IMG/VR virus record: IMGVR_UViG_3300020381_000001
Length of the DNA: 64,000 bases
Source of the DNA: an uncultured virus (IMG/VR IMGVR_UViG_3300020381_000001)
Taxonomy: Duplodnaviria > Heunggongvirae > Uroviricota > Caudoviricetes
Strand: one strand, 5' to 3'
Part shown: positions 1 to 64,000 of the stretch, piece by piece
Numbering within the stretch: the first letter of the stretch is position 1
How the letters are laid out: each line of letters starts with the position of its first letter
Notes under the pieces: generated by a model
Database searches by the model: none
Told to the model about the DNA's origin: nothing
What the model saw: only the letters and a program-made list of their open reading frames with translations
Made by a program: the position numbers and the translations under genes

Positions 1-2
1 GA

Positions 3-446
3 GACGATGGAAGTGTTAGTATAGGTCGTGGAGTACCAAGTGGAACTGGAATTATAACTGATAAAAAATTAAGCATCACATCAACTGGTGAAGTAAACAT
101 TGGTGGTAATTATGATCAAACTACTTATAAAATGAGAGTGACTGGAACAGTCGCTGCCACTCATTTTGATTCACTTTCAGATTTAAAATTAAAGACAAAT
201 GTAAAACAAATTCAGAATCCAATTGAAACTGTGAAAAAAATAGATGGTGTAACATTTAATTGGAAAGAAGATAATGATCCATCTATGGGTGTCATAGCTC
301 AGAATGTAGAAGAAATATTACCAGAAATTGTAAGTGGAGATGATGTCAAATCTGTCAATTATAGTGGTCTAATTGGATTGCTAATTGAAACTGTCAAAGA
401 TCAACAAAAACAAATTGATGAATTAAGAGGTCTTATTGATAAATAA
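3..446 (+). CDS. C-terminal part of a tail fibre with peptidase S74 (intramolecular chaperone) domain; 5'-truncated by the window
   Basis: Frame is open from base 3 to the TAA at 446. It contains SDLKLKTNVKQI...GVTFNWK...MGVIAQNVEE...VNYSGLIGLLIE, the S74/ICA signature. Confidence 0.85.
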   Translation, partial: DDGSVSIGRGVPSGTGIITDKKLSITSTGEVNIGGNYDQTTYKMRVTGTVAATHFDSLSDLKLKTNVKQIQNPIETVKKIDGVTFNWKEDNDPSMGVIAQNVEEILPEIVSGDDVKSVNYSGLIGLLIETVKDQQKQIDELRGLIDK

Positions 447-480
447 AAGAAATTACCCAGTGGAAACACGAAGACGGTAG

Positions 481-3400
481 ATGGCAATTAAAATATCAGG
501 CACAACTATTGTTAATGATAGTCGAGTCGTAGAAAATGCAGATAAAATAGGTATTGGTCGGACTACCCCAAGGTATGATCTAGAGATTCTTAGTGATGCT
601 GTTCCTACTGGTATTGCAGTAAGTGTAACAAGTACCCAAGCTACTGAGACAAATAAAGGATTAACAATTTTTAATAATGGTCAGTCACCAACTTTCACGG
701 TTAGTTATAAAGGAAGAGTAGACGCAGAAGAATATTATGGAACATTTAAGGGAACGATTGATACTGGTGTTTCAATAGAGAATGCAAATAATGTTCAAAT
801 AACTGATGATACAACAGGTTCAGGTACACATTATATTCATTTTGGTAGTGCAACAAGTGGTTATGATGGTGTTGAGGTTGATAGCACAGATTTAGTTTAT
901 AAAGATAGAAAAGTTGGTATCGGAACTGATAATCCTACTACAGGAAAATTAGAAATAGCAGATTCTGCACAAACAAATTTACTCACACTTAAAAGAACCT
1001 CTGGTAACTCTGGAGAACTTAGTGTGCAACTTGGTGGTTCAGATCCTGGTGTTATGTTCACTACATCAGGATTAAGTGATGATTTCGTATTTAAACCTGG
1101 TGGTACTGAAAGACTTCGCATCGACTCAAATGGTAGATTACTAAAATCGGGTCAAGCAGCACTAACATCAACATCACTTTCGCATCCTATGCAAGTTGCT
1201 GCTGACAGTTCTGCACAGAATATTGTTTTGTTCGGTAGAGCATCAGATGATATTAGTGCAATAGATTTTTATGAAGCAGATAAGAGTACAAGGTTAGGAG
1301 AAATTCAATATCGTACAAATGAATTAAATATCAGACATCGCTCTGCAGGTGCTGATATAATTTTTGCAACTACCCCTAGTGGTGGTTCACTAGGTGAAAA
1401 AGTTCGCATCGACTCAAATGGTAAATTGGGAATCGGGATGAATTCCGACCAACAAACTGCTTTAAAAGGAAAACTTGATATAGATGCATCTGGAATAGAT
1501 GCTGCTGGTGATACTGATGACCCAAATGATTATGCAATTGTAATTCGTAACCCATCAACAACCAATCAAGGAAATGGTATTGCTTTTACAAATGACTCTG
1601 GTGCTAATGTTGGTGGTGCAATTATTCATATTGATAAAGGATCAAATAATATTGGTGATTTGGCATTCTATACATCTGCCACATCTAATACTCCAGTAGA
1701 AAGACTTCGCATCACTGCCGATGGTCATTTGAAACCTGGTGCCACTGATACTTATGATATAGGAATTGATGCAAGTAATAGATTTAGAACAGTTTATGCA
1801 CAAACATTTAATGGAGCTTTTCAAGGAACCGCAGATGTAGCAGCAAAAGTTGCAGTTGCTGATGAGTCAACAGACACATCATGTTTCCCACTGTTCGCCA
1901 CTGCTGCCACTGGAGACCTTGCAGCAAAGAGTGGTAGTAATCTTACATTTAACTCTAACACAGGTGCACTTGGAGCAACAAGTTTTGTTGGTGGTTTACC
2001 AATTACAGATGGTGCAAATAATCGAATTATCACAGCAACAAGTGCAAGTGCAATAAAAGGTGAAGCAAACTTAACTTTTGATGGTAGCTTGTTGAGTCTT
2101 AGTGGTGATATGCAATTTACTAACACAAATCCAGAGTTAGAATTTAATAATGGAGGTCCAAGATTTAGAGTTCCAGCAGCGAATACACTTGTTATTCATA
2201 ATGGTGGTGGTCTTGGTACAACTGATAATGAAGTACTTCGCATCGATGAGAATGGTAATATTGGAGTAAATGCCACTCCATCAACATCAACCACAGCTGG
2301 ATCATTATACTCTACTGTGGATCATTTCTTGGTTATCGGTGATAGTGATACTGGTATTGCACAAGATGGTGATGGTGAATTTGAAATATGGGCTAACAAT
2401 CAAGAAATAGTTAATTTCAGCACTGTTGGAGTTGATCCAAAGAAAAGTATTTTACCGAGTGGTTCAATTAACATAGGATCAAATACCACAAAGATAAGTC
2501 ATGGATACTTCACCAACATAACTGCAGACAATATCACTGCTGAACTTACTGGTTCAGCTTCCTTACTTGATTTAGCAGATGATACGACTGAAACAGATGG
2601 ATTCATACTTTTTTCAAATGCCAGTGGTGCTGATCAGTCAATTAAGACTAATGATTTTATCAGATATAATGCATCAATTGGATCATTAAATTTATCTAAG
2701 ACTAATGGTGGTATTAAGTTTGGACCAGGAACTGCTACTACTGATGATGCATATATTGAATGGTTGGGTGCTAATAATGCTGGATATCTAAGAATCGCAG
2801 TTTCTGATGATCAGGATGCTGTAGCAACTGCTGAGTATATCGAATTTGGTGATTATAATCTAACAGGTGGATTTAATGCTGCTAATCAAGGTTTCACTCA
2901 ACACGTAAAAATTCAAAGGTCTGAATTTTTAGTTCGCACAGGATCAAATACAATATCTCAGGCAGACAGATTAAAAATTGATAAAAATGGAAATATTGGT
3001 TTTAATTGTGATGCAGCTACAACTGGAACTATATTCACTGAAGTGGATCATTTCATAGCAATAGGTGATAGTGACACTGGTATTGCACAAGATGGTGATG
3101 GACAACTTGAAATATGGGCTAACAATCAAGAAATAGTTAATTTCAGTGCAACTCAAATTACTCCGACTAAGAGTATTGTTCCAAGTGTAACTGATTCATC
3201 ATTAAATTTAGGATCATCATCTAATAGATGGGGAACAATATATGCTGATACACTTGATGGTACTATTAGTGGTACAATATCAAATGCTACAAATGCAGCA
3301 AATATACTAGTAACACAAAGAGACACTAATGCAACACATTATTTGACATTTGTTGCCTCAGATCCAAGTGGAACTAATTTAGCTTTATATGGTGACGATG

Positions 3401-4755
3401 ATCTACAATTTAATCCAGAAAGCAACCGATTAAGTGCTGCACAAATGAAACCAGGAGGAATTGTAGATAGTAGTGATGGAACTGGAACAGCAAATTATTA
3501 TATTAAGGCTAATGGTTCAGGAGGATGGAGTTGGAGTCAGGTCAGTGGTAATACAGGATTAGATGTTAGTTTTCTTGATTTAACTGATACACCAGGTGGT
3601 TTTTCTGGTCAGGCAAATAAAGTTGTAAAAGTTAATTCGAGTAGTAATGCACTTATATTTGCAGATGATACTAATACAAATACAACTTATCAATTAAAAT
3701 GTACAAAAGATTCTGATGGTGGATCTACTGGAAATGACACTGATCCATACCTATTTTTAGATGCTTCTACAGGAACCGATGATTCAATTCAAATAGCAGG
3801 TAGTAGTGGAGTTTCAGTAACCAGAGATAATGATGGTAAACTCACTATAGGTGGATCAGGATCTAGTTATAATACAATTTATGCTTTATCAGTTCCCAGT
3901 TCCACTACTAAGATAAGGTTATCAGGGAGTGATGCTTCAGAAGATGATGTGGAGATTGTTGGTAGTGGAAGTGTTACTGTCACTAGAAATAATGCCACTA
4001 AACTCACTATAAATGGTGCTCCATCGGGTGTTACAGATGTGGCAGTGTCTTACACAGGAAGAACTTCACCTTGTACTTTACCGATAACAATTTCTGGATC
4101 AGCTACAAAAACTATCAACATTCCTGATAACAGTAATGCTTTTGGTGCAAAGTATGTTCAAAACACAGAACCAACTGGAACTTCAGTATGTGATGGTGAT
4201 GTGTGGTATGACACTACTACTAGTGGTAGCGGTGGTGGTGGAACTATACCTATCGGTGGTATTATAATGTGGTCAGGTGCTGATAACGCTGTACCATCAA
4301 ACTGGGCTCTCTGTAATGGAAGTAATGGTACACCTAACTTAGTTGACAGATTTATTGTTGGTCGTGGATCTGCATATGCACAAGGTGCAACAGGTGGATC
4401 TGCCAATGCTACATTAGTAGAGCACAGTCATACAATAAACAATCACACTCACACAATAGGTGGAAATACAGGTAATAGGGATTTATCTCATACTCACTCA
4501 TACAGTAGTGCAAATCATCCAACTAGTTCAGGTCCTGAGCAGAACCAAAGTGGTAGTCCTGAAGATAGAGTAACCTTTAACGTTGGTAAAACTACAGGTG
4601 GAGCAAGTATTGGTAGTAGTATGGATCACAATCATTCCCTACCTGCTAATACTGGTAATCCAAATGATAGAGGAACAAACTCTCAAGGTTCATCAGCAAC
4701 TAATGCTAATTTACCTCCATATTATGCAATCGCTTATATCATGCGAGTTAGTTGA
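481..4755 (+). CDS. Long modular tail fibre protein with C-terminal tail-collar-like domain
   Basis: 1424 aa rich in G/S/T/N. Has repeated (K/R)VGIGT and ERLRID.NG module ends, and a C-terminal IPIGGIIMWSG...WALCNG.NGTPNL.DRFIVG...NLPPYYA collar domain. Confidence 0.85.
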   Translation: MAIKISGTTIVNDSRVVENADKIGIGRTTPRYDLEILSDAVPTGIAVSVTSTQATETNKGLTIFNNGQSPTFTVSYKGRVDAEEYYGTFKGTIDTGVSIENANNVQITDDTTGSGTHYIHFGSATSGYDGVEVDSTDLVYKDRKVGIGTDNPTTGKLEIADSAQTNLLTLKRTSGNSGELSVQLGGSDPGVMFTTSGLSDDFVFKPGGTERLRIDSNGRLLKSGQAALTSTSLSHPMQVAADSSAQNIVLFGRASDDISAIDFYEADKSTRLGEIQYRTNELNIRHRSAGADIIFATTPSGGSLGEKVRIDSNGKLGIGMNSDQQTALKGKLDIDASGIDAAGDTDDPNDYAIVIRNPSTTNQGNGIAFTNDSGANVGGAIIHIDKGSNNIGDLAFYTSATSNTPVERLRITADGHLKPGATDTYDIGIDASNRFRTVYAQTFNGAFQGTADVAAKVAVADESTDTSCFPLFATAATGDLAAKSGSNLTFNSNTGALGATSFVGGLPITDGANNRIITATSASAIKGEANLTFDGSLLSLSGDMQFTNTNPELEFNNGGPRFRVPAANTLVIHNGGGLGTTDNEVLRIDENGNIGVNATPSTSTTAGSLYSTVDHFLVIGDSDTGIAQDGDGEFEIWANNQEIVNFSTVGVDPKKSILPSGSINIGSNTTKISHGYFTNITADNITAELTGSASLLDLADDTTETDGFILFSNASGADQSIKTNDFIRYNASIGSLNLSKTNGGIKFGPGTATTDDAYIEWLGANNAGYLRIAVSDDQDAVATAEYIEFGDYNLTGGFNAANQGFTQHVKIQRSEFLVRTGSNTISQADRLKIDKNGNIGFNCDAATTGTIFTEVDHFIAIGDSDTGIAQDGDGQLEIWANNQEIVNFSATQITPTKSIVPSVTDSSLNLGSSSNRWGTIYADTLDGTISGTISNATNAANILVTQRDTNATHYLTFVASDPSGTNLALYGDDDLQFNPESNRLSAAQMKPGGIVDSSDGTGTANYYIKANGSGGWSWSQVSGNTGLDVSFLDLTDTPGGFSGQANKVVKVNSSSNALIFADDTNTNTTYQLKCTKDSDGGSTGNDTDPYLFLDASTGTDDSIQIAGSSGVSVTRDNDGKLTIGGSGSSYNTIYALSVPSSTTKIRLSGSDASEDDVEIVGSGSVTVTRNNATKLTINGAPSGVTDVAVSYTGRTSPCTLPITISGSATKTINIPDNSNAFGAKYVQNTEPTGTSVCDGDVWYDTTTSGSGGGGTIPIGGIIMWSGADNAVPSNWALCNGSNGTPNLVDRFIVGRGSAYAQGATGGSANATLVEHSHTINNHTHTIGGNTGNRDLSHTHSYSSANHPTSSGPEQNQSGSPEDRVTFNVGKTTGGASIGSSMDHNHSLPANTGNPNDRGTNSQGSSATNANLPPYYAIAYIMRVS
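2317..3146 (+). repeat. Near-identical 104-bp direct repeat (2317-2420 and 3043-3146) inside the tail fibre gene
   Basis: Both copies encode VDHF..IGDSDTGIAQDGDG..EIWANNQEIVNFS with long exact DNA matches. Confidence 0.9.
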
Positions 4756-4784
4756 TAAATACACATACGGAGAACACTGTATAA

Positions 4785-5039
4785 ATGGCATCAGTAAATA
4801 AGAAATTTGGTATCGAGAAGGGTCTGGAGGTAGGAACAGACGCTTTAGTTGTTGACGCTGATAATAATAGAACTGGTGTTATCGCACAAGAGGTTGAAAA
4901 ACTTGAATTACCTGGTCTTACAACTACAAGAAAAGATAATGGCACAAAGGCAGTAAGATATGAAAGATTAATACCACTTTTAATTGAAGCAATCAAAGAA
5001 CTTAAAGGTGAAGTTGATGAACTTAAACGCACTAAATAA
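4785..5039 (+). CDS. Miniature (probably internally deleted) tail fibre: fibre N-terminus fused to the distal half of an S74 domain
   Basis: MASVNKKFGIEKGLEVG...DADNNR is followed directly by TGVIAQEVEKL...VRYERLIPLLIEAIKEL. Confidence 0.65.
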   Translation: MASVNKKFGIEKGLEVGTDALVVDADNNRTGVIAQEVEKLELPGLTTTRKDNGTKAVRYERLIPLLIEAIKELKGEVDELKRTK

Positions 5040-5057
5040 GCTTAGGAGGATTTTATC

Positions 5058-5690
5058 ATGCCAGTAAAAGTAAGGTCAGGTGGAGCATGGGTTCAAGTAG
5101 CAGGTGCTGCACCAACTGGTATACCATCTGGTTTTATAGGTTTGTGGTCTGGTGCTGCAAATGCAATTCCTTCAGGTTGGTATCTATGTAATGGATCAAA
5201 CAGTACTCCAGATCTAAGGGACAAATTTGTTATAGGTGCAGGTAATAGTTATGCTGTTGGTGCGGCTGGTGGTAGTAAAGATGCTGTAATTGTATCACAT
5301 AGTCATACAATTAATAATCACACTCATACTGTAAGTGGTAATACTGGAAATCAATCAGCAAATCACAGTCACACTTTCAGTGGTAGTGGTTCTAATACTC
5401 ATAGTCACTCGTATCAAACTGGATATGGTGGTGCTGACGCAGACTACGGTCCTAGAGTACCTATAAGAAGTAGTGATGAAGGTATTACTAACACATTATA
5501 TTCAACAAATAATGCAACCGTAAATATTTCTATTAGTGGTAATACTGGTAATTCTACTGGAAATCATAGTCACTCATGGAGTGGTACAACTGGTAATCCA
5601 AATAATAGAGGAACAAACTCTCAAGGTGTGTCTGGAACCGACAAAAACTTGCCTCCTTACTATGCTTTGTGCTATATTATGAAGAGTTAA
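5058..5690 (+). CDS. Short tail-collar domain / fibre-tip protein with HxH repeats
   Basis: GGAGG RBS. IPSGFIGLWSG...WYLCNG..TPDLRDKFVIGAG...NLPPYYALCYIMK. Paralogous to the C-terminus of 481..4755. Confidence 0.8.
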   Translation: MPVKVRSGGAWVQVAGAAPTGIPSGFIGLWSGAANAIPSGWYLCNGSNSTPDLRDKFVIGAGNSYAVGAAGGSKDAVIVSHSHTINNHTHTVSGNTGNQSANHSHTFSGSGSNTHSHSYQTGYGGADADYGPRVPIRSSDEGITNTLYSTNNATVNISISGNTGNSTGNHSHSWSGTTGNPNNRGTNSQGVSGTDKNLPPYYALCYIMKS

Positions 5691-5699
5691 CATTATTTT

Positions 5700-6299
5700 A
5701 TGAATACTGATGAGTTGATATATGTTACAGAAAATAAACTAGATAAAGATTTTTGTAAACATTGTATTGAAAAATTTAACAAAGATGATAATAAATATCA
5801 AGGAGTAGTGGAAAGTGGTGAGAATTTAGAAGTAAAACAATCAATGGATTTATCAATAAGTGATAATGATGATTGGAAAGAAGAAGATAATATATTTTAC
5901 AATTCATTTAAAGATACTTTGCAATCATATAAAGAATGGTTAAGTCACCCATTTCCTGATGATTGTCTTCGTGGACGTATAGAGGACACTGGTTATCAAA
6001 TTCAAGAAACAAAGCCTGGTGGATTTTACCACTGGCATCAGGACGGTATGGATAGTAGAGTATTAACAATAATTTGGTATTTAAATGATATTAATGAAGA
6101 TGGATATACGGAATTCTATACTGGTCTTAAAATTCAACCAGAAATGGGTAAGATATTAATGTTCCCTGCATTGTGGCCTTGGGTTCATAGAGGTTATCCT
6201 CCCAAATATGAAACTAAGTACATATGCACAGGTTGGGTTAGAAATATTTCCCCAACAGAATTGATAAATAGAAGAGAACAATCTGAAATAAATAACTAA
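5700..6299 (+). CDS. 2OG-Fe(II) oxygenase (prolyl-hydroxylase-like)
   Basis: WHQD...IIWYLND...GYTEF...FPALWPWVHRG...KYICTGW, giving an HxD...H triad. Confidence 0.85.
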   Translation: MNTDELIYVTENKLDKDFCKHCIEKFNKDDNKYQGVVESGENLEVKQSMDLSISDNDDWKEEDNIFYNSFKDTLQSYKEWLSHPFPDDCLRGRIEDTGYQIQETKPGGFYHWHQDGMDSRVLTIIWYLNDINEDGYTEFYTGLKIQPEMGKILMFPALWPWVHRGYPPKYETKYICTGWVRNISPTELINRREQSEINN

Positions 6300-6306
6300 A
6301 AATATT

Positions 6307-6489
6307 ATGGCTGAAAACGATATACAGGTATGGAAAAATGAAAATAGTATTGTCTATGGACAAATTTCTCCACCAAAATATACCACAGATGAACGAGTAG
6401 GACTTTCAACTGTAACAGGTTCAATAATATTCAATACTACAACGAGTAAAATGGAATATTACAATGGTTCAACATGGATAGTAAATTGA
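6307..6489 (+). CDS. Small protein resembling a stand-alone fibre C-terminal module
   Basis: PPKYTTDERVGL...GSIIFN...YNGSTW resembles the end of 12391..14406. Confidence 0.6.
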   Translation: MAENDIQVWKNENSIVYGQISPPKYTTDERVGLSTVTGSIIFNTTTSKMEYYNGSTWIVN

Positions 6490-6513
6490 CAAAAAACATA
6501 CATATGCTATAAT
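6486..6513 (+). promoter_or_regulatory. sigma70-type promoter
   Basis: TTGACA-16 nt-TATAAT with an extended TGn. Confidence 0.7.
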
Positions 6514-6532
6514 ATAACATTCGTAAATTAGT

Positions 6533-6646
6533 ATGGACGATTTTGTTTTAAATGTTGAGATAGACATTTGCTCTCGTTCTTTTGCACTCCTTAGTGAAAG
6601 TGGTGACAAAAGAATTTCTATATCAGGTAATATCTGTTGGAGATAA
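6533..6646 (+). CDS. Small ORF missing from the track (MDDFVLNVEIDICSRSFALLSESGDKRISISGNICWR), possibly truncated
   Basis: ATG lies 20 nt after a consensus promoter; 37 codons. Confidence 0.45.
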   Translation: MDDFVLNVEIDICSRSFALLSESGDKRISISGNICWR

Positions 6647-6717
6647 TACCTCCATAATGAGTAACTCAAATTTTAATACATAAATAGAACATAGAATCAT
6701 AGTAGAATTATTGTGTC

Positions 6718-9700
6718 ATGCCACTGAATAAGTTAGATAATTTCCTAAAAAACGTAGAAGGTCGTATTCTTTATGTAAGTCCAAGTGATTTAGATGCAAG
6801 TGATGCGATGTCAAATCAGGGTAACTCGCAGACGACACCCTTTAAAACCATACAAAGAGCACTGATAGAAGCAGCAAGATTTTCATATGTGCCAGGAAAT
6901 AATAATGATATAACCGAAAAAACAACTATATTGTTAATGCCTGGTGAACATATCATTGACAATAGACCTGGTTTTAAAGTAAAAAATATTGGTAATGAAG
7001 CAAAAATATTCTCACCTACCACCGCTGGTTATACTTCTGTTAATGCAGAAAATATAAACAAAATTTCATTAAATTTAGATTCAAATTTTGATTTAAATCA
7101 AGAAGATAATATACTGTACAAATTCAACAGTGTAAATGGTGGGGTTATTGTCCCTCGTGGTACATCAATAGTTGGATTAGATTTAAGAAAAACAAAGATA
7201 AGACCAAAATATGTTCCAAATCCAACCGACGATTCAGTTCCTTTTTCATCTATATTCAGAATTACTGGTGCTTGTTATTTTTGGCAGTTTTCATTGTTTG
7301 ATGGTAAATTATCAGAAAAAGTATATGTAAAAAATAATGAATTTAGTTCTGAAAATTTTGTAAAACCATCATTTTCTCATCATAAGTTAACTTGCTTTGA
7401 GTATGCTGATGGAGTTAATAATGATACTGATACAGGATTAACTGATTTAAATATGTACTATTATAAGCTATCAATAGCTTATGGTACTGCTACTGAAGAT
7501 AGAAATATTTCAGAAAAATTCCCCTTAAACACAGAGGGATTTGTCTCTAGAAGACCAGAGTTTGAAATTGTTGGTTCCTTTGCTCCAGATCCAATTAAAA
7601 TAACTAGTATTCAGTCTGGGGATGGAACAACTGCATCTCCAGTTGTTACCGTAACAACACAGGAAAGTCATGGTTTAGATGTTGGAACTCCAATCCGTAT
7701 TAAAGGAGTAAATGAATCTGATTATAATATATCAACAACAGTTACAACTGTGGATACATCTAATTCTAGAGTATTCACATATACGATAGCTGACTTTAAA
7801 TCTGATATTCAAACACCAGCATCAAATGTTACTGATGCAAAAATAATTGTTGAAACTGATACTGTGAATGGTGCATCACCATACATCTTTAACATATCAT
7901 TGAGATCTGTATTTGGTATGAATGGTATGCATGCCGATGGTGCTAATGCAACAGGATTTAGATCAATGGTTGTTGCACAATTTACTGGTGTTTCTCTACA
8001 GAAAGATGATCGTTCTTTTGTAAAATATAATCCCACAAGTGGAATCTATGAAGGTTTATCCACCACTACTACTTCTGGTGAAGCATTAGCTAATGAATCC
8101 TCGGCAAAGAATTCAAATCAAATATATCATTTAGATTCAAATGCAATTTACAGAAGTGGATGGGAAACTAGACACGTTAAAATATCAAATGATGCTATTT
8201 TACAAATTGTTTCTGTATTTGCGATTGGATATAATACACATTTTGAAGCAAGATCTGGTTCCGATGCGTCAATTACTAACTCTAACTCAAACTTTGGTCA
8301 GTTAGCTCTTGTATCAGATGGATTTAAGAAAAATGCATTCCAAAAAGATGATAGAGCATTTATAACACACATTATACCACCAAGAGCAATTACAACTGCA
8401 GAGGAAAATATTGATTGGGTTTCTATTGATCAGAGCAAGAATAGCGACACTAAAAAATTATATCTATTTGGATTTGAATCTGAAGATATCAAACCACCGT
8501 CTCTTACACAGGGATTTAGAATTGGTGCGAAGAGAGGTGATAAATTATTTGTAGATATTTCTGGTGTGATTAAAGAAGCAGAAATATTGATGAATAGTAA
8601 TAATGGAGATCCAACCACAAATAGTGTAAAAGAAATTATTGTGAGTTCCCATGACAATGGTCTATTTACATTTGGTGGTTCAGATCATCAACTATCAACA
8701 GGTGAAAAAGTTATTATTACAAGTGATGATGGAGATATACCTGAAAATATTGTAGAAAAAACTGTATATTTTGTAATTAGAGTAAGTGCAACTCAATTTA
8801 GATTAGCATCATCAAAAACAAACGCAGATAATGGTGATTTTGTAAAAGCTTACAGGGGAACAAATTTAAAAGTATTAAGTAGAGTTACCGATAAAGATAG
8901 TGGAGATGTTGGTCACCCAGTTCAATGGGATGGATCACAATGGTATGTGAATGTTAGATCTGGTAATACAATCGTAGGTTCTTTAACAGGATCAGTTGGA
9001 AGAACTGAACCATCTTTTGTTAAGAGAATATCTGATACTAGAAGTTTGGATGAAAGAATCTATAAACTTAGATTGGCAATCCCAAAAGAAATAGACAATG
9101 CCAAGAATCCTGAAAATGGATTTGTAATTCAAGAATCATCAAATACAGGTATTACATCAGTATCTGACTTCACGCAAAAGGGTGTTTTAACTAGAGAAGA
9201 TTTTTTACGTAATAGAAACCCAAGATTTATTAGTAGTTGTACCTTTAATAATGCTGTAAAGGTAGTTACAATAACAGCAGAGAGACCACATAATTTAACA
9301 GTTGGTGATTTAATTACAGTTAAAAATGTCACCGATACTTCTAATACAAGTGGTATTGGAAATAGTGGTTATAATAGAGAAGCTACTGTCACAAGTATTC
9401 CAAATAATTTAACTTTTGAATATTCGACAGGCAATGAAACAATTCAGAATTTCTCTACAAATAATTTTAATGATAAAACCAGTGATAGTTCAATAAATTA
9501 TCCTCGATTTGAGAGAACAGATTTAAAATCAAACATCTATATATTCAGAAATAATATTATTTCGGAGTATATTAATGATACACAAGATGGTGTATATCAA
9601 GTATTTGCGTTAAATTCAAGTAATTTTGTTCCTACAGAGTACACGGGATTAAATTACAGTCAAAATGTTGTTGATGTATATCCACAAATTGACAGAGATA

Positions 9701-12381
9701 ATGTAGAAGAAAATCCACAGGCATCAAAGACATTTGCATCTAGATCACCACTCGGAGAGGTCATCACAAATGATCCACTTAAGAGTATTACAAGGGAAAC
9801 AAATGATAAATTGATGAATAAAATTGGTATTGGTTTATCAATTCTATCATTCACTAATAATTCAACTACAGGTATTGTTTCTTTCACAAAGGAGCATAGT
9901 ATAGCTGGTATTGTAACTGCTGTTGTTAATGGTACTGGTGGTAGTGGTTATAATAACGGTACACATTTTAACGTTAAAGTATTTAATAGTACAACTCAAA
10001 ATGATTCAACATGGAATGGAACACTAGCAACAGTTGTTGTAGGTGGTGGTAAAGTAACAGCATTTGACATAACAAATACTGGATCTGGATGGCAGGTAGG
10101 TAATAAAGGATATTTTGATAAAACTGTCATAGCTGGTGGTGATACTACCTACTTAGATGGTGGTGCTGCTGGTGCTGGATTAACTGCATCTAATATAGGT
10201 ATATCATCAGATTTGGTTATACAAACAACAGGTATTGGTGTAACTTCTGATGGATATTTTAGAATTCTATCTGCTGTTGACAAAAGACAAGTGTCAGTTG
10301 CAAAAAGTTCTGGTGATGTTTTACCAATTGCTGGACAATATGGATTTGTAGGAAGTCCATCATCAAAAATCTCAAGTGAAGTTTTCATATCTTCAACTGG
10401 TATTGCTTCAGTAACAACAACTGAGCCTCACGGACTCGTTGCAGGAAATAGATTCCAGTTAAACAGTTCAGTAAACGTCAATCAGGGATCATTTATAGTT
10501 AAGACTAGGGTTGGTGTTAACACATTCACATTTGAATCCACATCTGACATTGTACAAGCAAATGGATATATTCTAAAACATGGTTTATCGGCAAATGATG
10601 GAATATCTGCAAAAGGAAGTGAAAATCTTGGAATTAGAGGTGTTGAATTATTTGATTTAGAGAGTGGTAAATTAAACACTACGATGAATAATGTAGGATC
10701 TGCAGTCACATTCAACACATCAACTACAAATATTCTAGATAGATTCCCATATGGATCATATATTCAAATAGATGAAGAGATTATGAGAGTTTCTACAAAC
10801 TCTCTGGGAGGTGGAAGTAATAATGAACTCACAGTAATTCGTGGTGTGTTTGGAACGGTAACTTCTTCTCATGATCTTGGATCATTGATTAAGAAAGTTA
10901 AACCATTCCCGATCCAATTCAACCGACCATCCATATTGAGAGCATCAGGTCATACGTTTGAGTATCTTGGTTATGGTCCTGGTAACTATTCTACTGCATT
11001 ACCACAGGTTCAACTCAAGACTATATCTGAGAAAGAAGAGTTCTTATCTCAATCACAAGAAAGATCTGCTGGTGCTGTGGTTTATACTGGTATGAACAAC
11101 AAGGGTGACTTTTATATTGGAAACCAGAAGAAGTCTGCACTTACTGGTGAGGAGACATCATTTGATACACCAATACCATCTGTTGCTGGAGAAGATCCTA
11201 GTAGATTAAGTGTAGTATTTGATGAGGTAACAGTTAAAGAAAGACTTGTAGTTGAAGGTGGTAAATCAAAAACCTCATTATCAGAATTTGATGGACCTGT
11301 TACATTTAATGAAGAGGTTCAAAATAAAAATGTCGTTAAGATAAAATCTACTACAGAATCAACATCAGCCACAACTGGTTCACTGGTTGTAACAGGTGGT
11401 GTTGGAATTTCAAGTGATCTTAATATTACTGGAAGTGTATCAATTGGTGGAATACTTAATGCCAAGGGTGATGTATCACTCGGAGATATATCAACTGACA
11501 CAATATTAGTTGGTGGAAGATTTAATTCACATCTTATTCCTAAAACTGATGATAGTAGGGATTTAGGTAGCACTAGTAACAAGTGGTCAGAGGTTCATGC
11601 TGTAAGTTATTATGGTAATGGATCAAATTTAGAAGGTATTAATAATAGTCAGTTGTTAGATTCAAATGATGTAGAAAGAATTGGTGCCAATACATCTGGA
11701 GTAGTAATCACAGGAATTACAACGATTGCTGGTGCGACTACGATTAGTGGGGATAAAATTCGCATAACGAATGTAGGAGCTGGTAGTAGTGTATCTTTGA
11801 CTACCGATGGTGGTATTGAACTTTCTAGATCTGCTAGTAACGAAGGACCTTATATTGATTTCAAAAGATCAGGTGGAGATGGTGATGCGAGAATACAGAT
11901 GATTGCTACAGGTGGTGGAACTGGAGCAACTGATGGTGAACTAATATTTAGAGTACCTACCTCTGGTAATTTAGGTTCTGCTACTGTAGAGGAGAGGTTT
12001 AGAGTTAAAAGAAATGGTGCGAAAATTACTGGTGACTTAGAAGTCACTGGCGATATAACAGCACTTACATCTGACATCAGACTCAAAGATGAAATATCAC
12101 CAATCACAAAGGCATTAGAAAAAGTTAATGCGATAAATGGATTTACTTACAAACATAATAGAATTGCTCTTGATGAATGTTTAATTGATACAGGTGATGA
12201 AAGATTTGCTGGTGTCTCTGCTCAAGATGTTCAGCAGGTATTACCAGAGGCAGTTAAACCTGCACCTAGCAATCATGATTACTTGACGGTGCAATATGAA
12301 AAATTAGTACCACTTCTCATAGAAGCAATTAAAGAATTATCTGCGAAGGTAGATGATCTTGAAAATCAAATAAATAACTAA
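6718..12381 (+). CDS. Large cyanophage tail/baseplate-associated fibre protein with C-terminal S74 chaperone domain
   Basis: 1887 aa. N-terminal LYVSPSD...GNS..TPFKTIQRAL motif, HG(L/F)..G repeats, C-terminal SDIRLKDEI...GVSAQDV...VQYEKLVPLLIEAIKEL. CATAAATA late promoter at 6679-6686. Confidence 0.8.
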   Translation: MPLNKLDNFLKNVEGRILYVSPSDLDASDAMSNQGNSQTTPFKTIQRALIEAARFSYVPGNNNDITEKTTILLMPGEHIIDNRPGFKVKNIGNEAKIFSPTTAGYTSVNAENINKISLNLDSNFDLNQEDNILYKFNSVNGGVIVPRGTSIVGLDLRKTKIRPKYVPNPTDDSVPFSSIFRITGACYFWQFSLFDGKLSEKVYVKNNEFSSENFVKPSFSHHKLTCFEYADGVNNDTDTGLTDLNMYYYKLSIAYGTATEDRNISEKFPLNTEGFVSRRPEFEIVGSFAPDPIKITSIQSGDGTTASPVVTVTTQESHGLDVGTPIRIKGVNESDYNISTTVTTVDTSNSRVFTYTIADFKSDIQTPASNVTDAKIIVETDTVNGASPYIFNISLRSVFGMNGMHADGANATGFRSMVVAQFTGVSLQKDDRSFVKYNPTSGIYEGLSTTTTSGEALANESSAKNSNQIYHLDSNAIYRSGWETRHVKISNDAILQIVSVFAIGYNTHFEARSGSDASITNSNSNFGQLALVSDGFKKNAFQKDDRAFITHIIPPRAITTAEENIDWVSIDQSKNSDTKKLYLFGFESEDIKPPSLTQGFRIGAKRGDKLFVDISGVIKEAEILMNSNNGDPTTNSVKEIIVSSHDNGLFTFGGSDHQLSTGEKVIITSDDGDIPENIVEKTVYFVIRVSATQFRLASSKTNADNGDFVKAYRGTNLKVLSRVTDKDSGDVGHPVQWDGSQWYVNVRSGNTIVGSLTGSVGRTEPSFVKRISDTRSLDERIYKLRLAIPKEIDNAKNPENGFVIQESSNTGITSVSDFTQKGVLTREDFLRNRNPRFISSCTFNNAVKVVTITAERPHNLTVGDLITVKNVTDTSNTSGIGNSGYNREATVTSIPNNLTFEYSTGNETIQNFSTNNFNDKTSDSSINYPRFERTDLKSNIYIFRNNIISEYINDTQDGVYQVFALNSSNFVPTEYTGLNYSQNVVDVYPQIDRDNVEENPQASKTFASRSPLGEVITNDPLKSITRETNDKLMNKIGIGLSILSFTNNSTTGIVSFTKEHSIAGIVTAVVNGTGGSGYNNGTHFNVKVFNSTTQNDSTWNGTLATVVVGGGKVTAFDITNTGSGWQVGNKGYFDKTVIAGGDTTYLDGGAAGAGLTASNIGISSDLVIQTTGIGVTSDGYFRILSAVDKRQVSVAKSSGDVLPIAGQYGFVGSPSSKISSEVFISSTGIASVTTTEPHGLVAGNRFQLNSSVNVNQGSFIVKTRVGVNTFTFESTSDIVQANGYILKHGLSANDGISAKGSENLGIRGVELFDLESGKLNTTMNNVGSAVTFNTSTTNILDRFPYGSYIQIDEEIMRVSTNSLGGGSNNELTVIRGVFGTVTSSHDLGSLIKKVKPFPIQFNRPSILRASGHTFEYLGYGPGNYSTALPQVQLKTISEKEEFLSQSQERSAGAVVYTGMNNKGDFYIGNQKKSALTGEETSFDTPIPSVAGEDPSRLSVVFDEVTVKERLVVEGGKSKTSLSEFDGPVTFNEEVQNKNVVKIKSTTESTSATTGSLVVTGGVGISSDLNITGSVSIGGILNAKGDVSLGDISTDTILVGGRFNSHLIPKTDDSRDLGSTSNKWSEVHAVSYYGNGSNLEGINNSQLLDSNDVERIGANTSGVVITGITTIAGATTISGDKIRITNVGAGSSVSLTTDGGIELSRSASNEGPYIDFKRSGGDGDARIQMIATGGGTGATDGELIFRVPTSGNLGSATVEERFRVKRNGAKITGDLEVTGDITALTSDIRLKDEISPITKALEKVNAINGFTYKHNRIALDECLIDTGDERFAGVSAQDVQQVLPEAVKPAPSNHDYLTVQYEKLVPLLIEAIKELSAKVDDLENQINN

Positions 12382-12390
12382 AAAGAAATA

Positions 12391-14406
12391 ATGTCTAACT
12401 ATACAAAGTCATTTAATTTTAGAAATGGTGTTCAGGTTGATGATAGTAACTTTATTGTCAATGCGGTAGGACTGGTTGGAATTGGAACCACAAAACCAGA
12501 AAAACAATTAGATGTTCGTGGTAATGCAAGCATAACAGGTATAACGAGTTTAGCTGGAACAGTTATAAGTGGAGTGATAACAGCTGGTAATATAAAGATA
12601 GATGCTCTATCAGGAGTTCTTACTGCCACTAAATTTGTTGGTGATGCTTCAGGATTAACAAATATTGTTGCTATTGCGACTGATGGTTTCATTGCCAATT
12701 CAGGAACATTATCAACAACTGCCAAAGTTGGTATTGGAACAACAGTAGTTGGAGCTCAATTAGATGTTCTTGGAGATTCTAGATTTACAGGATTTACCAC
12801 TTTCATAGGAATCACTTCAAGCATTGGTACATTACTTGTAAATCAATTTACTGCTAGTGGCATATCAACTTTTGATAGTGACATAGATGCAAATGCACAT
12901 ACAGTTCTAAACACGTTAGTTGTAGGTGGTATTACAACATTTACAGGTTCTATTGATGCAAATGGTGGTGCAACAATTGATAATATTAGAATTGGTCAGA
13001 GTGATGATAATGAAATTGATACTGCATCTGGTGGATTAACGCTTGATTCTGCTACAGGTCAAACAACTATTGATGACCATTTGGTTGTATCTGGCGTTGT
13101 GACAGCAACAAATTTCAAAGGAGTATCAGGTAGTTCAGTTAAAATTGAAAGTGGAACTAATATTTCAGGTGTGACTACATTTTCAAGTCCTATTGTTTTG
13201 GGAGCAGGTGCTACAGTTGGATTCGGAACAACTGCATTTTTTCCAGATAATGTTAAGGTATTTTTTGGATCGGGTAATGATCTAGCAATATATCACATAG
13301 ATGATGGAGGTGGACAAAGTATTATATCAGAAACTGGTAGTGGGGATCTTCAATTAAGAGGTACTAACATCCAATTAAAAAATGCTGATGGAAGTAAAAT
13401 TTATATAGAAGCAACAAATACTTCAGGTGTTGATATAAGACATAATAATGTTACCAAATTTGAAACAATCGGAGCAGGTGCATCAGTCTATGGACAATTG
13501 AATGTCGCAAGTTTAAATGGTGGCACATCTGGATTATCATCTCACTTTGGATCACTACGATATGGAAATGAAAGTGGTGCAACATCTTATAGTACAAGAC
13601 AATCACTAGATTTAATCAACACAGATAGTGGTAATATAAACTACTACGTTAACTTCAATAGTAAACCAACTACAGGTGATTTCCATTGGCATAAGGGACC
13701 TAATACCCCATTAATGACACTGACTGGTATTGGAGGTTCTCTAGGTTTAGGAACCACACAACCAATAGCACCATTACATGTGGCAGGTATATCTACTTTC
13801 ACTGGTAATTCTTTCTTTGGAAATGATGTTTCAGTAGATAATAATTTGTCGATAGGTGGTAACATAACTTTCTCAGGTGAAACTTCAAAACTCATAGGAC
13901 GTGTCGAGGGACATGTGACTGGAAGTATACTAGACACTGCAGGAGTATCTACTTTTAGTGGTTTGAGGACAACTAATAAATCTCTTACTAATTTTGCAGG
14001 GGTTGGTATTGGTACTACATGCTCCCCAGAAAATTTTATTGAAACAGTCAGTTCATCAGGAGTTTCAACATCAAAATTTATCGTCACAAGTGATGGTAAT
14101 GTTGCAATCAGAACTGATACTTTTGATAATGGTGTAAATGTAAGTGCTCGTGGACAAAAAGTAACAATAAGTGCCGTCGGTATTGGAACATCTGCACCTC
14201 AATCTGCTGTTGACTTCAGAATGGCAGGTCAAGATGCAACTGGAACTGATGTCAATCGTATGTATATGTATCCACCAAAAATTACCACAACTCAAAGAAA
14301 TGCTTTGACAGGTTTATCAGATGGTGCTATAGTATTTGTATCAGACTTAGCTGGTGGTGCGAAACTTCAGGTTAGAGTAAGTGGTAACTGGGTTAACCTG
14401 CATTAA
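12391..14406 (+). CDS. Tail fibre-like structural protein
   Basis: VGIGTT, GISTF and GITT repeats typical of cyanophage fibres. Confidence 0.75.
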   Translation: MSNYTKSFNFRNGVQVDDSNFIVNAVGLVGIGTTKPEKQLDVRGNASITGITSLAGTVISGVITAGNIKIDALSGVLTATKFVGDASGLTNIVAIATDGFIANSGTLSTTAKVGIGTTVVGAQLDVLGDSRFTGFTTFIGITSSIGTLLVNQFTASGISTFDSDIDANAHTVLNTLVVGGITTFTGSIDANGGATIDNIRIGQSDDNEIDTASGGLTLDSATGQTTIDDHLVVSGVVTATNFKGVSGSSVKIESGTNISGVTTFSSPIVLGAGATVGFGTTAFFPDNVKVFFGSGNDLAIYHIDDGGGQSIISETGSGDLQLRGTNIQLKNADGSKIYIEATNTSGVDIRHNNVTKFETIGAGASVYGQLNVASLNGGTSGLSSHFGSLRYGNESGATSYSTRQSLDLINTDSGNINYYVNFNSKPTTGDFHWHKGPNTPLMTLTGIGGSLGLGTTQPIAPLHVAGISTFTGNSFFGNDVSVDNNLSIGGNITFSGETSKLIGRVEGHVTGSILDTAGVSTFSGLRTTNKSLTNFAGVGIGTTCSPENFIETVSSSGVSTSKFIVTSDGNVAIRTDTFDNGVNVSARGQKVTISAVGIGTSAPQSAVDFRMAGQDATGTDVNRMYMYPPKITTTQRNALTGLSDGAIVFVSDLAGGAKLQVRVSGNWVNLH

Positions 14407-14418
14407 ATAAATTTAATT

Positions 14419-15111
14419 ATGCAATTTGAAATTTTTAATATTTTTCCCACTACGATATATGTGGGGCAGATGGAGGGTCACGAGAAATATAAAAGTGATT
14501 TTTATAAATTATATCCTAAATTTGACTATGAGGAGAGTGATATTGATAATACTGTGAGTGAGAATATTGTTAAACCACTCATTCATTTGGAAGATACTTT
14601 GGATGATTTATTTAAAGAAGTTATAAATCATGTAAGAAATTATGTTTGTGATGTTTTAGAATATAGAGATATATTTGATTATGCAATTACTAAATCATGG
14701 TTATCAAGAGCAAGAAGAAAGGAAGATGAGATTAGATGTCATATTCATTCAACAAGTCATGTATCGTTCGCATATTATTTAAATATGCCCGATAATGCAC
14801 ATTGTATTGAATTTGAAAACATTTGTAGTAAAAATATATTATTTGGGGCAATGAATATAGCAGATGACAATAAGGAAAGAACCGTTGTCAATAAATATAA
14901 TGAACTTAATGCACAAAATTTTTTTCTCCACCCACCAGAGGGAACAATTGCACTTTTTCCAAGTAGTTTATGTCATAGCACTAGATTTACTGGAGGAGAT
15001 TTTTCGGGAGAAAGACTTGCGATTGTGGGAGATGTGACTACGATATTAAAGGATGATCAATTCGGTTACTCTGTTGGGTATATATCAGATAAATATTGGA
15101 AAAAATACTAA
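14419..15111 (+). CDS. Putative 2OG-Fe(II) oxygenase (TIGR02466-like)
   Basis: IFPT...SW...HIH...SFAYYL...PEG...FPS.L.H...R pattern. Confidence 0.75.
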   Translation: MQFEIFNIFPTTIYVGQMEGHEKYKSDFYKLYPKFDYEESDIDNTVSENIVKPLIHLEDTLDDLFKEVINHVRNYVCDVLEYRDIFDYAITKSWLSRARRKEDEIRCHIHSTSHVSFAYYLNMPDNAHCIEFENICSKNILFGAMNIADDNKERTVVNKYNELNAQNFFLHPPEGTIALFPSSLCHSTRFTGGDFSGERLAIVGDVTTILKDDQFGYSVGYISDKYWKKY

Positions 15112-15128
15112 ATAATTAAAAAAACACG

Positions 15129-16202
15129 ATGACGTTACCAGGTATAGGTCAATCAATAAGATATAGTCAAATAAAAACAGAGTTTGGATTAGCTCCAAGT
15201 TTTGCTGCATACCAGAGCAGTAATTCAAATTTTACAAATGAAAATTTAGGAGATTTAACAAATTTGCCATTGGATCAAGGAATTCCAACGTCAGGACAAA
15301 TGAAATTTAGTGATTTTAGTTCTAAAAGTTTAAACGTTGTTCTAGATTATTTTGATTCTGATTTAGATAATACTATACGACATGACATGAAAGAAAAATT
15401 TGTTGGGAGTTCAATTGGTCAGGGATTATTTGTCGTTGGTGGATATGAACCTAAACCAAGTTCAACAACAGGTAAAAGAATTATTGCTCATGTAAACGTG
15501 ACAATTGGGTCAACACATCAGAGTCAGGGTAGTGGTAAATCTGTCAGAAGAAATGTTGCTCTTAAAACAGGAGTATGGGATACAGGAACAAAATTAGAAA
15601 TTAACGTAGGTGCATCTGGGAAAATTTTAGGTCAAGGTGGAAATGCTGGAAAGGGTGGTAATTCCAATGGTCAAGGTGTTGCAGGTAAAAATGGAGGAAG
15701 TGCGATAGGGGTAGAGGAAACAAACTATGCTAGTATGAAAATTGTTAACAAAGGATTAATAAGTGCTGGTTTTGGTGGTGGAGGAGGTGGAAAAGGAAAA
15801 GGTCAATATGTAAGTTCTGGTAAGAAGAGTTCAGTATTTGCAACATCCTCTGGTGGTGGAGGTGGTGGAGGTCAAGGATTTCCCTTTGGTTCAGGAGCTG
15901 CTGCTGGTTCAGGAGCTTCAAATGGTGGATCTAATGGATCTGCTGGTGCAGATGGTACTGTTGATGGAAATAATGGTGGTGGTGCTGGTGGTTCTGGTGG
16001 TGGCGGTGGTGCTGGTAAAGGAGGTAATGGTGGAGATCCTGCTGGTATTGCACAAGATGGTGGAAATAGTGGTGCAACTAAAGGATTAAGTGGATATGCA
16101 ATTATAGGTGCAAAAAATGCTGATCCAGCAAGTTATACATCATCTACTGGTGGTGGAACAGTTACTGGAGATATTTTATATCCTGAATCAAATATATATT
16201 AA
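15129..16202 (+). CDS. Glycine-rich receptor-binding adhesin (gp38-like)
   Basis: N-terminal I..SQIKTEFG...IPTSGQMKFSDF, followed by several polyglycine tracts (GFGGGGGG, SGGGGGGG). Lies downstream of fibre genes. Confidence 0.65.
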   Translation: MTLPGIGQSIRYSQIKTEFGLAPSFAAYQSSNSNFTNENLGDLTNLPLDQGIPTSGQMKFSDFSSKSLNVVLDYFDSDLDNTIRHDMKEKFVGSSIGQGLFVVGGYEPKPSSTTGKRIIAHVNVTIGSTHQSQGSGKSVRRNVALKTGVWDTGTKLEINVGASGKILGQGGNAGKGGNSNGQGVAGKNGGSAIGVEETNYASMKIVNKGLISAGFGGGGGGKGKGQYVSSGKKSSVFATSSGGGGGGGQGFPFGSGAAAGSGASNGGSNGSAGADGTVDGNNGGGAGGSGGGGGAGKGGNGGDPAGIAQDGGNSGATKGLSGYAIIGAKNADPASYTSSTGGGTVTGDILYPESNIY

Positions 16203-16213
16203 TTAAATTTTGC

Positions 16214-16555
16214 ATGATTCACATCAATATTATATTTAAGATCATATCAAATAACCCAGAAAAAAAACAACTTATAGTTAAATTTTGTAGGCAAAATTCA
16301 CCAAAACCAATTGATGACCATCAAAAAATGGCAATATCCTATGATAATCTAGATTTTAGTGATGTTTATAATTTTGAAGAGAGTTTGCGATCTATATTAT
16401 GCGATCATGTTATTTCAGATTTTGAGGAGGAACCAATCTTAGACGAGAATAAATCAACTGAAGAAATAAAATCTATGTGTGTCGATGATCTACTAGATAA
16501 GGTAGTTTCCATACCATTTGGATTTCGAAATGATTTAAAAGAAATTGAATTATGA
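16214..16555 (+). CDS. Hypothetical protein
   Basis: 113-aa ORF packed in an operon with overlapping stop/start. Confidence 0.65.
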   Translation: MIHINIIFKIISNNPEKKQLIVKFCRQNSPKPIDDHQKMAISYDNLDFSDVYNFEESLRSILCDHVISDFEEEPILDENKSTEEIKSMCVDDLLDKVVSIPFGFRNDLKEIEL

Positions 16556-17043
16556 CAACGTGTAGAAGATTTTATAGAGAAAGTGGTGAGTTTTCATTAT
16601 GTGTTAACATAGGTAAAAAAGATTATGTTTTAGCAGAAAATCCTATTGATTCTAATACTATATTTTATTATGGAATTAAAGGTATTGGTAAACTTGGTAC
16701 GATGTTTTCTCAGGATCATGTACTAGTGAGAGAAGGAGAATTTGTTGATGTGAGGAGTTATCTACATAAATTTAGAATATTTCATTCACAAGAGGATTTT
16801 CATTTAGTTGGATTTAATACTCTTGAAAAAGGTCAAAATTGGGAGGGTAGACTCGTTAAAAGTGAAGAGACAGTAATAGATTTAGATAAGTCACACAGAC
16901 AAACATTTCTTGTATGTTTTAATGGTAAACCTATAGTGAATGGTAAGACTATGAAAAGATATGAGTATGCAAGACTTGACTTAAACAAGCAATATAACAT
17001 AAACTTAGATGGTGGAGTATTAGGTATTTTTTATAAGAATTAA
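16552..17043 (+). CDS. Hypothetical protein (possible beta-barrel/cupin-like)
   Basis: 163-aa ORF with ATGA overlap. Confidence 0.6.
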   Translation: MTTCRRFYRESGEFSLCVNIGKKDYVLAENPIDSNTIFYYGIKGIGKLGTMFSQDHVLVREGEFVDVRSYLHKFRIFHSQEDFHLVGFNTLEKGQNWEGRLVKSEETVIDLDKSHRQTFLVCFNGKPIVNGKTMKRYEYARLDLNKQYNINLDGGVLGIFYKN

Positions 17044-17552
17044 TGATTAAAAGTAATGATCTGTTAACATTATATAACTGGGCAAAAAATGTTACGTTTC
17101 CAGTTAAGAAAGCACCCACGATAGATGGTTATTCAAATAAAGTTATAGATTACTATTGGATTAAATCAGTAAAGAAAACAACTATAATAAGAGACAAATT
17201 GATGACTGATGAGATTCGTAAAATCTATCAGAATGAAAATATATTATTTTCAAACTACACCATCTTTTATCCTAACACCATATTAAAACCACATAAAGAT
17301 CCTGATATTCTACGGTACCCATACAAAAGGATTCAAATACCACTTACTGTTCCTGATACTGATAAATGTTATATGGATTGGGTAAATATAAAAGATGGAG
17401 TTGTTAAGTGGAAGGAGGGGAAACCAGAGGTTTGTGATGTTATGAACTACACACATCAAGCATATAATTACTCTGATAAACCTTTAGAAATATTATTTGT
17501 TGATGTTGAACGTGACACAGAGGTTGAATATAAAAAGGGGATTAAAAATTGA
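17043..17552 (+). CDS. Aspartyl/asparaginyl beta-hydroxylase-like oxygenase
   Basis: LKPHKD...RIQIPL.VP...WKEGK...D...HQAYN.S...ILFVD motif order. Confidence 0.75.
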   Translation: MIKSNDLLTLYNWAKNVTFPVKKAPTIDGYSNKVIDYYWIKSVKKTTIIRDKLMTDEIRKIYQNENILFSNYTIFYPNTILKPHKDPDILRYPYKRIQIPLTVPDTDKCYMDWVNIKDGVVKWKEGKPEVCDVMNYTHQAYNYSDKPLEILFVDVERDTEVEYKKGIKN

Positions 17553-17587
17553 AGAGTCTTACTTGTTTCAAAGTGAGACTCTTTTTT
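17552..17587 (+). terminator. Rho-independent terminator ending the tail-fibre module
   Basis: AAGAGTCTTACTT-loop-AAGTGAGACTCTT followed by a T-run. Confidence 0.8.
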
Positions 17588-17600
17588 GTATGGTAACACA

Positions 17601-17657
17601 TGGTCAGTTAACATAGTGGCACACACACTATACAATATCACATACGTTTGCTATAAT
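17601..17657 (+). promoter_or_regulatory. Palindrome + -10 promoter, copy 1
   Basis: TGGTCAGTTAACATAGTGGCAC-29 nt-TATAAT. Confidence 0.75.
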
Positions 17658-17678
17658 AAGTATATCAACAGGAAATCT

Positions 17679-18857
17679 ATGCAACTAAGACCCCACCAAG
17701 AGCAAGCAATACAGGCAATGATTGACAATGACAAAGGTCAAGTCATTGTACCTACAGGTGGTGGTAAGACTATCTGTATGATACAGGATGCCAAGAGAGA
17801 ATTCTCAAAGTTCCCTCAACATACAATAGTGGTTGTTGCTCCTCGTATTCTATTGGCAAACCAGTTGTCAGCAGAGTTTCTTGAGTTCATTACTGATGTC
17901 AAAGTGATGCACGTTCACAGTGGAGAGACTCATCACTTCAGTACAACTAAGGTTGATGCTATCAGAGAGTTCAACTTTCATAATGCTAACGATGGTCACA
18001 ACCAGTTGATCTTCACAACATATCATTCACTACACAGAATTGCTGAGAGTAATATTGTTGTTGATACTATCTACTTTGATGAAGCACACAACTCAGTACA
18101 GAAAAACTTTTTCCCTGCTGTTGAGCATCTATCAACCAGTATCTTCACAAGAGCATACTTCTTTACAGCAACACCAAAGCACAGTTTGACACCTAGCAAG
18201 GCAGGTATGAACTGGACTAAGGTGTATGGCAATGTGATTTGCAATGTACCTGCACCTAAGTTGGTCAAGCAGGGATACATACTACCACCAAAGGTTGAAG
18301 TTTACAAAACCAGAATACTTGACAAAGATGAGTTGGTTGCTGACAGAGATTGTGAGCAGATGGTAGATGCCATAGATAACTTGGATAAGGACAAGGTATT
18401 GATATGTGCCAAGTCAACAAAACAAATTGTTGCACTTGTATCACAAACTGATTTCGTCAAGCAACTATCAGTTCGTGGTTATTCATGGATGATGATTACA
18501 TCTAAGACAGGTGCTATAATTGATGGGGAGAAGGTGGACAGAGAGACATTCTTTGATACACTTAATGAGTGGGGTCGCAATGACAAGAAGTTTGTTGTTC
18601 TACACCACAGCATACTCTCAGAGGGTATCAATGTTAATGGTCTTGAAGCAGTCCTATTCATGAGATCTATGGACTACATAGGTATCTCACAAACGATTGG
18701 TCGTGTCATCCGTAAGGGCAATGCTGACAAAGTATTCGGACTTGTTTGCATCCCTGTCTATTCAAAGGTTGGTATTTCTACTGCTGCAAAGGTCGAAGCA
18801 GTTGTGGATACCATATTCAACAAAGGTCAAGCAGCAACAAGTGTGGTAACAAAATGA
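17679..18857 (+). CDS. Superfamily 2 DEAH helicase (ResIII-like)
   Basis: Start moved to the ATG at 17679, downstream of the promoter. Has LRPHQ, PTGGGKT (Walker A), DEAH, TAT, SEGINV and QTIGRVIR. Confidence 0.9.
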   Translation: MQLRPHQEQAIQAMIDNDKGQVIVPTGGGKTICMIQDAKREFSKFPQHTIVVVAPRILLANQLSAEFLEFITDVKVMHVHSGETHHFSTTKVDAIREFNFHNANDGHNQLIFTTYHSLHRIAESNIVVDTIYFDEAHNSVQKNFFPAVEHLSTSIFTRAYFFTATPKHSLTPSKAGMNWTKVYGNVICNVPAPKLVKQGYILPPKVEVYKTRILDKDELVADRDCEQMVDAIDNLDKDKVLICAKSTKQIVALVSQTDFVKQLSVRGYSWMMITSKTGAIIDGEKVDRETFFDTLNEWGRNDKKFVVLHHSILSEGINVNGLEAVLFMRSMDYIGISQTIGRVIRKGNADKVFGLVCIPVYSKVGISTAAKVEAVVDTIFNKGQAATSVVTK

Positions 18858-18958
18858 AAACAGATTTACTTCTCAAAATTTATAAGGTGGTTAAGGTTAA
18901 ACCCGAACCAAAATATAAACCAGTTCGTAAACATTACAACATACACACATACGGATAA
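18854..18958 (+). CDS. Small basic hypothetical protein (34 aa)
   Basis: ATG overlaps the helicase stop; ORF fills the gap to the next gene. Confidence 0.5.
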   Translation: MKTDLLLKIYKVVKVKPEPKYKPVRKHYNIHTYG

Positions 18959-18960
18959 TC

Positions 18961-19512
18961 ATGAATTTTATTGAACAATTAGAAACAAAAGTTAATTGGG
19001 ATAGAGTATTTGGAGTTGTTGATTCTTTATACTCAGATAAAGGATTTACATCTAATGCTGATAACTTTGCCAGAGCAACAATGGTTGAAAAGGCACTTGA
19101 TAAATTCTCGGACATTGATAGAGTTGACCAAAATGGTTATGACTTTGAATGGGAAGATAAAAAGATTGAACTCAAGATGGGTAAGAATCTATTTTACAAA
19201 AGAAAAGACCCAAATGCAACTAAGAAGTTTAAAGTTAAATCATTTTTGAGTGAGACTAAAACAGTTGAAGACTTTAAACAAGTCAGTACATTTGATTGGT
19301 TACTTGTTATTGATCTCACAGCAAGAAGAGTTGTAGTTGTTGAGGATGAGCATGCAAGGAGTCTATACCAAGAAGGTGCTGATGGTGCTATGATAGAGTT
19401 AAAGAAAGAAGATTATTATGAGTGTAATATTGGAGAAGTCAATCCAATATTACCACCAATTAATTTATCTTACTTGTATCAACAAGCAGATCAACAGTTT
19501 CTAAATTTCTAA
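18961..19512 (+). CDS. Putative PD-(D/E)XK restriction-endonuclease-like protein
   Basis: VE.....GYDF....KIELK motif. Stop overlaps the start of a DNA methyltransferase. Confidence 0.5.
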   Translation: MNFIEQLETKVNWDRVFGVVDSLYSDKGFTSNADNFARATMVEKALDKFSDIDRVDQNGYDFEWEDKKIELKMGKNLFYKRKDPNATKKFKVKSFLSETKTVEDFKQVSTFDWLLVIDLTARRVVVVEDEHARSLYQEGADGAMIELKKEDYYECNIGEVNPILPPINLSYLYQQADQQFLNF

Positions 19513-20474
19513 TGAGAGACACAATTCTATTTGGAGATTGTCGGGAGACACTCAAACAATTTGATGAGCAAGCAAGGACTTGTATCACATCCCCACCATA
19601 CTACGGATTGCGTGACTATGGTGGAGAACAAAACCAAATCGGTCAGGAACAAACACCTGATGATTTCATTGACCAATTAATTACAGTATTCAAGGAGGTT
19701 CGCAATGTGCTTACAGATGATGGAACTTGTTGGGTTAATCTTGGGGATAGTTACTATAACTACAGACCTGGAAAAGGACAAGGATTACCAAGACAAAGTG
19801 TCTCAACTACTAAACAAGACTTACCAGATGTGTGTCCTCGTAGAGGAAATAAAATTAGAGGACTCAAAGAAAAAGACCTTATTGGAATCCCATGGCAATT
19901 CGCTTTCGCAATGAGAAATGATGGATGGTATCTTAGACAGGACATAATTTGGCACAAACCAAATCCGATGCCAGAGAGTGTCAAGGACAGGTGTACGAAG
20001 TCGCACGAATATATATTTTTGTTTAGTAAAAATAAAAAGTACTACTACGATAATGAAGCAATCAAAGAACCCGCAAAAGATTGGGGAACAAGAGACAGAA
20101 CAAAAGGAAAATACCATAACGAAGGAACAGGACTACAACCACATTCGGGACTTACAAAATCATATCCAACAAAGAATAAACGATCTGTCTGGTCAGTAAC
20201 CAATAAACCATATCGTGAAGCACATTTTGCCACATATCCACCTGACTTGATTGAACCTTGCATACTGGCAGGGAGTGAGACAGGAGATATAATACTTGAC
20301 CCATTCATGGGTAGTGGCACAACTGCTATGGTTGCCAAGTCACTTGGTCGTGATTACATAGGGTGTGAACTACATGAAGACTATGGTAGTCTAATTCAGA
20401 AAAGAATACAAGATTATCATCCAGTTCAAGAAGTGTCACAAGAACCTACTATTAACATATTAGATCTTATATAA
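19512..20474 (+). CDS. DNA methyltransferase, N4-C/N6-A, beta class
   Basis: TSPPY catalytic motif precedes the DPFMGSGTT SAM-binding motif; also IIWHKPN and HFATYP. Confidence 0.92.
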   Translation: MRDTILFGDCRETLKQFDEQARTCITSPPYYGLRDYGGEQNQIGQEQTPDDFIDQLITVFKEVRNVLTDDGTCWVNLGDSYYNYRPGKGQGLPRQSVSTTKQDLPDVCPRRGNKIRGLKEKDLIGIPWQFAFAMRNDGWYLRQDIIWHKPNPMPESVKDRCTKSHEYIFLFSKNKKYYYDNEAIKEPAKDWGTRDRTKGKYHNEGTGLQPHSGLTKSYPTKNKRSVWSVTNKPYREAHFATYPPDLIEPCILAGSETGDIILDPFMGSGTTAMVAKSLGRDYIGCELHEDYGSLIQKRIQDYHPVQEVSQEPTINILDLI

Positions 20475-20475
20475 T
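20418..20475 (+). promoter_or_regulatory. Palindrome + -10 promoter, copy 2 (inside the MTase 3' end)
   Basis: CATCCAGTTCAAGAAGTGTCAC-30 nt-TATAAT. Confidence 0.65.
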
Positions 20476-20499
20476 AAGAATATACAAAGGAGATAACCT

Positions 20500-20640
20500 A
20501 TGAAATGCGAAGTCAAACTATTTGTTGCAGGTACAGTTTTTACTGAAGAAGTAAATGCTCGTAACTATGATGAAGCAAGACAAGTTGCAGTTGCAAGAAA
20601 TCCAAATGCAAGAGTAATCGGAGTTAATGCGAAGTTCTAA
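20500..20640 (+). CDS. Small hypothetical protein (46 aa, MKCEVKLFVAG...)
   Basis: AGGAG RBS, directly after the promoter. Not in the ORF track. Confidence 0.75.
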   Translation: MKCEVKLFVAGTVFTEEVNARNYDEARQVAVARNPNARVIGVNAKF

Positions 20641-20887
20641 CTATCAGAAGTTTTATCCTACCACATTTCCATCTTTACTTGACCCAAAAATAGGTCAACC
20701 AAGTGGATATATAACAAAGGATGGGATGTGGGCAGCAGTTCCATCAAATGGTAGAAAGTTTGCCATCGTACACAATGGTATCATTGAACACTTCTCAAAG
20801 AATTTTGAATGTGCTATGATATACATAAAAAAAGGTATTCAAAAGGAGAAGAACGATGCACGATCAAAACTCAATCGACAAAAATGA
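20627..20887 (+). CDS. Hypothetical protein
   Basis: ORF in a tightly packed operon. Confidence 0.65.
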   Translation: MRSSNYQKFYPTTFPSLLDPKIGQPSGYITKDGMWAAVPSNGRKFAIVHNGIIEHFSKNFECAMIYIKKGIQKEKNDARSKLNRQK

Positions 20888-21161
20888 GACACCCTCTATG
20901 AAATATGATAGAGCATTATCTCTATTCACAGAGTCAGTAATGAAACCAGACCACGATTTGCGTGGATGCGCTCATAATCAAGCATGTTATGATGAGTTAC
21001 TAGAGATTCGAGAACATGTTTTAAAATATTTAAAGACTTTAAAAGAAGTTACACATCATACAAATGCAGACGAGAGTGATGATTTAGAGACTGCAAAGTT
21101 AATTAAAGAAAAACCACACTACCCTAATGACCAAAAACCATATTATGCGAAGTGGAGATGA
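20856..21161 (+). CDS. Hypothetical protein
   Basis: AGGAG RBS; 101 aa. Confidence 0.7.
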   Translation: MHDQNSIDKNETPSMKYDRALSLFTESVMKPDHDLRGCAHNQACYDELLEIREHVLKYLKTLKEVTHHTNADESDDLETAKLIKEKPHYPNDQKPYYAKWR

Positions 21162-21307
21162 GTCTTAAAATAAATCAAAATGACAATGGTTCATTTACTG
21201 TTGAGTGGGATAAAAAAGATCCTAATTGGATGTTTCTTAATAAGTTGACATCTGAAGAGATACAAGATATGATAAGTGAAGTTATCAAACTTGATAAAAA
21301 TGAGTGA
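21158..21307 (+). CDS. Small hypothetical protein (49 aa, MSLKINQNDNGSFTVEWD...)
   Basis: ATGA overlap with the upstream stop. Not in the track. Confidence 0.65.
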   Translation: MSLKINQNDNGSFTVEWDKKDPNWMFLNKLTSEEIQDMISEVIKLDKNE

Positions 21308-21539
21308 AGACAAAAACTACTGTCTTGAACAATTAGAACTATGGATTGAAGCATCACTAGATAGTGAAGCAACACCAGAGGAAATTTACAACAGTATTCG
21401 ATCATCAATCGCAAGTAAAATTACACATCATAACATATATTTGAATGATTCGAGAGAGTTATTATCTTTACTGAGTGGTAAGATTTCAAATGTTAGTACT
21501 AGACCAAAAAAGGTGTCAAAACCTACTAAAAAAGTATAA
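21300..21539 (+). CDS. Hypothetical protein
   Basis: Likely start MSEDKNY, overlapping the upstream stop. Confidence 0.6.
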   Translation: MSEDKNYCLEQLELWIEASLDSEATPEEIYNSIRSSIASKITHHNIYLNDSRELLSLLSGKISNVSTRPKKVSKPTKKV

Positions 21540-21560
21540 ATACAAAAGGAGGTAACTATT

Positions 21561-21824
21561 ATGACAATTAAACATGATCTAGACCACGAAGTTTATCTTG
21601 ACCCTAAAGATAAAAAGGAACATATCAATCATGGTATGTTGGAATATAAAGAATCAGAACTCGAAGAAGTACATGCAGATTATGAAGTATATCATAAAGA
21701 TGATGTAGTAGAACCAAATGAAGGTAAAATTAACGATTGGCATACTCGTCACGAGGATAAACATTTAGAAATATATTGTGATAACCATCCTGACGCTTTT
21801 GAGTGCAGAGTGTACGATGATTAG
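21561..21824 (+). CDS. cp12: CP12 Calvin-cycle inhibitor-like protein
   Basis: C-terminal LEIYCDNHPDAFECRVYDD is the CP12 signature. AGGAGG RBS; TATAAATA at 21535-21542. Confidence 0.85.
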   Translation: MTIKHDLDHEVYLDPKDKKEHINHGMLEYKESELEEVHADYEVYHKDDVVEPNEGKINDWHTRHEDKHLEIYCDNHPDAFECRVYDD

Positions 21825-21879
21825 GACACTTAAATAACTGTCACACCCTCTTGCACAGAGGGTTTTTTATTGCTATAAT
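21823..21879 (+). promoter_or_regulatory. Palindrome + terminator-like hairpin + -10 promoter, copy 3
   Basis: AGGACACTTAAATAACTGTCAC, then ACCCTC-N7-GAGGGT-TTTTT, with TATAAT 29 nt after the palindrome. Confidence 0.8.
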
Positions 21880-21886
21880 AAGTACA

Positions 21887-21968
21887 GGGAAACAAAACAG
21901 GCAAGGATCTATGGTTGTCTTTGTTCAGCAGAGAAATTACGTCCTGTAAGTCCGAGTTTTTGTTTCTC
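21887..21968 (+). ncRNA. Candidate structured leader/ncRNA
   Basis: Begins at the expected TSS. GGGAAACAAAAC pairs with GTTTTTGTTTCTC; internal G-U-rich stem GGCAAGGAT/GTCTTTGTT. Confidence 0.5.
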
Positions 21969-21992
21969 GCACCCAATTAATCCCTTATTCCT

Positions 21993-22385
21993 ATGGTAAA
22001 AACAATTCTATCCGAAGAAACACAAGAATTACTTAATGATGTTGATGATAGAGATACAGCACTTGAGTTTATTGAGAAATATGGAGAAGAAGCATTTAGA
22101 GAGCATTATGATGACTATCAAGGACAAGTAGATGAGTTAGGTATCGAACCAGTTGAAGCATTTATAGAGGTATTCAGCATTGATGATGTTGCAAATGTAG
22201 TTGACTCATATCAAGGTAGTTACTATAGTGGTGCTGACTTTGCCGAGCAATTATGCCAAGATTGTGGTTACATATCAAATGATATGCCAAGTTGGATTGA
22301 GATAGATTGGGAGAAGACTTGGGATAGATCATTATCCTATGACTATTATGAGCATGATGGTCACATTTTTAGTGCGAATTGGTGA
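21993..22385 (+). CDS. ArdA-like antirestriction (DNA-mimic) protein
   Basis: Very acidic. YQGSY.S.ADFAEQL....GY....P.WI.IDWE..W..L..DY resembles the ArdA C-terminal domain. Confidence 0.65.
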   Translation: MVKTILSEETQELLNDVDDRDTALEFIEKYGEEAFREHYDDYQGQVDELGIEPVEAFIEVFSIDDVANVVDSYQGSYYSGADFAEQLCQDCGYISNDMPSWIEIDWEKTWDRSLSYDYYEHDGHIFSANW

Positions 22386-22440
22386 CAGTTAAATATGTGT
22401 CACATCATCCCTACCAATTTGACTTGGTAGGGTTTATAAT
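22382..22440 (+). promoter_or_regulatory. Palindrome + hairpin + -10 promoter, copy 4
   Basis: GTGACAGTTAAATATGTGTCAC, a CCCTACCAA/TTGGTAGGG hairpin, and TATAAT at 31 nt. Confidence 0.8.
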
Positions 22441-22465
22441 AAGTATATACAACAGACAACCCTCT

Positions 22466-22720
22466 ATGTCAAACTTCAAAGAATTTTTAGACTACTGTGA
22501 GTCATTCTACTTACCATCACACCCAGATGTCTTATATCCTATTAACGGATTAACCAGAGAAGAGTTAGCACTTGCAACTCTTAACTATCTTGACCTATGT
22601 GCATCAACTAATATTGAATGGGGCGATGGAGACTCACTTGATAGAGAAAGAGTCAGACAGTTTGTAATTGACCGCAGAGCAACTAAACCACAACTACCAG
22701 TATTACAGGAGGTTGCATAA
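22466..22720 (+). CDS. Hypothetical early protein
   Basis: Start moved to the ATG (MSNFKEF) downstream of the promoter. Confidence 0.7.
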   Translation: MSNFKEFLDYCESFYLPSHPDVLYPINGLTREELALATLNYLDLCASTNIEWGDGDSLDRERVRQFVIDRRATKPQLPVLQEVA

Positions 22721-22851
22721 TGAACAAATACGAAATTACATGGGATGAACAGTATCATCTAATTAAACTCTATGATCTACTTAGAGATAATGGTATGATG
22801 AATGATCTACCAAAAGAAATCGAAACCTTTTTTGAAAAACTATTAGACTAA
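22720..22851 (+). CDS. Small hypothetical protein (43 aa)
   Basis: GGAGG RBS with TAATG coupling at both ends. Confidence 0.65.
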   Translation: MNKYEITWDEQYHLIKLYDLLRDNGMMNDLPKEIETFFEKLLD

Positions 22852-23030
22852 TGACAACAGCAAATGAACTCATCTATGAAGTTGCATCAATCATACATGA
22901 TGACCCAGACACAGCACCAATTCTAATCGAAGAGTTAGTGAGTATGCTATCAAGACAACAATTAAATGAACTTGAAGATGTCATTGTAAATCAATTTGGT
23001 GTGGAAGTTCATGGAGAAGAGACAGTTTAA
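22851..23030 (+). CDS. Small hypothetical protein (59 aa)
   Basis: TAATG coupling; ends inside the next palindrome. Confidence 0.65.
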   Translation: MTTANELIYEVASIIHDDPDTAPILIEELVSMLSRQQLNELEDVIVNQFGVEVHGEETV

Positions 23031-23076
23031 TATGTGTCACACACTACCACGCATAGGGTATAAAATGCCTTATAAT
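23019..23076 (+). promoter_or_regulatory. Palindrome + -10 promoter, copy 5
   Basis: GAGACAGTTTAATATGTGTCAC-30 nt-TATAAT. Confidence 0.8.
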
Positions 23077-23101
23077 AGTAATATAAACAAAGGATTTTCA
23101 A

Positions 23102-23650
23102 ATGACAGTCTCATCACTCAATTTTTCAACCGAAGCACCATTAAAAAACGAATCCTTAGAGGATTTCATCAAAAGAGATCAGATCAAACAACAACTCAGA
23201 GAGAATGTTAAGGTCTGGACTGAGCAGTATTGTGATGCTATTACAGAGAACTATAAAGAATATCACATCAGATCATTAAACAGAAATGTTGAGAGATACC
23301 AAGATGGTAAACCAGAATTATCTGATTATGCAAAGCAACAACTTGCAGAGTTGGAAGATGGTTCAGCAAAGTTAATGAAGTTTCGTATCCAAGAAGGTCG
23401 TAAGTATTACAAAGTAATACAACAGAATTATCGTGAGTACAATGACTACTACCCAAATCTAAAAGAAGGTTATCATGATGGAAGTGTTCATTCATTTGTT
23501 GATAAGAACACAGGGGAAGTTTACATGGCAGCATCATGGAGCAAACCTGCAAAGCATGTTCGTTTTGATATGAGAGTGATAAGAGACAGGACATTGATGC
23601 ACACACCAAGTTTTGTAACTTGGACTTCTGGTTACTTATACATGAGGTAA
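23102..23650 (+). CDS. Conserved T4-like phage early protein of unknown function
   Basis: GRKYYKV...SVHSFVDKNTGEVY.AASW.KPAK.VR motif, as recalled from myophage early proteins. Confidence 0.7.
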   Translation: MTVSSLNFSTEAPLKNESLEDFIKRDQIKQQLRENVKVWTEQYCDAITENYKEYHIRSLNRNVERYQDGKPELSDYAKQQLAELEDGSAKLMKFRIQEGRKYYKVIQQNYREYNDYYPNLKEGYHDGSVHSFVDKNTGEVYMAASWSKPAKHVRFDMRVIRDRTLMHTPSFVTWTSGYLYMR

Positions 23651-23655
23651 ATACA

Positions 23656-23919
23656 ATGCTAGTTGATTTAACTAAAAAAGAGATACAAATGTTGTTAGCA
23701 TCAATGATGAATGATGCTAACACATCCAATGGACACAGCACTTTGTATGATAAGTTGTCAAACTTAGAGAAGGTATGCACTTGTAAAGAGAGTGATAATT
23801 ATCTTGATAGTCTATCTGAAGGTTATGATACCAAAGTTGATGCACTTGTTGATAGTATGGGTGTGACAGATAAACAAGTGTCCACTACACACACACGCAA
23901 GGACTTAGACTTGCTATAA
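23656..23919 (+). CDS. Hypothetical protein
   Basis: GAGGT RBS before ATG 23656. Confidence 0.6.
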   Translation: MLVDLTKKEIQMLLASMMNDANTSNGHSTLYDKLSNLEKVCTCKESDNYLDSLSEGYDTKVDALVDSMGVTDKQVSTTHTRKDLDLL

Positions 23920-23920
23920 T
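23863..23920 (+). promoter_or_regulatory. Palindrome + -10 promoter, copy 6
   Basis: GTGACAGATAAACAAGTGTCCA-30 nt-TATAAT. Confidence 0.75.
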
Positions 23921-23949
23921 AATAGTATAAACAAAGAGGTTTCCCACTC

Positions 23950-24189
23950 ATGCCAAGCACAAAACAAAAGTATTGGAACATATGCGGATTTCTAAATGAT
24001 GAAGAAATTCTCAAAGTATATGACATCATTGATAATGCACTTGACCGCAAAGGTTGGGTCGGTCTTGCAGACAATGGAGAGTTATCTATTCGCATTTATG
24101 ATGATAACCTCAAACAGAACATTGATGCAGATACAGAGTATGACCCCGAACCTTGCGAACCTGACCATCCATTCTTTTACGACTACTAA
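23950..24189 (+). CDS. Hypothetical early protein
   Basis: First ORF after the promoter; 79 aa. Confidence 0.7.
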   Translation: MPSTKQKYWNICGFLNDEEILKVYDIIDNALDRKGWVGLADNGELSIRIYDDNLKQNIDADTEYDPEPCEPDHPFFYDY

Positions 24190-24193
24190 TCCA

Positions 24194-24436
24194 ATGACAC
24201 CAGAATTACTAAACGAACTCAGGTCATTCTTAGTTGAGAGAATGGTCGATAATATGTCAACTTCAGACTTGGTTGCCTATGTGACTGATGATCTTGACCA
24301 GTATTATGATAAGATGTCTCACTTTCAGTTTATGGAGGAAGCACGAAACTACTGGGAAGATAGTTTTGATGAAGTGGTCGAAGAGGTCAAGGACTACATG
24401 AAGTGTGACTTCAAACAGGACAGGAGGGAGGTCTAA
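24194..24436 (+). CDS. Hypothetical acidic protein
   Basis: Start moved to MTPELL (24194), after the upstream stop. Confidence 0.7.
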   Translation: MTPELLNELRSFLVERMVDNMSTSDLVAYVTDDLDQYYDKMSHFQFMEEARNYWEDSFDEVVEEVKDYMKCDFKQDRREV

Positions 24437-24513
24437 TGCAGTTACTATTGATACTTGTAATCATCATACTTTTTGCTATAATATACTTAAGATCATTTGA
24501 CCCACATGCTTAA
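24436..24513 (+). CDS. 25-aa single-pass membrane peptide
   Basis: GGAGG RBS and TAATG coupling; MQLLLILVIIILFAIIYLRSFDPHA. Confidence 0.5.
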   Translation: MQLLLILVIIILFAIIYLRSFDPHA

Positions 24514-25432
24514 TACACATATTGAACACCCCGAAGATACCATTCTAACAGGTAATCTTGATTTCTTGAAGGCAGTCAAGTCTTATATAGTCGCACCACA
24601 TGGTCATGTATCAGTCAAGATTGATGGTTCGCCAGCAATTATATGGGGAACACATCCTGTTACTCATAAGTTTTTTGTTGGCACGAAGTCAGTATTTAAT
24701 CGGAAGTTGATTAAGGTCAACTATACACATAAGGACATTGACAAAAACCATACTGGTTATGTTGCCATTGTGTTACATGCCTGTCTATCCAATCTACCGA
24801 AGACAATCAACATCTATCAGGGAGACTTTCTTGGATTTGGTGGAGAGAGTGTATTCCAACCAAATACAGTTACCTATGTATTTCCTGAGAATGTAGAGCA
24901 GACAATCGTGGTTGCACCACATACACAGTATGAGGTCGATCAATGTACGGACAATGCCAGTTTCAATCCATTGAGAGACACCATTGCAATACCACTCTAT
25001 GATACGTTAGACAGCAATGAGAAGGTTTATTTCTATCAACCAATCGCAATCATGAGTGTGAGTGAGTCATTGAGAAGTCGTATTGACTTTGCACTACAGA
25101 TGGCACAGATGGTCAAATTTGTGAATAAGACCGAAGCAAACCTTTTAAAGGGAGAACTCAATCAGTATATCAGAGAAGGTAAGAAGATTGATTCAAGTGA
25201 TTTCGGAGACTACAATCTAAGTCTCATCGGATTCTATAATCTCATCGTGGAGATCAAAGAAGAACTGTTATCATCCTGTCAGAGCAATCAAGTCGCAATG
25301 ACATTGATCGAAGGAGAGGAGTGTGATGGGGAAGGTTATGTATTCCATAGTGGTTATGGTTCATTTAAATTGGTGGATAGAAGATATTTTAGTTACTATA
25401 ATTTTAATTTGGTAAAGGAGTGGAGCGGTTAA
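24506..25432 (+). CDS. Conserved myophage protein (DUF6267-like) with ligase-type KxDG motif
   Basis: NTHIEHPED, SVKIDGSPAI.WG, YQGDF, EGYV...KLVDR..FS. Confidence 0.65.
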   Translation: MLNTHIEHPEDTILTGNLDFLKAVKSYIVAPHGHVSVKIDGSPAIIWGTHPVTHKFFVGTKSVFNRKLIKVNYTHKDIDKNHTGYVAIVLHACLSNLPKTINIYQGDFLGFGGESVFQPNTVTYVFPENVEQTIVVAPHTQYEVDQCTDNASFNPLRDTIAIPLYDTLDSNEKVYFYQPIAIMSVSESLRSRIDFALQMAQMVKFVNKTEANLLKGELNQYIREGKKIDSSDFGDYNLSLIGFYNLIVEIKEELLSSCQSNQVAMTLIEGEECDGEGYVFHSGYGSFKLVDRRYFSYYNFNLVKEWSG

Positions 25433-25480
25433 TTAACTGTCACACACCACACCCCATATAGTTCAGTATCGGACTATAAT
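25422..25480 (+). promoter_or_regulatory. Palindrome + -10 promoter, copy 7
   Basis: GGAGCGGTTAATTAACTGTCAC-31 nt-TATAAT. Confidence 0.7.
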
Positions 25481-25505
25481 AGTAGTATAAACAAAGAAAA
25501 CCCAC

Positions 25506-25727
25506 ATGACAAACACAGACCAATTAATCGCAGACATCGCATTTTGCATTGATGAACGTGATATGAATGATGAGCAGATCGGACTTTTTCTTCGTGCATC
25601 AGAAGAGTTAGGTGTTAATTGCCAGTATCTTGCAGAAGAATTTGTATTTGAGAGTGAGTCAATGGAGGAGTTTGAGAGACTACATCTCAATCCTGACTAT
25701 CTTAAAATCGACTGGAGGTTAAACTAA
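25506..25727 (+). CDS. Hypothetical early protein
   Basis: First ORF after the promoter. Confidence 0.7.
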   Translation: MTNTDQLIADIAFCIDERDMNDEQIGLFLRASEELGVNCQYLAEEFVFESESMEEFERLHLNPDYLKIDWRLN

Positions 25728-25870
25728 TGAAAACACTTAATCTCACAGAGAATGAGTACAACTTAGTTGTTTATTGCTTAGAGCAACAAATGTATGAGTT
25801 TAATAAGGATGAGCAGAATGATGCAAATAACATTGTAATTAAACTATCCAACTTAGTGGAGTCAAAGTAA
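25727..25870 (+). CDS. Small hypothetical protein (47 aa)
   Basis: GGAGG RBS and TAATG coupling. Not in the track. Confidence 0.65.
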   Translation: MKTLNLTENEYNLVVYCLEQQMYEFNKDEQNDANNIVIKLSNLVESK

Positions 25871-26098
25871 ATGAAAACCATTACACTCACAGATGACCAG
25901 TTTGACACACTCTTTGATTATGTTGATGACAAAGTAACAACGATTGTTGATGCTTCAGTTGACTATCAAGACTCAGAGATACTGAATGAGTGGGAAGACT
26001 TGATTGATGTTCATACACTATTAGAGGAAACCAAAGACAAGTATGAACAGAAACTTGCAAAGGCACAGAGTCAGCAACCGACCCCACAATGGTCTTGA
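25871..26098 (+). CDS. Hypothetical protein
   Basis: Abuts the upstream stop; GGAG RBS. Confidence 0.65.
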   Translation: MKTITLTDDQFDTLFDYVDDKVTTIVDASVDYQDSEILNEWEDLIDVHTLLEETKDKYEQKLAKAQSQQPTPQWS

Positions 26099-26123
26099 CA
26101 AACTCTCACATATCCATTATAAT
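26095..26123 (+). promoter_or_regulatory. Consensus sigma70 promoter
   Basis: TTGACA-17-TATAAT. Confidence 0.8.
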
Positions 26124-26150
26124 ATACGCAAGGAGAAAAACATCAAATTA

Positions 26151-26381
26151 ATGAAAAATCTTTATATTGTTGATTATTGGGTTCCGTTTCCTCAATCTGA
26201 ATATGGTGGAATTATCAATGTTATTGCCGAGACGGATTCCGAGGTTTTTGACCTATTATCAGCAGAAGACTCTTTTAATGAGTCATATATAGATCGTATT
26301 ATGCCAAATGTGTTAAAGGCACAGAAACTTCCTTTATCTGAGGAGTATGAGTCGGGCATTATCGAAGCATTTGTGACTTAA
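26151..26381 (+). CDS. Cyanophage hypothetical protein (YIVDYWVPFPQSEYGG)
   Basis: Start moved to ATG 26151, after the promoter and AGGAG. Confidence 0.75.
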   Translation: MKNLYIVDYWVPFPQSEYGGIINVIAETDSEVFDLLSAEDSFNESYIDRIMPNVLKAQKLPLSEEYESGIIEAFVT

Positions 26382-26410
26382 TAAATCAAGTCAGTATTAA
26401 CTTAACTATC

Positions 26411-26572
26411 ATGGAACCACAGTATCGAATCATGGAACAATCAACTACAGGATGGGTTGATTGGAATGAACAAACACCATCAATGACAAAGGAAGACTGT
26501 CAAGAGTTATACAGATCTCTTTTAGGAGACGGTATGAACCCACAGGACATTAAAATCGTAAGAGTGTCATAA
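26411..26572 (+). CDS. Small hypothetical protein (53 aa)
   Basis: MEPQYRIMEQSTTGW...G.NPQDIKIVRVS; TAATG coupling to the next gene. Confidence 0.65.
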   Translation: MEPQYRIMEQSTTGWVDWNEQTPSMTKEDCQELYRSLLGDGMNPQDIKIVRVS

Positions 26573-26919
26573 TGTATCAACCCCACGTCAATGATTATGT
26601 CAGATGGGATCGACATGGACTAAGTGATGAGGGATGGATATATTTTGTAAGTCAACCAACAGAAGATAAGAAGGGATTTCCAGTTACTCGGAGATACTTA
26701 ACCATTGAGGTGGGAGTCAAAAGAAAACCAGAGTGTCAATATGATAAGAGGAATCCACATAATTATGTACATATTCTTCTATTATGTTATGAATCACAAT
26801 GGAAAGAGTTGAGATATGTAAAGAAAAGAAAGAGTCGGTATGATGATTCAATCGTACTTGAATCCAAAGAGATTGGGTCTGGAAGTACGGCAACTCAGAA
26901 TACTCACAGAGGACAGTGA
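26572..26919 (+). CDS. Hypothetical protein
   Basis: 115-aa ORF with a coupled start. Confidence 0.7.
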   Translation: MYQPHVNDYVRWDRHGLSDEGWIYFVSQPTEDKKGFPVTRRYLTIEVGVKRKPECQYDKRNPHNYVHILLLCYESQWKELRYVKKRKSRYDDSIVLESKEIGSGSTATQNTHRGQ

Positions 26920-27080
26920 CTTTGTATTGTATGATACACAAATACCTTTTATTTAATTAAAAAAGGTTATTTTAAATATAAAAGAGTGTTTTATACCGAT
27001 GAGTAATCTGTTTAGAATCTGTAGGGAATCTTAATGGATTATGTACCTTATAAATGGGTCTGAGACTTGTGACCTTTGCG

Positions 27081-27109
27081 AGCATAGCATAAGGATCGCA
27101 GTCCGTCAA
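27081..27109 (-). promoter_or_regulatory. sigma70-type promoter on the minus strand with no ATG-started ORF downstream
   Basis: TTGACG-17-TATGCT with an extended TG. Confidence 0.55.
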
Positions 27110-27188
27110 GTATCAGGATCGGGCAAATTTTACATAATGTCACAATTAGTACAGAAGTATTATAAATATATTGTTACATTATATGAAT

Positions 27189-27363
27189 CTCGACTAGATG
27201 TGGGGCATTATGCTTGACAACTCGACGAGATTGCACTATAATAACAGTATACAATTCAAAACTCGACTAGATCTTATGTACGACGATTTAGATTTCGACT
27301 ATACAACAGATCAAGCATTCAATCTCGACGAGGACTATGCAGATAGGTTAGAACTCGACGAGA
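27189..27363 (+). repeat. Six phased (C/T)TCGAC(G/T)A(G/T)(A/G) 10-mers
   Basis: Copies start at 27189, 27221, 27262, 27294, 27324 and 27354. Confidence 0.75.
27214..27242 (+). promoter_or_regulatory. Consensus sigma70 promoter with a repeat unit in its spacer
   Basis: TTGACA-17-TATAAT. Confidence 0.8.
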
Positions 27364-27428
27364 ATGATGATGACCATGCACGAGAAACTACAAACTTTCA
27401 AGAGCTTGCTTATCAGCATTATGCATGA
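27276..27428 (+). CDS. Small, very acidic protein (50 aa)
   Basis: Start moved to MYDDLDF, downstream of the promoter. Confidence 0.6.
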   Translation: MYDDLDFDYTTDQAFNLDEDYADRLELDENDDDHARETTNFQELAYQHYA

Positions 27429-27469
27429 TGTATAAGTACGAGATTTGCATTATAGTAAATCAGACTACA

Positions 27470-27498
27470 AAACCCCATTCTAGAGGGAGATGGGGTTC
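27470..27498. terminator. Hairpin between convergent genes, probably a terminator (best T-tract on the minus strand)
   Basis: AACCCCAT...ATGGGGTT stem preceded by an A-run. Confidence 0.55.
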
Positions 27499-27568
27499 TA
27501 GATTCTAGTACCTAGTTTTGAATTAACTAAACTCTTGGACGTGGGAAATCCAAGAGTTTTTTTTTTGT

Positions 27569-27721
27569 TTAATATTCTTCTGAGTCCCATGAGTCTAGAT
27601 CGAGATCATATCTCAGATCCTTACGAATCGCATTCATCTCATATGAGTCGTATATTGCGGCTGGATCCTCATTCCAGATCCGTACGATCTCATCGTATAC
27701 TTCAGTTGTTAATTCTTTCAT
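27569..27721 (-). CDS. Small acidic hypothetical protein (50 aa, MKELTTEVYDEIVRIW...)
   Basis: Start abuts the stop of the upstream minus-strand ORF. Not in the track. Confidence 0.65.
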   Translation of the reverse strand: MKELTTEVYDEIVRIWNEDPAAIYDSYEMNAIRKDLRYDLDLDSWDSEEY

Positions 27722-27874
27722 TTATTGTGCCATCCCTAGAAATTTGTCCATTGCCATAACTTGTGCCTGTTTATAAGCATCGGCATAAAATAGAGAATCC
27801 TCGGAAATACCAATTTCTTCGAGTGCCTCTTCGAAGCATGTTTCTAAAAGTGATTCGTGATGTAGTGTGGACAT
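27722..27874 (-). CDS. Small hypothetical protein (50 aa, MSTLHHESLLETCFEEA...)
   Basis: First ORF after the minus-strand palindrome promoter. Not in the track. Confidence 0.7.
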   Translation of the reverse strand: MSTLHHESLLETCFEEALEEIGISEDSLFYADAYKQAQVMAMDKFLGMAQ

Positions 27875-27899
27875 TTTTGTTAATTCGTTTGATATATTC

Positions 27900-27957
27900 A
27901 ATATAGAATGTATTTGGATTGAATGGGGTTTTTGTGTGCCACTAGTGTAACTGGCAC
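27900..27957 (-). promoter_or_regulatory. Palindrome + -10 promoter, copy 8 (minus strand)
   Basis: GTGCCACTAGTGTAACTGGCAC at 27936-27957; TATATT 30 nt away on the minus strand. Confidence 0.75.
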
Positions 27958-27959
27958 AT

Positions 27960-28020
27960 GTTTACTATAAGTGCGCGGGAGGAGTGTCGAAAGTTTATAG
28001 TGAGTCCTACCCCGGACCTA
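27960..28020 (-). ncRNA. Candidate ~60-nt small RNA
   Basis: GC-rich ORF-less unit between two promoters. 5' hairpin GTCC/GGAC, then stem ACTATAA/TTATAGT with ACTCCTCCC in the loop. Confidence 0.5.
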
Positions 28021-28025
28021 TTCTT

Positions 28026-28119
28026 ATTATAAACGATCATCGTATACAATCCATATAGAGTGTGCCACTTTATTAACTGGTACATAGTGGATGACTTTCG
28101 TATGAATATACATTATAAT
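28026..28119. promoter_or_regulatory. Bidirectional palindrome promoter, copy 9
   Basis: ATTATA(28026-31)-30 nt-GTGCCACTTTATTAACTGGTAC(28062-83)-30 nt-TATAAT(28114-19). Confidence 0.85.
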
Positions 28120-28125
28120 AAGTAC

Positions 28126-28245
28126 ATAAGAGATTTTTAATTACACTTGGTAAACAAGTTAGCATAAAATCTCATGAGATAGAGTTGTTACCGCCCCAAC
28201 CGAGATAATTTCAAAGGAAAGGTTTACGTGACTCTATTCTCTTAA
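28126..28245 (+). ncRNA. Candidate structured 5' leader
   Basis: Stem GAGATTTT/AAAATCTC enclosing ACTTG/CAAGT, then stem GAGATAGAGT/ACTCTATTCTC. Confidence 0.45.
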
Positions 28246-28267
28246 ATTCTTTATTCCCTTTTCCCTT

Positions 28268-28732
28268 ATGCCTAATTGGTGTTCAAACAGAGTTGATGTT
28301 TACTCAGAAAACAAAACTGATTTACAAAAGGTCTTGGATATATTCAGTAATAAGGAATCCGTATTTGGTAAAGTCATTCCCGAACCCGACTGGATGAATA
28401 TTCCACAGAATGGAGAATTACCAAAGAAGAGAGAGATGAAAGCTCCAAACGGCGAGGTATTCACAACAGTCACAGAATTTGCTGACGGTTCACAGGATAC
28501 CAGATGGTATGACTGGCGAAATGAAAATTGGGATACTAAGTGGGATGTCGCGGGTAGTGTTAAAGTTGAGGAGGAAAGATGGAAAGATGATTTAGAATCG
28601 TTTACAGCTAACTTTCAAACCGCATGGGCTCCACCCGAAGGAATTTGTATGCGATTGCGTCAACTGTTTCCGAATGTCAACATCTCATGGTTCTATGATG
28701 AACCAGGAATGGAAAATGCAGGTTATCTATAG
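28268..28732 (+). CDS. DUF1281/YubB-like ferredoxin-fold protein
   Basis: MPNWC.N, WYDWR..NW.TKWD, F.TAW.PP and FYDEPG motifs. Confidence 0.75.
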   Translation: MPNWCSNRVDVYSENKTDLQKVLDIFSNKESVFGKVIPEPDWMNIPQNGELPKKREMKAPNGEVFTTVTEFADGSQDTRWYDWRNENWDTKWDVAGSVKVEEERWKDDLESFTANFQTAWAPPEGICMRLRQLFPNVNISWFYDEPGMENAGYL

Positions 28733-28789
28733 GACAGTTATATTACTGTCACAATCAATACCCCATTCGTAGTAGTGGGGTATTATAAT
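28731..28789 (+). promoter_or_regulatory. Palindrome + hairpin + -10 promoter, copy 10
   Basis: AGGACAGTTATATTACTGTCAC, an AATACCCCA/TGGGGTATT hairpin, and TATAAT at 31 nt. Confidence 0.8.
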
Positions 28790-28819
28790 AGAAGTATAAA
28801 CAAAGGGAGTTCCCAACCT

Positions 28820-29098
28820 ATGCCCAAACCAGAAATACATTTTAGTCCAGTCTTCGGAATGGGATTCTACATCGATGCAGACGGCACTTTTATGAGTATG
28901 CCAGTATTTGAGGACTCAAACGGACGCACGACTATGGACGTTGAGAATGAGATTCCCGTTAAAGAGTGGGGCAATACTGATGCCTACACTACAGACCATA
29001 TACAGGTACTGGCACAGATAATGGAGATCTGCACTCTCAAACGTGACTATGTAAACATCGGTTATTATGCAGAAAGATTTGGGAGGGTGGCAGCATGA
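28820..29098 (+). CDS. Hypothetical early protein
   Basis: Start moved to MPKPEI, after the promoter. Confidence 0.7.
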   Translation: MPKPEIHFSPVFGMGFYIDADGTFMSMPVFEDSNGRTTMDVENEIPVKEWGNTDAYTTDHIQVLAQIMEICTLKRDYVNIGYYAERFGRVAA

Positions 29099-29298
29099 GA
29101 CTAAATGAAGGAATTAACATCGAAGTAACACCATCTCAGTATGACTACCTATACGAAGTATTAATGGAAGCATACTCAAACGACGTGGCAGAGCAGAAAG
29201 GTTGGGACGTGCAGACATTCGACAATCTAATTGATAACGTATGTAATGGTAAGTCTACCATACTTTCAAACGATGTCAAAGGGATTATGCCAGTTTAA
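29095..29298 (+). CDS. Hypothetical protein
   Basis: GGAGG RBS and ATGA overlap. Confidence 0.7.
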   Translation: MRLNEGINIEVTPSQYDYLYEVLMEAYSNDVAEQKGWDVQTFDNLIDNVCNGKSTILSNDVKGIMPV

Positions 29299-29344
29299 TT
29301 ACTGGCACATACCCACTACACACCGTCTACTTATCGGTTATAAT
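29287..29344 (+). promoter_or_regulatory. Palindrome + -10 promoter, copy 11
   Basis: ATGCCAGTTTAATTACTGGCAC-30 nt-TATAAT. Confidence 0.8.
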
Positions 29345-29377
29345 AAGTACATAAGCAATTCACCCCCTCTTCCCAAC

Positions 29378-29734
29378 ATGCGTAAAATTGAACAGCAAAT
29401 GAATTCAGCAATCCGTTACAAGCAGAATTTCACAAAAGCAAATACAATGGTTCGTTATGACAAGGCAGAGAACCTAAGTTCCGTTTACTTACACGGGCAT
29501 CGCATTGCAGACTATGACCACAGCAAAGGTAAAGCATGGATCAGTTCATGCGGATGGGAGACTAACACCACAAAATCCAGACTTAATGCGTTCTTAGATG
29601 AGGTTGCTTTCGGTGTATCCGTATTTCAAAAGAACTGGCAGTGGTTCCTACATGATGGACGCACCACGGCAACGATTGACTTTTATGATCGTATGGTAGT
29701 ATTTTCCAAACCTCTCAGCATGTACCTAGTGTGA
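29378..29734 (+). CDS. Phage early protein of unknown function (LHG..IA...GW.T.TTKSRLNA)
   Basis: Start moved to MRKIEQQM, after the promoter. Confidence 0.7.
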   Translation: MRKIEQQMNSAIRYKQNFTKANTMVRYDKAENLSSVYLHGHRIADYDHSKGKAWISSCGWETNTTKSRLNAFLDEVAFGVSVFQKNWQWFLHDGRTTATIDFYDRMVVFSKPLSMYLV

Positions 29735-29788
29735 CGGTTTAACAACTGTCCATTCGTTACCCCATTCGTATGGGTGGGGTATTATAAT
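29731..29788 (+). promoter_or_regulatory. Palindrome + hairpin + -10 promoter, copy 12
   Basis: GTGACGGTTTAACAACTGTCCA, a TACCCCA/TGGGGTA hairpin, and TATAAT at 30 nt. Confidence 0.75.
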
Positions 29789-29815
29789 AATAGTATAAAC
29801 AAACAATTTCCCTAA

Positions 29816-30034
29816 ATGACCAAAACTCAGACAGTAATGAACAGAATCGTTCAGGTTGACAACTTTCAGAACATGGCATGCATATGTGCAGACTGGGCAG
29901 AGTTTGTAATTGAGTTGGCAGAGTGGGGCGTCGATGGGTGTGCAAAGATTGACTTTGATGATCCAGATCTAAACGTGCCAATGCTTAATGCGTTCATACA
30001 TGCAGAGAACGGATATGTAAGGGAGGTGGCATAG
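29816..30034 (+). CDS. Hypothetical early protein
   Basis: First ORF after the promoter. Confidence 0.7.
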   Translation: MTKTQTVMNRIVQVDNFQNMACICADWAEFVIELAEWGVDGCAKIDFDDPDLNVPMLNAFIHAENGYVREVA

Positions 30035-30192
30035 GTCATTCGTTCGTGAATCAGCAGTTATGGGGGTTGATGCCCCCGTATATAAAAACGGCATGGGAAC
30101 CTAACCTACAAAGTGTTACGAAAGACAGATATAAATTCCACGAGTCAAAAAAAATTTTCGCATATATAAAAACGACCACTAGGTTTTCTGAA

Positions 30193-30369
30193 ATGAAAAA
30201 AAATTTTGACGAAGTTTATTCTGCTATAGAGGTTGATCCAGCAACAGACAGATATTATATGGCAATTCCCGAAGAGGTTATGAATGAACTTGACTGGTAT
30301 GAAGATATTGTGTTAAAATGGAATTTAGATATAGATGGTATTTACCTTACTCTCAAAAAGGATGACTAA
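30193..30369 (+). CDS. AbrB/MazE-like small DNA-binding protein
   Basis: Y.AIPEEVMNELDWYEDIVLKW..D.DGI.L fits the swapped-hairpin pattern. Start moved to ATG 30193. Confidence 0.6.
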   Translation: MKKNFDEVYSAIEVDPATDRYYMAIPEEVMNELDWYEDIVLKWNLDIDGIYLTLKKDD

Positions 30370-30526
30370 AAAGAAAGAACCACGTAAGTATGCAAAAAAT
30401 AGAGAAGAATGTTTTCGAGAGTTTCATAGTGTCATTGCCCCAGTTGTTGTTGTAGATGGTTATGACTATGAAAGAAAGTATGACGAAGAACCAAGTTTCT
30501 GTATTTCACCCGAAGAAGATGACTAA
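30362..30526 (+). CDS. Small hypothetical protein
   Basis: ATG overlaps the upstream 3' end. Confidence 0.55.
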   Translation: MTKKKEPRKYAKNREECFREFHSVIAPVVVVDGYDYERKYDEEPSFCISPEEDD

Positions 30527-30701
30527 GAAGAGTTACCACATTTATTTGAATGATAAATGTTTGTTTAAGAATTTAAATGAAGAGGAGTTTGATATTATAT
30601 GGAATAAGTTATATACGTCTTATTGGAAGGAAGAAATTACATATACAGAGATACAAGATATGAGTATAGAAGACTCTACAATTTATGAATCTTCTTATTG
30701 A
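30519..30701 (+). CDS. Small hypothetical protein
   Basis: MTKKSYHIYL...; overlaps the upstream stop. Confidence 0.6.
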   Translation: MTKKSYHIYLNDKCLFKNLNEEEFDIIWNKLYTSYWKEEITYTEIQDMSIEDSTIYESSY

Positions 30702-30726
30702 CAACCACTATATAATAGTATATAAT
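30698..30726 (+). promoter_or_regulatory. Consensus sigma70 promoter
   Basis: TTGACA-17-TATAAT. Confidence 0.8.
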
Positions 30727-30746
30727 TGAAATGAACGCATTCTATT

Positions 30747-31523
30747 ATGGCTAAAGGATTTACAGTAAAAGCAGCGACTCCTGCTGTGCAAAAAAAACCC
30801 GAATGGGACTACCAGAGAGCAAAAGAATTGATAAAAGGAAAGGCAATTGTCTTTTGTCTACCAGGTAGAGGAGTATCATACAACTATTTAAAAAGTTTTG
30901 TACAATTATGTTTCGACTTGGTACAGTCAGGAGCAAGTATACAGATATCACAAGATTATTCATCAATGGTCAATTTTGCCCGTTGTAAGTGTCTTGGTGC
31001 AAACGTACTTCGAGGACCAGATCAAATTCCATGGGATGGTAAGTTAAAGTATGATTATCAGTTATGGATTGACTCTGACATTGTTTTTAATTCAGAGAAG
31101 TTCTTTCAGTTAATTTTAGATGCAAACCCAGAAGGTGAGAAGGAGAGAGAAATTGTTGCAGGTTGGTATTGTACCGAAGATGGTAAGACTACCTCGGTGG
31201 CACATTGGTTAGAGGAAGACGATTTTCGTAATAATGGTGGTGTGATGAATCACGAAACCATCGACAGTATATCAAAACGTAAGAAACCGTTCACCGTAGA
31301 TTATACAGGTTTCGGATGGTTATTGATTCGTCATGGTGTATTTGAGAACAAAGGAATACCTTATCCATGGTTTGCACCGAAGATGCAGGTCTTTGAGTCT
31401 GGTGAGGTACAGGACATGTGCGGCGAGGATGTCTCGTTTTGTCTCGACGCAATCGAAGCAGGATTTGAAATCTGGTGTGACCCACGAATTCGAGTCGGGC
31501 ATGAAAAAACAAGAGTTATATAA
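30747..31523 (+). CDS. Conserved cyanophage glycosyltransferase-like (GT-A) protein
   Basis: YDYQLWIDSDIVF (DxD), TGFGW.LI, GEDVSFC...GF.IWCDP...VGH.K. Confidence 0.7.
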   Translation: MAKGFTVKAATPAVQKKPEWDYQRAKELIKGKAIVFCLPGRGVSYNYLKSFVQLCFDLVQSGASIQISQDYSSMVNFARCKCLGANVLRGPDQIPWDGKLKYDYQLWIDSDIVFNSEKFFQLILDANPEGEKEREIVAGWYCTEDGKTTSVAHWLEEDDFRNNGGVMNHETIDSISKRKKPFTVDYTGFGWLLIRHGVFENKGIPYPWFAPKMQVFESGEVQDMCGEDVSFCLDAIEAGFEIWCDPRIRVGHEKTRVI

Positions 31524-31674
31524 GGTAAGAAGAGGTCAGGAGATTCTTGGTAAGAACCTGACCACGGAGGAGTATTTTGATTTAATGGAAGATCTGGCAC
31601 AAAAGTTTTATGATGGCAAACTTCCAAACCCTCTCGATTTAACAACTGAAATTCAAAATGGTCACGAAGAATGA
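31501..31674 (+). CDS. Small hypothetical protein
   Basis: ATG 31501; coupled to the next gene. Confidence 0.6.
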   Translation: MKKQELYKVRRGQEILGKNLTTEEYFDLMEDLAQKFYDGKLPNPLDLTTEIQNGHEE

Positions 31675-32453
31675 GTACATTAATTACAAATCTACCCTCC
31701 TATGAGGTATGGGTAAGAAAAGAATACTTGACCGACCATAAGTATGGTCATGGTGAATTTGTCAAAGGAGTCTGGGTATCTGCAAAGAGTATACCTGGTC
31801 GTGCCTTTTATTTTGAAACTTATCTACCTGACTATGCAGCAATGTTTGATAAGTTACCGATTTCTGCGTTTCTCTCGTCTCCAGAAATACCCGATCCTGA
31901 TATGACACTTCATAATCTACAGTTTTGGAACTGTATGGACTATGGAGTTGTTGCCGTTCAAAAGCAGTTTATCGGTTCAATGCACTATGAAGTCTATACA
32001 AGAGACTATGGCAATCAGACGGGCACGTACATATGTACTCTTGACAATTATCATTCAGATGTTGATGCGATTGACTACTCAACCAGTGAACAACCTGCCG
32101 AACATAAGTCTCATAACTTATTAGAATTGGATAATGGACAGTTTTGTCTCTATCCAAACAACCGAATGAGGATCTATGACAACAGTATCACTCCTGAGAC
32201 ACCTAAGATTCCTGATTTTAAAGTATCAACCGTGTACTATCAGGTAGAGAATGGTCATGATCGTGACGGATTAGGGTCAGAAGATAATTATTTTTGGAAA
32301 ACGTCAAAAGAAAGGCAAGATCCAGTTAGTATATTAAATCAAAATGAAATTAATACTGCAATTGGAGCAGGAAATACTGCAAATACGGGAAGTGTAAATT
32401 TTTATACAGAAGACTTTACAAAAAATATTGATGATGCACCAGAATTAGGATAA
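31671..32453 (+). CDS. Conserved cyanophage hypothetical protein
   Basis: 260-aa ORF with Y..TLD...EHKS.N...LDNGQF.LYPNNR motifs. Confidence 0.75.
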   Translation: MSTLITNLPSYEVWVRKEYLTDHKYGHGEFVKGVWVSAKSIPGRAFYFETYLPDYAAMFDKLPISAFLSSPEIPDPDMTLHNLQFWNCMDYGVVAVQKQFIGSMHYEVYTRDYGNQTGTYICTLDNYHSDVDAIDYSTSEQPAEHKSHNLLELDNGQFCLYPNNRMRIYDNSITPETPKIPDFKVSTVYYQVENGHDRDGLGSEDNYFWKTSKERQDPVSILNQNEINTAIGAGNTANTGSVNFYTEDFTKNIDDAPELG

Positions 32454-32476
32454 ATAAATTATTACAGGTAAAAAAA

Positions 32477-32608
32477 ATGATTATTAAAGTAGATAAATCG
32501 GAAGAATTTACAAAAAAAGGTCGAAAATTGATCAGTGAATATGATGGTGATGCCTACTTTGATGAAAAAGAGGAGAAAAAACCTCAATACTTAGAAGAAG
32601 GTAAATAA
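32477..32608 (+). CDS. Small hypothetical protein (43 aa)
   Basis: Follows an ATAAATA late-type promoter. Not in the track. Confidence 0.55.
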   Translation: MIIKVDKSEEFTKKGRKLISEYDGDAYFDEKEEKKPQYLEEGK

Positions 32609-32625
32609 AAATGTCTAGGAACAGG

Positions 32626-32633
32626 TATAAATA
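32626..32633 (+). promoter_or_regulatory. T4-type late promoter
   Basis: TATAAATA upstream of gp25. Others at 47548-47555 (gp8) and CATAAATA at 56757. Confidence 0.75.
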
Positions 32634-32650
32634 AATATAAAACTTGGTTC

Positions 32651-33052
32651 ATGGCAATTAAAAGGGTATCGAGAGCATTTAAAGACATAAGTTTATCGTT
32701 TTCACCCCATCCAGTCACAAAAGATTTACCAATTCTCAAAAATGAAAGGTCTATAAGTAGATCTGTGCGTAATATTGTAGAGACTATACCCACCGAAAAA
32801 TTTTTCAACCCTGATTTTGGGTCTGATGTGTATAAAAGTCTTTTTGATTTTGTAGATTCTGGTACTGCTGGTATCATTCAAGACCAAATTAAAACTTCGG
32901 TTGAGAATTATGAACCAAGAGTTGATAATGTAGAGGTTGAAGTCGATCCATTTCCTGATTCAAATCAGTTTGAAGTAACTGTAATATATGACATTGTGGG
33001 TCAAGAGTTCCCAACTCAAGAATATTCATTCATATTAGAGGCAACAAGGTAA
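32651..33052 (+). CDS. gp25: Baseplate wedge subunit gp25
   Basis: FKDISLSF..HPVT.D...SVRNIV.T...EKFF.PDFGS...YEPRV. Confidence 0.92.
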   Translation: MAIKRVSRAFKDISLSFSPHPVTKDLPILKNERSISRSVRNIVETIPTEKFFNPDFGSDVYKSLFDFVDSGTAGIIQDQIKTSVENYEPRVDNVEVEVDPFPDSNQFEVTVIYDIVGQEFPTQEYSFILEATR

Positions 33053-33053
33053 T

Positions 33054-34958
33054 ATGCCTTTTTCTAATTTTACAAATCTTGATTTCGATCAGATAAAAAC
33101 ATCAATTAAAGATTATCTAAGAGCAAATTCCAACTTTACGGACTTTGATTTTGATGGTTCAAACTTTTCTGTCTTAATTGACACTTTAGCATACAATACT
33201 TATATCACAGCATTCAACTCAAACATGGTTGTCAATGAATCTTTTCTAGATTCTGCTACTTTGAGAGAAAATGTTGTATCTTTGGCAGGAAATATAGGTT
33301 ACACACCTAGGTCTAGAACGGCAGCAAACGCACAGATATCATTTGATGCTAGTATTACTGATAATGTGAGTTCGGTGACCTTACAACCAGGTATAGTATG
33401 CACTGGAGATGTAGATAATGAAACATATACTTTTGCAATTACTGAACCTATTAGTGCAAATGTTGTTGATGGGGTTGCAAAATTTGAAAGTATTAATGTT
33501 TATCAAGGAACTTATCTTGAAAAGACATTTAGGTACGATGGATCACTTGACCAAAGGTTTATTTTAGACAATCCTTTCATCGATACCTCAAAAATTGTAG
33601 TTTATGTTAAAAATAGTGGTGATAGTGGAGATGGATCACAGTATTCTTTGGTAGATGATATTGTAAGTATTGATTCAAGTTCAAAAATATATTTAATTAA
33701 GGAAATACAGGATGAAAAGTATGAATTAAAGTTTGGAGATGGATATTTTGGTAAAAAATTAGGTTCTGGAGCAAATAAAGACGGAGATTTTATTACAGTT
33801 AGGTACATAACTACTGATGGTGAAGATGGAAATGGTGCTCAAAGGTTTTCTTTCTCAGGAAGACTTCAATCTGGAACAACTTTAGTCAATTTATCTTCAA
33901 CTCCTTCAATTTCAACATTAATAAAGTCTCAAAATGGGGGAAATATTGAATCAATTGATTCTGTTAAGTATTTTTCACCTCTAATATATTCATCACAGAA
34001 CCGAGCTGTGACTTCTAGAGATTATGAAGCTATAATTAAGAAAATTTACCCTAATACAGAATCAGTTTCAGTAGTTGGTGGGGAAGAACTTGATCCACCA
34101 GAGTTTGGAACAGTTGCAATTAGTATAAAACCTAAAAATGGTGATTTAGTATCGGATTTTTCTAAAAATCAAATTTTATCCAAGTTGAAACAATATTCCA
34201 TATCTGGAATTAACCAAAAAATCATAGATTTAAAATTATTATATATTGAAATTGATTCAAATGTATATTATAACAGTTCTCTTGTTACAGCAGCAGATTC
34301 ATTAAAGGCAAATATTGTAAATACATTAAATACGTATTCAAAATCAATTAATTTAAACAAATTTGGTGGTAGATTAAAATATAGTAAATTATTGAAGGTA
34401 ATTGATGACACAGATCAGGCAATCACCTCAAATATTACTAAAATTAGAATGAGAAGGAACTTACAAGTAACAATAAACCGATTTGCACAATATGAATTAT
34501 GTTTTGGAAATAAATTTTATGTTAATCTAAATGGATATAATATAAAATCAACTGGATTTACTATTTTTGGTGAATCTGGAGTGTTATATTTAACTGATGT
34601 TCCCAATTCTGATCAAAAAACTGGTATTTTACAAATAATTAAAATATTAGATGATAGCACAGTTAGAGTTGTAGTATCATCTGCAGGATCGATAGACTAT
34701 GAGAAAGGTGAAGTAAATTTATCGACAATTAATTTTGAATCAACTGTTAAACCAAATAATATAGTTGAGGTTCAAGTTTTTCCAAGATCTAATGATGTAG
34801 TTGGTTTGAAAGATTTATATGTTTCATTAGACGTTTCAAATAGTACAATAAATATGGTTAGAGATGTAATATCATCAGGAGACGAAGTTTCTGGAGTACA
34901 ATTTACCAGAGATTTTTATTCATCAAGTTATCCAAACGGTAAAATAATTAGAACATGA
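33054..34958 (+). CDS. gp6: Baseplate wedge subunit gp6
   Basis: LDFDQIK...DFDFDGSN.SVLID.LAYNT...ESFLDSA.LRENVVSLA, and QNRAVT..DY. Confidence 0.95.
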   Translation: MPFSNFTNLDFDQIKTSIKDYLRANSNFTDFDFDGSNFSVLIDTLAYNTYITAFNSNMVVNESFLDSATLRENVVSLAGNIGYTPRSRTAANAQISFDASITDNVSSVTLQPGIVCTGDVDNETYTFAITEPISANVVDGVAKFESINVYQGTYLEKTFRYDGSLDQRFILDNPFIDTSKIVVYVKNSGDSGDGSQYSLVDDIVSIDSSSKIYLIKEIQDEKYELKFGDGYFGKKLGSGANKDGDFITVRYITTDGEDGNGAQRFSFSGRLQSGTTLVNLSSTPSISTLIKSQNGGNIESIDSVKYFSPLIYSSQNRAVTSRDYEAIIKKIYPNTESVSVVGGEELDPPEFGTVAISIKPKNGDLVSDFSKNQILSKLKQYSISGINQKIIDLKLLYIEIDSNVYYNSSLVTAADSLKANIVNTLNTYSKSINLNKFGGRLKYSKLLKVIDDTDQAITSNITKIRMRRNLQVTINRFAQYELCFGNKFYVNLNGYNIKSTGFTIFGESGVLYLTDVPNSDQKTGILQIIKILDDSTVRVVVSSAGSIDYEKGEVNLSTINFESTVKPNNIVEVQVFPRSNDVVGLKDLYVSLDVSNSTINMVRDVISSGDEVSGVQFTRDFYSSSYPNGKIIRT

Positions 34959-37900
34959 TACAAACAGGTATTGTAAGTAAAGTAAAAATACAAGATGTCA
35001 TATCTAACCAACTTCCTAATTTTATTAGGGATGAAAGTCCTCTGACGGTTGATTTTTTAAAACAATATTATACTTCTCAAGAATATCAAGGTGGTCCTAC
35101 TGACATATCTGATAATTTAGATCAATATTTAAATATTCAAAATTTAACTCCTGAAGTAATAGTAGATAGTGCAAAATTATCAGTTGGAATTGCAACTACA
35201 ACAACCGAAATTGTTGTTTCATCTACAAAAGGATTTCCTAATCAATATGGATTATTTAAAATTGATGATGAAATTATTACATATACTGGTATAACTACAA
35301 ATAAATTTACTGGATGTATTCGTGGATTTAGTGGTATTACAAGTTATAGTTCAGATTCGAGCAATGAAGATTTGTTGTTTAGCACTTCAGTATCAGCAGA
35401 TCATGGAATATCTTCAAATGTTCAAAATCTTAGTTCTTTATTTTTAAAGCAATTTTATAAAAAATTCAAAAAAACATTTTTACCTGGATTAGAGGAAACA
35501 GAATTTCAAACAGATTTGGATGTTGGTACATTTATAGGTGAAGCAAGGTCATTATATCAAACAAAAGGAACTGAAGAATCATTTAGAATATTATTTAATG
35601 TTTTATATGGAATAACACCTACAATTCTGAATTTAGAGGACAGGTTAATAAAACCATCATTTGCAAATTATGTTAGAAGAAGAGTTTGTGTAGCAGAATT
35701 AATAGAAGGTGATCCAATACAACTTAAAGGACAGTCTTTACTTAAAGGTTTAACTGGGCAGACACTCTTTAGAAGTGATCTTGATATCAATATTAATGCA
35801 TCAATATCTGAAATTGAACCTTTTGAGAGAATAGATTCTGGATTGAGTGGAATAACAACTTATTACAAAATTGGACTATTCGTTGGATATGATGAAAGTT
35901 CTGATGTAGCAGGTGATTTTGTGGTTGTCCCAAATACAAAGTCTATAGAAAATGTATCAGTTGGATCTAGTGTAATAACAGTTGATTCTACAATAGGATT
36001 TGGAGTAACAGGAACAGTTATATCTGGTGTGAATACAATAACTTATACCGATAAAACAATAAATCAATTTTTAAATTGTACAGGAGTTACTAGTCCTATA
36101 TCTCCCATTCAGGATATTAGATCAAATGTAACATATTTTGGATTTGAAGATGGAGATTTGGATAAAAAAGTAGTATTAAGATTAACAGGAGTATTATCCG
36201 AATTTGAACAAGAAGGTGATGTTGATGTGGAAGAAGGTGAGATAATTTCTGTAAAGAGTATTGGTGATAAAGTAGAGAATCCTACTACAGATAAAACATA
36301 TAAGCAAAAATTTTGCAATTCATGGATTTATAATACCAGTGTATCATATTTTATAGATCGTATAGAATCTGGGACAATTTACTTATCAAGTAAAATTGAT
36401 AGATCAAGTTTAAAATTGGGTGATTTTGTTGAAATAGTTGATAGGGATTCAAACCGAGTATTGTTTCCTCCAAATTCTAATATATCTCCAGCTATTGTAA
36501 ATCAGATAACTGAGGATGATAATTCCATTACTTTAGATCAAATTAGTTTTACTTTTGAGGAAGGTGCATCTTATAAAATAAGAAAAAAAATAAACAAAGC
36601 TAGAAGTTCGGGAGCACCACTTGAATTTGGTAATGATGTAATAACATCTGATATTCAAAATGTTTATATTGAAGATGAAACTTCATATGTGACATCAAAT
36701 TCTTTACCTTCTTTTGTTAATGGTACATCTGAATTTTCAAAAGAAATAAATGCAAATATTAAAGATATTTCTCTAAATTTATCAAGTTCTAATGGAGGAA
36801 GTCTTTCTGGAGATACTACAGATCAACTTGATTTTACTATAATAAATTTTGCAAATGAAGTTCCTTTTAGAACTGGAGATAAAGTTTTTTATACTTATTC
36901 TAATGGTGATTCTCTTGTAGGATTAAACACTGGATCTTATTTTGTTGATGTTGTAGGTGAAAAAAGTATAAGTTTATATGGTTCACCTTCAGGTATTGAT
37001 GATGGAAAGAATATAACTTTTTCAAAAAGTTTAAATGATGGAATTCATAATTTTATTTTATTTTCTCAAAAATCTAGAGTAATTGGTGCACAAAAATTAA
37101 TTAAAAAGTTTCCATTAGAACAAAATATATCTAATGGGGATAATGAATTAACACCTGTTGGTCAAACTGGAATGTTGATTAACGGTGTTGAAATATCTAA
37201 TTATAAATCAAATGATAAAATATTTTTTGGACCTTTAAATAAAGTTCAAGTTTTAAGTGGTGGAGATGGTTTTGATATAATTAATTTACCTAATATATCA
37301 ATATCATCTGGAATTGGATCAACAGCTTTGGTTCAACCAGTTGTAAGTGGTAAAGTTATAGATGTATTTGTTGATCCTCAAAATTTTGATATTGATAATG
37401 TTATTTCTATTGGTGTAACTGGTGGAAATGGAACTGGATGTGTATTAGAACCAGTTATAGGAGACAGATTTAGAGAAGAGTTCTTTGATTCAAGACCTAC
37501 TACATCTGGTGGAGGAATAAACACTACCACTGTAGGTAGTCCAGATTCGAGAATAACTTTTAAAAATGATCATAATTTTATACAAGGTGAACCTATAGTA
37601 TATGATTCTAATTTTAATAAAGGAATCGGAGTTGGAATAGGAACCTCAGTTTTAGTTAATCAGTCAGTTTACTATCCAAAAGTTATTAATAGTATAACAA
37701 TAGAATTATATGAAACAGTTTCTGATTTAAATGCAGGAATTGGAACAATTAATTTCAATGGTAGTAATGCTAATGGAGATCACATATTTAAAGTAGGGCC
37801 TAGAAAAACTATTTTAGACGTTAAAGTCATAGATGGTGGTAGTGGATATACTAATAGAAAATTATCGGTTAAGCCAACTGGAATTTCTACAACAAGTAAT

Positions 37901-40900
37901 TTAATAAAATTTGTAAATCATGGATTTGAAGATGGTGATTTAGTTGAATATAGTGGAAATATTTCTGGACTCAATACAAATAACAGTTACTATGTATTGT
38001 TCAAAGATGATAATTCATTTGGTTTAAGTGATGCTGGAATAGGAGCTACTGTTATTTCAAATTATGAAAGAAGAAAAGAAGTCATATTAAGTTCACAAGG
38101 ATCAGGATTTCAAGAATTTAAGTTTTCTGATATAAAAGTTTTTGCGGAATTTAGTACAATTGGTGCAGGATTGACACCATCTATTAATTTTACTCCAATA
38201 GTTAGAGGAACTATAGAACAAACTTATCTTTATGAAGAAGGTACAGGATATGGTTCAACAGTTATTAATAATCATAAAAAACCAATCATAACATTAAAAA
38301 ATGGAAAAAATGCTTCTTTTAAACCGACTGTAATAAACGGAAGAATATCTGGTATCGTAACTTCATTTATTGGACAAGAATATTTCTCTACCCCCGATCT
38401 TGATGTAATAGATCCTACAGGTAAAGGTGCAGGTGCCAAATTAAGACCAATTATAGTAAATAATCAAATTACTAGTGTGATTATTGTAAATGCTGGAATT
38501 GGTTATTCTACAGATACATCAATTAATGTTAAATCTGCAGGCCAAAATGCATTTTTTGATTCTGAGGTAAGATCGTTAACAGTTAACAAACATAGTGTTC
38601 TGGATAATTATCAACTTTTAGAAGATTCTGAAAATAAATTAAAATATTCTTTTACTGGATATGATGTTACAGTATTCAATGAAAATAATACCATCCCATC
38701 ATCATTAATAGGTTGGGCTTATGATGGAAATCCAATATATGGTCCTTTTGCATATGAAAATCCTGAAGATAATACTAGTAATTCAGGTACAGTTAAAAAA
38801 TTAGTATCAAGTTATGTTGAAGATATCACTAATGTAATTGATAGACCATCTGGATTTACTGGTGGTTTCTTTATTGAGGATTACAAATTTGATAGTTCTG
38901 TTGGTGATTTGGACGAACATAATGGTAGATTTGAGAAAACACAAGAGTTTCCAAATGGTGTTTACGTGTATCACGCAACAGTTGGTAATTTAAACGTTCC
39001 AACATTTCCTTACTTTCTAGGTAATTCTTATAGATCTAAATCTATAGAATATAATTTAGAAAACAACTTACAAACTAATTTTGACTTTAATTCAAATAAT
39101 TTAATTAGAAATACTTTCCCATATAAAGTTGCGGATGATTTTGCTAATAACGATTTTATTGTAGAAACGAATGAAATACAAAATCAAAAAATAGAAATAA
39201 CATCAGTTTCTTCTGGTTCTGTAACAGGGGTTAATGTAGTTTCTGGAGGATCAGACTATAAAGTAAATGAATTTTTAAACTTTAATAATGATGGTTCAGG
39301 AGGTAGTGGATTAATATCAATAATTTCTAAGGTAGATGGTAAATCTATTTCAACAGTTACTACTGAAGTTGGTATAAACACTAATGCAGTTATTACATGG
39401 TCAGAGAATAAAATAAACTTTTTCACGGATATTAATCATAATTTTAAAAATAATGATGAAGTTAAAATATCAGGATTATCAACAGATATATCACAATTAA
39501 ATAATTCATTTACAATAGGTGTATCCACATTTACTTCAACTACAATTTCTACAATTACAGGATCACCATCAGCTGGTTTTACAACTGAAATATTTGTTTC
39601 TAATATACCAGATTCAGTTTCAGTTGGTAGTAGTATAGGAATTGGGACTGAAACATTAAAAATATTAAACATCTATAAAGATATAAATGTTCTAACCATT
39701 CAAAGAGACGCATCTTCTCCTTATGGAACTACTCACCCATCAGGGACTGACGTAATATATTTACCAAAAAGTTTTTCAATTAACAAATCATTACCATATT
39801 TTGAATCTAATTTAAATGAAAAAGTATTTTTTAACCCATCACAAACAGTTGGATTGGGGACTGATGATGGGTCTGAAAATACTCTATCATTCTTTTTTGG
39901 TAATCAAAACATTATAAGAAACGTTCCCGTAAAACAAATTTATATTGAAAATCATCCTTTCAAAACAAATCAAAGAATTAAATTTACAACACCGACTGGA
40001 GCTGGTGGTGAAAATATACCAATATCTAAAGATAATGGCATTTCCCAATTTAATTTACCAGAAACACTATATGTTGTTAATAAAAATATAAATTCTATTG
40101 GAATTAAAACTGAAATTAATTCTAGTGAAATACATTTTATGTCTGTACCAACTATTGCTGAAGGTTTGCGTGATAGATATCTATTTGAAACAGTTTTTAG
40201 TGAAGTAACCTCAAAAGTTGAAAGAATAAAAACAACTATAAACACAATAGAATCTCATGAATTAGAAAATGATGATCAAATATCATTAACACTTCAATCT
40301 AATTTATCAGTAGGAATTGGAACATCAACTTCAATAAAAGTTTCAAGAGATTCTTTGACAGGAAACATTTTATTTGATCCTATAAATTTCAATTCTTCAG
40401 GAATTAATACTTTAACCAATTCAATTAATATTGCAAATCATGGTTTAAAAATTGGTGATAAAATTAAATATAATTCCAATATTTTACCAGAGGGATTAGA
40501 TAATAAAAATTATTTTGTATACAAAGTTGATGATGATAATATAAAATTATGTGAGACTAAATTAGATGTTAAAAAAGATATTCCAAATGTAACTGGTATA
40601 GGATCTACAGGAGGAACATCACAATCCATATCCCTAATTAATCCAAGAGTAGAAGTAGTTAAGAATAATAATTTAATTTTTGACCTTTCAGATTCTTCAT
40701 TATCTGGATATAATTTTAAAATATATTATGATCAAGAATTTAGAAATGATTTCATATCTGTTGGTGTATCTACAATATTCAGTATTTCTACATCTGGATC
40801 AAATGGTTCAGTAGGATCTGCCTTGACAATAGGATATGGTAGTAGTATACCAAATGAATTATTTTATAATTTAGAAAAATCAGGAGCAATCAGTACTACT

Positions 40901-43900
40901 GATACTGATGTAAAAGATTACTCTAAGATATCTTTTGTTGATAGTCTTTATAATGAAACTTTCAAAATTAATAAAATTGATAATACCAGTTTTAGTGTTT
41001 TTCTGAAAGATATTCCAGAAAAATTATCTTACAATTCTACAGATTGTGATGTATTAAAATATAATACTAGTTCAAAAACAGCAAAAGGTCCGATCAATAC
41101 CATTAATATTATTTCTGGTGGATCAAATTATAAGAAAATTCCTAATTTCATTGGAGTCGGAGGAAGTTCTCTTGGAAAGGATTCTATCATAATTCCGTTA
41201 TCTAATACAATTGGAAACATTGAACAAGTCAGAATAATAAATGAAGGTTTTGAATATTCATCAGATAAAACTTTAGAACCTGAAAGTCTCATAGCAGATA
41301 CTGTAAGCATAGTTAATACAAATACTTTAGGAATTGTTAGTGTTACTAAAGGTGGATCTAATTTTATAGAAACACCTAATATCATAGTTGTTGACACCGA
41401 TACGGGTAAAGAAATAGATAGTGGATTTTTAGAACTTTCCATGTTAGAAAATAGTATTTCATCTGTAAATATTATTGAAAGACCTGTTGGGTTACCATCA
41501 AAAACAATAACATTAAGAACAACTAATAATAATAATGGTATTGTTATTACTGATGTAATATCTAATGGAACAGGAATTTTTACATGTAGAATAGCTACAC
41601 CTAATCCAGTATTTCCTATAAACCCATTTGCTTCAGGTGATAAGGTTTTCATTGAAGGTATTGAAAAAGTTAGTGTTGGTGGATCAGGATTTAACTCTAG
41701 TGATTATGGGTTTAATTTATTAAACGTTTCAGGATATGACCCTAACGTTAGTGCACAAGGACAAGTTACAATTGATGTAAGCACTCTTACTTCAAATACT
41801 GGTATAGCAAAAACAGTTGTAGAAACATTTGCAAATGTAATTAATGAATCAGATTATCCTACTTTCTTTATAACTCAAAATCAATCTTTATTTGATGATG
41901 GTGAAAAATTAATCATAAATGGTAGTAAAACTGATTCTGAAGTTGTAAAAAATGATACTGGTACATTAAAAATTTTTGGAACTAAAAAATTAAAAATTGG
42001 TGATATTTTAATTGGTCAAAATTCTGGGAGTCAAGCAGAAATATCAAACATAAAGAAAAACAAAGGAAGATTAAAAACTGATTTTTCTATACTAAAAAAT
42101 CTTGATTGGAATACTGATATAGGAAAATTGAGTGAAGATTTTCAGGTAATGCCAGATAATGATTATTATCAAAATATGTCATACTCTATTCAAAGTCCAA
42201 TTGAATGGAAGAATTTAAGAACAACAGTAAATAATTTACTTCATACAAGTGGCATGAAGAATTTTGCTGATACTGGTATAACTTCGACTACTAATGCTGG
42301 AATAGGATCAACTAGTTCTGTTAATATTATTGTAGATTTATTTGATGAAAAAAGAGTAGATGAAATAAAAAATATAGATCTTGCAAGAGATGTTGATATT
42401 GTTGGTGAAGCTAGTAGATTTATAAAATTTAAAGAATTAAGATTATCAGATTTCGTTGATTGCAAAACAAATGATGTTTTAGTGATAGATAATATTTCTG
42501 ATGAATTTTCAAATTTACAGGGAACTCCTGATTCTTTCTTAGATTTATTTGAATTTTCAAACTCTACTATTAGTGAATTATTTAATGATCTTACTATAGT
42601 TACTAAAAGTGTTTCTAAAATAAACAAAATTCAAATATCCAATTTACTTTTATTAAGTAATGGAGATAAAAATATATTAGTTCAGAAATCTAATTTAATA
42701 AATTCTGGAAATGGAGTTAACACTATAGATGATAATTTTGTTGATTTTATCCTTAATGAAGATGAATCAACCTCTTCATCTAAAAATACTTTAAGATTTA
42801 TACCAAAAACAAGTCCAATACCAGAAAATGAAGTTGATTATGATTTAAAAATATTTTCATCTCAATTTAATACATCATCAACTGGAGTAGGAACTACTAC
42901 TATAGGACCAATTAATTTAAATTCATTTGTTCAATCTTGCCCTGCAGGAATAACAACTAATATTATTAGTGTTCCAGTTAATGAATTTGAATCTCTATAT
43001 GCAACAATACATGTAATTGATGATGTCACTAAAGAAATGAATTTAGTTGAAAGTTTTGTATCTCATGCAGGTACAGATACTTTCTTTACTGAAGCATATT
43101 TCAATACTCAAAGGAATGAATTATCTACAAATAAATTGGGTATTGTGACATCAAATATATCAGGTAATAATTTAATACTCAGTTATCAAAATGATGAATC
43201 AAATACTTTAAAATTAAAGACAAAGGTAATAGGAATTGGAACAACTGGTGTTTCTGCCGAAACTTACAGATTTAAATCCATTGATCAAACTGATGGAAGC
43301 GAGAGAACTTCTTTATATACAGGAATATCATCAAGTAATGTTGGAGTATCCACTTTACTTAATTTAAATTCTGCTCTTTTCAATAGTGTAAAATCAGTTG
43401 TAGAGGTTAGTATAGGATCTTCTAAAGCTATTCATGAAGTTTTATTCCTTCACGATGGAACAGATGCTTATGCACAGCAGTCTGGATCACTATCCGTTAC
43501 AAAAGATTATATATCAGAATATGATCCTTCTTCTGGGTTGGGAACTTTTGGTGCTACTCTTTCTGGATCTAACTTTAAACTTGAGTTTCATCCTGATAAT
43601 TCAACAGGAATATCAACAGTGGTTTCATTAAATCATTGTTTTTATACAAAGATGGATACAGATAATACTCCAGAAGATCACACATACGGTGTAATAACTG
43701 AAAGTAATTCTGTTAAATTATATAATTCTATTTCTGGAAATAGAATAGAGAAAACACAATTTACACCAAAAGTTAATTCTATACCAATTTTCGGAAAAGT
43801 TTTTAATCCCAATTCAGTTGGTTTAAATTCAGTAACTGGTCAGTTTTCAATAAACAATCATTTCTTTAGAGAGAATGAAGAATTAATATACAAACCAAAT

Positions 43901-46900
43901 AGTTCAATTGTTGGTCTTGGATCAACACCAATGCAATTTGAAATTAAATCTGGTGGAATATCAACAATCAGTCAATTGCCAACAACTGTATTTGCTAGAG
44001 ATGTCACTACCAATTCATTCTTTATATCGACCACAAGATCTGGTGCTGCAGTTTCCTTCTCAAGTTTGGGTGAAGGAAATATTCATGAGTTTAGTATGGC
44101 AAAAGCAGATGAAAAACTTTTAATTTCACTTGATGAGGTAGGACAATATCCTTTAATAAGAAGTGATGTCACTCATACTTTAAGTCATAATTTATCAGGA
44201 TCTGTTGGTACAACTACTAGTATAATTCACCTAAGTGGAATATCTACTTTAACATCAAGTGATATTTTAAAAATAGATGATGAATTTGTAGAAATTACAA
44301 ATGTTGGATTTGCAACAACTGGTGGAGGTCCTGTTGGATCTTCGGGAACATTTAATACAGTTGAGGTTACAAGATCTTTCGTTGGAAGTTCAGCAGCCAC
44401 ACACTCTGATGGAACAACAGTTACTGTGTTTAGAGGATCTTACAATGTTACTGGAAGAGATTTATTCTTCACTAAACCTCCAAGAGGTGATCTTTCTAAT
44501 TCAAAAACTATAAATGATCTAAATCCACCTAAAACTAAATTCTCTGGAAGAGTTTACTTAAGGAATAACTATGATACAAATGCAATTTTTGATGATGTAT
44601 CAGATCAGTTTACAGGAATAAAATCTGATTTTACTTTGAAAGTTGGTGGTGCAAATACAATTGGAATAGGAACTACTGGTGGTAGTGGAATATTATTTGT
44701 TAATGGAGTTTTCCAATCACCATCGACGCAATTTAATCCCAATAAGAATTTTAAAATAATAGAAAGTGGTAGTGGTGCTACTGGTGTAACAACAGTTGTA
44801 TTTACTGGAATTACATCTAGTGATGGATCTATATTTACTTCTAATAATATTAATACGAATGAATTACCTAGAGGTGGTGTTCCTGTTTCTATAGGTAATA
44901 CAATTAATGGATTAGGATATGCTCCTTTAGTAGGTTCAAGAGTTAAAGCACTTACTAGTGCTGGTGGAACAATAACAAGTATTGTAGGTACATCTTACAG
45001 TGGAGGTAACTTAGGAGTTCAGACTGCTACTTATGATAATGTAACTGGAATCATGACAATTAGAACTGTCAATGAGCATAAATTTATAAATTCAAATGAT
45101 TTTGCAATACTTCAAGGTTTTGTATTCTCTCCTAGTCTTACTTTGAGGAGTTATGAGTATGAAGTAGTTTCAATAGCATCAACAAATGTTTTTGGTGTAA
45201 GAGTTGGAACACAACCAACATCTTTCAATTATCAAGGTTCTGGAAATGTATATCCATTCTTTACTAATTTGAGTTTTGGATCTGGATATAATGATGTAGT
45301 ATCAATTGGAGTAACAGTAATAGATGTAGGATATGATCATCGTTTCGTATCTGCGAATACAAATGCCATTTCAGGTAATTTAACACCTATAGATGCTTCT
45401 TACAATCCAGTTACAGGAGTATTGAAATTAACAGTTCCTAATCATGGATTAACTAATTCGAGTAATGTTACAATTGAAACTGGTAGTATATCATTCTCTT
45501 GTTCGAAAGATAATTTCCAAACTGTACATCCATATCCAAGATCTACAGATCCAGTAGCTGGTATCAGCACAGCAGTTACAAAATTATCTGATGATATATT
45601 CAGTGTCAATGTTGGAGTGAATGTTGGTAGTGGTGCAACTATAACTGCTTCAGTTGGTGCAGGTGGAACATTGGCATATACACTTGTAGGTGGTGGTAAG
45701 AGTTATAAAGATCCTAAAATAATTGTTTCACAACCATCATATTCTAATTTGTCTGTCACTGGTGTATCAAGACTTGGATTTGGAGCAACTACAGATACAG
45801 GAACTAATTTAAAAATTAATGCTATTCCAAAAGCATCTGTGGGAATTGGATCGACTTTATTTGAAATATCAGAATATGAAATTGTGAATAGAGGATTTGG
45901 ATTTAAAAAAGGTGATGTTGTAGAGGCTGTTGGATTAGTGACAGCTAAAGGTGTAGGTCAACTTGTTGAAAGATCAACTTTATCTATAGATAAAGTATAT
46001 AATGATTCCTTTGCTTTATGGCAATTTGGTGATTTTGACTATATTGATTCTATTAAAAGTCTTCAAAATGGATCTGAAACTAATTTTTCATTAGTATTAA
46101 ATAACCAACTTGTAAGTTTTGAACTCAATCCTAATAGTATTTCTAATAGTGTTAAACTTGAGAATCTATTCTTAATTATTGTAAATGGAGTTGTTCAAGA
46201 TCCACAAACATCATACACAATAGTTGGTGGAAATATAATTAGTTTTTCAGAACCACCAATTCCAGAGGATGATATATCAATATTGTTCTATAAAGGAACT
46301 ACAAATGATGATTCTATTGTAAATCTTGCACAAAAAACAACTGTGGAAGTGGGAGATGAAGTTCAATTATCTCAGGGAAATGGAATAAAAGCTCAAGATC
46401 CAAGAACAGTATTTAATTTAAATACATCACAAAAATTAGAAACAAATGCTTATCGTGGTGTTGGTATAAGTTCAAGTGTGGATAGATCAATTAATTTAAT
46501 AAAGCAGAAAGAAGATAAAATAATCAATAAAACTATTGTTTCTAAAAAAAGACAGAGTATAGAACCAAGAATTACACCGACTGCGAAAATTATTAGTGAT
46601 ATCACAACAACTGATTCAGTTTTATTTGTTGATAGTATGGATTTATTTGATTATGAGACAGGAACTACGTCTCTAGGATTATCAATTAACTCAGAAGAAC
46701 CTATAGTTGGAGCAGCAGTGACAGCAATAATTAATAATTCAGGTCAAGTATCTGCAATAACAATTATAAATGGTGGTTCAGGTTATGTACAAGGTAGCAA
46801 TCCTGTAATTAAATTCACTGCACCATCTGGAATTGGATTCACTGCAGTTGGAGGAACACTTGTTGGTGCCAGTGGAACAATTGGTTTTGCTTCAATAACC

Positions 46901-47539
46901 ACTGTTGGTTCTGGTTATACAAACACAAATCCACCACAATGTATTATTGAAAAACCACCATTTAAATATGAAAATCTTACAACTCCAAGTGCTGGTAGTT
47001 TATCATTTCAAAATAATTCAGGGTCTATAACAGGTATTGGAACAACAATACTATCATCCAAATTAGCAATTAAATTTACTGTTAAACGTGACGGTTCATT
47101 ATCTGATTTCAATCCAATAGCAATTGGAAATCCAATTTATGTATTTGATACTCGTGTTGGTTCTGGAGTAATAGGAATAGACACTCATGGTAATAATAAT
47201 AACTCAGTTGGAATAGGAACCTCCTTTGCAGACAGTATTTACAGTGTAGCTGCTTTCCAAGATTCTGGAAGTGGTGTTGGAATAATTACTTGTCTTATCA
47301 AATCAGATACCAATGTATCAGGTATGATTTCAAGTGGGTCTATTGTTGGAAAATATTCTGTTGGTAAAATAAGTGGTTTTTCTAGAGGATCAAACGCAAT
47401 ATCAATAGGTGTGACTGGATTTACAGTGGATCTAGTCCAATCAATAGGAATATCAACATATCCAACTTTGAGAAGGACTGGTGGACCAAAAACATTCGAA
47501 CAAACTGGGTCTATAATTCCAGAAATAAGACCAACTTAA
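34955..47539 (+). CDS. gp7: Giant baseplate wedge initiator gp7-like protein (4194 aa)
   Basis: Lies between gp6 and gp8. Has LY.TKGT.ESF.ILF..LYG and DNDYYQN.SYSI.S......W...V..L.H.SG.K.F motifs. Confidence 0.8.
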   Translation: MIQTGIVSKVKIQDVISNQLPNFIRDESPLTVDFLKQYYTSQEYQGGPTDISDNLDQYLNIQNLTPEVIVDSAKLSVGIATTTTEIVVSSTKGFPNQYGLFKIDDEIITYTGITTNKFTGCIRGFSGITSYSSDSSNEDLLFSTSVSADHGISSNVQNLSSLFLKQFYKKFKKTFLPGLEETEFQTDLDVGTFIGEARSLYQTKGTEESFRILFNVLYGITPTILNLEDRLIKPSFANYVRRRVCVAELIEGDPIQLKGQSLLKGLTGQTLFRSDLDININASISEIEPFERIDSGLSGITTYYKIGLFVGYDESSDVAGDFVVVPNTKSIENVSVGSSVITVDSTIGFGVTGTVISGVNTITYTDKTINQFLNCTGVTSPISPIQDIRSNVTYFGFEDGDLDKKVVLRLTGVLSEFEQEGDVDVEEGEIISVKSIGDKVENPTTDKTYKQKFCNSWIYNTSVSYFIDRIESGTIYLSSKIDRSSLKLGDFVEIVDRDSNRVLFPPNSNISPAIVNQITEDDNSITLDQISFTFEEGASYKIRKKINKARSSGAPLEFGNDVITSDIQNVYIEDETSYVTSNSLPSFVNGTSEFSKEINANIKDISLNLSSSNGGSLSGDTTDQLDFTIINFANEVPFRTGDKVFYTYSNGDSLVGLNTGSYFVDVVGEKSISLYGSPSGIDDGKNITFSKSLNDGIHNFILFSQKSRVIGAQKLIKKFPLEQNISNGDNELTPVGQTGMLINGVEISNYKSNDKIFFGPLNKVQVLSGGDGFDIINLPNISISSGIGSTALVQPVVSGKVIDVFVDPQNFDIDNVISIGVTGGNGTGCVLEPVIGDRFREEFFDSRPTTSGGGINTTTVGSPDSRITFKNDHNFIQGEPIVYDSNFNKGIGVGIGTSVLVNQSVYYPKVINSITIELYETVSDLNAGIGTINFNGSNANGDHIFKVGPRKTILDVKVIDGGSGYTNRKLSVKPTGISTTSNLIKFVNHGFEDGDLVEYSGNISGLNTNNSYYVLFKDDNSFGLSDAGIGATVISNYERRKEVILSSQGSGFQEFKFSDIKVFAEFSTIGAGLTPSINFTPIVRGTIEQTYLYEEGTGYGSTVINNHKKPIITLKNGKNASFKPTVINGRISGIVTSFIGQEYFSTPDLDVIDPTGKGAGAKLRPIIVNNQITSVIIVNAGIGYSTDTSINVKSAGQNAFFDSEVRSLTVNKHSVLDNYQLLEDSENKLKYSFTGYDVTVFNENNTIPSSLIGWAYDGNPIYGPFAYENPEDNTSNSGTVKKLVSSYVEDITNVIDRPSGFTGGFFIEDYKFDSSVGDLDEHNGRFEKTQEFPNGVYVYHATVGNLNVPTFPYFLGNSYRSKSIEYNLENNLQTNFDFNSNNLIRNTFPYKVADDFANNDFIVETNEIQNQKIEITSVSSGSVTGVNVVSGGSDYKVNEFLNFNNDGSGGSGLISIISKVDGKSISTVTTEVGINTNAVITWSENKINFFTDINHNFKNNDEVKISGLSTDISQLNNSFTIGVSTFTSTTISTITGSPSAGFTTEIFVSNIPDSVSVGSSIGIGTETLKILNIYKDINVLTIQRDASSPYGTTHPSGTDVIYLPKSFSINKSLPYFESNLNEKVFFNPSQTVGLGTDDGSENTLSFFFGNQNIIRNVPVKQIYIENHPFKTNQRIKFTTPTGAGGENIPISKDNGISQFNLPETLYVVNKNINSIGIKTEINSSEIHFMSVPTIAEGLRDRYLFETVFSEVTSKVERIKTTINTIESHELENDDQISLTLQSNLSVGIGTSTSIKVSRDSLTGNILFDPINFNSSGINTLTNSINIANHGLKIGDKIKYNSNILPEGLDNKNYFVYKVDDDNIKLCETKLDVKKDIPNVTGIGSTGGTSQSISLINPRVEVVKNNNLIFDLSDSSLSGYNFKIYYDQEFRNDFISVGVSTIFSISTSGSNGSVGSALTIGYGSSIPNELFYNLEKSGAISTTDTDVKDYSKISFVDSLYNETFKINKIDNTSFSVFLKDIPEKLSYNSTDCDVLKYNTSSKTAKGPINTINIISGGSNYKKIPNFIGVGGSSLGKDSIIIPLSNTIGNIEQVRIINEGFEYSSDKTLEPESLIADTVSIVNTNTLGIVSVTKGGSNFIETPNIIVVDTDTGKEIDSGFLELSMLENSISSVNIIERPVGLPSKTITLRTTNNNNGIVITDVISNGTGIFTCRIATPNPVFPINPFASGDKVFIEGIEKVSVGGSGFNSSDYGFNLLNVSGYDPNVSAQGQVTIDVSTLTSNTGIAKTVVETFANVINESDYPTFFITQNQSLFDDGEKLIINGSKTDSEVVKNDTGTLKIFGTKKLKIGDILIGQNSGSQAEISNIKKNKGRLKTDFSILKNLDWNTDIGKLSEDFQVMPDNDYYQNMSYSIQSPIEWKNLRTTVNNLLHTSGMKNFADTGITSTTNAGIGSTSSVNIIVDLFDEKRVDEIKNIDLARDVDIVGEASRFIKFKELRLSDFVDCKTNDVLVIDNISDEFSNLQGTPDSFLDLFEFSNSTISELFNDLTIVTKSVSKINKIQISNLLLLSNGDKNILVQKSNLINSGNGVNTIDDNFVDFILNEDESTSSSKNTLRFIPKTSPIPENEVDYDLKIFSSQFNTSSTGVGTTTIGPINLNSFVQSCPAGITTNIISVPVNEFESLYATIHVIDDVTKEMNLVESFVSHAGTDTFFTEAYFNTQRNELSTNKLGIVTSNISGNNLILSYQNDESNTLKLKTKVIGIGTTGVSAETYRFKSIDQTDGSERTSLYTGISSSNVGVSTLLNLNSALFNSVKSVVEVSIGSSKAIHEVLFLHDGTDAYAQQSGSLSVTKDYISEYDPSSGLGTFGATLSGSNFKLEFHPDNSTGISTVVSLNHCFYTKMDTDNTPEDHTYGVITESNSVKLYNSISGNRIEKTQFTPKVNSIPIFGKVFNPNSVGLNSVTGQFSINNHFFRENEELIYKPNSSIVGLGSTPMQFEIKSGGISTISQLPTTVFARDVTTNSFFISTTRSGAAVSFSSLGEGNIHEFSMAKADEKLLISLDEVGQYPLIRSDVTHTLSHNLSGSVGTTTSIIHLSGISTLTSSDILKIDDEFVEITNVGFATTGGGPVGSSGTFNTVEVTRSFVGSSAATHSDGTTVTVFRGSYNVTGRDLFFTKPPRGDLSNSKTINDLNPPKTKFSGRVYLRNNYDTNAIFDDVSDQFTGIKSDFTLKVGGANTIGIGTTGGSGILFVNGVFQSPSTQFNPNKNFKIIESGSGATGVTTVVFTGITSSDGSIFTSNNINTNELPRGGVPVSIGNTINGLGYAPLVGSRVKALTSAGGTITSIVGTSYSGGNLGVQTATYDNVTGIMTIRTVNEHKFINSNDFAILQGFVFSPSLTLRSYEYEVVSIASTNVFGVRVGTQPTSFNYQGSGNVYPFFTNLSFGSGYNDVVSIGVTVIDVGYDHRFVSANTNAISGNLTPIDASYNPVTGVLKLTVPNHGLTNSSNVTIETGSISFSCSKDNFQTVHPYPRSTDPVAGISTAVTKLSDDIFSVNVGVNVGSGATITASVGAGGTLAYTLVGGGKSYKDPKIIVSQPSYSNLSVTGVSRLGFGATTDTGTNLKINAIPKASVGIGSTLFEISEYEIVNRGFGFKKGDVVEAVGLVTAKGVGQLVERSTLSIDKVYNDSFALWQFGDFDYIDSIKSLQNGSETNFSLVLNNQLVSFELNPNSISNSVKLENLFLIIVNGVVQDPQTSYTIVGGNIISFSEPPIPEDDISILFYKGTTNDDSIVNLAQKTTVEVGDEVQLSQGNGIKAQDPRTVFNLNTSQKLETNAYRGVGISSSVDRSINLIKQKEDKIINKTIVSKKRQSIEPRITPTAKIISDITTTDSVLFVDSMDLFDYETGTTSLGLSINSEEPIVGAAVTAIINNSGQVSAITIINGGSGYVQGSNPVIKFTAPSGIGFTAVGGTLVGASGTIGFASITTVGSGYTNTNPPQCIIEKPPFKYENLTTPSAGSLSFQNNSGSITGIGTTILSSKLAIKFTVKRDGSLSDFNPIAIGNPIYVFDTRVGSGVIGIDTHGNNNNSVGIGTSFADSIYSVAAFQDSGSGVGIITCLIKSDTNVSGMISSGSIVGKYSVGKISGFSRGSNAISIGVTGFTVDLVQSIGISTYPTLRRTGGPKTFEQTGSIIPEIRPT

Positions 47540-47572
47540 ATATGTTGTATAAATATCTAAAAAACTATTAAT

Positions 47573-49162
47573 ATGCCAGCTGTAGTAACAGATCAGTTTA
47601 GAATAGTAAACGCAAGTAATTTTGTAGATTCTGTATTAGATTCTAATAATTCTTATTATGTATTTTTAGGATTACCTAATCCAGCTATAGCTGGTTTTGG
47701 TAGAACTACCACTTGGAATGATTCAAGTGGAACTCCAGATCCAATAGATAATCAAAAATATTTGACACATTACAGAAATACTTCTTTATTTGGAAAAAAA
47801 ATTAACACCTCAAACATTAGGAGAGTTGTTAAAAAACATTCATGGACTGCAAATACAAGATACGATATGTATCGTCATGATTATAGTGTAAATAATCTAA
47901 CACCCAATTCCAAAACTGGAAGTTTATATCGAAGTAATTATTATGTTATAACTTCAGAGTTTAAAGTTTATATTTGTTTAGATAATGGAGGTTCAGGAAC
48001 TCCTGATAGCACTGATTCTATTGGTGAACAGAGTAAAGATGAACCAACATTTACTGATTTGGAACCAGCAGCAGCAGGTGTTCAGGATAACTATACATGG
48101 AAATACTTATTTACAGTTTCACCAAGTGATGTTGTAAAATTTGATTCAACCGAATATATAGTTTTACCAAATGATTGGTCAACATCGACTGATGCTCAGA
48201 TACAGGCAGTAAGAGAGGCAGGAGATTCTGATATTAATAAAAACCAAATTAAAAAAGTTTTTATTAAAAATGGTGGATCTGGATATGATGGAAATCAGAC
48301 TGGATCACGAACTGTTGACATTATAGGTGATGGTGTAGGTGCAAAAGCTTTGGTTAGTTATACTTCAGGTGTAATAACTGATGTAATTGTAACTGCAGGA
48401 GGTTCTGGATACACTTTTGCGATGGTTGATTTAAGTAATTTAGCATTTAATACTTCTGGAACTCGTGCTAATTTAATACCAATTATACCACCATCAAAGG
48501 GTCATGGATTTAACATCTATGATGAACTTGGTGCTGATAAAGTTTTAGTTTATTCTAGGTTTGATGATTCTACAAAAGATTTTCCTACTGATACACATTT
48601 TGCACAGGTAGGGATAATTAAGAATCCAAGTAAATATGATGTTGTAGGAATATCCACAGGATCTCAATTTTCTTCTTTATCATCCATTAGATTATCCTCT
48701 GGTATAACTGGAGTTACTGATTACAGTACATTGATTGGTGTAGGAATAACACAATCTGTTACTGATGGTGTGGCAAGAGGAACTGTTGCTTCTTATGATC
48801 AAGATACTTTTGTTTTAAAATACATTCAAGACAGAAGTTTGAATCTAAATCAAACATCATATGATACTACTGATTATGCAAATATGAATTCTAGAGCAAA
48901 ACTTTTACCTTTTGAATCATCTAGTGAAAGTGTAATTGGATCTGGAGCATTATCATTTACAAAAAATATTAATACAAATTTTTCTGGTATAACAACAGTA
49001 GTTGGTAATAAACAGATCAATTTGGGTGTTGAGTTTACAAATGGACTTGCTAATCCTGAAATAAATAAAAAGACTGGAGATGTTATTTACATCGACAATC
49101 GAAAAGAAGTTGAAAGAAACATTAGGCAAAAAGAAGACGTTAAAATTATTCTAGAATTCTAA
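47573..49162 (+). CDS. gp8: Baseplate wedge subunit gp8
   Basis: YDMYRHDYS, VYICL.N, Y.WKYLF, and C-terminal G.VIYIDNR...R...QKEDVKIILEF. Confidence 0.92.
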   Translation: MPAVVTDQFRIVNASNFVDSVLDSNNSYYVFLGLPNPAIAGFGRTTTWNDSSGTPDPIDNQKYLTHYRNTSLFGKKINTSNIRRVVKKHSWTANTRYDMYRHDYSVNNLTPNSKTGSLYRSNYYVITSEFKVYICLDNGGSGTPDSTDSIGEQSKDEPTFTDLEPAAAGVQDNYTWKYLFTVSPSDVVKFDSTEYIVLPNDWSTSTDAQIQAVREAGDSDINKNQIKKVFIKNGGSGYDGNQTGSRTVDIIGDGVGAKALVSYTSGVITDVIVTAGGSGYTFAMVDLSNLAFNTSGTRANLIPIIPPSKGHGFNIYDELGADKVLVYSRFDDSTKDFPTDTHFAQVGIIKNPSKYDVVGISTGSQFSSLSSIRLSSGITGVTDYSTLIGVGITQSVTDGVARGTVASYDQDTFVLKYIQDRSLNLNQTSYDTTDYANMNSRAKLLPFESSSESVIGSGALSFTKNINTNFSGITTVVGNKQINLGVEFTNGLANPEINKKTGDVIYIDNRKEVERNIRQKEDVKIILEF

Positions 49163-49166
49163 ACAA

Positions 49167-52100
49167 ATGGCACAAAAAATCAATTTAAATGCAAGTCCAT
49201 ACTATGATGATTTCGATAGTGAAAAGAACTTTCATAAGGTTTTATATAAACCTGGTTTTCCAGTGCAAGCTAGAGAATTAACGCAGCAACAATCAATATT
49301 ACAAAATCAAGTAGAAAAGTTTGGTGATCACGTTTTTAAAGATGGTTCAGTAGTAATACCTGGTGCAGTTGGATTTAATATTCAAAATAATGCAGTAAAA
49401 TTAAATAATACTAATTTCAATACTGATATATCTGTTTATATCAAAAATTTTATAGGAAAAAGAATAAAAGGATCTGAGTCTGGGATTGAGGCAGTTGTAA
49501 AATCAGTCTCCCTCCCCGATGGAGGTCAAGTAAGTGATATTACTTTATATGTAAATTATTTGAGTGCTGGTAGTGATTCACAATTCAGTTCATTTACTGA
49601 TGGTGAGTCATTAAGTTCAAATGAAAATATAGTATATGGAAATACAACAATAACTGCCAACACTCCTTTTGCATCTTTGATTTCTGTAGATGCAACTGCA
49701 GTAGGTTCTGCTGCTTTTATTTCTAAAGGTGTATACTTTATAAGAGGATTTTTTGTAAACGTATCAGATCAATCAATTATATTAGACCATTATACAAACA
49801 CCCCATCATACCGAATAGGACTACAAATTGAAGAACTAATTGTCAATGCTAAAGAAGATAATAGTTTGTTTGATAATGCTAAAGGATTTAGTAACTTTGC
49901 AGCACCTGGTGCAGATAGATTAAAAATAAAACTTATCCTAACTAAAAAAGCATTAACAGATAAAAATGATACTGATTTTATTGAGGTATTGAGACTTGAT
50001 GAAGGAAAACTCAAGATAATAGAGACAAAGAGTGACTATAATAAAATTCGTGACTGGATCGCAGGAAGAACTTATGATGAATCTGGTGATTATAGTGTAG
50101 AACCATTCAACATGGGTTTATTCAATTCATTAAATGATAAATTAGGAAATAATGGTTTATTTTTTGAAGATGAAAAAACTGAACAAGAAAACACACCATC
50201 AGATGATTTGATGTGTTTAAAAGTATCTGCAGGTGAAGTTTATGTAAGAGGATACGATATTGAAAAAACAGGAACTACAATTATTGATGTTGATAAACCA
50301 AGAGATGTTGGAATCAGAAGTGATATAGGTGTCGGTTTTGAAATGGGTAATATATTAAAATTGAATAACGTTACAAAAGGTACTGCTGTTCAGGGAAGTA
50401 TTGTAAAATTATTTGATAATTTTAATTCTACAGGAACTAATATAGGAAGTGCAAGAGTTTATTCATTTAATTTGGAGGACTCTGCATATGAAGATGTAAC
50501 TACAAAATGGGAGTTAAGATTATTTGATGCTCAAACAAATACCGATTTGGTCTTAAATCAATCAGTAAGTAATACAGAATTACCAGAAGGATCATTTATT
50601 AAAGGTAAAAATAGTGGTGCTAGTGGATTTGCTGTAGGAGCTGGAGGTGGATCAACAGTTGTTTCGTTGAATGAAACTTCAGGATCATTTAATGTCGGTG
50701 AACAGATACAAATTAATGGTGTTGATTTTCCTAGAACAATAGGTATAAAAACAGAATATGCAGCACAAAACATAAGATCTATAGGAGATGGTAATAATTT
50801 AAAAGGTGATGTGGTTATTGAAAAATTTAATTTACCAAATGCCATAACTGAAGTATCTGTAACTGCTGGTATTGCAACTGCATCATTAAGTCAAGGATTC
50901 AAAGGTCTTAGAAAAGGATCTCTAGTTGTATATCGAAAAGCAGGATCCACATTAGATACATTTAATACAGTCTCATCTATAAATGCAAATGGAACAATCA
51001 CACTTGCTTTAATACCTGATTCTGTTGCTGGAGTATATGATGGATCTCTTACATCTGGAACAGAAGTAGTTAACATGTTTCTTGGTGCTCCAGTTATCAG
51101 AGGCACAGGAGCTTTGTACGTACCTTTAAATCCTAATATTGCTGATGTTGATCTCACAGAATCAAAAATAAAAATTACAAAACAAATATCTAAAAACGCA
51201 AGTTCAAATCAATTAACAATAAACACTAGTGATATTACAGATGTTTCAGATGTAATATTTGATACTTTTGATCAAGAAAGATATACCATGTCTACTGCCA
51301 GTAATGGTAGTCCCTTGGCAATTACAAATGACACTTTTTCATATGGCACTGATGGTGCTTCTGTTACATTTACAAATATTGCTGCGAATGATAGTAAAAC
51401 GGTAAATGTATCTTTAATTAAAAATAAAGTAAAATCCAAGATAAAACAATATAACAGAAGTCAAACATTAAATGTAACTAGATCAAAAAATGCAGAATCT
51501 GGAAGTGTTGCAGGTGGGAATGGTGGTTCAATTGCAGACGGTCTCACTTTTGATGCTAGATATGGATTGAGAGTTCAAGACGAAGAAATATCTTTAAATT
51601 ATCCAGATGTTGCTAAGTTTTTAGCAGTTTATGAATCAACGAATGCATCTGCACCAGTATTAGATAAGTTAACATTTACAAGCACCGTTGCTGTACAAGA
51701 CAATGCTATTATTGGTGAAAATATAATTAGTCAAGATAGTAATATAATTGCAAGAGTTGTATCATCACCATCAGCAAATACATTAGAAATAGTTTATCTT
51801 ACATCAGGAAAATTTCAGACAGGTGAATTAGTTCATTTTGAAGAATCAGACATAAACACAAATATTGAATCAATCACAATTGGAAAATATAAAAATGTAA
51901 CAAATTCATTCACCTTAGATAAAGGTCAGAAAGATGAATTCTATGATTATTCTAGATTAATTCGTAATCGAAATGTTTCTGAACCAAGTGCCCAATTATT
52001 GGTTGTATTTGATTATTATTCTGTTTCCTCCGATGATGGAGATGTATTTACGGTAAGAAGTTATGATGAAGAGAGATTTTCAAAAGACATACCTGATATT

Positions 52101-55100
52101 GGTGAATTCAATATAAGAGCTACTGATACACTTGATTTTAGACCAAGAGTTTCTGTATATAATCCTGCAACAGATACAGGATCACCATTTGAATTCTCCA
52201 CAAGAGATTTTAGTGGAACTTCAATATTACATTATTTTACACCAAATGAATCTTCAACTGCTAGTTATAGTTTTTATCTAGGTAGACAAGATACAGTTTA
52301 CATGAATAAATTTGGTGAATTTGTCTATGAAAAAGGTGTTTCATCTCTTGATCCAAAACCACCAACCATGGTTGGAGAGTTGATGGAACTTGCAAAAATT
52401 TCATTACCACCTTACTTATATAATCCTCAAGATGCAACTTTAACTCTTATCGATAATCGAAGATTCACTATGAGAGATATTGGTAATATTGAAGATAGAG
52501 TAACAAATTTAGAAGAAACTACAACATTATCTCTTTTAGAAGTTAGTGCTCAAACATTACAAATACAAGATGAAGAAGGTAAAAATAGATTTAAAAGTGG
52601 TTTGTTTGCAGATCCTTTTAAAAATTATAATTTCATTAGTGAGGATTCATTAATACAAATAAATCCTGAATCAGAAGAATTAATACCATTTAGAACAAGG
52701 GATACACTTGCCTCTCAAATTAAACCTGCAGAAATTACAATAAGTTCACAGTTAGATTTCAATACAGATTTTCCTTTATTTGATACCAACGTGAAAAAAA
52801 CAGGAAATGTTGTAACATTAAATTATGAAGAAGTTGAGTGGATTACACAACCATATGCAACAATAAGTGGAGATACAAATGATATCATAAATGTAAATCC
52901 TTATGAGCTACCTATATTTGAGGGTGAAGTAGAATTAGATCCTGCATTTGATAGATGGACTCGATCTACACAACTTGCAGATCACAATATACAACAAACG
53001 GGAACTACTAGAAACGAAATTATAAATCTGGGAGAAGTACGACGACAGTTCTTAATGGGTGGTGGTATTCGAAGAGATTTAAGTCGATTTGGTTTAGGGA
53101 CAAATGAAAGAGTACAATTGGGTCAAACAATTGTAAGGTCTAATACAACAGTTACTAGGCAAAATAATTTAACTTCAACATCTAATGATGATTTTGTTAG
53201 ATCAAGAAATATTCAATTTATATCTGAAGGATTCGTTGATTTTGTTGAAACATATGTGTTCTTTGATGGACAAAAAATATTTGATGTAATTCCAAAATTA
53301 CTTGAAATAACACCAACTAAGAATGGATCTGTATCTGGATCAAATGGTGTCTATAAGATTGGAGAGGAAGTTCATGCTCTCAATGAAGAGGGTAATGTAA
53401 TTATGAAATTTAGATTATGTCAACCAGATCATAAATCTGGAAAATATAATAATCCATCAGAAACATATTTTAATAATCCTTATACTTCAGGTATAACAGA
53501 AATATCTTCTAATTATAGTCAATCATCAACAGTTTTAAATGTTGATACAAAATCACTAGCTGAGGAAGCACAAGGTAAATATTTTGGTTATGTTACAAAA
53601 AATGCACAACTAGTTGGTCAAGAAAGTGGTGCTACTTCATACGTGAAAGATATAAGATTAATCACCGATGCTTATGGTGATGTGCTTGGTTCATGTTTCA
53701 TTCGTAATCCACATACACAACCAGCACCACCAGTTAAAATACAAACAGGTGTAAAAGAATTTAAAGTCACAACAAGTCCTACAAATGAAAATGTAGAACC
53801 AACACAAAAATTTGGAGTCATAACTGCAGAGGAACAATATGATTCTAGAGGAACAGTCGAAGAATGGCAGACTACAGTTACAACAACAACCAACACTACA
53901 AATTTCCTTATTAGAGGCACTATACGAAGACGTAGAAGAAATGTTGATCCTCTTGCACAAACATTTATAGTTGGTGGGAATGTTAATGCTCCAAGTGCTC
54001 AAGATGCTAATAAAGATAAAAATGGTGCTTTTATAACTGCGGTTGAAGTTTATTTTGCAACAGTAGATACTGTGACAAATTCTCCAATAAGATGTGAAAT
54101 AAGAACAACTATTGCAGATGCAAGACCATCAATGGAAGTTATTGGAAGAAGCAGGACTCTTAAACCCAAGGGTACTGATGCTAATGGAAATGAAGTTACA
54201 CTCATTGAAGCTGATCCAAATGAGGCAAGTAAAGCAACCAAATTTACTTTCCCTGAACCAATTTATCTGGAACCAGGTACATCTTATTCTTTTGTCTTAC
54301 TTGCACCACGAAGTGTTGCATACAATGTCTGGACAGGAAGACATGGTGGTACTGCCGTAAATCCATCAACAATTACAGGAGCAAATCCTGGTTCATCTAT
54401 AATATATTCAACTCAGTATGGTGCTGGTTCAATATTTAAATCACAAAATGGTGCTCTTTGGACTGAAGATCAGCATCAAGATATGACCTTTAAATTATAT
54501 AAAGCCAAATTCACATCACAATCAGGTTCAGCATTCTTTAATAATCCAGATTTGGATGAAAGTAATGGTTATGAAACTTCAATGATAGATAATCCTTTAT
54601 TTACTCTATCAAAAACAGGATCAATAGGTATAACCACAAACTTAGGAATGGGATCATTCCTTACACCAGGTCGAAAAATTTGTGGAGGTCAAAATACAAG
54701 TACTGCTGTAATCACAGGTGTTGGTTGTTCTGTATCAACCTTAACTGCACTTCCGAATATTGGAGGATCAAATTACACAACTGACTCTGATGTTGAAACA
54801 TTTGCAATAACTGGTAAAGGTTCTGGTTTAAAAATAGATATTGATACTATTGATAGTAATGGTGCCATAACAGCTGTTAATACAACTCCAGTTGTAAGAG
54901 GAACTGGATATCAAGTTGGGGATGTAGTTGGTATTGTAACTTCAACCGTAGGAACAAAAGGAGGACAGGGTGAGGGTGCTCAGATAACAATTGGAAGTAT
55001 TGATGGTATTGATACATTATTCCTAACAAATATACAGGCTGATAATGGTTCAAACGGATTCCAAGATGGAACTCAAATTAAATATTTTAATGATGCTGGA

Positions 55101-56555
55101 ACTGTTGTAGCAATGGGTGCCACGGGTGCTATTCGTTCTAGTGGAGTTGCATTTGATGGTGGAGCACATGCAGGTAATGTACTGTTTGTCGAACAATTCA
55201 ATCACGGAATGTATTCAACATCTAATAAAGTAAAAATTAGGCAAATTGAATCTGATGTAGAACCAACTATAATAACTGCAGATTTAAGTAAAACCGAAAC
55301 ATCAATTATCAGTGTTGCATCAACATCTCAATTTACTAATTTTGAAGGAATAGCAGTCGGTGCTGCAAATACTGGATATGTGAAAGTTGGAAGTGAGATT
55401 ATAGGATATGAATCTGTTGGAACAGGTGTACTAAACATTGGTAATAGTCAGAGAGGTGTTGATAATACAGTTGTAATAGATCATTCACTTAATTCAGTAA
55501 TTAAAAAGCATGAAATTGCTGGAGTATCAATAAGAAGATTAGAGACAACTGATACAACAGGTCTTTCAGTAGTTGATTATCCTAGACAACCTATAGATCT
55601 TGATACTTATCATGTAACTTTTGATAGGTCTAAAAATGGAACAAATAGATCCACTGATACTGCTACTTCTCCTCAATTATCATTTACTCATGATGAATTT
55701 GTAGGTGGATCAAACGTAAGAGCAACCCAGAATATACTATACAGTGCTATAGTTCCGAGATATGATGTATTGACCCCTACTGGTGTGGAAGGTGCTGTAA
55801 CAGGCATACAGGCATCAATTAGAAGTGTTTCTGGTACAAGTGCGAGTGGAAATGAAGTATCATACTTAGATGATGGATTTCAAAATGTTCAACTTAATAC
55901 TATCAACACATTTGATAAAGTCAAATTAGTCGCATCTAAAATAAATGAGAATCAAAATTTAATCGGTCTACCATCAAATAAATCATTTACAACTGTTCTT
56001 AATTTAAATTCAAACGATGAAAATTTATCTCCTATGATACACTTAACTAGTGGTTCTGAAACTGAATTTATAGGTAATAGATTAGATAGACCAGTTAATT
56101 TAGAAAATTATGATAGTGATGGTCGTGTAAATTCAGTAATTGATGATCCTCATTCTGCAATTTACATGAGTAATAGAGTGAATCTTAAAAATCCTGCAAC
56201 ATCATTAAAAGTATTATTAAGTGCATTTAGACCTGAATCGTCAGACTTTAGAGTTCTTTATAGTTTAGTTAGACCAGATTCTAATGAAGTTGAACAATCA
56301 TTTGAACTATTTCCTGGTTTTAAAAATACTACAAAAACAAATAATGATGGTTTTATTGTAGATGATGAATCCAAAAATGATGGTAGACCTGATACAATAG
56401 TTACACCAAGTTTAGATAATCAATTTAAAGAATATCAATTTACTGTTGATAATCTACCTGAATTTATAGGATTTACAATTAAAATTGTAATGTCAGGAAC
56501 GAATCAGGCTCAACCTCCAAGAATTAAAGAATTGAGAGCAATTGCTGTTAAGTGA
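49167..56555 (+). CDS. Large virion structural protein (VrlC/DUF4815-like)
   Basis: LN.SPYYDDF...VL.KPG.PVQARELT..QSILQNQ, APGADRLKI, RTYDESGDY and DPLAQTF. Confidence 0.85.
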   Translation: MAQKINLNASPYYDDFDSEKNFHKVLYKPGFPVQARELTQQQSILQNQVEKFGDHVFKDGSVVIPGAVGFNIQNNAVKLNNTNFNTDISVYIKNFIGKRIKGSESGIEAVVKSVSLPDGGQVSDITLYVNYLSAGSDSQFSSFTDGESLSSNENIVYGNTTITANTPFASLISVDATAVGSAAFISKGVYFIRGFFVNVSDQSIILDHYTNTPSYRIGLQIEELIVNAKEDNSLFDNAKGFSNFAAPGADRLKIKLILTKKALTDKNDTDFIEVLRLDEGKLKIIETKSDYNKIRDWIAGRTYDESGDYSVEPFNMGLFNSLNDKLGNNGLFFEDEKTEQENTPSDDLMCLKVSAGEVYVRGYDIEKTGTTIIDVDKPRDVGIRSDIGVGFEMGNILKLNNVTKGTAVQGSIVKLFDNFNSTGTNIGSARVYSFNLEDSAYEDVTTKWELRLFDAQTNTDLVLNQSVSNTELPEGSFIKGKNSGASGFAVGAGGGSTVVSLNETSGSFNVGEQIQINGVDFPRTIGIKTEYAAQNIRSIGDGNNLKGDVVIEKFNLPNAITEVSVTAGIATASLSQGFKGLRKGSLVVYRKAGSTLDTFNTVSSINANGTITLALIPDSVAGVYDGSLTSGTEVVNMFLGAPVIRGTGALYVPLNPNIADVDLTESKIKITKQISKNASSNQLTINTSDITDVSDVIFDTFDQERYTMSTASNGSPLAITNDTFSYGTDGASVTFTNIAANDSKTVNVSLIKNKVKSKIKQYNRSQTLNVTRSKNAESGSVAGGNGGSIADGLTFDARYGLRVQDEEISLNYPDVAKFLAVYESTNASAPVLDKLTFTSTVAVQDNAIIGENIISQDSNIIARVVSSPSANTLEIVYLTSGKFQTGELVHFEESDINTNIESITIGKYKNVTNSFTLDKGQKDEFYDYSRLIRNRNVSEPSAQLLVVFDYYSVSSDDGDVFTVRSYDEERFSKDIPDIGEFNIRATDTLDFRPRVSVYNPATDTGSPFEFSTRDFSGTSILHYFTPNESSTASYSFYLGRQDTVYMNKFGEFVYEKGVSSLDPKPPTMVGELMELAKISLPPYLYNPQDATLTLIDNRRFTMRDIGNIEDRVTNLEETTTLSLLEVSAQTLQIQDEEGKNRFKSGLFADPFKNYNFISEDSLIQINPESEELIPFRTRDTLASQIKPAEITISSQLDFNTDFPLFDTNVKKTGNVVTLNYEEVEWITQPYATISGDTNDIINVNPYELPIFEGEVELDPAFDRWTRSTQLADHNIQQTGTTRNEIINLGEVRRQFLMGGGIRRDLSRFGLGTNERVQLGQTIVRSNTTVTRQNNLTSTSNDDFVRSRNIQFISEGFVDFVETYVFFDGQKIFDVIPKLLEITPTKNGSVSGSNGVYKIGEEVHALNEEGNVIMKFRLCQPDHKSGKYNNPSETYFNNPYTSGITEISSNYSQSSTVLNVDTKSLAEEAQGKYFGYVTKNAQLVGQESGATSYVKDIRLITDAYGDVLGSCFIRNPHTQPAPPVKIQTGVKEFKVTTSPTNENVEPTQKFGVITAEEQYDSRGTVEEWQTTVTTTTNTTNFLIRGTIRRRRRNVDPLAQTFIVGGNVNAPSAQDANKDKNGAFITAVEVYFATVDTVTNSPIRCEIRTTIADARPSMEVIGRSRTLKPKGTDANGNEVTLIEADPNEASKATKFTFPEPIYLEPGTSYSFVLLAPRSVAYNVWTGRHGGTAVNPSTITGANPGSSIIYSTQYGAGSIFKSQNGALWTEDQHQDMTFKLYKAKFTSQSGSAFFNNPDLDESNGYETSMIDNPLFTLSKTGSIGITTNLGMGSFLTPGRKICGGQNTSTAVITGVGCSVSTLTALPNIGGSNYTTDSDVETFAITGKGSGLKIDIDTIDSNGAITAVNTTPVVRGTGYQVGDVVGIVTSTVGTKGGQGEGAQITIGSIDGIDTLFLTNIQADNGSNGFQDGTQIKYFNDAGTVVAMGATGAIRSSGVAFDGGAHAGNVLFVEQFNHGMYSTSNKVKIRQIESDVEPTIITADLSKTETSIISVASTSQFTNFEGIAVGAANTGYVKVGSEIIGYESVGTGVLNIGNSQRGVDNTVVIDHSLNSVIKKHEIAGVSIRRLETTDTTGLSVVDYPRQPIDLDTYHVTFDRSKNGTNRSTDTATSPQLSFTHDEFVGGSNVRATQNILYSAIVPRYDVLTPTGVEGAVTGIQASIRSVSGTSASGNEVSYLDDGFQNVQLNTINTFDKVKLVASKINENQNLIGLPSNKSFTTVLNLNSNDENLSPMIHLTSGSETEFIGNRLDRPVNLENYDSDGRVNSVIDDPHSAIYMSNRVNLKNPATSLKVLLSAFRPESSDFRVLYSLVRPDSNEVEQSFELFPGFKNTTKTNNDGFIVDDESKNDGRPDTIVTPSLDNQFKEYQFTVDNLPEFIGFTIKIVMSGTNQAQPPRIKELRAIAVK

Positions 56556-56761
56556 TGATTAAAGTAGAAGGACATCCACATTTATACAGAGATGAAAAAA
56601 CAGGAGCAATTATAAATTGCGATGATATTGGATATGAACAGTATGTGAAATCTTTAAAAATTAGAAAAAATCAAAAAGAAGAAATAAAAAATATGAAAAA
56701 AGAGATTGATGAAATCAAGTCTTTACTCAAAATTTTAGTTGAGGGCAATAATAACACATAA
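56552..56761 (+). CDS. Small conserved protein with C-terminal coiled coil
   Basis: KVEGH..LYRD..TGAIIN.D... Confidence 0.75.
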   Translation: MMIKVEGHPHLYRDEKTGAIINCDDIGYEQYVKSLKIRKNQKEEIKNMKKEIDEIKSLLKILVEGNNNT

Positions 56762-56790
56762 ATATAATTAGCAAATATTATTTTAAGTAG

Positions 56791-57132
56791 ATGGCAGCTG
56801 TATATGTTTCGAATTTGGTTATCAATGCAGGATCAGATTTTAGTCAAACTTTCGATTTAGTAGAGAGTGATGATTCAGGTCCATTAAATTTGAGTGGATT
56901 TTCAGTCGCAGCTCAATTTAGAAAACATGCTGGTAGTACTTCAAAACATGATTTTACTACTACTGTAATGGATGCTTCTGAGGGAAAAATATTAATTTCT
57001 TTAACCGCATCAGCATCCAATGTACCTAAACCAGGTCGATATGTATATGATATTGTGATAACAAATGCAGCAAGTGAAAAAACAAGAGTCGTGGAGGGAT
57101 CCGTGCTCTTAAGAGAAGGAGTTACTCGATAA
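56791..57132 (+). CDS. Small virion structural protein
   Basis: NL.I..G.DF...PGRYVYD.......RVVEG; late promoter upstream. Confidence 0.75.
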   Translation: MAAVYVSNLVINAGSDFSQTFDLVESDDSGPLNLSGFSVAAQFRKHAGSTSKHDFTTTVMDASEGKILISLTASASNVPKPGRYVYDIVITNAASEKTRVVEGSVLLREGVTR

Positions 57133-57704
57133 TGCCAATTAAAGTCAGAGTTGGTCAATCAGATGCAATAAAAATACTATCCAGTGCTGGTGGTGGATCC
57201 GTTAGCGCTCAAACTGCTAAAAATGTTATAGGTGGTATTGCTTCTGTAACTCAGTTGAGTGTTTCTGGAATATCAACTTTTAATGGTAATATCAATGCAA
57301 TTGGAATTTCAACTTTTGTTAATTTAAATTCAACAAATTTAAATGTTGCAGGAATTTCAACTTTTGTAGGTATTGTAACCACAAATAATGATTTATTTGT
57401 TGGTGGGGATCTTTTTACTAAAGGTAATTTAGTTTTAGATAATATAATAGGTTCTTCTCTAAATATCACAGGATTATCTACTTTTGTTGGTAATGCTCAA
57501 TTTAACGGTAATGTTTCTATTGCAGGAACTCTTACTTATGAAGATGTAACTAACATAGATGCAGTGGGTCTTATTACTGCTAGAACAGGAGTAAGAATAA
57601 CAACTGGTGGATTAATTGTAAATGCAGGTGTTTCTACTTTCAATGCAGGTGTTACTGTTGCTGGAATATTAACTGCAGGACTTATAGATGGGGGTGTATT
57701 TTAA
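57132..57704 (+). CDS. Fibre-like structural protein (GISTF repeats)
   Basis: Repeated VSGISTF/VAGISTF and GTLTYEDVTNIDAVG. Confidence 0.7.
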   Translation: MPIKVRVGQSDAIKILSSAGGGSVSAQTAKNVIGGIASVTQLSVSGISTFNGNINAIGISTFVNLNSTNLNVAGISTFVGIVTTNNDLFVGGDLFTKGNLVLDNIIGSSLNITGLSTFVGNAQFNGNVSIAGTLTYEDVTNIDAVGLITARTGVRITTGGLIVNAGVSTFNAGVTVAGILTAGLIDGGVF

Positions 57705-58549
57705 TGGCTAAACCAAGTACTAGACAAGGACTTATTGACTACTGTTTTCGAAAATTAGGTGCACCAGTTTTAGAAATAAACGTAGATGATGATCAGGCAG
57801 ATGATTTAATTGATGATGCTCTCCAATTATTTAATGAGAGACATTTTGATGGTATTGAGAGAATGTACCTTAAGTACAAACTAACTCAGGAAGATATAGA
57901 TCGTGGAAAAGCTAATGGAACTTCAGGAGTTGGAATTGTTACTACTACTGGAAATTCTACAAGTATCACTGGTTTAGGAACCGTTACTTCAAATTTCTAC
58001 GAAACATCTAATTTTATTCAAGTTCCTGATTCGGTTGTTGGAATTGATAGAATATTTAAATTTGACACTAGTTCAATATCTGGTGGTATGTTTAGTATAA
58101 AATATCAGTTATTTTTAAATGATTTATACTATTTTAATTCAGTCAATTTACTTCAATATTCAATGACAAAAAGTTATCTTGAAGATATTGATCACTTACT
58201 TACAACAGATAAACAAATAAGATTTAACAAGAGGCAAAATAGATTATACTTAGATATTGATTGGGCTGCACAAGAAGTAGGAACATTCTTAGTAATTCAA
58301 TGTGATAGAATTTTAGATCCTGATAATTTTACTGGTGTTTATAACGATAGTTTCTTAAAATTATATCTCACATCATTAATAAAGAGACAATGGGGTCAAA
58401 ACTTAATTAAGTTTCAGGGTGTCAAACTTCCTGGTGGTTTAGAATTAAATGGCAGACAGATTTATGATGATGCTGAAAAAGAATTGGAAAGTATTAGAGA
58501 AAGACTTATTTCAGAATATGAGTTACCACCTCTCGATTTTATAGGATAG
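57704..58549 (+). CDS. gp13: Neck protein gp13
   Basis: YC.R.LGAPVLEINV...QWGQNL.KF.GV.LPGG..LNG. Confidence 0.95.
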   Translation: MAKPSTRQGLIDYCFRKLGAPVLEINVDDDQADDLIDDALQLFNERHFDGIERMYLKYKLTQEDIDRGKANGTSGVGIVTTTGNSTSITGLGTVTSNFYETSNFIQVPDSVVGIDRIFKFDTSSISGGMFSIKYQLFLNDLYYFNSVNLLQYSMTKSYLEDIDHLLTTDKQIRFNKRQNRLYLDIDWAAQEVGTFLVIQCDRILDPDNFTGVYNDSFLKLYLTSLIKRQWGQNLIKFQGVKLPGGLELNGRQIYDDAEKELESIRERLISEYELPPLDFIG

Positions 58550-58555
58550 TCAATA

Positions 58556-59986
58556 ATGGCATTAAATCCCTTTTTTCTACAAGGATCACAAAGTGAGCAA
58601 AGACTTGTTCAAGATCTTATCAATGAACAACTAAAAATGTATGGTGTTGAGGTAATGTATTTACCTCGTAGAATAGTCAATAAAGATAGTATTTTTACTG
58701 AAATACAATCATCAAAATTTAGTGATAATTTTGCAATTGAAGCATATGTGAATACTTTTGATGGATATGGTGGTGCTGGTGATATCATGACCAAATTTGG
58801 AATGAGTTTGAAGGATGAACTTATAGTTACAATATCAAAAGAAAGATTTGAAGATTTTATTTCTCCATTTTTAGAAGGTTTGCCAGAGGGTGAGATAGAA
58901 GTTACAAGTAGACCAAGTGAGGGAGATTTAATTTATTTTCCTTTAGGTAGAAGAATTTTTGAAATTAAATTTGTAGAACATGAAAAACCTTTTTATCAAC
59001 TAGGTAAAAATTATGTTTACGAACTTAGATGTGAACTATTTGAACTTGAAGATGAGATGGGAGGATGGAATCAACTCAGTACAACATCTGATGAGATTGA
59101 TGATGCACTTGTGGATCAAGGATATATTACGTCACTGCAACTTATATCAATTGGTTCAACAGCAACTTTAGGTGTAAATACAGCAACTGGATATGTTAGA
59201 AAGATATTCTTAAATGAAGACGGATATGATTATACGAAAATACCAACTGTTGCAATAGGAACTGCACCTTCGGGAGGAACAAATGCAACTGCTGTTGCAA
59301 TTACAACATCAATAAATGGTGTTAATTCAGTTAAAGAAATACTAATTGTAAATCCTGGTGCTGGATATACGATGACTCCTTCAGTAACAATTGTCAGTGC
59401 TGCATCAACAGTTTTAGGAGTTGGAAGTACATCTTATGGTGTAGGTGCTGCTGCAACAGCATTATTGGTTACAAATAGTGCTGGTATTGGAACTGTTACA
59501 ATTACATCAGGTGGAGATGGGTATCCAACAGCACCAAATCTATTCTTTACAACTCCTACATCTGGAGTTGGAACTGCTACTGGAAGAGTTTTAGTTAGTG
59601 TTGGTAATACTGTCAATCAAGTTCTTATTTCGGATGCTGGTATTGGATATACTAGTGGAACTGGAATTGCAACAATTTCCTCTCCACCTGTTGTTACAGG
59701 TATTGGAACTTATCAATTTAATGAACTTGTAACAGGTTCAAAATCTAGTGCAACTGCAAGAGTCAAGTCTTGGAATGTAACTACAAATACATTGAAACTG
59801 GGAACAACAAATGGAACTTTTGTTGCAGGTGATATAATAGTTGGATCTACATCATCAGCAAGTTACACTGTTGATTTTATTGAGTCTGCAGAATTTGCTG
59901 ATAAATATGATAAAGGTGATGAAATCGAAACAGAAGCTGATGCAATTATCGATTTCTCAGAAAATAATCCATTTGGTACATTTTAA
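58556..59986 (+). CDS. gp14: Neck protein gp14
   Basis: EQ.LVQDLI.E....G..V.YLPR...RP.EGDLIYFP...FYQLGK...DFSE.NPFG. Confidence 0.93.
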   Translation: MALNPFFLQGSQSEQRLVQDLINEQLKMYGVEVMYLPRRIVNKDSIFTEIQSSKFSDNFAIEAYVNTFDGYGGAGDIMTKFGMSLKDELIVTISKERFEDFISPFLEGLPEGEIEVTSRPSEGDLIYFPLGRRIFEIKFVEHEKPFYQLGKNYVYELRCELFELEDEMGGWNQLSTTSDEIDDALVDQGYITSLQLISIGSTATLGVNTATGYVRKIFLNEDGYDYTKIPTVAIGTAPSGGTNATAVAITTSINGVNSVKEILIVNPGAGYTMTPSVTIVSAASTVLGVGSTSYGVGAAATALLVTNSAGIGTVTITSGGDGYPTAPNLFFTTPTSGVGTATGRVLVSVGNTVNQVLISDAGIGYTSGTGIATISSPPVVTGIGTYQFNELVTGSKSSATARVKSWNVTTNTLKLGTTNGTFVAGDIIVGSTSSASYTVDFIESAEFADKYDKGDEIETEADAIIDFSENNPFGTF

Positions 59987-60783
59987 TGTTGGGAACTTAT
60001 TACTATCACGAAATAATTAGAAAGACAATTGTTACTTTTGGAACACTTTTTAATGCTATTAATATTCGTCATGATGACAGTGCAGGTAATACTTATAGTG
60101 AATTAAAAGTTCCGTTGGCATATGGTCCTTCACAAAAATTTCTTGCAAGATTGGAACAACAGGCAGATTTGAATAAACCTGTTGGTATTACTTTACCTAG
60201 GATGTCCTTCGAGATGAATAATGTTAGTTATGATTCTTCTAGAAAAACTGGAATTACTCAAACATTTAAAGCATCTGATGGAAATAATATAAAAAAAGTT
60301 TTTATGCCTGTTCCATATAACATTGGATTTGAATTAAACATACTTGCAAAATTGAATGATGATGCACTGCAAATTGTTGAGCAAATATTACCATACTTTC
60401 AACCATCATTCAATCTTACAGTGGATTTGGTAAAAGAAATAGGAGAAAAAAGAGATATACCGATAGTTTTGGATAGCATAAATTTTCAAGATGATTATGA
60501 AGGTGATTTTTCTACACGAAGAGCATTAATATACACATTAGGATTCACTGCAAAAACATACTTATTTGGTCCTGTTGCAGAATCCTCAGAAGGTCTCATT
60601 AAGAAAGTTCAAGTTGATTATAGTACAAACACTGATGTCAAAAATGCAAAACGTGAGATGAGATATACAGTTACTCCAGATCCTGTTGATGCTGGTCCAG
60701 ATGATGATTTTGGATTTAGTGAAACTTCAGCAGTTTTCTCAGATTCTAAAACTTACAGTCCTACAAGGCAAACTGATATCTAA
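59986..60783 (+). CDS. gp15: Tail sheath stabilizer/completion protein gp15
   Basis: FG.LFN.I...VPLAYGP..KFL.R...LPRMSFE...EQILPYFQP. Confidence 0.95.
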   Translation: MLGTYYYHEIIRKTIVTFGTLFNAINIRHDDSAGNTYSELKVPLAYGPSQKFLARLEQQADLNKPVGITLPRMSFEMNNVSYDSSRKTGITQTFKASDGNNIKKVFMPVPYNIGFELNILAKLNDDALQIVEQILPYFQPSFNLTVDLVKEIGEKRDIPIVLDSINFQDDYEGDFSTRRALIYTLGFTAKTYLFGPVAESSEGLIKKVQVDYSTNTDVKNAKREMRYTVTPDPVDAGPDDDFGFSETSAVFSDSKTYSPTRQTDI

Positions 60784-61238
60784 TGACTAATTATGATCCT
60801 ATTGACGAGGCTTTAAATATAAAGTCCGAAATTATTCCAACACCAGAGGATGTTGTTTCTAAAAAGAAAAATCAAATTAAAAAAGTTGAAGGACAAGATG
60901 TAGGTAAAGATTATGACTATACAAGAGGTAATTTATATTCATTAATAGAAAAAGGTCAAGAAGCAATTAATGGTATCATGGAAGTTGCTGGTGAGACTGC
61001 AAGTCCTAGAGCATATGAAGTTGCAGGACAGTTAATTAAATCTGTGGCAGATACGACTGATAAATTAATGGATTTACAGAAAAAAGTAAAAGAAGTTGAT
61101 GAAGAAAATAATAAAACTACAAATAATGTTACAAATAATGCACTATTTGTTGGTTCAACATCCGAGTTATCAAAAATGCTGAAACAAGGAATTCTAAATA
61201 ATAAGGAGAAATCTACTCGTAATAATGAAAAAGTGTAA
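60783..61238 (+). CDS. gp16: Terminase small subunit gp16
   Basis: DYDYTR.NL...PRAYEV...LFVGST.EL. Confidence 0.93.
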   Translation: MTNYDPIDEALNIKSEIIPTPEDVVSKKKNQIKKVEGQDVGKDYDYTRGNLYSLIEKGQEAINGIMEVAGETASPRAYEVAGQLIKSVADTTDKLMDLQKKVKEVDEENNKTTNNVTNNALFVGSTSELSKMLKQGILNNKEKSTRNNEKV

Positions 61239-62985
61239 ATCTGGATACTATTATTGTAACACCGATAAGAAATGTAAACCAATTCCAAAGGGTTATCGAA
61301 TTGGTTATGGTGGATATTTACGTAATGAAAAAGATGATGATAGTAATGGTAAAAAGAAAAATGGTAATGGAAATGGTAATGGTGGTAATGGAAATGGAAA
61401 TGGAAATGGAAATGGTGGTAATGGAAATGGTGGAGGAAATGGTGGCGGGATGTCTGAAGGTTCTCTACATAAATGGTTCAAAGGTTCTAAATCCAAAGAT
61501 GGAAAAGGTGGTTGGGTCAATGTAGTCACAGGTGGAACTTGTGCTAGTGATGAACCAGGTGAAGGAACACCGAAATGTGTATCTTCTTCAAAGAGAGCAA
61601 GTATGACAAAGGCAGAAAGACTCTCTGCATCAAGAAGAAAAAAGAAAGCAGATCCAGGTCAACAATCAAAAACTGGTGCTGCAAAACCAACTTACGTATC
61701 TACTGACAAAAAGAAAATGAAAGAAGAAATTCAAATCACTGAAGCAGACAAAAAAGGCAAAGGTAGTGGAAAGAAAGATGCTTGCTATCATAAGGTAAAA
61801 GCAAGTGCAAGTGTTTGGCCTTCTGCATACGCATCTGGTAGATTAGTTCAGTGCCGTAAGAAGGGTGCTGCTAACTATGGTAATAGTAAGAAGGAAGAGT
61901 TTGAACCATCAGGAGTTTTATTTCAACAGTTTGTAGAGAAATGTTGGGATGGATATAAAGCTTATGGTATGAAGAAAAAGGGTGGCAAGATGGTTCCTAA
62001 CTGTAAACCTGTTGGAAGTGTTAAAAAGGAAGAAGTTCAGAGAGATGAATACGGTGATCCAATTGGAGGTCCAAAGATCTCAAAGAAACAGAAGGCAAAA
62101 AATCTTGCAATGAATGAACCTGATAAGCAACATACTACAGATACTTCTGAAGGTATGGCATATGGTATCTCTAGAGGATCAGGTAAACCATCAGGTGCAA
62201 TGTCTGCATTTGGTAAAAAGAAAAAGGAGAATCCTTATTCACTCAAGAATAAGTTGAAGATGGTAATCAAAGGTGCTGCCGAGAAGCAAAGAGCAAAGGC
62301 AGGTGTAACAAGTGAAGAAATTATTTCTGAAAGACAAAAGGACAGTGACAATCAAAGATTAAGTCAGGAACGTGGTCGTTCTAACTATGGTAAAGCATCT
62401 GTCAGAAACGTAAGAGCAACAGGTACAGGTGGTAATGCTGCTGATCCTGCTGAGAGACTTGTGGCAATGGACGCAAGACATAAAGCACATAAAGAAAAAC
62501 GTGGTGTTAAAACAAAAGTGAAAGAAGAGGTTGGTATTACCACTCATTCTATGATGATGAAAGATAATGCAAAGAAGGAGGCAATGCTTAGAAAGAAAGA
62601 ACAAGAAGCAGTATCTAAGAAGATGAAGAAAGAGGAAATAATTACTTTACAGGATGCCAATGGTAATGATTTTGTAGAAATTATTGATGTAATTTCAGCA
62701 AAAAAAGTGCAATCTGATTGGAGAAATGAATTGGATGAGGGGGCAGCATGGACAAAAAAATCTGGTAAGAATAAGGAAGGTGGTTTAAATGAGAAAGGAA
62801 GAAAGTCTTATGAAAGAGATAATCCTGGTTCTGACTTAAAAGCACCAAGTAAAAAGGTTGGAAATCCTCGTAGAGCATCATTCTGTGCTCGTATGAAGGG
62901 AATGAAAAAGAAATTAACAAGTGCAAAAACTGCGAGTGATCCAGATTCAAGAATTAATAAGTCACTTCGTAAGTGGAACTGCTGA
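61225..62985 (+). CDS. Modular, lysine-rich protein between gp16 and gp17 (possible head-packaged polyprotein)
   Basis: Cys-containing basic modules separated by xxE/EE junctions; G/N low-complexity tract near 61345-61449. Confidence 0.7.
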   Translation: MKKCKSGYYYCNTDKKCKPIPKGYRIGYGGYLRNEKDDDSNGKKKNGNGNGNGGNGNGNGNGNGGNGNGGGNGGGMSEGSLHKWFKGSKSKDGKGGWVNVVTGGTCASDEPGEGTPKCVSSSKRASMTKAERLSASRRKKKADPGQQSKTGAAKPTYVSTDKKKMKEEIQITEADKKGKGSGKKDACYHKVKASASVWPSAYASGRLVQCRKKGAANYGNSKKEEFEPSGVLFQQFVEKCWDGYKAYGMKKKGGKMVPNCKPVGSVKKEEVQRDEYGDPIGGPKISKKQKAKNLAMNEPDKQHTTDTSEGMAYGISRGSGKPSGAMSAFGKKKKENPYSLKNKLKMVIKGAAEKQRAKAGVTSEEIISERQKDSDNQRLSQERGRSNYGKASVRNVRATGTGGNAADPAERLVAMDARHKAHKEKRGVKTKVKEEVGITTHSMMMKDNAKKEAMLRKKEQEAVSKKMKKEEIITLQDANGNDFVEIIDVISAKKVQSDWRNELDEGAAWTKKSGKNKEGGLNEKGRKSYERDNPGSDLKAPSKKVGNPRRASFCARMKGMKKKLTSAKTASDPDSRINKSLRKWNC

Positions 62986-62991
62986 TAAATT

Positions 62992-64000
62992 ATGAATGAT
63001 AATGTATACCTTGGCAATCCAAATTTAAAAAAAGCAAATACTCCTCATGAATTTACTGAGGAGCAGGTCATTGAATTTATTAAGTGTAAGAATGATCCTG
63101 TTTATTTTGCAAAAAATTATATAAAAATCGTTTCTCTAGATGAAGGATTAACACAGTTTCATCCTTATGATTTTCAAGAGAAATTAATTAGAAATTTTCA
63201 CGAAAATAGATTCAATATATGTAAAATGCCTAGACAGACTGGTAAATCTACCACATCTGTTTCATATCTTTTACATTATGCTGTTTTTAATGACAGTGCT
63301 AATATTGGTATTCTTGCTAACAAGGCAGCAACTGCCAGAGATTTACTAGGTAGATTACAGACTGCATATGAGAATTTACCTAAATGGATGCAACAGGGCA
63401 TTATTGCTTGGAATAAAGGATCACTGGAGTTAGAAAATGGATCTAAAATACTGGCGGCATCTACCTCTGCCTCTGCAGTTCGAGGTATGTCTTTTAACAT
63501 TCTTTTTCTGGACGAGTTTGCCTTTGTTCCTAACCATATTGCTGAGTCATTCTTTGCCTCAGTATATCCTACTATCACTTCTGGTAAAAACACCAAAGTT
63601 ATAATGGTCTCAACCCCTCACGGGATGAATCATTTTTATAGGTACTGGCATGATGCCGAAAGAGGAAAGAACGAATATATTCCAACAGATGTTCATTGGT
63701 CTGAAGTGCCAGGTAGAGATGGTGTTTGGAAACAACAAACAATTGCAAACACATCAGAACAACAGTTCAAAGTCGAGTTTGAATGTGAATTTCTTGGATC
63801 AATTAATACTTTAATAAGTCCTGCCATATTAAGAAATATGGTATATGACTCTCCAATTGCAAAGAATGCAGGATTAGATATTTACGAAAATCCAATAAAA
63901 GATCATAATTACATACTCACAGTTGACGTTGCAAGAGGACTTGGAAATGATTATTCTGCATTTATAGTTTTTGATGTAACACAATTTCCTTATAAGGTTG
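62992..64000 (+). CDS. gp17: Terminase large subunit gp17 (3'-truncated by the window; absent from the ORF track)
   Basis: MNDNVYLGNPNLKKAN..., Walker A PRQTGKST, Walker B FLDEFAF, nuclease VDVARG. Confidence 0.95.
   Translation, partial: MNDNVYLGNPNLKKANTPHEFTEEQVIEFIKCKNDPVYFAKNYIKIVSLDEGLTQFHPYDFQEKLIRNFHENRFNICKMPRQTGKSTTSVSYLLHYAVFNDSANIGILANKAATARDLLGRLQTAYENLPKWMQQGIIAWNKGSLELENGSKILAASTSASAVRGMSFNILFLDEFAFVPNHIAESFFASVYPTITSGKNTKVIMVSTPHGMNHFYRYWHDAERGKNEYIPTDVHWSEVPGRDGVWKQQTIANTSEQQFKVEFECEFLGSINTLISPAILRNMVYDSPIAKNAGLDIYENPIKDHNYILTVDVARGLGNDYSAFIVFDVTQFPYKV

Follow-up and report, generated by a model that had tools for sequence, protein, structure and literature searches.

We observed that the minus strand of the window, i.e. 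the whole 64-kb stretch of viral DNA that was analysed, carries a unit of about 70 nt, located about 7 nt past a perfect TATAAT and with a predicted start near 28019, which is very probably a real, selected RNA element. The basis in hand consists of its conservation, its hairpin, its strand, its promoter, its single copy per genome and its lack of coding capacity. In addition, we see an even chance that it is, jointly, an independent early small non-coding RNA gene acting in trans via an unpaired block and an element of the T4-like cyanophages (Kyanoviridae and kin). The sequence-only reading had proposed an ORF-less small RNA transcribed from the minus arm of a bidirectional promoter; as a candidate, this is supported by the promoter, by a covarying hairpin of the minus strand, by the lack of a conserved frame and by the variable orientation of the unit. 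The features concerned are the following.

28061..28084, both strands: 24-bp palindrome TGTGCCACTTTATTAACTGGTACA, upstream element of a bidirectional early-type promoter.
28026..28031, minus strand: -10 box TATAAT of the RNA promoter, perfect, read from the sequence.
27951..28023, minus strand: RNA unit, match of the family covariance model (cmsearch, 67.8 bits, E = 1.7e-20).
28003..28018, minus strand: 5′ hairpin P1 (GGUCC, loop GGGGUA, GGACU), with covariation in the family alignment.
27983..27996, minus strand: unpaired block AAACUUUCGACACU, conserved as AAAyyUUCGwCAC(U) across the family and corresponding to the invariant columns of alignment A2.
27973..27982, minus strand: clade-specific C-rich stretch CCUCCCGCGC, the "anti-SD" motif of the sequence-only reading, traced in the family by counting CCUCC.
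27960..27972, minus strand: A/U-rich 3′ flank ACUUAUAGUAAAC; relatives have AAUUAUAAU, -10-like on both strands.
27935..27958, both strands: next 24-bp palindrome, upstream element of the promoter of a small-gene pair.
27900..27905, minus strand: -10 box TATATT of this downstream promoter, read from the sequence.
27722..27874, minus strand: gene of a 50-aa acidic protein, the first downstream on the RNA's strand (phrog_14136, E = 2.8e-7).
27569..27721, minus strand: gene of a second 50-aa acidic protein, at the end of a short minus-strand island.
28268..28732, plus strand: divergent neighbour encoding 154 aa with a DUF1281_C / Api92-like domain (phrog_20518, 3.9e-34; PF18406, 1.4e-6).

The letters and the place that had been given for the unit are correct, since they are identical to the reverse complement of 27961-28018, and its core is indeed GC-rich (0.57 for 27971-28019 vs 0.33 for the window). 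The window has a single occurrence of the two-block pattern vs 0.00 expected, and in seven relatives the core is nearly invariant while the flanks diverge and are far less conserved; the unit is therefore more than chance. The family covariance model has 27951-28023 as its sole match in the 64-kb window. Via the anchor gene 28268..28732 we found 128 relatives in IMG/VR, and we gathered from IMG/VR 31 distinct copies of the unit, 28 of which were aligned (alignment A2). The unit was found in the T4-like cyanophages S-SSM7, P-SSM2, P-SSM5 and P-HM1, in IMG/VR contigs and in marine metagenome contigs; among at least 122 pattern stretches listed, 80 metagenome loci were scanned with the family model and gave 30 more matches. 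The window, S-SSM7, P-SSM2 and P-SSM5 have one match each, and P-HM1 has one convincing match (E = 2.6e-5) and a second one at chance level (E = 0.58). By the same model search the RNA is absent from P-HM2 and Syn9, and it is thus dispensable or replaceable.

Of the virus records compared, the nearest, G001, lacks the region of the unit, and blastn against cultured phages gave no match for the window unit or for L159-type and L038-type queries. When we searched five picocyanobacterial genomes with the phage RNA model, no host homologue was detected (best E = 0.3). No Rfam 15 family matched anywhere in the window at the gathering threshold; at E ≤ 10 on the region and E ≤ 1 on the loci of seven relatives, we obtained only chance-level scores for TarA, RsaF and NRON, all three far below the family thresholds. 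A tRNA/tmRNA scan of the window found none.

The centre of the palindrome 28061-28084 (28072.5) is 41.5 nt from the plus-strand TATAAT (28114-28119) and also 41.5 nt from the minus-strand TATAAT (28031->28026). Similarly, the centre of the palindrome 27935-27958 is 41.5 nt from the minus-strand TATATT (27905->27900) ahead of the gene starting at 27874. The geometry previously described, a bidirectional promoter whose minus arm is followed by the next promoter palindrome, holds with the same 41.5-nt spacing each time. Both elements display the marks of a cassette (24-bp palindrome, fixed spacing to the -10, no canonical -35), and the other cassettes of the window lie directly ahead of protein genes. 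We take the palindrome-plus-TATAAT cassette to be the early-gene promoter element of T4-like cyanophages, the source of which is reportedly Doron et al. 2016. A -10 hexamer (≤1 mismatch to TATAAT) is found 4-22 nt upstream of the hairpin in 27 of the 28 aligned family members, as an exact TATAAT in 25 of these 27; an exact TTGACA is also present in 7/28, and TTGACA-17-TATAAT is exact in the S-SSM7-like group. The palindrome lies upstream of the RNA at the window's spacing in 14/28 members and at 51-53 nt in 7 others, i.e. at a fixed distance in 21/28 in all. In this early-type cassette, host RNA polymerase would start about 7 nt past TATAAT 28031->28026. The resulting RNA would comprise a 5-bp hairpin with its GGGGUA cap, the unpaired AAAyyUUCGwCAC(U), a variable and often C-rich stretch and an A/U-rich tail.

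In the 28 aligned copies, 139 of the 140 cells of P1 pair; the stem comes in 12 variants, each of its five pairs has compensatory changes, and the covariation score of 0.805 (vs 0.302 in shuffles) was reached in 0/500 shuffles. Moreover, 28 cells are G-U pairs, which become C-A mismatches on the opposite strand, where 111/140 cells pair. These G-U pairs therefore indicate selection on the minus-strand RNA, beyond DNA alone. The GGGGUA loop is usual in the family and differs in P-SSM2 and P-HM1. The sequence-only reading had described two stems with ACUCCUCCC in the loop, and it was half right: the first stem (28003-28018) covaries, whereas for its second stem, ACUAUAA/UUAUAGU, the share of paired cells is 55.2% vs 53.6% in shuffles, and the minimum-energy fold of the window sequence has UCCUCCC paired with GGG-U-AGGA and not in a loop.

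Other folds fared no better. Taken by itself, the unit has an ordinary fold energy (z = -0.98 and -0.06). We rejected the long lowest-energy helix, which shows no covariation (52.7% of cells paired vs 54.1% in shuffles), as well as a 5′-3′ closing helix, for which duplex energies gave a mean of -9.8 kcal/mol for cognate vs -9.1 for swapped partners and which surpasses shuffles in just a few subfamilies (L031, L174, L158). Besides P1, an all-against-all scan of the alignment columns gave only isolated pairs, e.g. columns 11-33, which pair trivially because a G-rich loop lies opposite a pyrimidine run.

The strand signal of P1 bears on whether the unit works as DNA, either as a protein-binding site or as an R-loop-primed replication origin, and not as a functional free RNA. 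In T4, oriF and oriG are replication origins primed by a promoter-driven R-loop, and the unit resembles such an element in having one convincing copy per genome and a strong promoter adjoining a GC-rich, then AT-rich stretch. However, an R-loop origin does not need strand-specific G-U covariation, the 3′ part of the RNA is C-rich and not G-rich, and P-HM2 and Syn9 do without the unit; we consider a DNA-level element extremely unlikely.

The absence of an ATG, also claimed earlier, is true of the quoted stretch, but a 47-aa frame (27942-28085) starting in the upstream palindrome runs through it. This frame is not conserved in relatives. Stop codons interrupt every one of the six frames across the core in L046, the three sense frames in L005 and the three antisense frames in L018. 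A protein-coding micro-ORF was rejected on these grounds, no frame being conserved and the 2- and 4-nt indels of the family alignment not being multiples of three. Three orientations of the promoter-plus-RNA module with respect to the adjacent genes were seen. S-SSM7 and P-SSM2 have the RNA in a 400-480 nt gap, on the strand opposite to every annotated gene flanking it; P-HM1 has it on the same strand as its neighbours; and in the window, as in L018-type contigs, the RNA and the DUF1281-like gene diverge. Downstream in the window, the product of 27722..27874 has no Pfam match, and the gene 27569..27721 is followed by a hairpin (27531-27568) whose plus strand carries a T run.

We found no covarying partner columns for the unpaired block in the alignment. 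In 21 of the 23 copies scanned, the window included, no canonical terminator follows the block, and a terminator-like site within 130 nt of P1 was found neither in the window nor in 20 other copies of these 23. Transcription may therefore continue into the downstream cassette. Only for the L159/L164 subfamily can a defined 3′ end be predicted: there, a stem and U8 come immediately after the block, giving a predicted RNA of about 75 nt; in the L159 type a second terminator comes next. The conserved CGACACUC is the 5′ arm of the terminator stem in this subfamily, so the block is not always free. In the window, the palindrome 27935-27958 taken as RNA would be a 7-8 bp hairpin without a U tail, with CAAAAACC after the hairpin.

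The unit could thus be a promoter-proximal leader in the "actuaton" sense, i.e. the beginning of longer early transcripts that continue past the next cassette into the small genes 27874->27569, whose 5′ hairpin would stabilise the mRNA, for example against 5′-end-dependent RNase E, and whose short species would be a by-product. Besides the 21/23 copies with no canonical terminator after the block, this agrees with the co-oriented small gene present within 90-250 nt in the window, P-HM1 and P-SSM5, and with contigs of relatives, from RNA libraries, that join the unit to the downstream gene, the latter being weak support since these contigs may be DNA. Our RNA-library check covered 26800-29400 in X17-X20, which are two oligo-dT RNA and two guessed-RNA metagenome libraries. 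The low-depth contigs of relatives (90-99% alike) span the unit and bridge both neighbours, which DNA or read-through could explain, and their ends, strand and level are not readable; the contig that bridges the unit and the downstream gene (X18 record 8, 27305-28174) may likewise be DNA. Against a leader, a complete cassette (palindrome and -10 box) serves the downstream genes themselves, and these genes differ from phage to phage. In S-SSM7 and P-SSM2 the flanking genes run oppositely and no annotated co-oriented gene lies downstream, and the L159 type carries a stem and U8 and then its second terminator. A stabilising hairpin alone also leaves the invariant unpaired block unexplained. We regard the leader as rather unlikely.

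The 3′ flank lends itself to a different explanation, in which the palindromic A/T-rich AATTATAAT is a -10 box of the opposite strand. Two promoters would then face each other about 60-75 bp apart, working by transcriptional interference or through a fully complementary sense/antisense pair, and this module would time the opposite-strand genes (28268 in the window). An opposite-strand -10-like hexamer (A2 and T6 kept, ≤1 mismatch) is present 12-18 nt after CAC in 22/28 copies vs 17% of control windows, and the S-SSM7-like L148, L160 and L190 carry TTGATATAAT, which is an extended -10; furthermore, transcription of the opposite strand would run into genes in S-SSM7, P-SSM2, the window and L018-type contigs. 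However, because the element is palindromic, the sense strand also scores, in 21/28 copies. The window's own copy, TATAAG, falls outside the strict definition, the L159 and L158 types lack the element, and in P-HM1 transcription of the opposite strand would meet no gene. Together with the selection on the minus-strand RNA to which the G-U pairs of P1 point, this leaves a convergent-promoter or antisense module improbable.

For the small RNA gene that we favour, a discrete RNA of about 65-90 nt would accumulate, its end in the window lying close to or at the hairpin that the next palindrome would form; the 5′ hairpin would protect the RNA end and the unpaired block would act in trans, by base pairing or by protein binding. 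The complement of the block has one 3-mismatch site in the window vs 0.23 expected, shows no enrichment over a reversed-pattern control in three phage genomes, and is at or below control in five picocyanobacterial genomes (e.g. 15 vs 23 and 13 vs 28). These target searches, all at seed level, leave room for a target.

The sequence-only reading had gone further and given the unit an anti-SD/Yfr1-like loop, naming conservation of the loop among relatives and a search with the Rfam Yfr1 model as checks. Both turned out negative. CCUCC is present in 6 of the 31 distinct copies, all from the window's own clade, and the close relatives L005 and L006 have CACCACUCCC in its place. The window reads ACUCCUCCCGC, a 9/11 match to the Yfr1 11-mer ACUCCUCACAC. 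This 11-mer is exact in none of the 31 copies (9/11 in 5, 8/11 in 1, 7/11 in 15, 6/11 in 9 and 5/11 in 1) and absent in exact form from both strands of the window; host genomes carry it 2-5 times each. The Rfam models of Yfr1, Yfr10 and Cyano-1 had no match at E ≤ 10 over 27850-28130, the positive controls at host loci scoring 59.7 and 69.2 bits for Yfr1, 60.8 for Yfr10 and 64.2-67.2 for Cyano-1. With no host homologue either, such a loop is not supported as the function of the family.

In the window clade alone, the sequence suggests that the C-rich stretch may carry a Yfr1-like seed. Indeed, this clade and a Synechococcus-type Yfr1 have in common a 9-nt run, ACACUCCUC, which includes the UCCU core. 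On that account, the phage RNA of this clade would use ACACUCCUC to base-pair with ribosome-binding sites of the GGAGG type, with targets of Yfr1, for instance porin mRNAs, or with the host sponge Yfr2. The contiguous 9-mer and the 9/11 match to the motif are in favour of it, and so is the layout, which resembles that of Yfr1 in its 5′ hairpin followed by an unpaired C-rich stretch. Mutation of the UCCU part of the Yfr1 motif abolished target binding (PMC6778093).

However, CCUCC is confined to those 6/31 copies and lost in L005 and L006, Rfam gave no Yfr1/Yfr10 match at E ≤ 10 despite working positive controls, and the motif is paired in the window's lowest-energy fold. The RNAMotif descriptor of Yfr1 (PMC2190773) combines a 5′ hairpin of 5-10 bp with a loop of 3-8 nt, an unpaired section of 12-20 nt between two hairpins that contains the exact undecanucleotide ACUCCUCACAC with zero mismatches, and a 3′ GC-rich hairpin of 6-9 bp with a U tail as Rho-independent terminator. 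P1, with 5 bp and a 6-nt loop, fits the 5′ hairpin; the window unit departs from the descriptor in motif, spacer and terminator, the spacer being about 44 nt (from the P1 end at 28003 to the palindrome hairpin at 27958) vs 12-20 nt for Yfr1. Potential anti-SD targets in the window are scarce: GGAGGAGTGTCG with ≤2 mismatches matches itself alone, GAGGAGTGT has one other site (25316), and GAGGAGUGU occurs a single further time vs 0.41 expected, which also speaks against the seed. Altogether we judge it very improbable as an account of the unit.

A bolder version, decidedly improbable in our opinion, would place the unit at the head of a so far undescribed family of cyanophage riboregulators, transcribed early by the host polymerase, in which the variable stretch behind the invariant UUCGwCAC block is a swappable seed that converged on Yfr1/Yfr10 in the window clade. 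If this were true, with the seed converged on ACACUCCUC and its UCCU core, the phage RNA could tie in with the Yfr1-Yfr2-Yfr10 network of the host, either repressing Yfr1 targets (e.g. porins, mRNAs of carbon and energy metabolism) or soaking up the sponge Yfr2.

The unit combines textbook covariation and a promoter of consensus grade in a compact RNA; it is common in marine metagenomes and occurs in the culturable pairs S-SSM7/Synechococcus WH8109, P-SSM2/Prochlorococcus NATL1A and P-HM1/MED4. Early host reprogramming by small RNAs of abundant ocean viruses would therefore be directly testable in phage-host pairs that can be grown, and the UUCGwCAC block and the GGGGUA loop are defined handles for pull-downs and mutagenesis. 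Even if it were only a leader, the unit would still be a conserved 5′ structure on early transcripts. Host RNase E is manipulated during cyanophage infection, and it is there that such a 5′ structure would matter.

Among the non-coding RNAs of cyanophages, one is the psbA antisense RNA. The wcaG, manA, glnA and abiF RNA motifs were reportedly described by Weinberg et al. 2010. In the literature on cyanophage small and non-coding RNAs that we searched, we found no description of the unit; the cis-regulatory wcaG, manA and glnA motifs and the abiF motif turned up. RNA motifs on record in cyanophages include wcaG, manA, glnA and abiF, as reported in the S-CREM1 paper (PMC9964418). Like the unit, these are conserved structured RNAs of cyanomyovirus genomes found by comparative analysis. 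However, wcaG, manA and glnA are cis-regulatory leaders of defined genes, and neither they nor the abiF motif match the unit, which is driven by a promoter of its own and is not tied to any particular downstream gene.

In actuatons, of which Yfr2c in Synechocystis is an example, a small RNA and a downstream mRNA share one promoter, the mRNA arising by read-through (PMC6596454). This mode is possible in the window, where small genes lie downstream on the RNA's strand. The unit differs from actuatons in that the downstream genes have their own cassette and that S-SSM7 and P-SSM2 lack a co-oriented annotated gene. Yfr1 (RF01116) and Yfr10 (RF02362) are, like the phage RNA, short, with a 5′ hairpin and then an unpaired, C-rich conserved stretch; the invariant UUCGwCAC block and the GGGGUA loop of the phage RNA have no counterpart in Yfr1, and the RNA of the window does not have the GC-rich terminator with U tail. 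The RNA is also linked to the early-gene cassettes of T4-like cyanophages, one of which drives it while another comes after it. Such a cassette is a promoter only, and the new part is the conserved structured RNA placed between two of them.

Comparative evidence identifies the stretch of about 70 nt on the minus strand at 27951-28023, hereafter the unit, as a conserved non-coding RNA unit with a promoter, found in marine cyanomyoviruses and matching no Rfam family. The window itself is a T4-like cyanomyovirus: among its products are baseplate and head-completion proteins of T4 type, giant structural proteins, 2OG-Fe(II) oxygenases and a protein with a Kyano_Gp96 domain. Nearly all of its genes are carried on the plus strand, and the unit occupies part of the 393 nt that separate a short island of minus-strand genes from gene 28268-28732 on the plus strand.

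Features in and around the gap that holds the unit
27721->27569, minus strand: second gene for a 50-aa acidic protein, in the minus-strand island
27874->27722, minus strand: gene for a 50-aa acidic protein, in the same island
27905->27900, minus strand: TATATT, about 25 nt before the ATG at 27874
27935-27958: second palindrome, 41.5 nt from the minus-strand TATATT
27960-27972 and the corresponding place in relatives (alignment columns 54-62): palindromic AATTATAAT at the 3' flank of the RNA, -10-like on both strands
28031->28026, minus strand: TATAAT of the minus arm, the -10 box of the unit, 41.5 nt from the centre of palindrome 28061-28084
28061-28084: 24-bp palindrome upstream of the unit; its pattern has 2 copies in the window vs 0.00 expected
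28114-28119, plus strand: TATAAT of the plus arm, 41.5 nt from the same centre
28268-28732, plus strand: DUF1281_C/Api92-like gene, 154 aa

The sequence-only reading had proposed a GC-rich small RNA without a reading frame, read from the minus arm of a bidirectional promoter until it meets the next promoter palindrome. This layout was borne out: the minus strand of 27961-28018 is identical to the quoted text, 28061-28084 has a TATAAT on either strand at 41.5 nt from its centre, 27935-27958 stands at the same distance from TATATT, and the core has a GC content of 0.57 vs 0.33 for the window. Because of this palindrome and -10 geometry, the quoted unit is bounded by its -10 box, about 7 nt before its start, and by the next cassette (a palindrome with a TATAAT-type -10 box), where it ends.

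Other small genes nearby are also preceded by such cassettes (repeat families D1-D3 and D7). At 25443-25495, 28752-28804 and 29751-29803, those of family D1 carry a GC-rich hairpin (ACCCCA...TGGGGT) between palindrome and TATAAT, an arrangement reminiscent of the cassettes of promoter and stem-loop known from T4-type phages. Several units of about 18 nt containing AACTCGAC(G/T)AGAT (family D6), with more partial copies, were seen at 27190-27364, within and just ahead of a 76-aa frame (27198-27428). Where the plus-strand genes and the minus-strand island converge there are two hairpins, 27471-27500 and 27531-27568; the latter, CTCTTGGA...TCCAAGAG, looks like a two-way terminator, since an A run precedes it and a T run follows. 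Just upstream of the 28268 gene, contigs of relatives (three runs) have 14 other letters instead of the 85 nt at 28174-28260, which points to a leader of variable length among close relatives.

To collect relatives we used the 154-aa neighbour protein as anchor and took 80 IMG/VR loci, 7 of which align through the gap; their flanks diverge widely. Near-invariant in these seven, on the plus strand, is GCGCGGGAG..GTG.CGAA..TTT......AGTCCTACCCC.GACCTAT. Diverged versions of the unit were recovered among weaker profile matches, and a pattern derived from them gave 58 IMG/VR stretches. With an RNA-sense regular expression, the window and loci yielded 75 matches, or 44 distinct sequences, from which 13 were discarded as chance, being in GC-rich or coding context without hairpin and promoter (L145, L150, L151, L155, L173, L177, L186, L192, L193, L196, L198, L200 and L201). 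Of the 31 distinct copies kept, 28 entered the alignment, L175, L179 and L182 being near-duplicates of L160, L158 and L159. The same pattern found at least 122 metagenome stretches; 80 loci from these were searched with a covariance model built from the family (the phage RNA model) and 30 matched, 27 at full length with E <= 3.5e-18, one truncated and two weakly, contributing further stem variants.

Among cultured phages the unit was found in S-SSM7, S-SSM6a, P-SSM2, P-SSM5 and P-HM1. The model has a single match in the 64-kb window and in each of S-SSM7, P-SSM2 and P-SSM5; in P-HM1 it matches with E 2.6e-5, a second match being at chance level (E 0.58). It did not match P-HM2 or Syn9, and its scores in S-PM2 and P-SSM4 did not rise above chance (E about 0.5). 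In the syntenic gap of P-HM2, another short hairpin unit follows a similar cassette: on the minus strand of the locus (L336, about 1400-1490), a palindrome and TAGAAT are followed by GAGUGUCUCA...UGAGACUC, in the position of the RNA in its close relative P-HM1. The small unit appears to have undergone a swap between these near-identical phages.

RNAalifold returned one helix only from the alignment, columns 6-10 with 17-21, which is the 5' hairpin P1 at 28003-28018. All five of its pairs show compensatory changes and 139/140 cells are paired, vs 76.9% in shuffles; none of 500 shuffles reaches the observed covariation score of 0.805 (0.302 in shuffles), and shifting the partner columns by 1-3 lowers pairing to 24-58%. 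The stems comprise 12 variants, including GGUCC/GGACU, GAUUC/GGAUC, GUUCG/CGAAC, GAUCG/CGAUC, GGUGA/UCACC, GGUGC/GCACU and AGUCA/UGACU. On the opposite strand the 28 G-U cells turn to C-A, leaving 111/140 paired, which shows that selection acts on the minus-strand transcript, and neither on the plus strand nor on double-stranded DNA as such. Covariation across cyanophages, which the sequence-only reading had named as a check, is therefore present. Its picture of two stems with the motif in the loop held in part: P1 covaries, but the alignment supports a single helix and the lowest-energy fold of the window pairs CCUCCC, in a helix without comparative support. The reality of the unit rests on this comparative evidence and not on fold energy, which for the unit alone is no better than in shuffles (z = -0.98 and -0.06).

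The P1 loop is GGGGUA in 24/28 copies and AGGGUA in 4/28; P-SSM2 and P-HM1 retain a hairpin at this place with different loops. On the 3' side follow an A-rich linker, with indels of 2 and 4 nt, and an invariant block, AAAyyUUCGwCAC(U) (27983-27996), for which a column scan of the alignment found no covarying partner. A variable stretch comes after it (CCUCCC, CCCCCU, CACCCU, CAAGCA, CAUGCU and CAGGGA are examples), then a conserved GC and an A/U-rich tail, frequently AAUUAUAAU.

No reading frame is conserved across the core: six of six frames are closed in L046, all three sense frames in L005 and all three antisense frames in L018, and a 47-aa frame that starts within the upstream palindrome and spans the unit is not conserved among relatives. 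The S-SSM7 record annotates two tiny hypothetical proteins across the module on the strand opposite the RNA, SSSM7_085 (61 aa, GTG start; 1444-1629 of locus L202) and SSSM7_084 (32 aa; 1662-1760); these frames overlap both the RNA and its consensus promoter and are possibly artefacts of annotation. Rfam 15 gave no match in the whole window at the gathering threshold, and only three chance-level matches in the loci of 7 relatives. We found no description of the unit in the literature searched on cyanophage small or non-coding RNAs.

The promoter is shared across the family. A -10 hexamer within one mismatch of TATAAT lies 4-22 nt upstream of the hairpin in 27/28 copies, 25 of these 27 being exact; TTGACA is exact in 7/28, with a spacer of 17 nt in six and 16 nt in L170. 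A palindrome (at least 7/9 arm positions complementary) is present in 21/28 copies, the distance from its centre to the -10 box being 41-42 nt in 14 copies and 51-53 nt in the other 7.

This promoter-plus-RNA module occurs in three arrangements. It is opposed to every flanking annotated gene in a 400-480-nt gap of S-SSM7 and P-SSM2, co-oriented with its neighbours in P-HM1, downstream of a DUF1281-like homologue (39% identity), and divergent from the DUF1281-like gene in the window and the L018, L031, L038 and L046 types. The arrangements and the promoter suggest a self-contained, mobile module and favour an independent gene. One main alternative is that the unit forms the leader of early transcripts, which sits less well with such a module. 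Most copies have another palindrome cassette 20-100 nt further on, and with no terminator in most copies read-through into the genes of that cassette is possible: 21/23 copies scanned, including the window, lack a canonical terminator directly behind the block, which only the L159/L164 type has (CGACACUCAGGGAGUCG, U8, then a second terminator), and the sole terminator-like site of L170 lies about 130 nt downstream, past the next cassette. Low-depth contigs of relatives 90-99% alike from RNA libraries (two oligo-dT metatranscriptomes, two guessed to be RNA) extend across the unit and link it to the sequence on either side; they carry neither end nor strand information and are possibly DNA.

The other main alternative is a convergent-promoter or antisense module, in which a facing promoter may act by transcriptional interference or supply an antisense partner. 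A -10-like A/T-rich element is indeed present on the opposite strand in 22/28 copies, 12-18 nt past CAC, vs 17% of control windows. However, being palindromic, it scores on the sense strand too (21/28), the window has a degenerate copy, TATAAG, and the element may equally be part of the 3' end of the RNA. Under either view, the strand-specific G-U pairs of P1 demonstrate selection on the minus-strand RNA. We give about an even chance to an independent early small RNA that would act through its unpaired block.

The RNA-bearing gaps of P-SSM2 (locus L322, 1479-1800) and S-SSM7 (L202, 1517-1770) hold two further same-strand promoter modules, the second a palindrome with TATAAT in P-SSM2, and one in S-SSM7 being TTGATA-17-TATAAT. 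Each precedes a short hairpin-forming stretch, e.g. CUUAGGCGGCACACCUAAG in P-SSM2, and these gaps may each hold a cluster of small transcription units opposed to the flanking genes.

No target was found by crude seed-level counts: relative to a control with the pattern reversed, the block complement showed no enrichment in S-SSM7, P-SSM2 and P-HM1, none in five host-type genomes (e.g. 15 vs 23 in the control, 13 vs 28) and none within the window. Nor were anti-SD-type sites enriched within the window by such counts.

The unit had also been likened to the host small RNA Yfr1. In the RNAMotif descriptor of Voss et al. (2007, PMC2190773), the 5' hairpin of Yfr1 has 5-10 bp, the unpaired section spans 12-20 nt and contains an exact ACUCCUCACAC, and a GC-rich hairpin of 6-9 bp is followed by a U tail. 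Against this descriptor the window RNA agrees in the 5' hairpin only: its motif ACUCCUCCCGC is a 9/11 match, and P1 is separated by about 44 nt, instead of 12-20, from a next hairpin that has no U tail. The motif is never exact in the 31 copies (9/11 in 5, 8/11 in 1, 7/11 in 15, 6/11 in 9, 5/11 in 1), and CCUCC, the proposed anti-SD motif, occurs in 6/31, all from the clade of the window, although even there L005 and L006, which are close relatives, have CACCACUCCC in its place. Rfam 15 gave no match over 27850-28130 at E <= 10, Yfr1 included, whereas picocyanobacterial motif loci scored as Yfr1 (59.7 and 69.2 bits) and Yfr10 (60.8 bits), with Cyano-1 also called. As a positive control, the exact motif occurs 2-5 times per genome in five picocyanobacterial genomes vs 0-1 for the reversed pattern; the phage RNA model did not match these five genomes (best E 0.3). 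With every membership test but one negative and CCUCC not conserved among relatives, an outcome that the sequence-only reading had itself set as refuting, we reject a Yfr1 or anti-SD mimic as the function of the family. Folded side by side, the window RNA and a Synechococcus-type Yfr1 share the 9-mer ACACUCCUC, of which six letters come from the family-wide block and the remainder are clade-specific. This 9-mer contains the UCCU core of Yfr1, whose mutation abolished target binding in Lambrecht et al. (2019, PMC6778093), which is why we retain, at low probability, a Yfr1-like seed confined to the clade.
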